From the NCBI GenBank assembly GCA_040905425.1, contig JBBDRO010000033.1, positions 1-46,429 of the forward strand: a stretch of DNA of 46,429 nucleotides, given 5' to 3'. Position numbers and translations under genes: made by a program. Numbering within the stretch: position 1 is the stretch's first letter; each line of letters opens with the position of its first letter. This DNA is from Gemmatimonadota bacterium. GTDB taxonomy: Bacteria > Gemmatimonadota > Gemmatimonadetes > Longimicrobiales > RSA9. The notes under the pieces were generated by a model. That model was not told the origin of the DNA, did no database searches, and was given only the letters and a program-made list of their open reading frames with translations. This document shows, piece by piece, positions 1 through 46,429 of the stretch.

Positions 1-63
1 ATGAGGCGCCCGCCACCGTTGACGAGGCGCCAGCCGCGGAGGATGAGGCGCCCGCAGCGGCTG
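1..63 (+). repeat. Imperfect 21-nt tandem repeat (3 copies) encoding DEAPAxx
   Basis: atgaggcgcccgccaccgttg / acgaggcgccagccgcggagg / atgaggcgcccgcagcggctg. Confidence 0.6.
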
Positions 64-140
64 ACGGGGAGTCGTCGCTTGAAAAGGAACGGGAAGTGGC
101 CGACGGCGAGCCGCCAGCGGCGCGGCCCGAGGGCGCCTGA
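1..140 (+). CDS. 3' end of upstream gene (partial), acidic low-complexity tail, probably SMC-Scp subunit ScpB
   Basis: Frame 3 is open (EAPATVDEAPAAEDEAPAAADGESSLEKEREVADGEPPAARPEGA*). TGA 138-140 overlaps the rluB ATG (TGATG). scpB-rluB is a common adjacency; identity is inferred from context only. Confidence 0.45.
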   Translation, partial: EAPATVDEAPAAEDEAPAAADGESSLEKEREVADGEPPAARPEGA

Positions 141-949
141 TGGCGGGACCGGTACGCCTGCAGAAGTTCCTCTCCCAGGCCGGCGTGGCCTCGCGCCGGG
201 CGTCCGAGGACATCATCCAGGCCGGCCGGGTCAGCGTGAACGGCACGGTGGTCACCGAACTGGGCACGAAGGTGGATCCGGCCGGTGATGCGGTCATGGT
301 GGACGGCAAGCTGGTGGAGCCGGCTGCACGCAGGTGGGTGGCGCTGCACAAGCCTATCGGCTACGTGACCACCCGCGCCGATCCCGAGGGGAGGCGCACC
401 GTCTACGAGCTGCTGCCGGAGGAGCTGCACGGCCTGTTCTACGTGGGTCGGCTGGACTATGACAGCGAGGGCCTGCTCCTGCTCACCAATGACGGGGACG
501 CCGCGCACCGTCTGCTGCACCCCAGCTACGGTGCCGAACGCGTCTATGAAGCCTTGGTGGAGGGCCGCCCGGACGAAAGCGTCATGAGGCGGCTGGTCGA
601 GGGGGTTCAGCTGGAGGACGGCCTGGCGGTGGCCAGGGCCGCCGAACGCGGGGAGCGCACGCCGGGCGGCGTGATGGTGCGCATCACGCTGGCGGAGGGC
701 AGGAAGCGGGAGGTGCGGCGCATGCTGGACGCGGTCGGGCATCCCGTCAAGCGGCTGCGCCGCGTTCGTTACGGGCCCATTTCACTCGGTGATCTGCCGT
801 CCGGCGGCTGGCGCGAACTCACGCGCAAGGAGCTGTCCGCGCTCGCCCGGGTGGCCAGGCGGAAGCCGCGCCCGCGGGGAGGGAAAGCCAGGCGCGAGCG
901 TCAGGGTGGGGTGGGTCGGGATGCGGGCGGCCGGGGTCGGCAGTCTTGA
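140..949 (+). CDS. rluB: 23S rRNA pseudouridine synthase, RsuA/RluB family
   Basis: N-terminal S4 domain (RLQKFLSQAGVASRR), catalytic VGRLD motif, GLLLLTNDG, EGRKREVRRM. Confidence 0.9.
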   Translation: MAGPVRLQKFLSQAGVASRRASEDIIQAGRVSVNGTVVTELGTKVDPAGDAVMVDGKLVEPAARRWVALHKPIGYVTTRADPEGRRTVYELLPEELHGLFYVGRLDYDSEGLLLLTNDGDAAHRLLHPSYGAERVYEALVEGRPDESVMRRLVEGVQLEDGLAVARAAERGERTPGGVMVRITLAEGRKREVRRMLDAVGHPVKRLRRVRYGPISLGDLPSGGWRELTRKELSALARVARRKPRPRGGKARRERQGGVGRDAGGRGRQS

Positions 950-975
950 ACGAGGCGGGGACGAGGAGGGGGAGC

Positions 976-2631
976 ATGGAGATTCAGGGACGGCGGGTGC
1001 TGCTGCTCGGCGGCTCGGGGCTTGTGGGGATGGCCGTGGCACGCGAACTCATGGCACACGAGCCGGCCGAGCTGGTGGTCTCGGCGCTCACGCGGGCCGA
1101 GGCCGAGGCGGCGGCGGAGGAGCTCCGGCACGACGAGGCGATGCGTCCGGGCACCCGGGTCGACCCCGAGTGGGGAGACCTGTTCGTGCCCGAAGCGCTC
1201 AAGGATCGCGGGCGCGGCGCGGTGCTGGCGGACGCTTCGGACCGCGGCATGATGCTCGATGATCTCTTCGGCGAGCTCAGCGACGAGGTGGTGCGCCGCT
1301 CGACCCTCGGCAGCATACTGCTGCGCCGGCGGCCGGAGATCATCGTGGACTCGGTGAACACGGCCACGGCTTTCGCGTACCAGAACATCTTCGACAGCGC
1401 CGTGCGCCTGCGCGCCGCGGCCGCGGCCGGGGACGTGGACGCCGAGGCGGTGGAGCGCCACCTGGCCACGCTCTACCTGCCGCAGCTCATCCGGCACGTC
1501 CAGATTGCCCTGGAAGCCATGGTGCGCGTGCAGACGGCATTCTACGTGAAGGTGGGCACTTCGGGCACCGGAGGGATGGGGCTCAACATCCCCTTCACGC
1601 ACTCGGAGGAGCGGCCCAGCCGCATGCTGCTGGCCAAGTCCGGGCTGGCCGGCGCTCACACGCTGTTGCTCTACCTCATGGCGCGCACGCCGCACGCGCC
1701 GGTGGTCAAGGAGGTGAAGCCCACCGCCGCGATCGCCTGGAAGCGCATTGCCTTCGGGCCCGTCCAGCGTGGCGGTCGGCCGATCGAGCGCGTGGACGCC
1801 ACGGGGCCGGTCCCGCTGGGGGAGGCCTTCGGGTCGGGCAAAGACGCGTTCCGCGCCACCGGGCAAGCGCTCGAGGGCGTCTTCGTGGATGCCGGCGAGA
1901 ACGGGCTCTTCAGCACCGGTGAGTTCGAGGCGCTGACCTCCCTGGGACTGATGGAGTACATCACGCCCGAGGAGATTGCGGTGGACGTGGTGCGCGAGAT
2001 TCGCGGCCAGCCCACCGGCAAGGACGTGGTGGCGGCGCTGGACGCCTCCACATCCGGGCCCACGTACCGGGCCGGTGTCCTGCGTGAGGCGGCGCTGGAG
2101 CGCATGGAGGCGCTGGAAGCCGAGCATGGCGTGGAGTCCGTGGCGTACGAGATGCTCGGGCCGCCGCGCCTCTCCAAGCTGCTCTTCGAGGCGGCCGTGC
2201 TCGGGCGGCTCTACGAGGACCTGGCCGCCGTGGCGGCGCTGGAACCGGAGGAGACCGCCGAGCGCGCTCGCGCATTGCTGGTGGAGGGGGAGGATCTGCG
2301 CGTGCGTATCCTCTCCATCGGGCTGCCCATCCTGCTCCCGGACGGCGCCACCATGCTGCGCGGCCGGGACGTGAAGGTGGGTCCCGTGCAGGGGCAGGCG
2401 CCCGAGGATCCGCGCCTGCCGGAGAACGGCTGGGTGGATCTGCGGGCCGCCAACTGGGAGCGCTGGAGGGAGCGCGCTCGCGCCGTCATGGAAGGCCCGC
2501 GCGGCGGCGATGCCGAACACGGCTCCCGGCGCGACGTCGAGCCCGCGGGGCGCCGCGCGCGCATCCGCCCGGGCCGACTGGCGGCGTGGGTCTTCCGCCA
2601 TGAGGACCACGGAGAACGCGTCAAACGCTGA
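976..2631 (+). CDS. Uncharacterised NAD(P)-binding Rossmann-fold protein (extended SDR/epimerase-like), ~551 aa
   Basis: Strong SD (GAGGAGGGGGAG) before ATG 976. N-terminal VLLLGGSGLVG dinucleotide-binding motif. Typical high-GC codon usage. Confidence 0.75.
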   Translation: MEIQGRRVLLLGGSGLVGMAVARELMAHEPAELVVSALTRAEAEAAAEELRHDEAMRPGTRVDPEWGDLFVPEALKDRGRGAVLADASDRGMMLDDLFGELSDEVVRRSTLGSILLRRRPEIIVDSVNTATAFAYQNIFDSAVRLRAAAAAGDVDAEAVERHLATLYLPQLIRHVQIALEAMVRVQTAFYVKVGTSGTGGMGLNIPFTHSEERPSRMLLAKSGLAGAHTLLLYLMARTPHAPVVKEVKPTAAIAWKRIAFGPVQRGGRPIERVDATGPVPLGEAFGSGKDAFRATGQALEGVFVDAGENGLFSTGEFEALTSLGLMEYITPEEIAVDVVREIRGQPTGKDVVAALDASTSGPTYRAGVLREAALERMEALEAEHGVESVAYEMLGPPRLSKLLFEAAVLGRLYEDLAAVAALEPEETAERARALLVEGEDLRVRILSIGLPILLPDGATMLRGRDVKVGPVQGQAPEDPRLPENGWVDLRAANWERWRERARAVMEGPRGGDAEHGSRRDVEPAGRRARIRPGRLAAWVFRHEDHGERVKR

Positions 2632-2680
2632 CCGGGTGCCGGCGGCCTCGCCGCTGCCTGCCCCATGAGCAGGAGGACAG

Positions 2681-3667
<987 letters not shown>

Positions 3668-3682
3668 GGCAGGGGGCGATCG

Positions 3683-4653
<971 letters not shown>

Positions 4654-4654
<1 letters not shown>

Positions 4655-5574
4655 TGCGTGCGCGCGCACCCCTCCTCCTCGTGCTTGCCGCGCTGGCCGC
4701 TGCGCCGGCCGCGGCACAGCGCTCGGCCACGGCGCTGGATCCGGACTCCGTCACGGTGGGAGAGGTGGCGCGCGTGGCGGTGGTGGTGAGTCGGCCGTCC
4801 GGTGTGGAGGCCGCGTTTCCGGATTCGCTGATGCTGCCGCCGGACGTGGAGATGGCGGGGCCCCGCACCCTGGTGCTGGATACCACCGGCGAACGCCTGG
4901 CCACGGCCATCTATCCGGTGACCGCATGGCGGCCCGGTGTCCTGCCGCTGGGCAGCGTGACCGTGGCCTTCAGCCAGCCCACGGGCGCCTCCCTCGAGGT
5001 GACCCTGCCCACGCTGGTCGTGCTCTCCGTACTGCCGCCTGACACGGCGGGTATCGAGGCCCGGCCGCCCAAGGACGTGCTCGGGGCCAACCGCGTCTGG
5101 TGGCCCATCCTGCTGGCGCTGCTGGTGCTGGCTCTGCTGGCCGCGCTGGCGTGGTGGCTCTGGCGCCGCCGCACCGTGCCCGAGGAGATCGCGGCAGCGC
5201 CGCACGTGCCCGGGATGGGCCCGCGCGCGGAGGCGCTGGCGGCGCTGGAGCTGGCCGCGCAGATGCCCCTGGAGCACCGTGACCAGGTGAAGTTCTTCCA
5301 CGCGCGGATGACCGCCACGCTGCGCCGTTACGCGGTGGCCGTGGATCGCCGCCTGGGTCCGGAGCTCACCACCACGGAGCTGGCCGCCCGCGTGGGCGGG
5401 GCCCCGGCGCTGGAGCCGCTCCTGGCCCTGCTGCGTCGGGCCGACCTGGTGAAGTTCGCGCGCCGCTCCACCACGGCGGCGGAGGCGCGCGCCGAACTGG
5501 AGCGGGCGCGCGCGTGGGTGGCGGCGTGGCCACCGCCGGTCGTGCGGTCGGCGGAGGAGGAGCGCGCCGCATGA
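4654..5574 (+). CDS. Bat-operon membrane-anchored protein (signal peptide, beta-rich ectodomain, single TM, cytoplasmic helical domain)
   Basis: Signal peptide (MRARAPLLLVLAALAAAPAAAQ), TM WWPILLALLVLALLAALAWWLW, ELTTTE and ADLVKFAR motifs typical of the gene between DUF58 and batA. Confidence 0.75.
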
Positions 5575-6560
5575 TCTTCGACTTCGCACGCCCCTGGGTC
5601 CTGCTGCTGCTGCTCCTGGCCCCGCTCTGGATCCTGCATCTGCGCGGCCGGGCGCGTCCGGGGCTGGTCTTTCCACGCGCGGACATGGCGGGGCGGGCCG
5701 CGGGCCGTCGGTCGGCCCGGCTGGCGCGCCTGCCCGGGTGGCTCCGGGGCGCCGCGCTCGTGGCGCTGGTGGTGGCGCTGGCGGCGCCGCGCACGGGTTC
5801 GGCGGTCGTGGACGTGGACGCCGAGGGCATTGCCATCGTGCTGGCCGTGGACGTGTCCAGCTCCATGCTGGCCGAGGACATGGACGAGGGCAACCGGCTG
5901 ACCGCGGCCAAGGCCACGGTGGGCGAGTTCATCACCGGCCGCGAGTGGGATCGCATCGGCCTGGTCTCGTTCGCGGGAGAGGCGCTCACGCAGGTGCCGC
6001 TCACCCTGGACTATCCCGTGCTCCTGCAGGCGCTCGACCAGCTGCAGGCGGGCGGGCAACTGCGCGACGGCACCGCCATCGGGACGGCCATTGCCACCTC
6101 CGCCAATCGCCTGCGTCGCGCGGAGGGCCAGTCCCGCGTCCTCATCCTCATGACCGACGGGGAGAACAACACCGGTGAGATCGACCCGCTCACCGCGGCG
6201 CGCGCCGCCGACGCCTTCGGGATCCGCATCTACACCATCGGCGTGGGCAGCGAAGGGGTGGCGCCTATGCCCGTGGCGCGCGGGCCGTTCGGGGTGCAGT
6301 ACGCCAACATGCCGGTCCACATCGACGAGGAATTGCTGCAGGCCATTGCTGGAGCCACCGGCGGACAGTTCTTCCGCGCCACGAACGAGACGGCTCTGGA
6401 CAGTGTGTACCACCGCATCGACGCCCTCGAGCGTACCACCGTGGAGGTGAGCCGGCAGGTGAACTACCGGGACCGCCACGGGCCGCTCCTGGCACTGGCC
6501 ACGCTGGCGCTGCTGGCGGAGTGGCTGCTGGCCGCGTCCCGCTGGGGCAGGGTGCCATGA
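5571..6560 (+). CDS. batA: BatA-like VWA-domain membrane protein
   Basis: ATGA overlap with previous gene. N-terminal FARPWVLLLL BatA motif, MIDAS DVSSS, GTAIGTAI, LMTDGENNTG, IYTIGVG, C-terminal TM. Confidence 0.88.
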   Translation: MIFDFARPWVLLLLLLAPLWILHLRGRARPGLVFPRADMAGRAAGRRSARLARLPGWLRGAALVALVVALAAPRTGSAVVDVDAEGIAIVLAVDVSSSMLAEDMDEGNRLTAAKATVGEFITGREWDRIGLVSFAGEALTQVPLTLDYPVLLQALDQLQAGGQLRDGTAIGTAIATSANRLRRAEGQSRVLILMTDGENNTGEIDPLTAARAADAFGIRIYTIGVGSEGVAPMPVARGPFGVQYANMPVHIDEELLQAIAGATGGQFFRATNETALDSVYHRIDALERTTVEVSRQVNYRDRHGPLLALATLALLAEWLLAASRWGRVP

Positions 6561-8326
6561 GCGCGGCGCGTCCGGACCTGCTCTACCTGGCCGTGCTGCT
6601 GCCCGTCTTGATCGCGGGGGGCGTGCTCGGTTGGTGGCAGCGCAGGCGCGCCGCGGCCGCGGCGCTGGGGGACAGCGCGCTCATCACGCGCCTGGCGGGC
6701 CAGGAACTCACCGCGCTGCCCCGCCGCCGGCTGATCCTGCTGGCCGGCGCGGCGGCCGCCCTGGGGGTGGCGGCGGCGGGCCCCACCTGGGGGCTGGACC
6801 GGGAGGCGTCCACCGGCGTGGCGGCGGACGTGGTCCTGGCCATGGACGTGTCCCGCTCCATGCTGGCGGAGGACGTGACGCCCTCGCGGCTGGAGCGGGC
6901 CCGGCTGCTGGCCGCCCAGCTCGTGCGTGAACTGCGCGGGGATCGGCTGGGGCTGGTGGTCTTTGCCGGTCGGGCGTATACGCTCTCACCGCTCACGGTG
7001 GACGCCGGCGCGCTGAATCTGTACGTGAACGCTCTGGACCCGGAGATCGTGAGCCAGGGCGGCTCCTCACTAGCCGCCGCCATCCGCCAGGCTGCGGACC
7101 TGGCCCGCGGCGGCACCGTGAGCGCGCGGGACCGTGTGGTGGTGCTCATCACGGATGGGGAGGCCCACGACCAGGAGGATGAGGTGCTGGCCGCCGCCGA
7201 GGCAGCCGAGCGGGCGGGCGTGACGGTGCACACGGTGGGCGTAGGAACGCTCCAGGGAGCGCGCATCGTGGATCAGGTGCTGCCCGACGGACGCACGCGC
7301 TGGGTGGTGGGCCCGGACGGTGAGATCGTGGTGAGCCGCCTCGGCCAGGAACTGCTCAGCCGGGTGGCCGGGATCACCGGGGGGCGCTACGTGCACCTGG
7401 ACGGCGGGGGAGCCGCCACGGCCCTGCTACGGGCCATGGGTGACCTGGAGCGTACGGCCACGGGAGAGGCGGGGCGATGGGTGCCGCGGGACCGCTCGGG
7501 CCTCTTCATTGCGCTGGCCCTCGTGCTGCTCGCGCTGGACACCTGGCTTGCCCTGCCACTCGCCCCTGGACGGGGCCTCCGCTGGCCAACGCTACTGCGG
7601 CGTCCCGTGACCCGCGCAGGACAGCGAGCCCTTCTCCTCGTGGCGCTCCTGGTGATCACCGGCGCCGGCATCGGTGATCTGGAGCGTGGCAATCGCCTCT
7701 ATCGCGAGGGCCGCTGGGCCGAGGCCGTGGAGGCGTACCGGGCCGCCCTCGCGGAAGGGGAGGCCTCCGCCGCCCTGCACTACAACCTGGGCACCGCCCT
7801 GCTGCGCCTGAACCGTTTCGAGGAGGCCGATCAGCACCTGGAAACGGCGCTCCGCACGGTGGAGCCGGAGCTGCGCCAGCGCGCCCTGTACAATCTGGGC
7901 AATCGCTTCCTGGAGGAGTATCGCGCGGCGCCCCCCGGGAGCGTACCGCCCGATCGGCTCGCCGCCGCCGTGGAGGCCTATCGTCGAGCCCTGCGCCTGG
8001 ATCCCGATGACGTGGATGCCAAGTGGAACCTGGAGCTGGCGCTCCGGGAGCAGGAGGACGCGGCCCCGCAAGGCGGCGCCGGTGGCCAGGACGAAGAGGG
8101 AATCGGGGATCCGCAGCAGGGGCAGGCGGGACCCGGCGGCACGGGCACCGGCACGGCCGGGAGCCAGGCTCCGTCGAGTGCCTCCCCCGGTGCGGAGGGC
8201 GGCACGCCGATGAGCCGGGAACAGGCGGAGCGGATCCTGGCCGCCGCGGAGCAGGATGAGGCGGCGCTCACGCGCGAGACGCTGCGGCGCGGCCAGCGCA
8301 GCACCCCCGTACGCCGCAACTGGTGA
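6557..8326 (+). CDS. BatB-BatC fusion: VWA domain + TMs + TPR domain + Q/G/E-rich tail
   Basis: MIDAS DVSRSM..DVTPSRL, ITDGE; then TPRs (GNRLY..AVEAY, YNLGTAL, YNLGN, AKWNLELA); C-terminal EQAERIL...RNW resembles BatC. Confidence 0.85.
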   Translation: MSAARPDLLYLAVLLPVLIAGGVLGWWQRRRAAAAALGDSALITRLAGQELTALPRRRLILLAGAAAALGVAAAGPTWGLDREASTGVAADVVLAMDVSRSMLAEDVTPSRLERARLLAAQLVRELRGDRLGLVVFAGRAYTLSPLTVDAGALNLYVNALDPEIVSQGGSSLAAAIRQAADLARGGTVSARDRVVVLITDGEAHDQEDEVLAAAEAAERAGVTVHTVGVGTLQGARIVDQVLPDGRTRWVVGPDGEIVVSRLGQELLSRVAGITGGRYVHLDGGGAATALLRAMGDLERTATGEAGRWVPRDRSGLFIALALVLLALDTWLALPLAPGRGLRWPTLLRRPVTRAGQRALLLVALLVITGAGIGDLERGNRLYREGRWAEAVEAYRAALAEGEASAALHYNLGTALLRLNRFEEADQHLETALRTVEPELRQRALYNLGNRFLEEYRAAPPGSVPPDRLAAAVEAYRRALRLDPDDVDAKWNLELALREQEDAAPQGGAGGQDEEGIGDPQQGQAGPGGTGTGTAGSQAPSSASPGAEGGTPMSREQAERILAAAEQDEAALTRETLRRGQRSTPVRRNW

Positions 8327-10644
8327 GCCCGGGCGCGCTCCTCCTGGCGCTGGGCCTGCTGCTGCCGCCGCAGGAGCCCGGCACGGCCACCGCACAGCTG
8401 CGGGTGGGCGCCACCCTCGTGCCCACGGAGCTGCACGTGGGTGAGACTGCCGTACTGCGCATCACCGTGGAGGGTCCAGCGGGCGACGCGCCGGTCGTGC
8501 GGATGCCTACGCCGCCGCTCGGCCTGCAACTGCGCGGCACGCAGACGCAGTTTCGTGGCAGCGGCGCGGGAACCAGGCGCCTGTTCGTACGTGAACTGCT
8601 CCTGGAGGCCGTGACCCCGGGCACGTATACGCTGCCGGCCGCCACCATACAGGTAGGGGACCAGATCCGCCGCACCGCGGTGCTCTCCCTCACCGTGCGC
8701 CCCAGGCCTCCCTCCCAGCCGGGCGGAGCGGAGGAGGTCCTGCTGCGCATGACGGCCGAGCCGGACACGGTCTACGTGGGCCAGGAGGTGCGCCTGCGCA
8801 CCGAGGCGCTCTTTCCGGCCGACCTGCGCCTCCGCCAGGCCCGTCCGGCGGTGCTGGAGCCACCCGACGCGGCAGGCTTCTGGAGCTATGACCTGCCGCG
8901 CCCCGCGGGTAGCACGGTGCGCGTGGAAGAGGGTCGTCGCTACGAAACCGAGACCTTCGTGCGCAGCTATTTTCCGCTGGAGGCCGGCACATACCAACTG
9001 GAGGGCGCACGCCTCACCTACGAGGTGCGGCGCGGCTTCCTGGGCGATCCGTTACCTGGCGAGGCCACCGCCGCGCCCGTCCGGGTGGTGGTGCTGCCCC
9101 TGCCGGACAGCGGCCGTCCGGCGGAATTCGCCGGTGCGGTCGGCCGCTATGGCGTGAGTGCCCGCTTGCGGCCGACCACCGTGGGGGTGGGGGAGAGCGC
9201 CGAACTGGTGGTGGAGGTGACGGGTCAGGGAAACGTGAAAGCGCTTCCGCCCCCGGTGCTGCCGAGCCTGGAGGGGGTCGAGGCCCACGCGCTCGAGGAG
9301 GAGACGGAGCTGGAGTTGACGGGCAACGCGGTGCGCGGCACCAAGCGGTTCCGCTGGGCCCTCATTCCCGGCGCGGGCGGGAGGGTGTCCATCGACGGCG
9401 TGGCGCTGCCCTTCTTCGATCCCGAGGCGCGCAGCTACGATGTGGCGCGCGCCGCGCCGCTGGATCTCACGGTCGTCCCCTCGAGCGGCAGCCAGGGCGT
9501 ACTGCCTGCGCTGCTCGACCGCCCGCGCCCGCGCCTGCTGACCTGGGTGTGGAGCCCCTGGTTTCTGACGCTGCAACTCACGCCGCTGCTGCTGGTGGGT
9601 GGCGCGCTGCTGCTGCGCGCGCGCCGGCGGCGTGCCGCGGCCGTGGTGCAGCCACCGCGCCTTCCGGACAACGCCAGTCTGGCGGAGGTGGAGCGTGTGC
9701 TGCGCCAGGCCGTTGCCACAACGACCGGCGTGGAACCGACCGCGGCGCCCGCCGAACTGGGCCGTGCGCTCGCCAGGAGCGGAGCCGGGGCCGACATAGC
9801 GGACGCCGTGGTGGACCTGCTGCAGCGCGTGGAACGCGCCCGCTACGCACCAGGAGGGGAGGGGGAGGACGCCGCGCTGGCAGGAGCCGCGGCGGGCATC
9901 CTGGCACGCCTGCCGCTTCCTGAACGGGCCCCGCGCAGCCGGCACGGCGCGGTGGCCGGTGCCCTCCTGGCCATCCTGCTCGCGGCCCCGGGGCCGGCGC
10001 AGGGTCCGGATGCCTTCGGTGCGGGCGTGGCCGCCTACGAGGCGGCGCGGTGGGATGAGGCTCTGCGTCATTTCGAACACCACCTGGTCTACCACCCGGA
10101 GGACGCGGCAGGCTGGTTCAACGCCGGCCTGGCGCAGGCACGCGCCGGCCGGCATGGTCACGCCGTGCATGCCTGGGTACGCGCCACCCGATTGGCCCCG
10201 CGGCTGGACGCACCGCGCGCCGCGCTACGGGCGGTGGGGGCGGGTGAGGCGCTCAGCCTGGCCACCCCACGGCTGCCCGTGCGCCGCCACGAGGCCCTGC
10301 TGGCGGCTGCCGCCGCCTGGCTGCTGGCGGGATCGCTGGCCGCGCTGGGCGTCCTGGTGAGCGGGAGCAGGATGCTTCGCGGTGCGGCCGGTGCGGCGGG
10401 CGCAGCCGTACTGGCTCTCGGCGCGGCAGCCGCGGCGCCCGCCCCGGCCGGGGTGGTGGTAGTGGTGGAGGACAGCACGTCGGTGCATGCCGCGCCGGTG
10501 TCGCGGGCGGAGGTCCTGGGCCGACTCGGTCCCGGAGCCACGGTGCGCGTGGTGGAGCGGCGCGCGGACTGGGTCCGCGTGCGCCCCAGCCAAGGCGTGG
10601 AGGGGTGGATCCCCGCCGCGGCGGCGCCGCCGCTGGACGGGTGA
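8323..10644 (+). CDS. BatD-BatE fusion: Ig-like BatD domains + TM + TPR + SH3b
   Basis: GTGA overlap. Signal peptide, TVYVGQEV, FAGAVGRY, GQGNVKAL, FFDPEARSY (BatD). WFNAGLA TPR and GATVRVVERRADWVRVR..GVEGWIP SH3 (BatE). Confidence 0.8.
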   Translation: MSPGALLLALGLLLPPQEPGTATAQLRVGATLVPTELHVGETAVLRITVEGPAGDAPVVRMPTPPLGLQLRGTQTQFRGSGAGTRRLFVRELLLEAVTPGTYTLPAATIQVGDQIRRTAVLSLTVRPRPPSQPGGAEEVLLRMTAEPDTVYVGQEVRLRTEALFPADLRLRQARPAVLEPPDAAGFWSYDLPRPAGSTVRVEEGRRYETETFVRSYFPLEAGTYQLEGARLTYEVRRGFLGDPLPGEATAAPVRVVVLPLPDSGRPAEFAGAVGRYGVSARLRPTTVGVGESAELVVEVTGQGNVKALPPPVLPSLEGVEAHALEEETELELTGNAVRGTKRFRWALIPGAGGRVSIDGVALPFFDPEARSYDVARAAPLDLTVVPSSGSQGVLPALLDRPRPRLLTWVWSPWFLTLQLTPLLLVGGALLLRARRRRAAAVVQPPRLPDNASLAEVERVLRQAVATTTGVEPTAAPAELGRALARSGAGADIADAVVDLLQRVERARYAPGGEGEDAALAGAAAGILARLPLPERAPRSRHGAVAGALLAILLAAPGPAQGPDAFGAGVAAYEAARWDEALRHFEHHLVYHPEDAAGWFNAGLAQARAGRHGHAVHAWVRATRLAPRLDAPRAALRAVGAGEALSLATPRLPVRRHEALLAAAAAWLLAGSLAALGVLVSGSRMLRGAAGAAGAAVLALGAAAAAPAPAGVVVVVEDSTSVHAAPVSRAEVLGRLGPGATVRVVERRADWVRVRPSQGVEGWIPAAAAPPLDG

Positions 10645-10731
10645 CCCCCACGCGGGAGGATCGACTGTACCTGCCAGGTACTTTGTCGTAGATTGCAGCC
10701 GTTCCGCCCGGCCCCGCCGGCGCGGGTGGAC

Positions 10732-10805
10732 GGGCCCGTAGCTCAGTCGGTCAGAGCATCCGACTCATAATCGGCAGGTCCTGGGTTCGAGTCCCAGCGG
10801 GCCCA
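10732..10805 (+). tRNA. tRNA-Ile2 (anticodon CAT, presumably lysidine-modified); CCA not encoded
   Basis: Acceptor stem GGGCCCG/CGGGCCC + A73, D-arm TAGCTCAGTCGGTCAGAGC, anticodon loop CT-CAT-AA (10766-10768), T-loop GGTTCGAGTCC. Overall pattern matches Ile2 rather than fMet (paired first base pair, no GGG/CCC anticodon stem). Elongator Met cannot be fully excluded. Confidence 0.9.
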
Positions 10806-10848
10806 CTCTGCATATTCAACGCCCCCCACCCACGGCAGCCATGTCCGC

Positions 10849-13680
10849 GTGATCGATCCTGCAGGCGCATCCGGCGGTGAAGCCCCGCCGGCCACGGTAC
10901 TCGTCATCGACGATGATCCGGATACGCGCGCCCTCATCACGGCCACGCTCGCGCACCGGGGTCACCAGGTGGTTACCGCCGCCGATGGCCGCACCGGGCT
11001 CGAGCGCGCCGGGCAGGCGGACCTGATACTCCTGGACGTCATGCTGCCGGACATGGACGGCTGGGCCATCTGCCGCACGTTGAAGGCGCGCGATGCAGGG
11101 CTGCCCGTCATCATGGTGACCGCCCGCACCGGGCGTGATGACCTGGTGCGCACGTTCGAAGCGGGCGCGGACGACTACATAGCCAAGCCATTCCACGAAG
11201 GCGAACTCCTGGCCCGCGTGGGCTCCCGGCTGGCCGCGCGCCGTAGCGAGGAGGAGTTGCGGCTGGCGCTGGAGCGCTATGAGCTGGCGGGGCGGGCCAG
11301 CAGCGAGGTCCTCTGGGAGTGGGATGTGGCACGTGGCACCATTACGTGGAGTGAGGGGCTTCCGCTGGTCTTCGGGCATACCCTGACCGCCGCGACGGGC
11401 CGCCTGGATTGGTGGCTCGAGCAGGTGCACCCGGCACAACGTGAACGTGTGCGGCGCACCCTCGAGGAGGCGCTAGAGTCCGCGGACGGAGCGTGGTACC
11501 AGGAGTATCGGTTGCGCCGCGCGGACGGCCGCTGGGCGGACGTGGCGGACCGCGGCTTCGTGGCCCGCCCGGATGGTCGCTCGGTGCGCATGATCGGCTC
11601 CATGCTGGACATATCGGCGCGCAAGCGCATGGAAGGCACGCTCCGATATCTCTCCGAGGCAAGCGCTGTGCTGGCCAACTCCCTGGATCCGGCGCAGACG
11701 CTGGCCGGGGTGGCGCGCGTGAGCCCGGGGTTTCTGGGCGATGTGGCCCTTGTACTGCATGATGAAGGGCAGGGGACGTTTCGTGTGGCGGCCGCCGCGC
11801 ATGGCGACCCCGCTCGTCAAGCCGCCCTGCAGGCCATGACGGACACGCTCCAGATTGCTTGCGGCGACGGGTGCGGTGCGCTGGCGAGCGCCCTGCATGC
11901 GGGGGAGCCTGCCCTGCTGAGCGGCACCGCCTGCGCCGACCTGGCCGCTCTCGAACTCACCTCACTCATCATCCTTCCGCTGAGTGTCGGCACCGGGACC
12001 GACGCGGCTCTGGTGTTCGGCGCCACCGCCGCGGGCCCGCCGCTGGAGGGCGCGGACCTCGACGTGGCTCGCGAGCTGGCCCGGCGCACCGCCCTGGCGC
12101 TCGACAAGGCGCGGCTGTACTCGGGCGTGGAGAGTGCGGAGCGGCGCTACCGCCTGTTGTTCGAAAAGAATCCGCAGGCACTCCTGGTCTGGGACGTGGA
12201 GACCCGCGCGATCCTGGCGGCCAACGCCGCCGCCCTCGTGCTCTACGGCTACGAGCGTGACCGCCTGCTGGCGTTGAGCGTCAACGACCTCCGGCCGCCC
12301 GAGGAACTTCCCCTCCTGGATGCCGCTCTGGACGGGGTCGAGGCGGACACCGGGCGCCACATGCGGGCCCTGCATCGACGAGCGGATGGCACCACCATCG
12401 AGGTCGAGGTCGTCTCCAACCCGCTCGAGTTCGAGGGTCGTGCCGCCCGGCTGGTGCTCGTGGTGGACGTGAGCGAGCGGGTGCGTTCCGAGCTGGCGCT
12501 GCGGGAAACCGAAGAGCAACTCCGGCAGGCCCAGAAGATGGAGGCCATCGGCAGGCTGGCGGGGGGGGTGGCGCACGATTTCAACAACATCCTGACGGCC
12601 ATCCAGGGCCACGCCCGACTGCTCCTCACGCAGATTGAGGATGGTCCCGCGTTGGCGGACGTGGTCGAGATCGACCGGGCGGCGGAGCGGGCGGCCTCAC
12701 TCACGCGGCAGCTGCTTGCCTTCGGGCGCCGCCAGGTGTTGCAACCCCGCGTACTCGATCTGAATGAAACCGTGGGTGAGCTGGACCGAATGCTGCGCCG
12801 CATCATCGGCGAGCAAGTGGTGATGGACACGAGCCTGGATCCGGACCTGCCGCACGTGCGGGTGGATCCCGGGCAGATGGAGCAGGTGCTGGTGAACCTG
12901 GTGGTCAACGCCAAGGATGCCATGCCCGGCGGCGGCCGTCTCCGGATCAGCACGCGCCGCGAGGTGGTGGCGGCCCACGATGGGGTCGAGGGGCTTGAGG
13001 CAGGCGAGCACGTCATCCTGGAAGTGCGCGATTCCGGCCAGGGAATGGCGCCCGACGTCCGCGCGCGCATCTTCGAGCCTTTCTTCACCACCAAGCCGGT
13101 GGGTAAGGGGACGGGGCTCGGCCTGGCCACGGTGTACGGCATCGTCCGGCAGACGGGCGGGGCCGTGGTTGTGCACAGCGCAGGGGGCCAGGGCGCCACC
13201 TTCCAGGTCTATCTGCCCGCCGTCGAGGCGCCAACCGCGCCGCAACCCGAGGCGGGCAAGCCGGACGCGGACACGGACGGGCAGGGCGCCGGCCAGGTCA
13301 TCCTCGTGGTGGAGGACGAGCCGGCCGTCCGCCAGCTGGCGCGGCGCGTGCTGGAGCGCGAGGGCTACACCGTTCTGGAGGCCGCCAACGCCGCGGCGGC
13401 GCTCGAGCTGGCCGACGGATTTGCGGGGCGCATCCACCTGCTGCTGAGCGATGTGGTCATGCCGGGGATGGGCGGGCCGGAACTGGCGCGCACGCTGGTT
13501 GGCCGCCGACCCGATACGGGGGTGCTTTTCATGTCGGGCTACGCCGAGGATGAGATCGTGGACCACGGCGTGCTGTTGCCGGGCGTGGATTTCCTGCCCA
13601 AGCCATTCGGCCCCCGGGAGCTGGCGGACCGGGTCCTGGCCGCCGTGCGCACCGCCCATCCGCCGCGTGCGGCGCGTTGA
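10849..13680 (+). CDS. Cytoplasmic hybrid sensor histidine kinase REC-PAS-GAF-PAS-HisKA-HATPase-REC
   Basis: REC (LLDVMLPDMDG, DYIAKPF), PAS (LWEWD..VHP), GAF, PAS, H-box GGVAHDFNNIL, N-box NLVVNAKDAM, FEPFFTTK..GTGLGL, C-terminal REC (SDVVMPGMGG, LPKPF). Confidence 0.9.
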   Translation: MIDPAGASGGEAPPATVLVIDDDPDTRALITATLAHRGHQVVTAADGRTGLERAGQADLILLDVMLPDMDGWAICRTLKARDAGLPVIMVTARTGRDDLVRTFEAGADDYIAKPFHEGELLARVGSRLAARRSEEELRLALERYELAGRASSEVLWEWDVARGTITWSEGLPLVFGHTLTAATGRLDWWLEQVHPAQRERVRRTLEEALESADGAWYQEYRLRRADGRWADVADRGFVARPDGRSVRMIGSMLDISARKRMEGTLRYLSEASAVLANSLDPAQTLAGVARVSPGFLGDVALVLHDEGQGTFRVAAAAHGDPARQAALQAMTDTLQIACGDGCGALASALHAGEPALLSGTACADLAALELTSLIILPLSVGTGTDAALVFGATAAGPPLEGADLDVARELARRTALALDKARLYSGVESAERRYRLLFEKNPQALLVWDVETRAILAANAAALVLYGYERDRLLALSVNDLRPPEELPLLDAALDGVEADTGRHMRALHRRADGTTIEVEVVSNPLEFEGRAARLVLVVDVSERVRSELALRETEEQLRQAQKMEAIGRLAGGVAHDFNNILTAIQGHARLLLTQIEDGPALADVVEIDRAAERAASLTRQLLAFGRRQVLQPRVLDLNETVGELDRMLRRIIGEQVVMDTSLDPDLPHVRVDPGQMEQVLVNLVVNAKDAMPGGGRLRISTRREVVAAHDGVEGLEAGEHVILEVRDSGQGMAPDVRARIFEPFFTTKPVGKGTGLGLATVYGIVRQTGGAVVVHSAGGQGATFQVYLPAVEAPTAPQPEAGKPDADTDGQGAGQVILVVEDEPAVRQLARRVLEREGYTVLEAANAAAALELADGFAGRIHLLLSDVVMPGMGGPELARTLVGRRPDTGVLFMSGYAEDEIVDHGVLLPGVDFLPKPFGPRELADRVLAAVRTAHPPRAAR

Positions 13681-13705
13681 CAACCCGGCCCATCGTGGGC
13701 AAGTT
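13677..13705 (+). promoter_or_regulatory. Putative sigma70-type promoter for secDF
   Basis: TTGACA (13677-13682, overlapping the kinase stop), 17 nt, CAAGTT (13700-13705). Confidence 0.5.
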
Positions 13706-13770
13706 CAACGCTTGTGCCTGACGCGGATCCCGCCGCGCCGAGCCGTCCAGACAACCAGTGAGATACGCCG

Positions 13771-15447
13771 ATGTTCTCGACGCTCCGAGGACGCTTCCTC
13801 GTGATCCTGGGCGCCGTTGCCCTGGCCCTGGGCGCACTCTTCGTGCACCCGGAGGGCGAACCCGCCATCAAGCTCGGCCTGGACCTGCAGGGCGGGATGC
13901 AGCTGGCGCTGGAGATCAGCGACCCCGAGGGCACGATGGATCCCGAGTTGAAGCGGGAGGCCATCGACCAGAACATGTTCATCCTGCGCAACCGGATCGA
14001 CGAGTTCGGGGTCACCGAGCCCATCGTGCAGAAGTCGGGTGACACGCGCATCATCGTGGAGCTGGCGGGTGTCACGGACGAGGGCCGGGCCAAGGCGGTC
14101 ATCGAGCGCGCCGCCTACCTGGAATGGAAGCTGGTCCGGCCCACGGCGGAGTTCTCGACGGTGCTGCAGCGCATGGACCGGATCGCCGCCCTGCATGTGG
14201 ACACGATGGATCTGGCGGCGGGGCCCGCAGCCGGCGAAGCCGCCGGCCCGCAGGCGGATTTCGCGGAGACCTTCTTCGGTGGGGACACGGCGGCCGCCGG
14301 TGATACCGCGGTCACGGACACCGCCACCGCGGATACGGCCGCCGGGGATACCACCGCCGCTACCGCGCAGGAGCTCGCGGCAGCGCGTGCCGCCAACCGC
14401 ACCCCCCTCAGCAACCGCATTCTGGGCGGCGCCCAGGACGGTGAGTTCCTCGTGCACGTGGACGAGGTGGAGGCGGTGCGGCGCCTGCTGGACATAGCCG
14501 ACGTGCGCGCCGCCCTGCCCAGGGACGCCGAGCTGCGCTGGGGTTCGGACGCGGTCGCGTCGGGCCCGGACCTCTACCAGCCGCTCTTCTTCCTGGACAA
14601 GGAGCCGTTCCTCACCGGGGAGAACCTGGTGGAGGCCATTCCGGGTCGGGACGCGCAGTTCAATCAGACCATCGTGTCCTTCACGCTCAACCGGCGTGGC
14701 GGCAACATCTTCGACCGGGTCACGTCCCAGCACATCGGGGACCGCATTGCCATCGTGCTGGACAGCCTGGTGCACAGCGCGCCGGTGGTGGAGGGCCGCA
14801 TCGGCCGCAACGGACAAATCACCCTCAATCAGGCGCCGCTCGAGGAAGCCCAGGACCTTGCGCTGGTGCTGAACGCCGGTGCCTTCAAGGCGCCGCTGGA
14901 GATCGTCGAGCAGCGCTCGGTGGGACCCTCGCTGGGCGCGGAGGCCGTTCAGCAGGGCAAGATCGCCGGCATCCTCGGCGTGGTGCTGGTGCTCCTGGTC
15001 ATGGTGGTCTACTACCGCATGGCGGGCGTGCTCGCGGTGGCTGCCCTGGTGCTCTTCGTGCTCTTCGTGCTCGGCGGCCTGGCCGGCTTCGGCGCCACCC
15101 TCAGCGCGCCCGGGATCGCCGGCCTCATCCTCTCCATCGGCATGGCTGTGGATGCCAACGTGCTCATCTTCGAGCGCATACGTGAGGAGTTGGCCGGTGG
15201 GCGTACGCCGCGGGCTGCAGCGGATCTGGGGTTCCAGCACGCCATGTCGGCCATCGTGGACTCCAACCTCACCACGCTCATCACGGCCCTCATCCTCTTC
15301 CAGGTGGGCACGGGACCGGTGCGCGGCTTTGCGGTGACGCTCTCCATCGGTATCATCGCGTCGTTCTTCTCGGCCGTCTTCGTCACGCGCACCTTCTTTC
15401 TCCTCTACCTCGACCGGAAGCGCACCGGTGAGGCCCTGAGCATCTGA
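13771..15447 (+). CDS. secD: Protein translocase subunit SecD
   Basis: LGLDLQGG, RNRIDEFGVTEP, AIVLD, VGPSLG, IGMAVDANVLIFERIREE, six TMs. Confidence 0.96.
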   Translation: MFSTLRGRFLVILGAVALALGALFVHPEGEPAIKLGLDLQGGMQLALEISDPEGTMDPELKREAIDQNMFILRNRIDEFGVTEPIVQKSGDTRIIVELAGVTDEGRAKAVIERAAYLEWKLVRPTAEFSTVLQRMDRIAALHVDTMDLAAGPAAGEAAGPQADFAETFFGGDTAAAGDTAVTDTATADTAAGDTTAATAQELAAARAANRTPLSNRILGGAQDGEFLVHVDEVEAVRRLLDIADVRAALPRDAELRWGSDAVASGPDLYQPLFFLDKEPFLTGENLVEAIPGRDAQFNQTIVSFTLNRRGGNIFDRVTSQHIGDRIAIVLDSLVHSAPVVEGRIGRNGQITLNQAPLEEAQDLALVLNAGAFKAPLEIVEQRSVGPSLGAEAVQQGKIAGILGVVLVLLVMVVYYRMAGVLAVAALVLFVLFVLGGLAGFGATLSAPGIAGLILSIGMAVDANVLIFERIREELAGGRTPRAAADLGFQHAMSAIVDSNLTTLITALILFQVGTGPVRGFAVTLSIGIIASFFSAVFVTRTFFLLYLDRKRTGEALSI

Positions 15448-15460
15448 CCGCGGAACCCTC

Positions 15461-16441
15461 ATGCGATTCTTTGCCCAAGCGCACTACGACTTCCTCAGCA
15501 TGCGCCGCAAGGCCTACATGCTCAGCGGCGCCGCCGTGGCGCTGGCCGTGGCCGGCGCCCTCTTCTGGCAGGCCACGACCGGGCACTGGCTGAACTACGG
15601 CGTGGACTTCACCGGCGGCACGCTGGTGCTCGTGGAATTTGACGAGCCCGTGGCGCTGAACGAGCTGCGGCAGGCCATCACCGAGGTCATTCCGGGAAGC
15701 GAGGTCACCCGGTTCGGCGCGGAGAACGAGTTCCAGATCCGGGCGCCCCAGGAGGAGGGCACGGACGCGGCCGAGGCCGGCGAGACCATCGGTCCCGCCC
15801 TGGACGGCGCGTTCGGTGCGGACGCCTACCGCATTCTGCTCACCGAATCCGTGGGCGCCAAGGTGGGCAGTGAGCTGCAGACCAAGGCCGTGCTGGCCAT
15901 CCTGCTCTCGTTCGCGGCCACGCTGGTCTACCTGGCCATCCGCTTCGAGTGGCGCTTCGGGACGGCCGCCGTCATTGCCACGGTCCACGACATCGTGCTG
16001 ACCATGGGCCTGCTGTCGGTGCTGCAGCTGGAGATCTCGCTGCCGACCGTGGCGGCGGTGCTCACCATCATCGGTTACTCGCTGAATGACACCATCGTGA
16101 TCTTCGACCGGATCCGCGAGAACGTGGCCAACCACGGCCGGCGCGAAGGCATCCGGGAGCTGGTGAACCGGTCCATCAACGAGACGCTGCCCCGCACCGT
16201 GATCACGTCGGGAACCACGCTGGCGGTGCTCCTGTCCCTCTTCCTCTTCGGGGGCACCATGGTGCAGGGCTTTGCCTTCATCCTGATCGTGGGTATCGTG
16301 CTGGGCACGTATTCGTCGATCTTCGTGGCTTCGCCGGCGCTGCTGGAGATCGACCGCCGCTGGCCCGCCGAGCGGAAGCGTGCCCGCGGCAGTCGCAAGG
16401 GCCCGGCTGGCGGCACCGCGAGCGCCGGTGCCGGTGCCTGA
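15461..16441 (+). CDS. secF: Protein translocase subunit SecF
   Basis: GVDFTGG, IRFEWRFG, HD, GYSLNDTIVIFDRIREN, GTYSSIFVA. Confidence 0.96.
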   Translation: MRFFAQAHYDFLSMRRKAYMLSGAAVALAVAGALFWQATTGHWLNYGVDFTGGTLVLVEFDEPVALNELRQAITEVIPGSEVTRFGAENEFQIRAPQEEGTDAAEAGETIGPALDGAFGADAYRILLTESVGAKVGSELQTKAVLAILLSFAATLVYLAIRFEWRFGTAAVIATVHDIVLTMGLLSVLQLEISLPTVAAVLTIIGYSLNDTIVIFDRIRENVANHGRREGIRELVNRSINETLPRTVITSGTTLAVLLSLFLFGGTMVQGFAFILIVGIVLGTYSSIFVASPALLEIDRRWPAERKRARGSRKGPAGGTASAGAGA

Positions 16442-16465
16442 CCGGCGGAGCGCGTAGCACGCACC

Positions 16466-16498
16466 GGGGCCGCCGCGGGGACGTACCGCGGCGGCCCC
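16466..16498. repeat. Perfect 13-bp GC-rich inverted repeat (7-nt loop) downstream of secF
   Basis: GGGGCCGCCGCGG (16466-16478) / CCGCGGCGGCCCC (16486-16498); no U-tract. Confidence 0.7.
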
Positions 16499-16573
16499 GC
16501 GCGCGTCAGGCGGCCGGGCGCCGCATCGCAGCCGTGCCGCGTGCGCCTGATAGATCGACGATGGAAGGTGGGC

Positions 16574-17338
16574 ATGGAGCTCTTCGACAGTCACTGTCAT
16601 CTCACCGACGAACGCTTTGCTGGTGAAGTGGACGCGGTGCTGCAGCGGGCGCGCCAGGGCGGTGTGGCCGCCATGGTGACGATCGCGTCGGACGCGCCGG
16701 ACGCGCTGGCGGCGGCCGCCGTCGCGGAGGCTCATCCGGACGTCTGGAGCAGCGCGGGGATTCACCCGCACGTGGCGGAGGGCGCGGATGTGCGGGGCCA
16801 GGACACCGTGCGGGAGCTGCTTACCCACCCACGGGTGGTGGCCGTAGGTGAGACCGGGCTGGATTACCACTATGACAACAGCCCGCGGGAGGTGCAGCGC
16901 GCGCTCTTCGAATGGCATCTGGAGCAGGCGGCGGAGACGGACTGTCCCGTGATCGTCCATTCCCGGGACGCCGACCAGGACACGATTGCCATGCTACGCG
17001 CGGCTGGATCCGGGGTCCGTGGTGTATTGCATTGCTTCGCCGGCGGCGTGCCGCTGCTGGATGCCGCACTGGAGCTGGACTGGTGGGTTTCCTTCGCCGG
17101 GCTGGTGAGCTTCAAGCGCTACGAGAGCGCCGACCTGGTGCGCGCGGTGCCGGACGCCCGGCTGCTGGTGGAGACGGACAGCCCGTACCTGGCGCCCGTG
17201 CCCCACCGGGGCCGCCGCAACGAGCCGCTGCACGTGCGCCACGTGGTGGAGGCCGTGGCCGCGCACCGCGGTCAGGAGCCGGCGCAGGTGGCGGCGCTCA
17301 CCACCGCGAACGCGCGCGCCTTCTACCGGCTCTCCTGA
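16574..17338 (+). CDS. tatD: TatD-family metal-dependent nuclease
   Basis: DSHCHL, GIHPH, VGETGLDYHY, VIVHSR, VLHCF, ETDSPYLAP. Confidence 0.93.
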   Translation: MELFDSHCHLTDERFAGEVDAVLQRARQGGVAAMVTIASDAPDALAAAAVAEAHPDVWSSAGIHPHVAEGADVRGQDTVRELLTHPRVVAVGETGLDYHYDNSPREVQRALFEWHLEQAAETDCPVIVHSRDADQDTIAMLRAAGSGVRGVLHCFAGGVPLLDAALELDWWVSFAGLVSFKRYESADLVRAVPDARLLVETDSPYLAPVPHRGRRNEPLHVRHVVEAVAAHRGQEPAQVAALTTANARAFYRLS

Positions 17339-17428
17339 TCGTCGTCCGGACGTGATTTCGCCCGCGCGCCCTCGTACATTGTCAGTCTCGTGGCGCTCCG
17401 CAGCGTTGCACCCTCGTACCCGGTGAGC

Positions 17429-19222
17429 ATGCCCCGTAGCATTCGCGTCCTGCCCGACAGCGTGGCCAACCAGATCGCGGCCGGTGAGGTGGTCGAGCGG
17501 CCGGCCTCGGTGGTGAAGGAGTTGGTGGAGAACGCCCTCGACGCCGCCGCCACGCGTGTGGACGTCGAGCTGCGCAACGGCGGCAAGACGGAAATCCGGG
17601 TGGCGGATGACGGCTGCGGCATGGGCCGGGAGGACGCACTGCTGGCGCTGGACCGGCATGCCACGAGCAAGATCGTGGAGGCGGAGGACCTCCAGCGGGT
17701 GCGCACGTTCGGCTTCCGGGGGGAGGCGCTGCCGTCCATGGCCTCGGTGTCCCGGCTGGAGCTGGAAACGGCCGAGGCGGGCGGCGTGGGTACCCGGGTG
17801 CGCGTGACGGGCGGCCGCATTGTGGGCGTGGACGACTGCGCTCGGCAGCGGGGCACCACCGTGATGGTGCGCAATCTCTTCGGCAACGTACCGGCGCGTG
17901 CGGCCTTCCTGCGCGGTGCGGGCGTGGAGACCCGCGCCGTCTCCGACGCCGTGCTGGCCCTGGCGCTGGCCAACCTCTCCACGGCGTTTCGCCTCGAATC
18001 CAACGGCCGGTGCCTGCTGGAGCTTCCCGCGGCGGCGGACCTGGCTACCCGCGTGGCGGCGCTGTGGGGCCGCGATGCCGCCGGCACGTACGTGGCCATC
18101 GATCATACCGCCGGCGCCGTTCGTGTCTCCGGCCTGGTGGAGCGGCCGGACGCCTCCCTCAGCGGTCCCCGGCGCACCCACCTGTTCGTGAACGGCCGTC
18201 CCTTCCGCGATCGGGCGGTGCTCGCGGCCGCGGAGCGCGCCTACCGCACCACGGTCCCTGAGGGCGCGCGTCCCTCGCTACTGCTCTACCTTTCCGTGGC
18301 GGGAGAGGACGTGGACCTGAACGTGCACCCCACCAAGGCGGAGGTGCGCTTCCGGGACGGCGGCGCGCTGGCGGCCGCGGTGGAGACGGCGGTGCACGGC
18401 GCGCTGAATACCGGTGAGAGCTCCGCCACGCTGGACCGCACCCCCGCGGTGCCCCAGCTCCGGCGGCCCGAGCCGCCGTCGGCCCCGGCCCCGGCCGCGG
18501 GGGGCGCGGCGGTCCGGGAAGGCGCCCCCGCGCCTGGCCAGCTCACCTTCTTCCGGGCCGCGCGCGAGCCGGGCGTGGAGGAGGGCAACGGCGCGGTCGG
18601 AGAGGCGGCGCCGGCACCGGAGGACGTGTCCCTTGAGGCGTCGGCGCGCCCCGCCCTCTGGCAGATCCACGAGACCTTCATCCTGGCCGAGACGCGCACC
18701 GGCCTGCTCATCATCGACCAGCACTCCGCGCACGAGCGCATCCTTTTCCAGCAGCTCATGGATGCGTTCGAGGGCGGCGGGCAGGGCAGCCAGCGGCTGC
18801 TCTTCCCCCTCACGCTGCGGCTGGCGCCGGCGGAGTACAGCGTGGTGGACGCGTCGCGCGAGATCCTGCAGCGGGCCGGCTACGAGATCGAGCCGTTCGG
18901 CGGCCGCACCGTGATCGTACATGCCGCACCCAATCCGCACCCCTGGTTCGATGCGGAGCGCTGCCTGCGCGAGATGGTGGCCGAACTGGCCGCGGGAAGC
19001 GATCTGACCCGCGCCGGGCGTGACCAGTACGAGCGCATTGCCATGACCTTTGCGTGCAAGGGCGCCATCAAGGCGGGCCAGCGGCTCTCGCCGCAGGAGA
19101 TGGGTGAACTGTTCGACCGCCTCTTCGCCACGGACCTGCCGTATCACGACGTGCACGGGCGTCCCACCGTGGTGCGCCTCTCGGTGCACGAGCTGGAGCG
19201 CCGTTTCGGACGGCATGGTTGA
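17429..19222 (+). CDS. mutL: DNA mismatch repair endonuclease MutL
   Basis: NQIAAGEVVERPASVVKELVENALDA, GFRGEAL, NVHPTKAEV, DQHSAHER, ACK, HGRP. Confidence 0.96.
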   Translation: MPRSIRVLPDSVANQIAAGEVVERPASVVKELVENALDAAATRVDVELRNGGKTEIRVADDGCGMGREDALLALDRHATSKIVEAEDLQRVRTFGFRGEALPSMASVSRLELETAEAGGVGTRVRVTGGRIVGVDDCARQRGTTVMVRNLFGNVPARAAFLRGAGVETRAVSDAVLALALANLSTAFRLESNGRCLLELPAAADLATRVAALWGRDAAGTYVAIDHTAGAVRVSGLVERPDASLSGPRRTHLFVNGRPFRDRAVLAAAERAYRTTVPEGARPSLLLYLSVAGEDVDLNVHPTKAEVRFRDGGALAAAVETAVHGALNTGESSATLDRTPAVPQLRRPEPPSAPAPAAGGAAVREGAPAPGQLTFFRAAREPGVEEGNGAVGEAAPAPEDVSLEASARPALWQIHETFILAETRTGLLIIDQHSAHERILFQQLMDAFEGGGQGSQRLLFPLTLRLAPAEYSVVDASREILQRAGYEIEPFGGRTVIVHAAPNPHPWFDAERCLREMVAELAAGSDLTRAGRDQYERIAMTFACKGAIKAGQRLSPQEMGELFDRLFATDLPYHDVHGRPTVVRLSVHELERRFGRHG

Positions 19223-20183
19223 GCCGGCCGCCCTGGCCATCACGGGGGCCACGGCCACTGGCAAGACCGCGCTGGCCGTGGCGGTGGCGCGGCGGCTGGA
19301 CGGGGAGGTGGTGTCCATGGACTCCCGGCAGGTGTATCGGGGTATGGACATCGGCACGGCCAAGGCTACCCCGGCGGAGCGCGGCGGCGTGCCCCACCAC
19401 GGGCTGGACCTGGTGGCTCCGGACGAGCGCTACAGCGCGGGCGCCTTTGCGCGGGACGCCCGTGGCTGGATCGCGGCCATGCGTGCGCGGGGTCGAGTGC
19501 CGGTGCTGGCCGGCGGCACGGGTTTCTTTCTGCGTGCGCTCATGGAACCACTCTTCGCCGAGCCGCCGCTGGATCGCGAGCGGCGCGGGGCGCTCCGGGC
19601 GTGGCTCGGGCGGCGCTCGCTGGAGGCGGTCCGCCGCATGGCGGGGGCGCTCGATCCGGCCGCGGGTGGCGGCGGTCGGCAGCGTCTGGAGCGCCGCATC
19701 GAGGTGGCGCTGCTCACCGGCAGGACGCTCGGCTGGTGGCACCGAGCCGCGCCCCCCGAGGCGCCGCCCCTGGCGGTCCTGGTGTGCGTGCTGGAACTTC
19801 CCCGCAGAGCGCTCTACCGGCGCATCGATGCGCGGGTGTCCGGCATGGCGCACGCGGGCCTGGTCGAGGAGGTTCGGAAGCTGGTGGAGCGCTACGGGCG
19901 GGACGCAGCGGGCATGAGTGCTACGGGCTACGGGGAAGTGGCGGCCCACCTGGCGGGCGAGTGCCCGCTGGAGGACGCGCTGGACGCCACGCGCCGCGCA
20001 ACCCGGCGCTACGCGCGGCGGCAGCTCACGTGGTTCCGCAACCAGCTGCCCGACGCGCCACGGCTGGACGGTACGCGCCCACTCGAGGAACTGGCGGAGG
20101 AGGTGGCCGCGCTCTGGCGGCTTGCCACCGGACAGGTGCAACCCGCCCACCATGGCGGGCTGGATGAGGAGGAGGGGACGTGA
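19215..20183 (+). CDS. miaA: tRNA dimethylallyltransferase
   Basis: GATATGKT P-loop, DSRQVYRGMDIGTAK, GGTGFF, TRRYARRQLTWFR; conserved mutL-miaA adjacency. Confidence 0.94.
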   Translation: MVEPAALAITGATATGKTALAVAVARRLDGEVVSMDSRQVYRGMDIGTAKATPAERGGVPHHGLDLVAPDERYSAGAFARDARGWIAAMRARGRVPVLAGGTGFFLRALMEPLFAEPPLDRERRGALRAWLGRRSLEAVRRMAGALDPAAGGGGRQRLERRIEVALLTGRTLGWWHRAAPPEAPPLAVLVCVLELPRRALYRRIDARVSGMAHAGLVEEVRKLVERYGRDAAGMSATGYGEVAAHLAGECPLEDALDATRRATRRYARRQLTWFRNQLPDAPRLDGTRPLEELAEEVAALWRLATGQVQPAHHGGLDEEEGT

Positions 20184-21298
20184 AAATCGGTATCAGCTGC
20201 TATCCCGTGTACGGCGGTTCCGGCGTGGTGGCCACGGAACTCGGCATCCAGCTGGCGGGCCGCGGCCACGAGGTGCACATCATCACCTACGACCAGCCCT
20301 TCCGACTGCCGTATTTCGTGGAGAACGTCTACTATCACGAGGTGGAGGTCCCAACCTACCCGCTGTTCGCGCATCCCCCCTACAACCTGGCGCTCTCGGT
20401 GGCCATACACGACGTGGCCAGCAAGCACGACCTGGATCTCATCCATGCGCACTACGCGGTGCCACATGCCACCTCGGCCTGGCTGGCCAAGGAGATGCTC
20501 GACCGAGAGGACTTCCGCATCGTCACCACCCTGCACGGCACCGACATCACGCTCGTGGGGCAGGATCCGTCCTTCCGTCCCATCACGCAGTTCTCCATTG
20601 CCCGCTCGGACGGTCTGACCGCTGTCTCGGAGTGGCTGCGCGAGGAGACCGTGCACCATTTCAACATGGCGCGGGATGCCATCCGCGTCATACCGAACTT
20701 CGTGGACCTGAACGTCTACCGCCGTGACGCCTATCCCTGCCACCGCGCCAAGTTCACCATGGAGGGTGAATTCATCGTGGGCCACGTGTCCAACTTCCGC
20801 ACCGTGAAGCGCTCGGCGGACGCCGTGCGGATCTTCGCACGCATGGCGCCGCAGATCCCGTCCAGGCTGCTCATGGTGGGCGATGGGCCGGAGCGGCCGC
20901 GCGCCCAGCAGGTGGCCGAGGAGGAAGGCGTGGCGGACCGGGTGGTGTTCCTGGGCAAGCAGGCCTCCGTGGCGGAACTGCTGGCGTGCACCGATCTCTA
21001 TCTGCTCACCAGCGAATCGGAATCGTTCGCGCTGGCGTCGCTGGAGGCCATGGCCTGCGGTGTGCCGGTGGTGGGCACCAGCGTCGGGGGGGTGCCCGAG
21101 GTGGTCCATGGGGACGGCGGGATCCTGCACCCCCTGGGAGACCTGGACGGCATGGCCGCCTCGGGCGTGGCCATCCTCGGCGAGCCGGAGCGCTGGCAGC
21201 ACGCCAGCCAGGCGGCGCGGGCGGCGGCCGAGGGCTTTTCGGCCGAGCGGGTCGTTCCCTTGTACGAGAGCTACTACGAAGAGATCCTGGCCCGATGA
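20180..21298 (+). CDS. bshA: N-acetyl-alpha-D-glucosaminyl L-malate synthase BshA (GT4)
   Basis: MKIGISCYPVYGGSGVVATELG, HAHYAVPHA, TTLHGTDITLVG, HVSNFR.VKR, ESFALASLEAMACG. Confidence 0.9.
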   Translation: MKIGISCYPVYGGSGVVATELGIQLAGRGHEVHIITYDQPFRLPYFVENVYYHEVEVPTYPLFAHPPYNLALSVAIHDVASKHDLDLIHAHYAVPHATSAWLAKEMLDREDFRIVTTLHGTDITLVGQDPSFRPITQFSIARSDGLTAVSEWLREETVHHFNMARDAIRVIPNFVDLNVYRRDAYPCHRAKFTMEGEFIVGHVSNFRTVKRSADAVRIFARMAPQIPSRLLMVGDGPERPRAQQVAEEEGVADRVVFLGKQASVAELLACTDLYLLTSESESFALASLEAMACGVPVVGTSVGGVPEVVHGDGGILHPLGDLDGMAASGVAILGEPERWQHASQAARAAAEGFSAERVVPLYESYYEEILAR

Positions 21299-21356
21299 GA
21301 CGCCTCGACGTCCAGGGCTCGCGCCGCGCGGGGCGCGCCATGCAGGGGGAGGAGCC

Positions 21357-22247
21357 GTGGCAGTGAAGAAGCACGAGGTGGACACGGGCCGCATCCCCGG
21401 GGTGGTGCCGGTGGATGACGCGGCGCTGCACCTCATCGACCTGGCGCTCGAGGAGGATCGCGGGCCGGGTGACTGGACCAGCCGCTGGACGGTGCCCGCC
21501 CGCACGCGCGTCGAGGCCCGCATCGTGGCACGTGCGGAAGGGGTGGTGGCAGGTCTCGGGCTGGCCGCCGCGGTGTGGCTGCGCCTGGATCCCCGTGTGG
21601 ATTTCGACGTGGCCGTGCACGATGGGCAGGTGGCCACCGCAGGCCAGACCGTGATCACGCTGCGTGGGCCTGGCCGCGCCGTGCTCACCGGGGAGCGCAC
21701 CGCGCTGAACTTCCTGCAGCGTCTGTCCGGCATTGCCACCCTCACGCGCGCCTACGTGGACGCCGTGGCCGGGACCGGCGCCCGCATCACGGATACGCGC
21801 AAGACCACGCCCGGCTGGCGCGCGCTGGAGAAGGCCGCGGTGCGCGCGGGCGGCGGCGAGAACCACCGCCTCGGGCTCTACGACATGGTGATGATCAAGG
21901 AGAACCATGCCATGATCGCGGGCGGCCTGGCGGCCGCTGTGGCACTCGTGCGGGACCAGAACGGCCGGGGCCTGCCAGTGGCCGCCGAGGCCCGCGACCT
22001 GGAGGAGGTGGACGTGGCGCTGGAGGCCGGGGTGGATCGGATCCTCCTGGACAACATGACGGACGAGATGCTCGCGCGGGCGGTCAAGCGCGCTCGCAAG
22101 CACCCGGCTCCGGTTGTCCTCGAGGCCACGGGCAACATGACGCTCGCCCGGGTCGGAGGCGTGGCCGCCACCGGGGTGGACGTGATCAGCGTGGGCGCGC
22201 TCACCCACTCGGTGCGGGCTCTCGACCTCTCCTTGCTGGTCACGTGA
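21357..22247 (+). CDS. nadC: Quinolinate phosphoribosyltransferase (nicotinate-nucleotide diphosphorylase)
   Basis: SD GGAGGAG before GTG 21357; ERTALNFLQRLSGIAT, DTRKTTPG, NHRLGLYD, IKENH, LLDNM, GALTHS. Confidence 0.93.
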   Translation: MAVKKHEVDTGRIPGVVPVDDAALHLIDLALEEDRGPGDWTSRWTVPARTRVEARIVARAEGVVAGLGLAAAVWLRLDPRVDFDVAVHDGQVATAGQTVITLRGPGRAVLTGERTALNFLQRLSGIATLTRAYVDAVAGTGARITDTRKTTPGWRALEKAAVRAGGGENHRLGLYDMVMIKENHAMIAGGLAAAVALVRDQNGRGLPVAAEARDLEEVDVALEAGVDRILLDNMTDEMLARAVKRARKHPAPVVLEATGNMTLARVGGVAATGVDVISVGALTHSVRALDLSLLVT

Positions 22248-23065
22248 GTCCGCTCGTGTCCGTCGCGCCCCTGGAGCGTTGGGAGGAGCAGGCGGTGGCA
22301 GCCCTGCGCGCGGCCTGGGGCATTCCCCACCTGGTCGTTCGGGCGCGCACGGCTTCCACGAACGATGATGCCCGCGCCCTGGCGGAAGCGGGCGCGGCGC
22401 CGGGCACCGTGGTGCTGGCGGACAGCCAGTCGGCGGGGCGGGGACGGCGCGGGCGTGCATGGAGCGACCTGCCCGCGCAGTCCGTGCTCCTCTCCATGGT
22501 ATGGCGTCCCACGGGCAGCGCACCGGCCGCGGCGCCGCTGCGGGCCGGCCTGGCGGTGGCGCAGGCGGTGGAGGGCGTCACGGACGGCCGTGCGTCGGTG
22601 CAGGTCAAATGGCCGAACGACGTCCTGCTGGGTGGCCGCAAGCTGGCCGGAATCCTGTGCGAGAGCGTGCTCGGCGGGCCCGCGCCCTTCGTGATCGTGG
22701 GCGTGGGGCTGAACGTCCTCCAGGAGCCCGGCAGTTGGCAGGGCCCGCTGGCTGGCACGGCCACCTCCCTGCGTGCGGAGCTGGGCAGCGCGCCGCCAAG
22801 AGGCATGGTAGCCGGGGCGCTCGTGCGCTTGCTGGCCGGCGCCGCGGCCCACGCCACCGACCCGCTGGAGGCCGCGGAACGGGCCGACCTGGCCGCGCGT
22901 GACGCGCTGCTGGACCGCCCCGTGAGCGTGGATGGCACGCCGCTCGGTAACGCCGCCGGGATAGCGCCTGATGGCGCGCTACGGGTGCGGCGCCCGGACG
23001 GAGGCCACACGCTGGTGCGGCACGGCGTGGTCCGCCCCCTCGATGACGCGGAGGCTGCACGGTGA
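22244..23065 (+). CDS. birA: Biotin--[acetyl-CoA carboxylase] ligase (no N-terminal HTH)
   Basis: STND, QSAGRGRRGRAW, KWPND, KLAGILCE, GVGLNV; GTGA overlap with nadC. Confidence 0.9.
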   Translation: MSPLVSVAPLERWEEQAVAALRAAWGIPHLVVRARTASTNDDARALAEAGAAPGTVVLADSQSAGRGRRGRAWSDLPAQSVLLSMVWRPTGSAPAAAPLRAGLAVAQAVEGVTDGRASVQVKWPNDVLLGGRKLAGILCESVLGGPAPFVIVGVGLNVLQEPGSWQGPLAGTATSLRAELGSAPPRGMVAGALVRLLAGAAAHATDPLEAAERADLAARDALLDRPVSVDGTPLGNAAGIAPDGALRVRRPDGGHTLVRHGVVRPLDDAEAAR

Positions 23066-23859
23066 TCCTGGCTTTCGACGTAGGCAACACCGAGACGGTA
23101 CTGGGCGTGCTGCGGGAGGGCCGCGTCTCCGGGCAATGGCGGTTGGCCACGCGTCCTGAGCGCACGGCCGACGAACTGGCGCTGGTCGTGAAGGCGCTGC
23201 TCGCCGACGCATCCATCAGGCCCGGCAGCCTGTCGGGCGCCGTCGTGGGCTCCGTGGTGCCGCCGCTTACGCCGGCCATCGTCACCGTGTGCGAACAGCA
23301 CCTGGCCACCCGCGCGCTGCTCGTGGACGCCGCCACGCCGCTGCCCATCCGGTTGGAGGTGGATGAACCCATGACGGTGGGCGCCGACCGCATTGCCAAC
23401 ACCCTGGCAGCCGTCCGCCTCTACGGGCGCGACACCATCGTGGTGGACCTGGGCACGGCCACCACCTTCGACTGCATTCGCGCCGACGGGGCCTTCGTGG
23501 GCGGCGTCATCTCGCCCGGCGTGCGTACGGGCGCGGACATGCTCGTCAGCCGCACCGCCAAGCTGCCGCGCGTGGACCTGGAGCCGCCCGCCACCGTGAT
23601 CGGGCGGCGCACGGAGTCCTCCCTCATGAGCGGTATCTTCCACGGTGCGGTGGCCGCCATCGACGGCATCGTGGACCGCATCCGCGCCGAATGGGGCAGG
23701 GAGGACGTGCTGGTGGTGGCCACGGGCGGGCTGGCACCGATGCTGGCGCCGCACTGCCGCACCGTCGAGCGCGTGGAGCCGCATCTCACCCTGTACGGCC
23801 TGGAGCTGGCCTGGCGGCACGTGCACGGTCCCACCGCCGGGGACGTCCGCCTGGTCTGA
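23062..23859 (+). CDS. coaX: Type III pantothenate kinase
   Basis: [37 protein letters not shown]. Confidence 0.95.
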
Positions 23860-24040
23860 TCCGGTAAGCGACGACGCCGCGCAGCCTCGGGGGCCGCGAG
23901 CCCTCGTGGTCCCCGCCCGCGGCCGGCGCGCTCCGTCTGCCAGCATGACCGGAAGCTGCCATTCCGGCAATCCCTCTTCTGCCAGTACAGCGCGCCCGCG
24001 CGGCACCGGTTCTGCTCCTGGCCACGCGGGATGCGGGCGC

Positions 24041-24068
24041 TTGACGGCAGGTCCAGCCCCGCTATCTT
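24041..24068 (+). promoter_or_regulatory. sigma70-type promoter of groESL
   Basis: TTGACG (24041-24046), 16 nt, TATCTT (24063-24068), immediately upstream of CIRCE. Confidence 0.7.
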
Positions 24069-24080
24069 ATCGCCAGTCTG

Positions 24081-24107
24081 TTAGCACTCACCAAAGACGA
24101 GTGCTAG
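24081..24107 (+). promoter_or_regulatory. CIRCE element (HrcA operator)
   Basis: TTAGCACTC-ACCAAAGAC-GAGTGCTAG versus consensus TTAGCACTC-N9-GAGTGCTAA. Confidence 0.95.
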
Positions 24108-24142
24108 CGAAGATGCCCAAGCTCATACATGGAGGATCACAC

Positions 24143-24448
24143 ATGGCGACTGCTGCTTCGACGCAGGTCAAGCCACTGGCGGACCGCATCGTGGTCAAGG
24201 CTCTGGAGGACAGCGAGCAGATGCGCGGCGGGCTCTACATCCCGGACACCGCCAAGGAAAAGCCCCAGCAGGGCGAGGTGGTCGCCGTCGGTCCCGGCAG
24301 GATCACGGACGACGGCAAGCGTATCGAGCCGGAGCTCAAGACCGGTGACAAGGTGCTCTACGGCAAGTACAGCGGCACGGAAGTGACCGTAGCGGATGAG
24401 GAGTACCTCATCCTGCGCGAGTCCGACGTGCTGGCCATCATCAAGTAA
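24143..24448 (+). CDS. groES: Co-chaperonin GroES
   Basis: [47 protein letters not shown]. Confidence 0.98.
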
Positions 24449-26128
<1,680 letters not shown>

Positions 26129-26156
26129 ACCCAGCCCAGCCTGTTCCGGAAGCAGG

Positions 26157-26190
26157 AAGCCCCCGCGGCCTTCGGGTCGCGGGGGCTTTT
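26157..26190 (+). terminator. Intrinsic terminator of groESL
   Basis: AAGCCCCCGCGGCC-TTCG-GGTCGCGGGGGCTT followed by TT; UUCG tetraloop. Confidence 0.85.
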
Positions 26191-26198
26191 GCGCGCGG

Positions 26199-27107
26199 TC
26201 ATGGCGCCGAGCGTCCGCCCGCCTGGAAGCGGGCGGGCTCCAGGCGGGCCAGCACGGCATGTCGTTCTCGCGGCACGGCCAGGATGGGTCCCCACACGCC
26301 GTACAGATCCCGATAATCGCGCTCGAGATGCCGCAATGGCACACGGCTGCCCACGCGCCAACCGCGATATCCCCCGGTGGTGAGCAGCCGGCCGATGGCG
26401 GCGTCTTCCGCCGGCGAATGGCTCTCCATCAGGAACACCGGTCGGTACCGCCGGATGGTCTCGGTCATGCCGGCGAGCGCCGGCGCCCCGCCTCCCTCGA
26501 TGTCCATCTTGATGAAGGCAGGTGCCAGGCCGCGGCTGGCCAGCGTGGCGTCGACCACCGCCGTCGGCACCTCGATCCGCGCTGCCTCCGGCCCCGCCCA
26601 GTCGTTCAACAGGGATGCCGTGTGGGGATTGCTCGGGACGAAGAAGGACGCGGTGCCCGCGCGGTCGCTCGCGGCGGCCTCCAGCACTTCCGTCCGTCGG
26701 CAACCGTTGCGCGCCAGGTTGCGCTCCAGCAGGGCGCGGGTCGCGGGAACCGGCTCCAGCGCCAGCACGCGCCCATGAGGGCCCACCGCGGCATCCAGCA
26801 GGAGCGTGAAGTAGCCCGCGTTGGCGCCCAACTCGAGCACCGCGTCACCGGGCGCGACCACCTGGCGGATAACCTCCGCCGTGCCGGGTTCGAGCGTGCC
26901 GACGAACACGCCGGGGCTCAACCAGGGGACGTATTCCAGCCATCGGCCGCGATTGGGACCCGCCAGCACGGGGTAGGAGCGCCCTTCGCGCAGCGCACGC
27001 CGGATCGCGACCGAGAGCGCTCGCCGAAGCGGGGACGGGAGATCCGCTGGCGGCAGCGCGCGCCGCGCCGCGGCCGCCAATACGCGCCACGCACGGATAT
27101 GCGTCAT
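26199..27107 (-). CDS. FkbM-family SAM-dependent methyltransferase
   Basis: VLELGANAGYFT, VLALEP, AASD, FIKMDIEGG motifs. Confidence 0.85.
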   Translation of the reverse strand: MTHIRAWRVLAAAARRALPPADLPSPLRRALSVAIRRALREGRSYPVLAGPNRGRWLEYVPWLSPGVFVGTLEPGTAEVIRQVVAPGDAVLELGANAGYFTLLLDAAVGPHGRVLALEPVPATRALLERNLARNGCRRTEVLEAAASDRAGTASFFVPSNPHTASLLNDWAGPEAARIEVPTAVVDATLASRGLAPAFIKMDIEGGGAPALAGMTETIRRYRPVFLMESHSPAEDAAIGRLLTTGGYRGWRVGSRVPLRHLERDYRDLYGVWGPILAVPRERHAVLARLEPARFQAGGRSAP

Positions 27108-27133
27108 GGTCCAGCCGAGGGCGGCGTCACCCC

Positions 27134-27571
27134 TCAGCCCGGCTGGCTTACCGAGGCGTGGTCGGTAGCTTCGGCAATGGCGCCCAGCACCCGGGCGAAC
27201 CCGGCGCGGTCGGCCTCGGTCGTGGCGCGCAGGACCTGGCCGTCCACCACGTCCAGCAACCCCTGCACACGTTCGGCCAACGCACGGCCCGTCCCGGTGA
27301 GTACCACCAGGACGCTGCGCCGATCGGCGGGATTGGGTTTGCGGCTCACCAGGCGGTGGTCCGCGAGGCGGTCGACCACCGTGGTGAGCGTGGACGGCTT
27401 GAAGCCGAAAATCGCCTGCAATTCACCGATGGGGCAGGGACCGCGTGCCTCCAGGTAGGCCAGCATCCGTCCATCGGCCGGCGCCAGGTCCAGGCGGGCA
27501 CAGTGGCCCTCCAGGTAGTGTGCGAAGTCCCGCTCGGCCCTGCGGAGCTGCTCCAGAAAGCGTTCTGCCAT
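27134..27571 (-). CDS. MarR-family transcriptional regulator
   Basis: STLTTVVDRL...LVSRKPNPADRRSVLVVLTGTGR winged-helix signature; SD GAGGTG. Confidence 0.9.
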   Translation of the reverse strand: MAERFLEQLRRAERDFAHYLEGHCARLDLAPADGRMLAYLEARGPCPIGELQAIFGFKPSTLTTVVDRLADHRLVSRKPNPADRRSVLVVLTGTGRALAERVQGLLDVVDGQVLRATTEADRAGFARVLGAIAEATDHASVSQPG

Positions 27572-27625
27572 GCTGTCACCTCGAAGGGGGAAGAGCCGCC
27601 CTCGAAGGGGGCCGTCGTCCGGGAC

Positions 27626-27654
27626 AGTATATTACGAAACCGTACAAATAGCAT
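27626..27654 (-). promoter_or_regulatory. Putative marR-fkbM promoter with palindromic operator
   Basis: Minus strand ATGCTA-17-TATACT within an AT-rich island; TACG-N4-CGTA palindrome (27633-27644) in the spacer. Confidence 0.5.
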
Positions 27655-27701
27655 GATACGCCGTGGCGCGGCTACCGGCAAGGGGACCTCGGGGCGAGCC
27701 G

Positions 27702-27731
27702 TTGACGAGGCCCGCGTGGCGGGCCTATGTT
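27702..27731 (+). promoter_or_regulatory. sigma70-type promoter of the thrS leader
   Basis: TTGACG (27702-27707), 18 nt, TATGTT (27726-27731). Confidence 0.65.
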
Positions 27732-27761
27732 TCCGGCTCGAACTCATGACGGGGAGGCCTC

Positions 27762-27821
27762 ATGCGCCCGCGTAGCAGCATCACGACCGCCACAACGAGC
27801 CGCCGCCGGAGGGGGGCGTAG
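27762..27821 (+). CDS. Thr-rich attenuator leader peptide MRPRSSITTATTSRRRRGA (19 aa)
   Basis: SD GGAGG 27753-27757, ATG 27762, Thr codons ACG ACC (GCC) ACA ACG at 27783-27797, TAG 27819-27821. Lies directly upstream of a terminator and thrS. Confidence 0.8.
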   Translation: MRPRSSITTATTSRRRRGA

Positions 27822-27854
27822 CGATCGTAGCGGTGCGTCCGGCGCCCGGCGAGC

Positions 27855-27891
27855 GCGGCCTCTCCTCCGGAGCAGGCCGCTTTCTTTTTTT
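27855..27891 (+). terminator. Attenuator terminator upstream of thrS
   Basis: GCGGCCT/AGGCCGC stem with inner CTCC/GGAG, followed by TTTCTTTTTTT. Confidence 0.85.
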
Positions 27892-27918
27892 CGTCCAGTG
27901 AACCAAGAGTACGCTACG

Positions 27919-29835
27919 ATGATCAACATCACGCTTCCCGACGGGAAGGTCCTGGAGATGGAGGACGGCAGCACCCCTCTCCAGGTGGCCGAGCGCATCG
28001 GGCCCGGGCTGGCCAAAGCGGCCCTGGCCGGCAAGGTGGACGGCGCCGTGGTGGACCTGCGGCGCCCCATCACGGCGCATGCCCGCGTGGAGATCATCAC
28101 GGCGCGGAGCCCGGAGGCGCTGGACGTGCTGCGCCATTCCGCGGCCCACGTGTTGGCCACGGCCGTGCGCCAGGTGCGTCCGGGGGCCGGCATCGGCTTC
28201 GGCCCCGCCATCAAGGAAGGCTTCTACTACGACTTCGAGGTGGACGAGCCCTTCACGCCCGAGGAGTTGGAGACCATCGAAGGTGAGATGGCCAGGGTGG
28301 CCGCGGCCGCCGATCCGTTCGAGCGGCGCGAAGTGAGCCGTGAGGAGGCGCGGGAGCTCTTTGCCGACGATCCGCTCAAGCTGGAGCGACTCGAGGAGCT
28401 GGGCCCGGACGAGGTCATCAGTGTCTACAGGAACGGTCCCTTCCTGGACCTGTGCCGCGGCCCGCATGTGCCGGACACGGGGCTGGTGAAGCACTTCAAG
28501 CTGCTCAACACCGCCGGGGCCTACTGGCGGGGTGACGAGAAGCGGCAGATGCTGCAGCGCATCTACGGCACCGCCTTCCTCTCGGAGAAGGACCTGGCCG
28601 CCCACCTCGAGCGCCTGGAGGAGGCACGCAAGCGGGACCATCGCCGCTTGGGCCGCGAGCTGGACCTCTTCTGGTTCCACCCGTCCGCGCCGGGCGCGCC
28701 GTTCTGGACCGATCGTGGCACCACGATCTTCGAGACGCTCAGGGCGTGGATGGTGGGGCGCCTCCGGGAGGGTACCTACGAGATCGTGAAGACGCCGCTG
28801 CTCTACAACAAGAGCCTGTGGGAGACTTCCGGGCACTGGGGGAAGTACAGGGAGAACATGTTCCTGGTGCTCGACAACGAGTCGGGCGAGCACGATTTCT
28901 CCCTCAAGCCCATGAACTGCCCGTCCCACCACCTCATGTTCGCGGCCCGGCGGCGCAGCTACCGGGAGCTGCCCGTGCGCTACGCCACGCAGGACGTGCT
29001 GCATCGCAACGAGGTGAGCGGGGCGTTGGCCGGACTCACGCGGGTACGGCAGTTCCAGCAGGATGACGCCCACATCTATCTCATGGAGTCCCAGATCGTG
29101 GAGGAGGTGCGCCGTCTCACGGAGATGGTGGACTACTTCTATCGCACGCTGGGGCTGAAGTACTGCGTGAAGTTTGCCACGCGTCCCGAGCAGCGGGTGG
29201 GTACGGACGCGCTCTGGGACCAGGCCGAGGCCATCCTCCAGGACGCGCTCGAGCGGCTGGATCTGGCGTACGAGCTGAAGCCGGGGGACGGCGCCTTCTA
29301 CGGGCCCAAGATCGACTTCGACGTGGAGGATGCCATCGGGCGCAGCTGGCAACTCGGCACCATCCAGCTGGACTACCAGAATCCCGAGCGCTTCGACCTG
29401 CACTACGTGGGTGAGGACAACGCCGACCACCGCCCGGTGATCATCCACCGGGCCATCTTCGGCTCCTTCGAACGCTTCATTGCCATCCTGATCGAGCACT
29501 TCGCGGGCGCCTTCCCGCTCTGGCTGGCGCCGGAGCAGGTGCGGGTGCTGCCCATCACGGATGGCGTGCTGGAGAGTGCGCGTGCCCTGGCCGGGGAGCT
29601 GGAGGCCGCGGGGCTGCGGACGCACGTGGACGAGCGCAGTGAGACGCTGGGCTACAAGATCCGTGAGGGGGAGACCGGCAAGGTCCCCTACATGGCGGTG
29701 GTGGGCGAGCGTGAGGCGGAGGCCGGCACGGTGGCCGTGCGGCGTCGCGGGGGCGGCAAGAAGCAGGACGTCATGCCGCGCCAGGAATTCGTGGCGCGGC
29801 TTCAGGAGGAAGCCGCGAGCCGCTCGCTGGGGTAG
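27919..29835 (+). CDS. thrS: Threonine--tRNA ligase
   Basis: TGS domain (INITLPDG), RHSAAH, DLCRGPHV, RDHRRLG, KPMNCP, AFYGPKID, IHRAIFGSFERF. Confidence 0.98.
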   Translation: MINITLPDGKVLEMEDGSTPLQVAERIGPGLAKAALAGKVDGAVVDLRRPITAHARVEIITARSPEALDVLRHSAAHVLATAVRQVRPGAGIGFGPAIKEGFYYDFEVDEPFTPEELETIEGEMARVAAAADPFERREVSREEARELFADDPLKLERLEELGPDEVISVYRNGPFLDLCRGPHVPDTGLVKHFKLLNTAGAYWRGDEKRQMLQRIYGTAFLSEKDLAAHLERLEEARKRDHRRLGRELDLFWFHPSAPGAPFWTDRGTTIFETLRAWMVGRLREGTYEIVKTPLLYNKSLWETSGHWGKYRENMFLVLDNESGEHDFSLKPMNCPSHHLMFAARRRSYRELPVRYATQDVLHRNEVSGALAGLTRVRQFQQDDAHIYLMESQIVEEVRRLTEMVDYFYRTLGLKYCVKFATRPEQRVGTDALWDQAEAILQDALERLDLAYELKPGDGAFYGPKIDFDVEDAIGRSWQLGTIQLDYQNPERFDLHYVGEDNADHRPVIIHRAIFGSFERFIAILIEHFAGAFPLWLAPEQVRVLPITDGVLESARALAGELEAAGLRTHVDERSETLGYKIREGETGKVPYMAVVGEREAEAGTVAVRRRGGGKKQDVMPRQEFVARLQEEAASRSLG

Positions 29836-29901
29836 AAGGCGCCCGGGAAGGTGGCGCCGCGCGGGCGGCTGCGCGGCGTCGTCGCTTACGAACGTGCCGT
29901 C

Positions 29902-29930
29902 TTGACCTGCCGTGGCGGTGGCGCTAGCTT
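29902..29930 (+). promoter_or_regulatory. sigma70-type promoter of infC-rpmI-rplT
   Basis: TTGACC (29902-29907), 17 nt, TAGCTT (29925-29930). Confidence 0.7.
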
Positions 29931-29936
29931 TCCGCC

Positions 29937-30090
29937 TTACAATATGGGAAGCGGGCGGGGTAGCACCCTCCCCACCCTTCGGTCCGCGCCGCGGTACCGC
30001 CGGGTCTCGCGCTGACGGTCCCCACCGGTGCGTCCACCGGGTGAGGGCTGTTCGCATGAGAGGCCCGCAGCAGCGGGCCTTTTGATTTTT
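29937..30090 (+). ncRNA. Putative ribosomal protein L20 leader-like cis-regulatory RNA ending in a terminator
   Basis: CCCTCCCCACCC (29966-29977) pairs with GGGTGAGGG (30039-30047). Terminator AGGCCCGC-AGCA-GCGGGCCT-TTTGATTTTT (30061-30090). Position matches the Firmicutes L20 leader. Confidence 0.6.
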
Positions 30091-30107
30091 CTCGCCCGGA
30101 GGACGAG

Positions 30108-30623
30108 ATAACGACCGACAAGCGCACACGCGTGAACCGCCAGATCCGGATCAGCCCGGTCCGGGTCATCGCCGATGACGGCGAACAGCTCGGGATCCTG
30201 ACCATCGAGGATGCGTTGACCCGGGCCGAGGAGCTGGGTCTGGACCTCGTGGAGGTGGCGCCCACGGCGCGTCCTCCGGTGGTCCGCATCATGGACTACG
30301 GCAAGTTCAAGTACGAGGAAGCGCGCAAGGCCCGGCAGGCCAAGAAGAAGCAGCACCAGATCCAGGTCAAGGAGGTGAAGTTCCGGCCCGGGATCGAGCC
30401 CCACGACTTCGAGTTCAAGCTCCGGCACGCGCGGCGCTTCCTCGAGGAGGGCAACAAGGTGAAGGCCACCATGATGTTCCGCGGGCGCCAGATGGCGCGC
30501 CCGGAGCACGGGCGGGAGGTGCTCGCCAGGGTGGCGGAGGTGCTGGAGGACGTCGGCAAGGTGGAGGCCAATCCGTCCATGGAGGGCCGCACCATGACCA
30601 TGATCGTGGCGCCGCGGAAGTAA
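30108..30623 (+). CDS. infC: Translation initiation factor IF-3, probable non-canonical ATA start
   Basis: SD GGAGG 30098-30102 then in-frame ATA at 30108 ([14 protein letters not shown]); [29 protein letters not shown]. Confidence 0.95.
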
Positions 30624-30649
30624 GCGGCCGGTACATAGCTGGAGGAACG

Positions 30650-30847
30650 ATGCCCAAGATGAAGACGAACCGGAGCGCCGCGAAGCGCTTCAAGGTGACC
30701 GGTAAGGGGAAGGTCAAGCGTGGCCATGCGTACACCAGCCACATCCTCACCAAGAAGTCCCAGAAGCGGAAGCGCAAGCTCCGCAAGCCGGATCTGGTGC
30801 ATGCCGCGGACGAGCGGCGCATCAAGCGGCTGATCATGGGAGGCTGA
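30650..30847 (+). CDS. rpmI: 50S ribosomal protein L35
   Basis: [28 protein letters not shown]. Confidence 0.97.
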
Positions 30848-30848
30848 C

Positions 30849-31211
30849 ATGGCAAGAGCTACCAACGCCGTTGCACGGCACAGGAAGCACAAGCGGTATC
30901 TGCGCGCCGCGCGTGGCTATTTCGGGGGCCGTTCCAAGCTGTGGCGGACCGCCAAGAGCGCCGTGGAGCGTGGCTGGGCGTATTCCTACCGGGACCGCAA
31001 GCAGCGCAAGCGTGACTTCCGCCGCCTGTGGATCACGCGCATCAACGCGGCGGTCCGCGAGCAGGACAGCGCCCTCAACTACTCCCGCTTCATGAACGGG
31101 CTGAAGCTGTCCGGCGTGGAGGTGAACCGGAAGGTCCTGGCGGACCTGGCGGTGCGGGATTCGGCCGCCTTCGGGGAGCTGGTCGAGAAGGCCAAGGCCT
31201 CCCTGCCGTAG
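30849..31211 (+). CDS. rplT: 50S ribosomal protein L20
   Basis: [41 protein letters not shown]. Confidence 0.97.
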
Positions 31212-31264
31212 GCACGCCGGCAGCGGGCATGGCTCGCCGCCGGAGGACAGCGCGGTCCGGTACA

Positions 31265-31347
31265 CGCCGGCCGCCCCGGATGCCGCGCCGTTCAGAAGAC
31301 GGGGCGGCACGGCCGCCGCGAGCGGCCCCGGGGCGGCCGGCGGTTTT
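31265..31347 (+). other. Structured intergenic element (three-way junction plus short U-tract) between rplT and pheS
   Basis: Perfect 15-bp outer stem (31265-31279 / 31328-31342) enclosing two hairpins, followed by GTTTT. Confidence 0.55.
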
Positions 31348-31373
31348 ACATCCTCCCCCGAAGTGCGCACATT
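31345..31373 (+). promoter_or_regulatory. Putative pheS promoter
   Basis: TTTACA, 17 nt, CACATT. Confidence 0.4.
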
Positions 31374-31414
31374 GCGGGCGCCCGCGCACGGGGTCGTGAG
31401 CCCAGAGGAGATCC

Positions 31415-32443
31415 ATGGACGGCAGTATCGAGCAAAAACTGCAGGAGCTGGAGGCCGAGGCGCGGCAGGCCGTTCCGGCGGCAGCTGACGCGGCGGCACT
31501 CGAGGCGGTGCGCATCCGGCTGCTCGGCCGCAAGGAGGGCCGGCTCACGGCCATCATGCGCACCCTGGGTGAGCTGTCCGCCGCCGAGCGTCCCGCGGCG
31601 GGGCAGGCGGCCAACCGGGCCAAGGACGTCATCACCGGCCTGCTCGACGCGCGCGACGCGGAGCTGGCCGCGGCCACCGAGGACGGCCGCGAGGCGGTGG
31701 ATCTGACGCTGCCCGGCCGGACGCAGTGGCGCGGGGGGCGGCACCCCGTGACCCTGGTGGTGGACGAGATCTGCGCCATCTTCCGGACGCTGGGCTTCAG
31801 CCGGGTGCGGGGCCCGGAGGTGGAGACCGACTGGTACAACTTCACCGCGCTGAACACGCCGCTGGACCACCCGGCGGCCGACATGAGTGACACGTTCTAC
31901 CTGCCGGGCGGGCTCCTGCTGCGCAGCCACACCTCACCCGTGCAGGTGCGCACCATGCAGGCCCACGCGCCACCCATCCGCGTGGTGGCGCCGGGGATGG
32001 TCTACCGGCGCGATCCCTACGACGCCTCCCATGCCCCAGCCTTCGAGCAGATCGAGGGGCTGGCCGTGGACGAGGGCATCACCTTCGTGGACTTCAAGGC
32101 CACACTGGCCGAATTCGCCCGGCGCTTCTTCGGCGCCGACGCGGAGGTGCGCTTCCGGCCGTCGTTCTTTCCCTTCACGGAGCCCAGTGCCGAGGTGGAC
32201 GTGAGCTGCCTGCTCTGTGACCGGCAGGGGTGCAGCGCCTGCAAGGGCACGGGATGGATCGAGATCATGGGCGCAGGCATGGTGGACCCGGGTGTCTTCG
32301 AGCAGGTGGGCTACGACCCCGAGCGCTATACGGGGTTTGCCTTCGGCATGGGTCCGGCCCGCGTGGCCATGCTGCGCTACGGCATCCCCGACATCCGGCT
32401 CTTCTACGAGGGAGACGTGCGCTTCCTCCGGCAGTTCGCGTGA
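31415..32443 (+). CDS. pheS: Phenylalanine--tRNA ligase alpha subunit
   Basis: NFTALN, LLRSHTSPVQ, RPSFFPFTEPS, GFAFGMG; CxxC..CxxC insert. Confidence 0.97.
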   Translation: MDGSIEQKLQELEAEARQAVPAAADAAALEAVRIRLLGRKEGRLTAIMRTLGELSAAERPAAGQAANRAKDVITGLLDARDAELAAATEDGREAVDLTLPGRTQWRGGRHPVTLVVDEICAIFRTLGFSRVRGPEVETDWYNFTALNTPLDHPAADMSDTFYLPGGLLLRSHTSPVQVRTMQAHAPPIRVVAPGMVYRRDPYDASHAPAFEQIEGLAVDEGITFVDFKATLAEFARRFFGADAEVRFRPSFFPFTEPSAEVDVSCLLCDRQGCSACKGTGWIEIMGAGMVDPGVFEQVGYDPERYTGFAFGMGPARVAMLRYGIPDIRLFYEGDVRFLRQFA

Positions 32444-32450
32444 GGCGGCC

Positions 32451-34856
32451 ATGAACATCAGCGTGCGCTGGCTCAAGGAACTGGCCCCCGGCCTCAAGGG
32501 CACCCCGGAGGAGCTGTCCGACCGGCTGGCCATGTACGGCATTCCCGTGGACGAGAGCACCGATCTGGGCGCGCCGCTCGGGGACGTGCTCGTGGCCCGC
32601 GTGGTGGAGGTGGGCCGCCACCCCAACGCCGACCGGCTCTCACTGTGCGTGGTGGACGCCGGCGGCGCGGAGCCCGTGCAGGTGGTGTGCGGGGCGCCCA
32701 ACGTCCGCAGCGGCGCGTGGTATCCGTTCGCCCCCGTGGGCGCCACGCTGCCCGGCGGCGTCAAGCTGAAGAAGGTCAAGATTCGCGGGGAAGAGAGCCA
32801 GGGCATGCTGTGCAGCCCCAAGGAGCTGGGCCTGGGCCGCGACCACGCGGGCATCATGGAGCTGCACGGCGAGTACCGGCCCGGTGAGCCCTTCGTTGCG
32901 GCCCTCGGCCTGGACGATCACCGGCTGGTGCTGGACGTGACCCCCAACCGCGGGGATCTGCTGTCTCATCTGGGTGTGGCGCGCGAGCTGGGTCCGGTGG
33001 GGGAGGCCGGTCTGGAGATCCCGCCGCTGCCGGGCAGCGCGGGCACGCCGGCGCCCGGGTGGACGCGGGGTGAGGGCGCGGTTGAGGGAGCGGGCGTGCG
33101 CCTGGCGCTGGAAGACGCCGAGGGGTGCCCTCGTTACCTGGGACTCATCCTCCGGGGGGTGCGCGTCGGGCCGTCCCCGGAATGGCTGGCCGCGCGTCTG
33201 CGCGCCGTGGGCGCCCGCCCCATCAACAACGTGGTGGACGCCACGAATTACGTGCTGCTGGAGCTGGGGCAGCCCCTGCACGCCTTCGACCTGGACGCGC
33301 TGGGCGGCGCGGTGGTGGTGCGCCGCGCCCGGCCGGGCGAGCGGCTGACCACCCTGGACGCTCAGGACCGAGCGCTCACGGGGGCGGTGCTCGTGATCGC
33401 CGATGCCGAGCGTCCCGTGGCCCTGGCGGGGATCATGGGTGGCCAGGCCTCCGAGGTGACCGACGCGACCACGGACATCTTCCTGGAGTGCGCGCTCTTC
33501 GACCCGGCCCGTGTGCGGGAGGGCCGCCGCGTGCTCGGCATGTCCACGGATGCCAGCTACCGCTTCGAGCGCGGCGTGGACCCGGAGGGGCTCGAGCGCG
33601 CGGCGCTGCGCGCGGCCGAGCTGATCCAGGCCACGGCCGGCGGCACCGTGGATCCGGTGGCGCTGGATGCCCAGGGGGGCGTCTGGGAGCGGCCGGTCGT
33701 GCGCCTGCGGCGCGCCCGCGTTCGTCAGATTCTGGGCCAGGCGCTGGAGGACGAGGCGCTGGCGGGTTACCTGACGCCGCTCGGCTTCGACCTCACCCCC
33801 GTGCCAGATGGCTTCGACGTGCGCGTTCCCGGCGCCCGCAGCTACGACGTCACCCGTGAGATCGACCTGGTGGAGGAGATCGCGCGCCGCCACGGCTACG
33901 ACGCCTTTCCTTCCGTGCTGGGTCCGTACCGGCCCACGGCCGTGCCCGATGCCCCCCTCGAGGGGCTGGAGGATCGCCTGCGCACGCTGCTGGCCGGGCT
34001 GGGATACCTGGAGGCGCGCAGCGCCCCCTTCGCGCCCGAGGAGGATGGGGACGTGCCGCTGGCCAAGCCGCTGTCCGCGGCCGAGAGTCGGCTCCGGCGC
34101 GCGCTGGCGCCCGGCCTGCTGCACCGCGTGGAGGGCAACTTCGCGCGCGGCGAGCGCAACGTGCGTCTCTTCGAGCTCGGCACCGCTTTCCTGCCGGGCG
34201 GCGCCGACGGGCGGCCCCTGGAAGAGACACGGCTGGCCGCGGCGTGGACCGGTGATCGACATCCACCCCACTGGAGCGGGACCGCCGCCGCCTTCGATCT
34301 GTGGGACGTCCGGGGCGTGAGCGCGCGGGTGGCCGAAGCGCTGGGGCTATCGGTGGCCGCCGCGCCGGATGCCACCGAGGCGCCCGGCTGGCTGGAGGGA
34401 CGGCGAGCGTTCGTCCTGCACGCGACGGACGGGGCGGTGTGCGGTTGGGCCGGGGAGGTGCGCGCGACGGCCGTGGACGCGCCGGCCTGGGCCGGGACCG
34501 TGTGGGCCCTCGAGGTGCAGCTCACCGACGCCATGGCCGCGCCGCGCCCCGCCACGTACTGCCCGGTTCCCACCCAGCCGCCCGTGGAGCGCGATCTCGC
34601 GCTGCTGCTGCCCGACGGCGTCAGCGCCGCCGGCGCCGAGGAGGTGGTGCGGAGCGCCGCGGGGGAGCACCTCGAGGCGGTGGAGGTGTTCGACGTCTAC
34701 AGCGGGGAGGAGCTGCCCGCCGGGGCACGCAGCGTGGCGTACCGGTTGCGCTTCCGCGCGCCGACGCGCACGCTCACCGATGAGGAGGTCGATCGTGCCG
34801 TGGAGCGCGTGCTGAAGCGGCTCCGGGAGGAAGCCGGTGTCGAGCGAAGAGGATAG
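32451..34856 (+). CDS. pheT: Phenylalanine--tRNA ligase beta subunit
   Basis: HPNADRL, VVCGAPNV, SQGMLCS, TPNRGD, INNVVDATNY, ASYRFERGVD, DLVEEIAR, FDVYSG. Confidence 0.97.
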   Translation: MNISVRWLKELAPGLKGTPEELSDRLAMYGIPVDESTDLGAPLGDVLVARVVEVGRHPNADRLSLCVVDAGGAEPVQVVCGAPNVRSGAWYPFAPVGATLPGGVKLKKVKIRGEESQGMLCSPKELGLGRDHAGIMELHGEYRPGEPFVAALGLDDHRLVLDVTPNRGDLLSHLGVARELGPVGEAGLEIPPLPGSAGTPAPGWTRGEGAVEGAGVRLALEDAEGCPRYLGLILRGVRVGPSPEWLAARLRAVGARPINNVVDATNYVLLELGQPLHAFDLDALGGAVVVRRARPGERLTTLDAQDRALTGAVLVIADAERPVALAGIMGGQASEVTDATTDIFLECALFDPARVREGRRVLGMSTDASYRFERGVDPEGLERAALRAAELIQATAGGTVDPVALDAQGGVWERPVVRLRRARVRQILGQALEDEALAGYLTPLGFDLTPVPDGFDVRVPGARSYDVTREIDLVEEIARRHGYDAFPSVLGPYRPTAVPDAPLEGLEDRLRTLLAGLGYLEARSAPFAPEEDGDVPLAKPLSAAESRLRRALAPGLLHRVEGNFARGERNVRLFELGTAFLPGGADGRPLEETRLAAAWTGDRHPPHWSGTAAAFDLWDVRGVSARVAEALGLSVAAAPDATEAPGWLEGRRAFVLHATDGAVCGWAGEVRATAVDAPAWAGTVWALEVQLTDAMAAPRPATYCPVPTQPPVERDLALLLPDGVSAAGAEEVVRSAAGEHLEAVEVFDVYSGEELPAGARSVAYRLRFRAPTRTLTDEEVDRAVERVLKRLREEAGVERRG

Positions 34857-35172
34857 GGCCCCGCGCACGGGCGGCGCCGTCGGTCCGGCGGCCTCACCGC
34901 CCGGCTGGGATCGCCTCGAGGCCAGCGTGCGGCGTCTGCTGGACGCTTACGTGGACGCGCGCCGCCGCGCCGCGGCGGCCGAGGGGCGCGCGGCGGAGTT
35001 GCAGGGCAAGCTGGCCGACCTTTCCAGCGGCCGGGTGGATCCGCTGGCGCTGAGCGCTCGCGCCGACGAGATGGAGGCCGAGAACGCGCGGCTACGCCAG
35101 CGTCTGGAGCGTGCCGGCGCGGTGGTGGAGCGCATGAAGACGCGCGTCCAGCTGGCGGAGGACGAACGGTGA
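34837..35172 (+). CDS. Coiled-coil protein, ZapB-like
   Basis: Heptad-rich sequence (LEASVRRLL..EAENARLRQRL) located between pheT and zapA. Confidence 0.6.
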   Translation: MSSEEDRAPRTGGAVGPAASPPGWDRLEASVRRLLDAYVDARRRAAAAEGRAAELQGKLADLSSGRVDPLALSARADEMEAENARLRQRLERAGAVVERMKTRVQLAEDER

Positions 35173-35474
35173 AGGATTCCGAGAAGGCGGTGGTCACGGT
35201 CACCATTGCCGGTGACGAGTACACCATCCGGGCCGATGCCACGCCGGACCATACCCGGGAGTGTGCCGCCTACGTGGACCGCACGGTGCAGGAGATCCTG
35301 GCGCAGAGCGCCCTGGTGCAGCCGCAGAAGGCCGTCATCCTGGCTGCCCTGGCGCTGGCCGACCAGCTTCTGCGCACGCGCGCAGAGGCCCAAGCCGAGC
35401 GCCAGGGGATGGAGCGCCTCACCGTTCGGCTGGCCGATGACGTAGCGGCACGGCTGGCCGGGGACACGGACTAG
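35169..35474 (+). CDS. zapA: Cell division protein ZapA
   Basis: VTVTIAGDEYTI..AAYVD..AVILAALALAD pattern; pheT-zapA-rny context. Confidence 0.85.
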   Translation: MKDSEKAVVTVTIAGDEYTIRADATPDHTRECAAYVDRTVQEILAQSALVQPQKAVILAALALADQLLRTRAEAQAERQGMERLTVRLADDVAARLAGDTD

Positions 35475-35485
35475 CGCCCCGCAGG

Positions 35486-35515
35486 TTGCGTGGGCTTCCG
35501 CGCGCCCCCTAGTTT
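35486..35515 (+). promoter_or_regulatory. Putative rny promoter
   Basis: TTGCGT, 18 nt, TAGTTT. Confidence 0.4.
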
Positions 35516-35601
35516 CACGCCGGGCACGCGCGTGTACGTGGCGCCACGCCCGCTGTTGCCAAGCTGCCTACCCGGGGGTCCTGCCCCCTTCTGGAGAGAT
35601 C

Positions 35602-37173
35602 ATGGATGGGAATCTCCTGCTGATCGGCGCCATCTGCGCCGTCGGCGGCCTCCTGCTGGGCGTGCTCGGCGGGATCTTCGCCGAGCGCGCCCGCCTGAAG
35701 CGCCGCAAGGCCGACGCGGAAAGCCAAGCGGAGCGCATACGGGCCACGGCCGAGGAGGACGTGGACCGGATTCGCCGGGCCGCCGAACTGACGGGCAAGG
35801 AAGAAGCGCTGCGCGCCCGCGAGGAGTGGGAGCGGGAGGAGGGCCGGCGCCGCGAGGAGATGGAGCGGGCCGAGGCCCGCCTGGACGACCGCCGGGCGTC
35901 GCTGGACCGCAAGTACGACCTGCTGGACGAGAAGGAGAAGCACCTGGCGGAGAGGGAGGAGGCACTGGCCGGGCGGAGCCGCGAGCTGGACAAGAAGAAC
36001 GCCGAGTGTGAGCGCCTGGCGGGGGAGACCACCGCCCGCCTGGAAGCGCTGGCCGGGCTGACCCGGGAGGAGGCGCTCGAGCGCCTGACCACCTCCCTCC
36101 AGGACACGGCGCGCGCGCGGGCCGCTAATGACATCCGCGAGATCAAGGAGAGCGCGAAGCGGGACGCGGATCGTGAGGCGCGCAAGATCATCTCCCTGGC
36201 CATCCAGCGCATTGCCGCCGACCACACGGCCGAAAGCACCGTCTCCGTGGTGAGCCTGCCCTCCGACGAGATGAAGGGCCGCATCATAGGCCGCGAGGGG
36301 CGGAACATCCGCGCCTTCGAGCAGGCCACGGGCATCGACGTCATCATCGATGACACCCCCGAGGCCGTCATCCTCTCCGGCTTCGACCCCGTGCGCCGCG
36401 AGACGGCCCGTCTGGCCCTGGAGAAGCTGGTGGCCGACGGCCGCATCCACCCGGGCCGGATCGAAGAGGTGGTGGAGAAGAGCCGTACGGAGGTGGAGGA
36501 CTCCATGCTGCAGGCCGCCGAGGAGGCCTGCTACGAACTGGGCGTGCACGGCGTCCACGCCGAGATCATGAAGGTCCTGGGCCGGCTCAAGTTCCGCACG
36601 TCCTACGGGCAGAACCAGCTCCTGCACGCCAAGGAAGTGGCGCTCGTGGCCGGCAACATGGCCGCCGAGATGGGCCTGAACGCCACCATGGCCAAGCGCA
36701 TGGGCCTGCTGCACGACGTGGGCAAGGGCATGACCCACGAGCACGAGGGCACGCACGTGGAGCTGGGCTGGGAGCTGTGCAAGAAATACAACGAGCCCGA
36801 CGAGGTGCTGAACGCCATCAAGGCGCACCACGACGAGGAGCCGCACCGCTACGCGGAGTCCTTCCTGGTGACGGCGGCCGACGCCGTGAGCGGCGCACGG
36901 CCCGGTGCGCGGCGCGAGATGTTCGAGACCTACGTGAAGCGTCTCGAGAAGCTGGAGGAGATTGCCAGCAGCTTTGCCGGCGTGGAGCGCTGCTTTGCCA
37001 TCCAGGCCGGCCGGGAGGTGCGCGTGATGGTGAATCCGGAGAACGTGAATGACAGCGGCATGGCGGAGATGAGTGAGGAGATTGCCCGCCGGCTGGAGGA
37101 GGAGCTCCAGTATCCCGGGCAGATCAAGGTGGTGGTGATCCGCGAGACACGGGCGGTGGATTTCGCCCGCTGA
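35602..37173 (+). CDS. rny: Ribonuclease Y
   Basis: N-terminal TM, coiled coil, KH domain (MKGRIIGREGRNIR), HD domain (LLHDVGK), RPGARRE, YPGQIKVVVIRE. Confidence 0.97.
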   Translation: MDGNLLLIGAICAVGGLLLGVLGGIFAERARLKRRKADAESQAERIRATAEEDVDRIRRAAELTGKEEALRAREEWEREEGRRREEMERAEARLDDRRASLDRKYDLLDEKEKHLAEREEALAGRSRELDKKNAECERLAGETTARLEALAGLTREEALERLTTSLQDTARARAANDIREIKESAKRDADREARKIISLAIQRIAADHTAESTVSVVSLPSDEMKGRIIGREGRNIRAFEQATGIDVIIDDTPEAVILSGFDPVRRETARLALEKLVADGRIHPGRIEEVVEKSRTEVEDSMLQAAEEACYELGVHGVHAEIMKVLGRLKFRTSYGQNQLLHAKEVALVAGNMAAEMGLNATMAKRMGLLHDVGKGMTHEHEGTHVELGWELCKKYNEPDEVLNAIKAHHDEEPHRYAESFLVTAADAVSGARPGARREMFETYVKRLEKLEEIASSFAGVERCFAIQAGREVRVMVNPENVNDSGMAEMSEEIARRLEEELQYPGQIKVVVIRETRAVDFAR

Positions 37174-37213
37174 GCGGAGGCCGATGCCCTATTAGAATCA
37201 ACATGAGGTAGAG

Positions 37214-38116
37214 ATGGCTAAGATTATAAGTGGCAAGGATTTGAGTGACAGTATGCGGGACGAGATCGCGGCCGAGACCGCGGCGTTCCACAAGGAGACG
37301 GGTGTGACTCCGCAACTCACCGTGGTGCTCGTGGGAGAGGACCCGGCCAGCCAGGTCTACGTGCGCATGAAGGGCAAGGCGGCTGACAAACTGGGCTTCG
37401 GCTCCCGTCAGATCACGCTTCCGGCCGACACGCCGGAGGACGAACTGCTGGGCATCGTGGCGGGGCTGAACGCCGATCCCGACGTGCACGGCATCCTGGT
37501 GCAGCTGCCGCTCCCGGATCATATCGACGAGATGAAGGTGCTGCTGGCCGTGGATCCGGCCAAGGACGTGGACGGCTTCCATCCCATCAACGTGGGCCGC
37601 CTGGCCATCGGTGATCCCGACGTGCTGGCCCCGTGCACGCCCGCAGGAGTCATCGAGATGCTGCTGCGCTCGGGTTACGACACCGAGGGCAAGCGCGTCG
37701 TGGTGGTGGGGCGCTCCAACATCGTGGGTCGGCCCGTGGCGCTGCTGCTGCTGCGCACCACCCGCGGCGGCAACGCCACGGTGACCGTTGCCCACAGTCG
37801 CACCCGGGACTTGCCCTCCGTGACGCGCGAGGCGGACATCCTGGTGGCGGCCGTCGGTCGGGCCGAGCTCATCAAGCGGGACATGGTCAAGCCGGGCGCC
37901 GTGGTCATCGACGTGGGCGTGAACCGGGTGGACGATCCGGACACCGAGAAGGGTTATCGCCTGGTAGGGGACGTGGCGTTCGACGAGGTGAAGGAGGTGG
38001 CGGGCGCCATCTCCCCGGTGCCGGGGGGCGTGGGGCCCATGACCATCACCATGCTCATGCGCAACACGCTGGAGGCCGCCAAACGGCAGGCTGCCCAGGT
38101 GGCTACAGGGGCATGA
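37214..38116 (+). CDS. folD: Bifunctional methylenetetrahydrofolate dehydrogenase/cyclohydrolase
   Basis: GILVQLPLP, KDVDGFHP, PCTPAG, GRSNIVGRP, PVPGGVGPMT. Confidence 0.97.
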   Translation: MAKIISGKDLSDSMRDEIAAETAAFHKETGVTPQLTVVLVGEDPASQVYVRMKGKAADKLGFGSRQITLPADTPEDELLGIVAGLNADPDVHGILVQLPLPDHIDEMKVLLAVDPAKDVDGFHPINVGRLAIGDPDVLAPCTPAGVIEMLLRSGYDTEGKRVVVVGRSNIVGRPVALLLLRTTRGGNATVTVAHSRTRDLPSVTREADILVAAVGRAELIKRDMVKPGAVVIDVGVNRVDDPDTEKGYRLVGDVAFDEVKEVAGAISPVPGGVGPMTITMLMRNTLEAAKRQAAQVATGA

Positions 38117-39360
38117 GCCGCGATCGCTTCGACTTCACTGGTGAACCGCGGCGTCCGGCTCCTGCCCGGCGCCGCGCTTCGCATGCGGACCCGCTGGCCC
38201 CGCAGCCGGGACCCACCCCAGACGAGGCCTGCTCCGTCACCCAGCTGAACGCGCTGGTCAAGGCCACGCTCGAGGAGATGCTGCCGCCGCTGTGGGTGAG
38301 CGGCGAGGTGACGGGGTGGAAGCGCTATCGTGGCTCGGGCCATTGCTACTTCGCGCTGCGGGATGAGCTGGCCCAGGTGCGGGCGGTGATGTTCCGTTCG
38401 GATGCCGGCCGCCTGCCCACCGATCCCGAGGAGGGGATGCGCGTACGGGTGCTCGCCGCTGCCACCCTCTACGAGCGCCGCGGCGATTTCCAGCTCGTGG
38501 TCCGCCAGCTCGAGGCCGAGGGGGGCGATGGGCTGTGGCGGCTGGCCTTCGAGCGCCTGCGCGGCAAGCTGGATGCGGAGGGACTGCTGGCGCCGGAGCG
38601 GAAGCGCGCCCTGCCGGCGCACCCGGTCTGCGTGGGCGTGGTCACCTCACCCGTGGGCGCGGCGCTGCAGGACATCCTCAACATCCTGGCCCGGCGCGCT
38701 CCCTGGACGCGCGTGGTGCTCTCGCCGGCCCGGGTGCAGGGGGACGGCGCGGCCGCGGAGGTGGCGGCCGCCCTGGGCCGGCTGGACGCCGCGGGCGTGG
38801 CGGACGTCATCATCGTGGGCCGCGGCGGCGGCAGCATGGAGGATCTGTGGGCCTTCAACGAAGAGCCGGTCGCCCGCGCCATCGCGGCTTGCACGGTGCC
38901 GGTGATCAGCGCCGTGGGGCACGAGACCGACGTCACGATCGCGGACCTGGTGGCGGATCTGCGTGCCCCCACGCCCTCCGCGGCGGCCGAGTACGCCGTG
39001 CCCGACGGTGCGGAGCTGCGCCGCGGATTGCGGCTCACCGAGGAGCGGCTGCGCGGCGCGCTGGTGAGCACGGTGGCCGCCGCCCGTGAGCAGGTGGAGG
39101 GATGGAACGTGGCGCTGGAGGACGCCGTCCAGTACCGGCTGGAGGCTGCGCGGGAGCGCCTGAAAGGATCGGCCGCACTGCTCGAGGCGCTCTCGCCGCT
39201 GGCCGCGCTCGGGCGGGGCTACGCCGTGCCGCGGGGCAGGGATGGCCGGGTCCTGCGCTCGGCCGCTGATTTCGCGCCCGGCATGCCCTTCCAGCTGCGC
39301 GTGCGGGACGGTGAGCTGCCGTGCGTGCGCACCGAGGAGGAAAGTCATGGCACGTCCTAG
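38113..39360 (+). CDS. xseA: Exodeoxyribonuclease VII large subunit
   Basis: WVSGEV, GHCYFALRD, GVVTS, RGGGSMEDLWAFNEE, SAVGHETD, RAPTPSAAAE, LGRGYA. Confidence 0.95.
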   Translation: MSRDRFDFTGEPRRPAPARRRASHADPLAPQPGPTPDEACSVTQLNALVKATLEEMLPPLWVSGEVTGWKRYRGSGHCYFALRDELAQVRAVMFRSDAGRLPTDPEEGMRVRVLAAATLYERRGDFQLVVRQLEAEGGDGLWRLAFERLRGKLDAEGLLAPERKRALPAHPVCVGVVTSPVGAALQDILNILARRAPWTRVVLSPARVQGDGAAAEVAAALGRLDAAGVADVIIVGRGGGSMEDLWAFNEEPVARAIAACTVPVISAVGHETDVTIADLVADLRAPTPSAAAEYAVPDGAELRRGLRLTEERLRGALVSTVAAAREQVEGWNVALEDAVQYRLEAARERLKGSAALLEALSPLAALGRGYAVPRGRDGRVLRSAADFAPGMPFQLRVRDGELPCVRTEEESHGTS

Positions 39361-39586
39361 CAAGCGGACGAAATCCGGCGGCGAGCGCCTGGAGCCGCGC
39401 CTGCGCCGGCTGGACGAGATCGTGGCGGGGCTGGAACGCGAGGATCTGGAACTCGAGGACGCGCTGGCCCTCTTCGAGGAGGGGGTGGGGCACATCCGCG
39501 CCGCCCGCGAGGTGCTGGAGCGGGCCACGCAGCGTGTGGATCAGCTCCTGGAGATTGCGGCAAGCGACGAGGGCGCCGCGCCGTGA
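39347..39586 (+). CDS. xseB: Exodeoxyribonuclease VII small subunit
   Basis: LDEIVAGLE..LEDALALFEEG; SD GAGGAGG. Confidence 0.88.
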   Translation: MARPSKRTKSGGERLEPRLRRLDEIVAGLEREDLELEDALALFEEGVGHIRAAREVLERATQRVDQLLEIAASDEGAAP

Positions 39587-40497
39587 CCGGCACCGCCGGC
39601 GCCAGCGCGCCCGTCACGTTCCTCGCGGAACAACGACCCGGGGTGGAAGCGGCGCTGCTGCGCGTGGCGGACGAGTTGGCCGGCCGGGATGTCGTTCGCG
39701 AGGCCCTGCGCTACGCCCTGGGCGGCACCGGCAAGCGCCTGCGGCCGATTCTGTGCATGGCCGCCTATCGCGCTGTGGGGGGGAGCGGAGCGGACGCGGC
39801 CGTGCACGACCTGGCGGTGGCGCTGGAGCTGGTGCACACGTATTCGCTGGTGCATGACGACCTGCCGTGCATGGATGATGACGCCTTGCGGCGGGGCCGG
39901 GCTACGGTGCACCGTGTCTTCGGAGCGGACGTGGCCATGGTGACGGGGGCGGCGCTCATCCCGCTCGCGCTCGCGCGTGTGGCCCGGGCCGCCGTGGCCA
40001 TGGGATTGGAAGAAACGCGCGCCAGCCGGCTGGTGGTGGAGCTGGCGCAGGGGGCGGGCGCGGCCGGCATGGTGGGCGGCCAGCTTCTGGACCTGGAGGC
40101 GGAGGGACACGCTCCGGGCCTTGATGACGTGGACGTCATTCATGCCCGCAAGACCGGCGCATTGCTGGCGGCGGCGCCCCGCATGGGAGGTGTGGCGGGC
40201 GGGGCGGGCGAGGGCATCGTGAGCGCGCTCGGACGCTACGGCCAGGCGCTGGGACTGGCCTTCCAGATCACGGATGACGTGCTCGACGTGGCCGGTGATC
40301 CGGCGGTCCTGGGCAAGGAGGCGGGGCGGGACACCGCACACGAGAAGGCCACCTATCCCGCGCTCCTGGGCCTGGACGGCGCCCGGACACGAGCGGGGGA
40401 GGCGGCGGCCGACGCCATTGCCGCATTGCGCGGCGCGCGTATCGAGAGCCCGGAGCTCGAGGGTCTGGCCCGGTTCGCGGCGGAGCGCGATCGTTGA
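39583..40497 (+). CDS. ispA: Farnesyl/geranylgeranyl diphosphate synthase
   Basis: GKRLRP, SLVHDDLPCMDDDALRRG, GQLLDL, KTG, FQITDDVLD. Confidence 0.93.
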   Translation: MTGTAGASAPVTFLAEQRPGVEAALLRVADELAGRDVVREALRYALGGTGKRLRPILCMAAYRAVGGSGADAAVHDLAVALELVHTYSLVHDDLPCMDDDALRRGRATVHRVFGADVAMVTGAALIPLALARVARAAVAMGLEETRASRLVVELAQGAGAAGMVGGQLLDLEAEGHAPGLDDVDVIHARKTGALLAAAPRMGGVAGGAGEGIVSALGRYGQALGLAFQITDDVLDVAGDPAVLGKEAGRDTAHEKATYPALLGLDGARTRAGEAAADAIAALRGARIESPELEGLARFAAERDR

Positions 40498-40532
40498 GCT
40501 CCACCGTGCCTGATTGCAGCAGAGGAGGGGAC

Positions 40533-42452
40533 GTGTCGTTGCTGGAAGGAATTGACGGGCCCGCGGCGGTACGCAGGCTCGACGCTGAGACGCTGCCGGC
40601 GCTGGCGGACGAGGTGCGTGAGCGCATGGTGGACGTGATCAGCAGGGTGGGCGGCCACTTCGCGCCCGGCCTGGGGGTGGTGGAACTGACCATTGCGCTG
40701 CACTACGTCTTCGATACGCCGCGGGACCGGATCATCTGGGACGTGGGTCACCAGGGCTATCCGCACAAGATCCTCACGGGCCGCAACGCCGCCTTCGAGC
40801 ACATCCGGCAGAAGGACGGCCCGTCCGGCTTCCTCTCCAGGCGTGAGTCCGACCATGACCACTTCGGCGCCGGCCATGCCGCCACCTCCATCTCCGCCGG
40901 CCTGGGGATGGCCACGGCACGCGACCTCCGCGGGGAGGACTTCAAGGTGGTGGCGGTCATCGGGGACGGCGCACTGACGAGCGGCATGGCGTACGAGGCC
41001 ATGAACAACGCCGGTCACAGCGAGCGGGACCTGGTGGTCATCCTGAATGACAACGAGATGTCCATCTCCCCCAATGTGGGTGCCATCAGCAAGTACCTCT
41101 CGCGGGTGGTCACCAATCCGGTCTACAACCGCATGCGCGAGGAGATCAAGAACCTCATCCACCGGGTCCCGTCGACCCTGGGGGAGGTGGTGGAGGGCAT
41201 CGTGCTGCGCCTCGAGGAGAGCGCCAAGACGCTGCTCACGCCGGGAATCCTCTTCGAGGAGCTGGGCTTCCGGTACGTGGGTCCGGTGGACGGACACGAC
41301 CTGCCGCGCCTGCTGGACACGCTGCGGGAGGTGCGCCGGTGGCATGGGCCCACGCTGGTGCACGTGCGCACCGTGAAGGGCAAGGGCTACGCGCTGGCGG
41401 AGGAGAACCCGGTCGTGTGGCACGGGGCCAAGCCGTTCGACAAGATCAGCGGCACCATGGCCAAGAAAAAGGACGGCCTACCGGCCTACACCAGCGTGTT
41501 CGGCAAGGGGCTGGTGGAGCTCGGTGCCGCGCACCCTGAACTGGCGGTGATCACGGCCGCCATGCCGGACGGGACCGGCACGGGACTCTTCGGGGACACC
41601 TACCCGGAGCGCTATTTCGACGTGGGGATCGCCGAGGGGCATGGGGTGACCTTCGCCGCCGGCCTGGCCACCAACGGCATCCGTCCGGTCGCGGCCATCT
41701 ACTCCACCTTCCTGCAGCGCGCCTACGATTCCATCATCCACGACGTGGCCGTCCAGGAGCTGCCGGTCATCCTGGCCATGGATCGCGCCGGGCTGGTGGG
41801 CAATGACGGTCCCACCCACATGGGGCTCTACGACATTGCCTACCTTCTGGCGGTGCCGAACGCCACCGTCACGGCGCCCAAGGACGGTGCCGAGCTGCTG
41901 GCGCTGCTCCGGCTGGGCGTGGAGGCGGATCTGCACGGGCCGTATGCCGTGCGCTATCCCCGCGACAACGTGCCCGCCGCGGTGCCGCCGCTGGCGGACA
42001 TCCCGCCGCTCATGTGGGGCACTTGGGAGGTGCTGCGCCGGGGACGTGACGTGGCCATCCTGGCGGTGGGCACCATGGTCCTGCCCGCCCTCGAGGCCGC
42101 CCGGGCGCTGGAGGCCGAGGGACTGGACGTCACCGTCATCAACTGCCGGTTCCTGAAGCCCATGGACGAGGCCGCGCTCAGTGACGCGATCGCCCGCCAC
42201 ACGGTGCTCGTCACGGTGGAGGAAGGCACTGAGGTGAACGGCTTCGGGGCCACGGTGGCCCGGCGCGTGGGTGAGCTTGCCGGGGGAACTCCGCCCCGTG
42301 TGGAGGTCGTGGGCGTGCCGGACCGCGTCATCGAGCACGCCAGTCGTGGGGAGCAGCTCGCGGAGCTGGGGCTGGACGCGGCCGGCATCGCCCGCCGCGT
42401 GGACGCCGCCGCGCGGCGCGGTCGCGCACCCATCCGGCGGGAGACGGCGTGA
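40533..42452 (+). CDS. dxs: 1-deoxy-D-xylulose-5-phosphate synthase
   Basis: SD AGGAGG before GTG 40533; WDVGHQGYPHKILTGR, GDGALTSG..LNDNEMSIS, IAEGH, YSTFLQRAYD, DGPTH. Confidence 0.97.
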   Translation: MSLLEGIDGPAAVRRLDAETLPALADEVRERMVDVISRVGGHFAPGLGVVELTIALHYVFDTPRDRIIWDVGHQGYPHKILTGRNAAFEHIRQKDGPSGFLSRRESDHDHFGAGHAATSISAGLGMATARDLRGEDFKVVAVIGDGALTSGMAYEAMNNAGHSERDLVVILNDNEMSISPNVGAISKYLSRVVTNPVYNRMREEIKNLIHRVPSTLGEVVEGIVLRLEESAKTLLTPGILFEELGFRYVGPVDGHDLPRLLDTLREVRRWHGPTLVHVRTVKGKGYALAEENPVVWHGAKPFDKISGTMAKKKDGLPAYTSVFGKGLVELGAAHPELAVITAAMPDGTGTGLFGDTYPERYFDVGIAEGHGVTFAAGLATNGIRPVAAIYSTFLQRAYDSIIHDVAVQELPVILAMDRAGLVGNDGPTHMGLYDIAYLLAVPNATVTAPKDGAELLALLRLGVEADLHGPYAVRYPRDNVPAAVPPLADIPPLMWGTWEVLRRGRDVAILAVGTMVLPALEAARALEAEGLDVTVINCRFLKPMDEAALSDAIARHTVLVTVEEGTEVNGFGATVARRVGELAGGTPPRVEVVGVPDRVIEHASRGEQLAELGLDAAGIARRVDAAARRGRAPIRRETA

Positions 42453-43363
42453 GGGTGGAGGGCTCGGAGCGCCCACCCTTCGCCAGCATCGGCGTGATCG
42501 GCCAGTCCCGCTATGGAGACCTGGGTGATGCGCTGACGCTCCTGCGCCGGGCCGTCGAGGACTACCAGGTGGAGCTCCTCGTGGAGGAGCGCCTGCGCGA
42601 ACTGGCACCATCGCTGGGCACCTTCGAGCCGGGGGAGGTGGATCTGCTCGTCACCCTCGGCGGTGACGGCACGCTGCTGCGCGGCGCCCGCAGCGTGGCC
42701 GCCTTCCACACCCCGGTCCTGGGCATCAACCTGGGCTACCTGGGTTTTCTCACCTCGGTCACCAGCGATGAGCTGCCCGATGCGCTGGCCGCACTCTTCT
42801 CGGGCCGCTACTGGCTGGACACGCGTTTCACGCTGGACGCGCAGGTACTGGGGCGTGACGGGTCGGTGCAGAGCTCCTTCGTGGCACTCAATGACGCGGT
42901 GCTCCACAAGGGCGGCTTTGCCCGCGTGGTACGGCTGGTGGTGCACGTGGGCCCCGACCACCAGGAGGTGGCGGCCTACACGGCCGACGGCATCATCCTG
43001 GCCACGCCCACAGGCTCCACGGCCTACTCGCTGGGTGCAGGCGGGCCGGTGGTGGACCCGTCCGTGGAGTGCATCCTGGCCACGCCGATCTCACCCCACA
43101 CCCTCGGCCTCAGGCCGCTCGTGCTACCGCTGGACACATCGATTCGGGTGGAGCCCCTCTTTCCCACCGAGGAGCTGATCCTCACGGTGGATGGCCGCGA
43201 CGGCGCCGATCTCCATCCGGGCGAGAGTCTCCTCGTGCGGCGCGGCGAGCCGTCGGTGCCGCTGGTCCGCTTCGCGGGCCAGAGCTTCTTCGACACGCTG
43301 CGGCGCAAGCTCCACTGGGGGCTGGAACACGAGGAGCGCCGCCGGGCGGGACCGGCAGGGTGA
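42449..43363 (+). CDS. nadK: NAD+ kinase
   Basis: LGGDGTLL, GINLGYLGFL, ALND, DGIILATPTGSTAYSL. Confidence 0.95.
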   Translation: MRVEGSERPPFASIGVIGQSRYGDLGDALTLLRRAVEDYQVELLVEERLRELAPSLGTFEPGEVDLLVTLGGDGTLLRGARSVAAFHTPVLGINLGYLGFLTSVTSDELPDALAALFSGRYWLDTRFTLDAQVLGRDGSVQSSFVALNDAVLHKGGFARVVRLVVHVGPDHQEVAAYTADGIILATPTGSTAYSLGAGGPVVDPSVECILATPISPHTLGLRPLVLPLDTSIRVEPLFPTEELILTVDGRDGADLHPGESLLVRRGEPSVPLVRFAGQSFFDTLRRKLHWGLEHEERRRAGPAG

Positions 43364-43415
43364 ACTGTCCCGGGCGCCTATTGCCGGGCCCCGACGGGCG
43401 CGAAAGCTTTCCATC

Positions 43416-45092
43416 ATGCTGATCGAGCTGCGCGTCGAGAGCTACGCCGTCATCGACCGGGCCACCGTGCGGCTCGGTCCGGGACTCAACGTGCTCTCGG
43501 GTGAGACCGGCGCGGGCAAATCCATCATCGTGGGCGCCCTCTCCCTCCTGCTCGGCGAGCGCGCGTCGAGCGATGCCGTGCGCACCGGCGCGGAGCGCGC
43601 CGTGGTGGAGGGTGTCTTCGACGTATCCGCCAATCCAGCCGTGCGCGCCCTGCTGGAGGAGCAGGGCATCGCCCTGGAGGACGAGCTCCTGATCGTGCGG
43701 CGCGAGGTGGCCGCTGAGGGGCGCAACAGGGCGTGGGTGAACGGCTCGCCCGGCACGGTCGGTCTGCTGGGCGAACTGGGCGCCCACCTGGCCGACCTGC
43801 ACGGCCAGCACGAGCACCAGACGCTGCTGCGCGCCGAGGAGCAGCGGCAGATCCTGGACGCCTTCGCGGGGGCCACGGAGCTGGCCAGCCAGGTGGCCGG
43901 CGCCCACGGGGAGGTGGCTGCCGTGGACGCACGCCTGGCCGACCTGGACCGGCGCCGGCGGGAGGCGGAGCAGCGCGCCGACTATCTACGCTTCCAGGTC
44001 GGTGAGATCGAGGCGGCAGAGATCCGCGCGGACGAGGAGGCGGAGCTGGAAGCCGAGGCCGCCCGCCTCGAGCACGCCAGTGAGCTGGCCGAGGCGGCCG
44101 AGCGCCTGCACCAGGAGCTCTACGCGGCCGAACGCGCCATGGTCGGGCGCCTGGCGGAGCTGCGCCGCCTGGCGGAGCGCCTGGCGGACATCGACGCGTC
44201 GCTGGCGCCCTCGGCCGAGGCCATGGAGGGGGCCTACTTTGCCCTGCAGGAGGTGGGGCGCAGCATGGGGGACTACGCCAACGGGGTGGAGCACGATCCC
44301 GGGCGGCTGGATATCCTGCGCCGCCGGCAGGATCTCCTCTTCCGGCTGAAGGCCAAGTACGGGCCGGAGCTGGCGGACGTGATCGAGACCGGCAGCCGGG
44401 CGCGCGCGGAGTTGGACCTCATCGACCGGGCCGGCTTCGAACGGCGCGAGCTGGAGGCGGCGCTGGCGGCTGCGCGGGAGCGGCATTCCGCGGCGGCGGC
44501 CGAGCTGAGCGCGGCTCGCAAAGCGGCGGCCCGCAAACTCGAAAAAGCCGTCGGCTCCCTGCTCCCGCGCCTGGGTATGGAGGGGGGCACGTTCGCCGCC
44601 GCCCTGCAGCCGCTGGCGGAGCCGGGGCCGCACGGCGCCGAGGGCGTGGAACTGCGGGTGGCGCTCAACCGGGGGTTCGAGCCCCGGCCGCTCGCGCGCG
44701 TGGCCTCCGGCGGAGAACTGTCGCGCGTCATGCTGGCGCTGAAGACCGTGCTGGCACGGGTGGATCGGGTGCCCACGCTGGTGTTCGACGAGATCGACGT
44801 GGGCATCGGCGGGCGCGTGGCGCATCGTGTGGCGGAGACGCTCGCGGAGGTGGCCCGCCATCACCAGGTCTTCGTCATCACCCACCTGGCGCAGATGGCG
44901 GCGCGGGCCGACCACCACCATCTGGTGGAGAAGCGGGAGCGCGAGGGGAGCACCCTCACCTCCGTGACGGAGCTCAGCGGCCAGGATCGGGTCCGGGAGC
45001 TGGCGCGCATGCTGGGTGGCGACCCGGAGAGCGCGGCCAGCCTGGAACACGCGCGCGAGCTGCTGGAGGGTGCGCCGGAAAGGGTGGGCTGA
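43416..45092 (+). CDS. recN: DNA repair protein RecN
   Basis: MLIELRV.., Walker A GETGAGKS, HGQHEHQ, ASGGELSRVMLALK, FDEIDVGIGG, ITHLAQ. Confidence 0.96.
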   Translation: MLIELRVESYAVIDRATVRLGPGLNVLSGETGAGKSIIVGALSLLLGERASSDAVRTGAERAVVEGVFDVSANPAVRALLEEQGIALEDELLIVRREVAAEGRNRAWVNGSPGTVGLLGELGAHLADLHGQHEHQTLLRAEEQRQILDAFAGATELASQVAGAHGEVAAVDARLADLDRRRREAEQRADYLRFQVGEIEAAEIRADEEAELEAEAARLEHASELAEAAERLHQELYAAERAMVGRLAELRRLAERLADIDASLAPSAEAMEGAYFALQEVGRSMGDYANGVEHDPGRLDILRRRQDLLFRLKAKYGPELADVIETGSRARAELDLIDRAGFERRELEAALAAARERHSAAAAELSAARKAAARKLEKAVGSLLPRLGMEGGTFAAALQPLAEPGPHGAEGVELRVALNRGFEPRPLARVASGGELSRVMLALKTVLARVDRVPTLVFDEIDVGIGGRVAHRVAETLAEVARHHQVFVITHLAQMAARADHHHLVEKREREGSTLTSVTELSGQDRVRELARMLGGDPESAASLEHARELLEGAPERVG

Positions 45093-45132
45093 GCGCGGGC
45101 GGACGGAGGGGACGTCGCTTGAAAGAGAGTTG

Positions 45133-45169
45133 AAAAGAAACGGCCCCCCGGCCTAGCGCCGGGGGGCCG
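45133..45169 (-). terminator. Intrinsic terminator of the TonB-dependent receptor gene (possibly bidirectional)
   Basis: 12-bp stem CGGCCCCCCGGC / GCCGGGGGGCCG with 5-nt loop; followed by TTTCTTTT on the minus strand. Confidence 0.85.
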
Positions 45170-45190
45170 CTCACATCACCGGTAGGTGGG

Positions 45191-46429
45191 TCAGAAGCTG
45201 TAGGTCAGGCGCAGCAGCGCCAGCGTCCCCACAGCGGGGGTGCCCGGGTAGCTCCGGTACTCCTCGTCCAGCAGGTTCTGCACGTTCAGCTGCAGGGCGG
45301 CGCCGTCCAGCCCCGGCAGCCGGTAGCCCAGCTGGAGGTCCAGGAGCGTGTAGCTCTCCACGCACTCCTGGGTGGGGGCGTTGCCGCCCTGGATGCATGC
45401 CGTCCCCTCGTAGACGCCGGACTGGACCGGGAACTCGTTGTTGTAGCGCACGCGCACCTCGCCATTGAACGGCCGGTCCTCGGCGCCGTAGCCCAGGCTG
45501 AGCGAGCCCTTCCGCGTGGGCGCGTTCAGCGTCACCACCCCGTTGAGCTCCTGCACGTCGAAATGGTCGTCACTCACCCAGGAGGCCGTGGCGCCCAGGG
45601 TCCACACGTCCGTGAGCTGGAAATCCGCTCCCAGGTCCATACCCCACACGTCCAGCGTCTCGTCCACATTGGTGTAGGTGGCCAGGAACTGGGCGCCGTT
45701 GGCATTCACGCTGGGTGAGGAGATCACGCCCACGGGGATGGTGGCCAGGCCGGGCGAGGTGGCGGAGCCCGCCAGCGCCGTGGCGGTGGCCACGGCCTGC
45801 TCCTGCCCCATGCCCAGGTCCTGCATGAAGCGCGGCACCAGGTACTGCACGAGCTGCTGGCCGTTCAGCAGGACGAGCGGGTTCACCACCGTGAGCGGTG
45901 TGACCAGCTGGTCGCGCCGCGACCACCAGAGGTCGGCGGCCACGGCCAGGCGATTACGTACGAGACCCTGGTAGCCCACCTCGAGGCCGGTGGAAATGCT
46001 CTCGCGGATCGGGTTCACGTCCCCGAGTTCGAAGGCGGACAGTGAACTGAGGTTGCCTTCGTAGTTCACCACCGTGCCGATCTGCTCGGACGTGGGCTGC
46101 AGGCTGAGCAGGTAGCCCACGAAGTTGGGGTCGAGCGGATTGCCCTGAGCCGCCGCCTGCGCGGCCACCACCTGCACCGCGGCGGGATAGAAGAGCGCGG
46201 CACTGGCGGGAATGTGCTGGCCGGGACCGCCGAGCCCCTCGGGCGTGAACGGTGACAGCATCACGTAGCCGCCGCCACTCTGCCGGAAGGTGAAGCCCTC
46301 CGTGCCCGTGCCCTGCACGCGCACGCTGTAGCCGAGCTGTGCCGCCCCGCGCGCCAGCGGATCATTGGCCTGGTTCGGCACCGAGGTGGCCAGGTCCAGG
46401 AACTGGTTCAGTGACGTGGGCGTGGAGAA
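45191..46429 (-). CDS. TonB-dependent outer-membrane receptor, C-terminal part (5' end outside window)
   Basis: Frame open to the window edge (FSTPTSLNQFLDL..). Amphipathic beta-strands (GLEVGYQG, YTLLDLQLGY, LNVQNLLDEEY) and C-terminal LTYSF BAM signal. Confidence 0.88.
   Translation of the reverse strand, partial: FSTPTSLNQFLDLATSVPNQANDPLARGAAQLGYSVRVQGTGTEGFTFRQSGGGYVMLSPFTPEGLGGPGQHIPASAALFYPAAVQVVAAQAAAQGNPLDPNFVGYLLSLQPTSEQIGTVVNYEGNLSSLSAFELGDVNPIRESISTGLEVGYQGLVRNRLAVAADLWWSRRDQLVTPLTVVNPLVLLNGQQLVQYLVPRFMQDLGMGQEQAVATATALAGSATSPGLATIPVGVISSPSVNANGAQFLATYTNVDETLDVWGMDLGADFQLTDVWTLGATASWVSDDHFDVQELNGVVTLNAPTRKGSLSLGYGAEDRPFNGEVRVRYNNEFPVQSGVYEGTACIQGGNAPTQECVESYTLLDLQLGYRLPGLDGAALQLNVQNLLDEEYRSYPGTPAVGTLALLRLTYSF

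Follow-up and report, generated by a model that had tools for sequence, protein, structure and literature searches.

A predicted threonine leader-peptide attenuator upstream of thrS in a Longimicrobiales-like Gemmatimonadota genome

Transcription attenuation by a leader peptide is a textbook mechanism, represented for threonine by the thrL leader of the E. coli thr operon, in which an open reading frame (ORF) with Thr codons, an overlapping antiterminator and a terminator respond to Thr and Ile as sensor residues. Enterobacterial attenuators usually, though not universally, also contain a protector or pause hairpin (1:2), which brings about termination of the untranslated leader. An aminoacyl-tRNA synthetase gene is controlled in the same manner in the E. 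coli pheM-pheST system. Upstream of thrS, classical attenuators are said to have been predicted in some bacteria by Vitreschak et al. in 2004 and, likewise, by Lopatovskaya et al. in 2010; to our knowledge, neither set of predictions covered Gemmatimonadota. A thrS leader peptide has already been published for Streptomyces lividans, where RNA-seq revealed a leaderless thrL of 18 aa with two Thr upstream of thrS; a U-rich terminator was not found there, and termination was called unclear (PMC8079986). Two further sources describe a translational operator for E. coli thrS (PMC6524683) and switches between T-box and leader-peptide control at one gene (PMC2965389).

The locus analyzed here lies in a window of 46,429 nucleotides (the whole stretch of DNA that was analysed), belonging to a Longimicrobiales-like Gemmatimonadota genome with a completeness of 96.7%, in which the thrS gene of the window is the sole full-length copy found (Table 1). 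Like E. coli thrL, it combines a short ORF with clustered Thr codons, an antiterminator overlapping the 3' end of this ORF and an intrinsic terminator ahead of the gene; unlike thrL, it would control a synthetase rather than biosynthesis, its sensor consists of Thr only, and a protector helix is not conserved. With pheM-pheST it shares the predicted feedback of charged tRNA on a synthetase gene and the same thrS-infC-rpmI-rplT-pheST cluster, but the leader stands before thrS. The S. lividans system is alike in placing a Thr leader peptide before thrS and in lacking a leader upstream of the peptide's start codon, an arrangement that also seems to apply to 16 of 45 related leaders, whereas the locus in the window possesses an intrinsic terminator and a covarying antiterminator, and the sequences differ. 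The E. coli operator and the Firmicutes T-box act on the same gene and also match ThrRS to tRNA-Thr charging; the present host yielded no match to the T-box model (RF00230) anywhere in its genome, while the same model gave matches in 5 of 14 control genomes. Anticodon-like hairpins, in a crude motif count, were not in excess before thrS genes either with the leader (7/45 vs. 6.3 in shuffles) or without it (17/133 vs. 18.1). A leader peptide would join the E. coli operator and the T-box as a third mode of thrS control, and a well-supported one. The original prediction cited peptide attenuation of thrS only as a comparative prediction for some proteobacteria; the S. lividans leader is a published case outside that group. 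No description of attenuation in Gemmatimonadota was found in the literature searched, the main texts of mostly open-access papers.

Table 1. Position and basis of the features identified at the thrS locus of the window
Feature	Position	Strand	Basis
MarR-family gene, divergent, upstream of leader	27134..27571	-	
Sigma70-type promoter-like site TTGACG-18-TATGTT (TTGACG 27702-27707, spacer 18 nt, TATGTT 27726-27731)	27702..27731	+	promoter scan, 9/12 matches
Shine-Dalgarno-like GGAGG of leader ORF	27753..27757	+	sequence
Leader ORF, thrL-like, 19 aa, MRPRSSITTATTSRRRRGA	27762..27821	+	sequence; homologous ORFs in relatives
Sensor codons Thr-Thr-Ala-Thr-Thr (ACG ACC GCC ACA ACG)	27783..27797	+	sequence
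Antiterminator 5' strand, pairs with 27860-27870	27806..27816	+	folding; conserved motif
Intrinsic terminator hairpin, 7 bp + 4 bp around bulged C, 3-nt loop	27855..27880	+	folding
Terminator U-tract TTTCTTTTTTT, 10 T in 11 nt	27881..27891	+	sequence
thrS, threonine-tRNA ligase, 638 aa, putative regulated gene	27919..29835	+	TIGR00418, 666 bits vs. cut-off 384
Separate promoter-like site TTGACC-17-TAGCTT, conserved structured leader and own terminator, before infC-rpmI-rplT-pheS-pheT	29902..30090	+	

A promoter scan of positions 27000-28500 returned two sites (50 shuffled versions averaged 0.0), and similar boxes, judged by eye, precede the leaders of relatives; transcription of the leader would start near 27737-27739. 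The Shine-Dalgarno (SD) motif is separated from the ATG at 27762 by a short spacing of only 4 nt. Four of the five codons at leader positions 8-12 specify Thr, and these are decoded by all three host tRNA-Thr (CGU, GGU, UGU). Dinucleotide shuffling of the region 27732-27854 produced an ATG- or GTG-initiated ORF with four Thr in eight codons in 3 of 20,000 cases; in none of the 20,000 did such an ORF coincide with terminator-arm pairing at -15 kcal/mol or stronger (observed duplex, -24.3 kcal/mol). Of 265 strong terminators in the host genome, 37 follow an ORF in which some amino acid is clustered, and Thr ranks first only in the thrS leader. A separate loose scan of the genome proved too noisy and was set aside. 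An in-frame extension of thrS from the ATG at 27727 was rejected as a start, since this ATG lies inside the -10 box and is absent from relatives. A further ATG at 27746, out of frame and passed over in the original prediction, opens a 9-codon ORF that has no SD.

The intrinsic terminator, recognized by its sequence between the ORF and thrS, has a hairpin stability of -20.3 kcal/mol (z -4.27), equalled in none of 200 shuffles. It was not called by a simple terminator scan, which found none, probably because of the bulge. The hairpin does not terminate transcription from a gene further upstream, since the MarR-family gene there is divergently oriented. The antiterminator 5' strand, within the ORF, starts 8 nt past the last Thr codon and forms an 11-bp helix (nine Watson-Crick and two G-U pairs) that is incompatible with the terminator and lies at the base of a longer hairpin of -43.6 kcal/mol (z -2.34; 5 of 200 shuffles equally stable). 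When the entire region following the Thr codons in the window was paired with the terminator arm, the duplex was no better than in base shuffles (z +0.46). Promoter, SD, Thr-rich ORF, terminator with U-tract and the invading 11-bp helix with its two G-U pairs had all been named in the original prediction and were recovered in place. Its description of the attenuator as complete applies to ORF, antiterminator and terminator but not to the protector helix, which can be drawn in the window with a stability no better than that of shuffles (z +0.45) and is not conserved across the leaders (655 of 5,000 permutations as good). Among Rfam families, tRNA was the only match in the window at gathering score, and the region 27550-31450 gave two chance matches only at E values up to 5; no Rfam family reached its gathering score at 20 related loci, and the Thr_leader model (RF00506), likewise below that score in the window, gave no match at E up to 5.

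The conservation expected from the original prediction was observed in the host's family, where 36 of 59 genomes have a Thr-run ORF with its stop codon and a terminator ahead of thrS; the design was found in none of 65 genomes of other orders. It is absent from 23 of the 59, some of which stand beside close relatives carrying it in a quick ThrS tree. The 45 leaders aligned were chosen by a Thr plus terminator filter and by eye, and include kin that are not independent; the permutation counts given for them are consequently not true probabilities. In all 45, the leader contains 3-10 Thr and the stop-to-terminator distance is 19-36 nt. Only 12 possess an SD, and the relatives' terminators have U-rich tails, interrupted in some. 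The thrS leader of the window scored 71 bits against the leader family model, in whose training set it was included.

Those interrupted tails, the missing SD in 33 of 45 leaders, the leaderless appearance of 16 and the lack of a clear intrinsic terminator in Streptomyces thrL (PMC8079986) fit a mode of action through Rho-dependent termination, RNA decay or thrS translation initiation, with the hairpin as a pause or stability element. This mode is judged highly improbable, given that 10 of the 11 nt after the window hairpin are T and that the competing helix targets the hairpin 5' arm; moreover, a gap of 38 nt separates the hairpin from the thrS ATG (in relatives, 35 to more than 280 nt), so that it cannot hide the thrS ribosome-binding site. 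Less probable still is a fixed leaky terminator or decayed remnant, unregulated here, with thrS under some different control such as a translational operator of the E. coli type. The presence of just four Thr in the window leader, the short SD spacing, the capacity of the SD to pair with the terminator arm and the frequent loss of the element within the family are in line with decay, but all parts are intact and match the family model with the 71 bits given above, for a training-set member; the U-tract and the thrS start are only 27 nt apart, which leaves too little room for an operator, and anticodon-like hairpins occur at shuffle frequency.

Transcription attenuation is favoured by covariation of both alternative helices. 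Terminator pairs across the 45 relatives were paired in 89.4% of cells (0 of 500 shuffles), compared with 44-60% in slid registers, and 39 cells had changed on both sides (vs. 17.9 ± 5.0). The antiterminator motif, aligned without reference to structure, shows a single register of pairing to the terminator arm (72% vs. 39-61%) and pairs best with its own arm (306 of 495 Watson-Crick cells vs. 283.8 ± 5.4; 0 of 5,000 permutations), own duplexes being 3.0 kcal/mol better than expected (39/45). This motif came from a third search, with stop and Thr codons both excluded; the two other searches for the strand locked on the stop codon and on the Thr codons and gave no signal. Ranking each leader's own terminator among foreign ones gave a weak signal (own best in 4/45, among the top three in 11/45). 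RNAalifold on the plain alignment recovered just four terminator pairs and missed the antiterminator, whose segment is aligned out of register. One register analysis, circular in that it chose the best pairing for each sequence, was not counted as evidence.

In ribosome-mask folds of transcripts cut before the terminator 3' arm, occupancy of the arm was 0.83 up to the codon preceding the last Thr and 0.38 three codons beyond it, with the same trend at three mask widths. This procedure was adopted after full-length folds showed no switch in most leaders: with a mid-Thr stall at equilibrium, the terminator wins in 21 of 28 leaders computed and, in the window, at both the Thr9 and the Thr11 stall, so that the attenuation model needs a kinetic argument. 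Stalling thus frees, and movement covers, the antiterminator in the cut-transcript folds but not in those 21 full-length ones. The earlier reading that a stall at Thr codons would cause antitermination is supported by conservation, by covariation and by the modelled switch just past the last Thr codon. Placing the ribosome on the stop codon still left the arm over half occupied in 19 of 45 cut-transcript folds. In the window, occupancy stays at about 0.7 with the ribosome at any of codons 2-14 and falls only at codon 15; the leader ORF there also contains six Arg and three Ser, and Arg accounts for 18.5% of residues in the related leaders. Such values are what a general sensor of translation slowdown would give, in which the terminator would open on any stall within codons 2-14, whether at Arg, Ser or Ile or through antibiotics, with Thr as only one input; this is considered very unlikely, as Thr (26.8% of residues) is the sole clustered residue common to all 45 leaders, most Arg and Gly codons sit in the G-rich antiterminator strand past the switch point, and the clustered residue follows the downstream gene at 33 of 35 other loci.

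Taken with the element order, these results make it highly likely that the thrS leader is a classical ribosome-mediated transcription attenuator, sensing charged tRNA-Thr and setting thrS transcription. RNA polymerase would start near 27738, and a ribosome would load onto the leader ORF behind it. With ample Thr-tRNA, the ribosome would clear the Thr run and mask 27806-27816 during synthesis of the terminator 5' arm, the hairpin would fold, and the transcript would end at about 27885-27891, within the U-tract. If Thr-tRNA became scarce, owing to little threonine or little ThrRS, the ribosome would wait at the sensor codons, and the free antiterminator strand may gain a kinetic head start, pairing with 27860-27870 ahead of the terminator 3' arm and letting the polymerase enter thrS. 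The synthetase would in this way feed back negatively on its own gene, and thrS expression very probably rises when charged tRNA-Thr runs short, in the window and in many relatives. Such an attenuator would imply transcription-translation coupling in Gemmatimonadota.

In untranslated folds the arm was occupied in 34 of 45 leaders. In the window, the leader SD region (27751-27759) can form 9 bp with the terminator 5' arm (27857-27865), a pairing that the original prediction did not include and that is predicted to disrupt the terminator in untranslated RNA, so that removal of the leader ATG may give read-through rather than super-attenuation.

The leader is not particular to thrS but belongs to a group-wide leader set. 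The same scaffold, a G-rich antiterminator strand with a GCGGCC-type terminator, recurs with matching codons before hisG, thrB, aspartokinase, asd, asnB, phhA (phenylalanine hydroxylase) and cimA (citramalate synthase, with Ile codons). Matching codons are carried by 33 of the 35 model matches before other identified genes: His-hisG (13), Thr-aspartokinase (10), Thr-thrB (4), Asn-asnB (4), Lys/Thr-asd (1) and Tyr-phhA (1). The host itself has His-hisG and Tyr/Phe-DAHP synthase leaders besides that of thrS, while its aspartokinase, asd, thrB and thrC lie within operons without such a leader. Asn sensors, including Asn leaders before asnB, and Ile-cimA sensors were not found described in the literature searched. 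In one genome, the thrS leader (L132) and the thrB leader (L278) are identical over the 25 bases directly following their sensor codons; 23 of the first 24 recur in a cimA leader of another order (L321). Mean scaffold identity between leaders of different genes is mostly 0.55-0.68, a little above the 0.55 of shuffled pairs (maximum 0.65 of 300), and shared descent is therefore supported for some pairs only, not for all scaffolds. Tentatively, and with slightly more doubt than belief, one home-grown attenuator scaffold may have been copied between genes and re-coded in Gemmatimonadetes, with the thrS copy a Longimicrobiales addition repeatedly gained and lost, many copies apparently leaderless, and the leader SD in the window a second antiterminator. 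If so, the leaders would form a natural series for the evolution of amino-acid sensors, and a failed translation start in the window would switch thrS on, not off. The leader model (R1) finds unannotated mini-genes and predicts amino acid-gene pairs across this mostly uncultured soil and sediment group.

Downstream of thrS, the 203 nt upstream of pheS in the window showed neither a Phe-rich ORF nor a terminator. The promoter-like site before infC scored under the promoter-scan threshold, and the adjoining leader has structure z values of -3.27 and -4.37; this promoter-like site and the terminator of that leader probably uncouple infC-rpmI-rplT-pheS-pheT from the Thr switch.

All elements that the original prediction had named before thrS, as parts of a proposed Thr leader-peptide attenuator, were found in the sequence at the same positions. 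The promoter-like site was called by a promoter scan (shuffles average 0.0 sites), and the hairpin, with 10 T in the 11 nt directly 3' of it, folds at -20.3 kcal/mol (z -4.27 against shuffles); a simple terminator scan did not call it. The rival helix between antiterminator strand and terminator 5' arm forms the closing stem of a hairpin that folds at -43.6 kcal/mol (z -2.34; 5/200 shuffles). Among 20,000 dinucleotide shuffles of 27732-27854, an ORF with a Thr run arose in 3, and such an ORF together with the rival helix in 0. A clustered upstream ORF of some kind accompanies 37 of 265 strong terminators in the window's own genome, Thr being the top cluster only before thrS. The upstream MarR-family gene is divergent, so the hairpin is not the end of an upstream transcript.

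Features of the window and further leaders of the same genome (G000; contigs C14, C52 and C81)
Feature	Position	Strand	Details
tRNA gene	10732-10805	+	single; sole Rfam match in window
Promoter-like site, MarR-family gene	27653-27681	-	back to back with thrS promoter
Promoter-like site, thrS	27702-27731		TTGACG-18-TATGTT
Out-of-frame ORF, 9 codons	27746-27775	+	MTGRPHAPA; without SD; overlaps leader SD and start; no conservation seen
Leader SD region	27751-27759		
Leader ORF	27762-27821	+	MRPRSSITTATTSRRRRGA
Antiterminator strand	27806-27816		pairs with 27860-27870
Terminator hairpin	27855-27880		
thrS	27919-29835	+	directly 3' of leader; TIGR00418 profile match
Second promoter-like site and infC leader	29902-30090	+	z -3.27
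infC leader terminator hairpin	30057-30084		
His leader + terminator before hisG	C52:107-253		L230; MTNRTALYRHAHHHHGPTGREKGE; apparently leaderless
Tyr/Phe leader + terminator before DAHP synthase	C14 ~9190-9330	-	L318; MRPSHHTYRFSYFGYAYRGTTPGAGARV
Cys/Met leader + terminator before RimK-like ATP-grasp gene	C81 ~39548-39702	+	L319; MPFCHLMCMCRECTALPRGEAAP; second hairpin with U-tract just 5'

The conservation anticipated for related thrS upstream regions was borne out within the family, where Thr-run ORF and terminator are kept in 36 of 59 genomes (own included), counted as strong matches before thrS to R1, a model built from 45 leaders chosen by filter and by eye for having both an ORF with a run of Thr codons and a terminator of the GGCC type. 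Two sister families gave 1/8 and 1/4 and genomes of other orders 0/65, the positives in these counts being mostly training sequences and one negative having just 214 nt upstream. In total, 228 thrS loci were fetched and 198 distinct upstream regions scored; four loci were left out because their upstream DNA was too short or the match came late, and six had no match to the 100-residue query. An order-wide R1 search added 14 thrS loci with Thr-run ORFs, while one of its matches, falling on a groEL terminator, was rejected as false. One of the genomes counted as negative carries a weak, Thr-poor thrS leader (L021, R1 E 0.036). In all 45 leaders the stop codon lies 19-36 nt from the hairpin, and each contains 3-10 Thr (26.8% of residues overall). 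An SD is present in 12/45, an ATG lies 4-8 nt past a -10-like box without SD in 16/45, which are probably leaderless, and 17/45 have neither SD nor nearby -10-like box. The closest titled relatives of ThrS are from Longimicrobiales and other Gemmatimonadota. On a quick ThrS tree (62 rows) leader presence has to change state 15 times (no fewer than 5 times as judged by well-supported branches), and the distribution is thus patchy, even inside genera. The tree also contains two deep clades cutting across families, and one relative (G080) has two thrS matches (L150, L151), with a leader at one only.

In the comparison that the original prediction had called for, terminator and antiterminator pairs covary, although all the following counts are inflated by kinship of the leaders. 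Over the 45 leaders, 89.4% of terminator cells are paired (44-60% in slid registers), and double-sided changes number 39 against 17.9 ± 5.0 in shuffles. For the antiterminator motif GGGRGGCGGCG, derived from ORF sequence alone, a single register against the terminator 5' arm stands out, with 72% pairing vs 39-61% elsewhere. Own arms yield 306 of 495 Watson-Crick cells against 283.8 ± 5.4 for permuted arms, with 0/5,000 permutations as good, and own antiterminator/arm duplexes are 3.0 kcal/mol better than expectation (centred; 39/45 leaders). Two earlier motif runs locked on stop and Thr codons and gave no antiterminator signal. The element is real, and the comparative evidence supports it well; that it is an unregulated remnant is the least probable alternative.

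The proposed effect of masking by the ribosome showed in truncated folds but, for most leaders computed, not in full-length ones. With the RNA 3' of the ribosome cut ahead of the terminator 3' arm (45 leaders, three mask widths), arm occupancy stayed at 0.82-0.86 through the codon preceding the last Thr, was 0.72 with the ribosome on that Thr and had dropped to 0.38 three codons on; it exceeded 0.5 at mid-Thr in 43-45/45 leaders and fell below 0.5 with the ribosome at the stop in only 26-27/45. In full-length equilibrium folds, the terminator persisted at a mid-Thr stall in 21 of 28 computed leaders, and in the window leader at Thr9 and Thr11 stalls, so for read-through the antiterminator would have to form before the terminator does, which is the usual case in attenuators. 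In untranslated window RNA the leader SD region is predicted to pair with the terminator arm, a pairing that is not general because most leaders lack an SD. Regulation by some other route through the same leader ORF is very improbable. Ribosome-mediated attenuation is the highly probable reading: transcription would start at the promoter-like site, the leader would be translated in coupling with transcription, and termination would respond to Thr, a shortage of charged tRNA-Thr letting the antiterminator form ahead of the terminator and raising thrS transcription.

R1 also matched leaders of other genes. Examination of the best-scoring 50 of 153 order-search matches outside known thrS loci, plus the 3 best further own-genome matches, gave 15 before thrS, 2 noise, 1 His leader at a contig end and 35 before another identifiable gene (named by profile searches for a subset, the rest by N-terminus matching by eye). 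The clustered residue fits the downstream gene in 33 of the 35: His before hisG (13 loci), Thr before aspartokinase (10) and thrB (4), Asn before asnB on the same scaffold (4, in four relatives; L303, L304, L306, L315), Lys/Thr before asd (1) and Tyr before phenylalanine hydroxylase (1). As R1 had been built from nothing but Thr leaders, the agreement between residue and gene is, of all the evidence for amino-acid sensing, the least circular. The other two loci (L280, L301), before DUF1611/dgcN, have the full scaffold and a leader ORF without clear amino-acid cluster. A sensor of general slowdown is very improbable, if the least so of the alternatives. Nine matches in other orders comprise three Ile-rich leaders before citramalate synthase (L321, L322, L328; another order of the class), two His leaders before hisG and four without fitting gene. 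The own genome's asnB (C42) has a short leader without the Asn scaffold, and no description of Asn-rich leaders before asparagine synthase B was found in a literature search. Some scaffolds are clearly homologous across genes: the thrS and thrB leaders of one genome (L132, L278) have 25 identical bases, and the cimA leader L321 has 23 of the first 24; mean scaffold identity between genes barely exceeds shuffles. It is somewhat less likely than not that Gemmatimonadetes have a re-codable attenuator cassette which was distributed among many of their amino-acid genes.

The mode of action of the thrS leader presumably parallels that of thrL and pheM in E. coli, and thrS attenuators were reportedly predicted by Vitreschak in 2004 and Lopatovskaya in 2010. 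Model searches of the window and related loci (for T-box, also the own genome) placed the leader in neither Rfam Thr_leader nor T-box, and found no T-box in the own genome, which has three tRNA-Thr (CGU, GGU, UGU), thrB and thrC. No description of leader-peptide attenuation in Gemmatimonadota was found in literature searches of main texts. Published work reports a thrL peptide before thrS in Streptomyces lividans (PMC8079986), autorepression of E. coli thrS (PMC6524683) and the replacement of T-box by leader peptide, or the reverse, at one and the same gene (PMC2965389). The class is defined in PMC2836559, and the leader has all its other features that are testable from sequence; as for the protector helix, one can be drawn in the window leader, with no conservation found across the leaders.

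Downstream of thrS follow infC, rpmI, rplT, pheS and pheT (rpmI and pheT identified by eye). The second promoter-like site precedes a conserved structured leader before infC-rpmI-rplT, without Rfam match, whose motifs are common to ~24/26 relatives (loci L002-L029, by eye) and which we take to resemble an L20-type ribosomal-protein attenuator. Together with its own terminator, this arrangement would probably spare infC-rpmI-rplT from the Thr switch.
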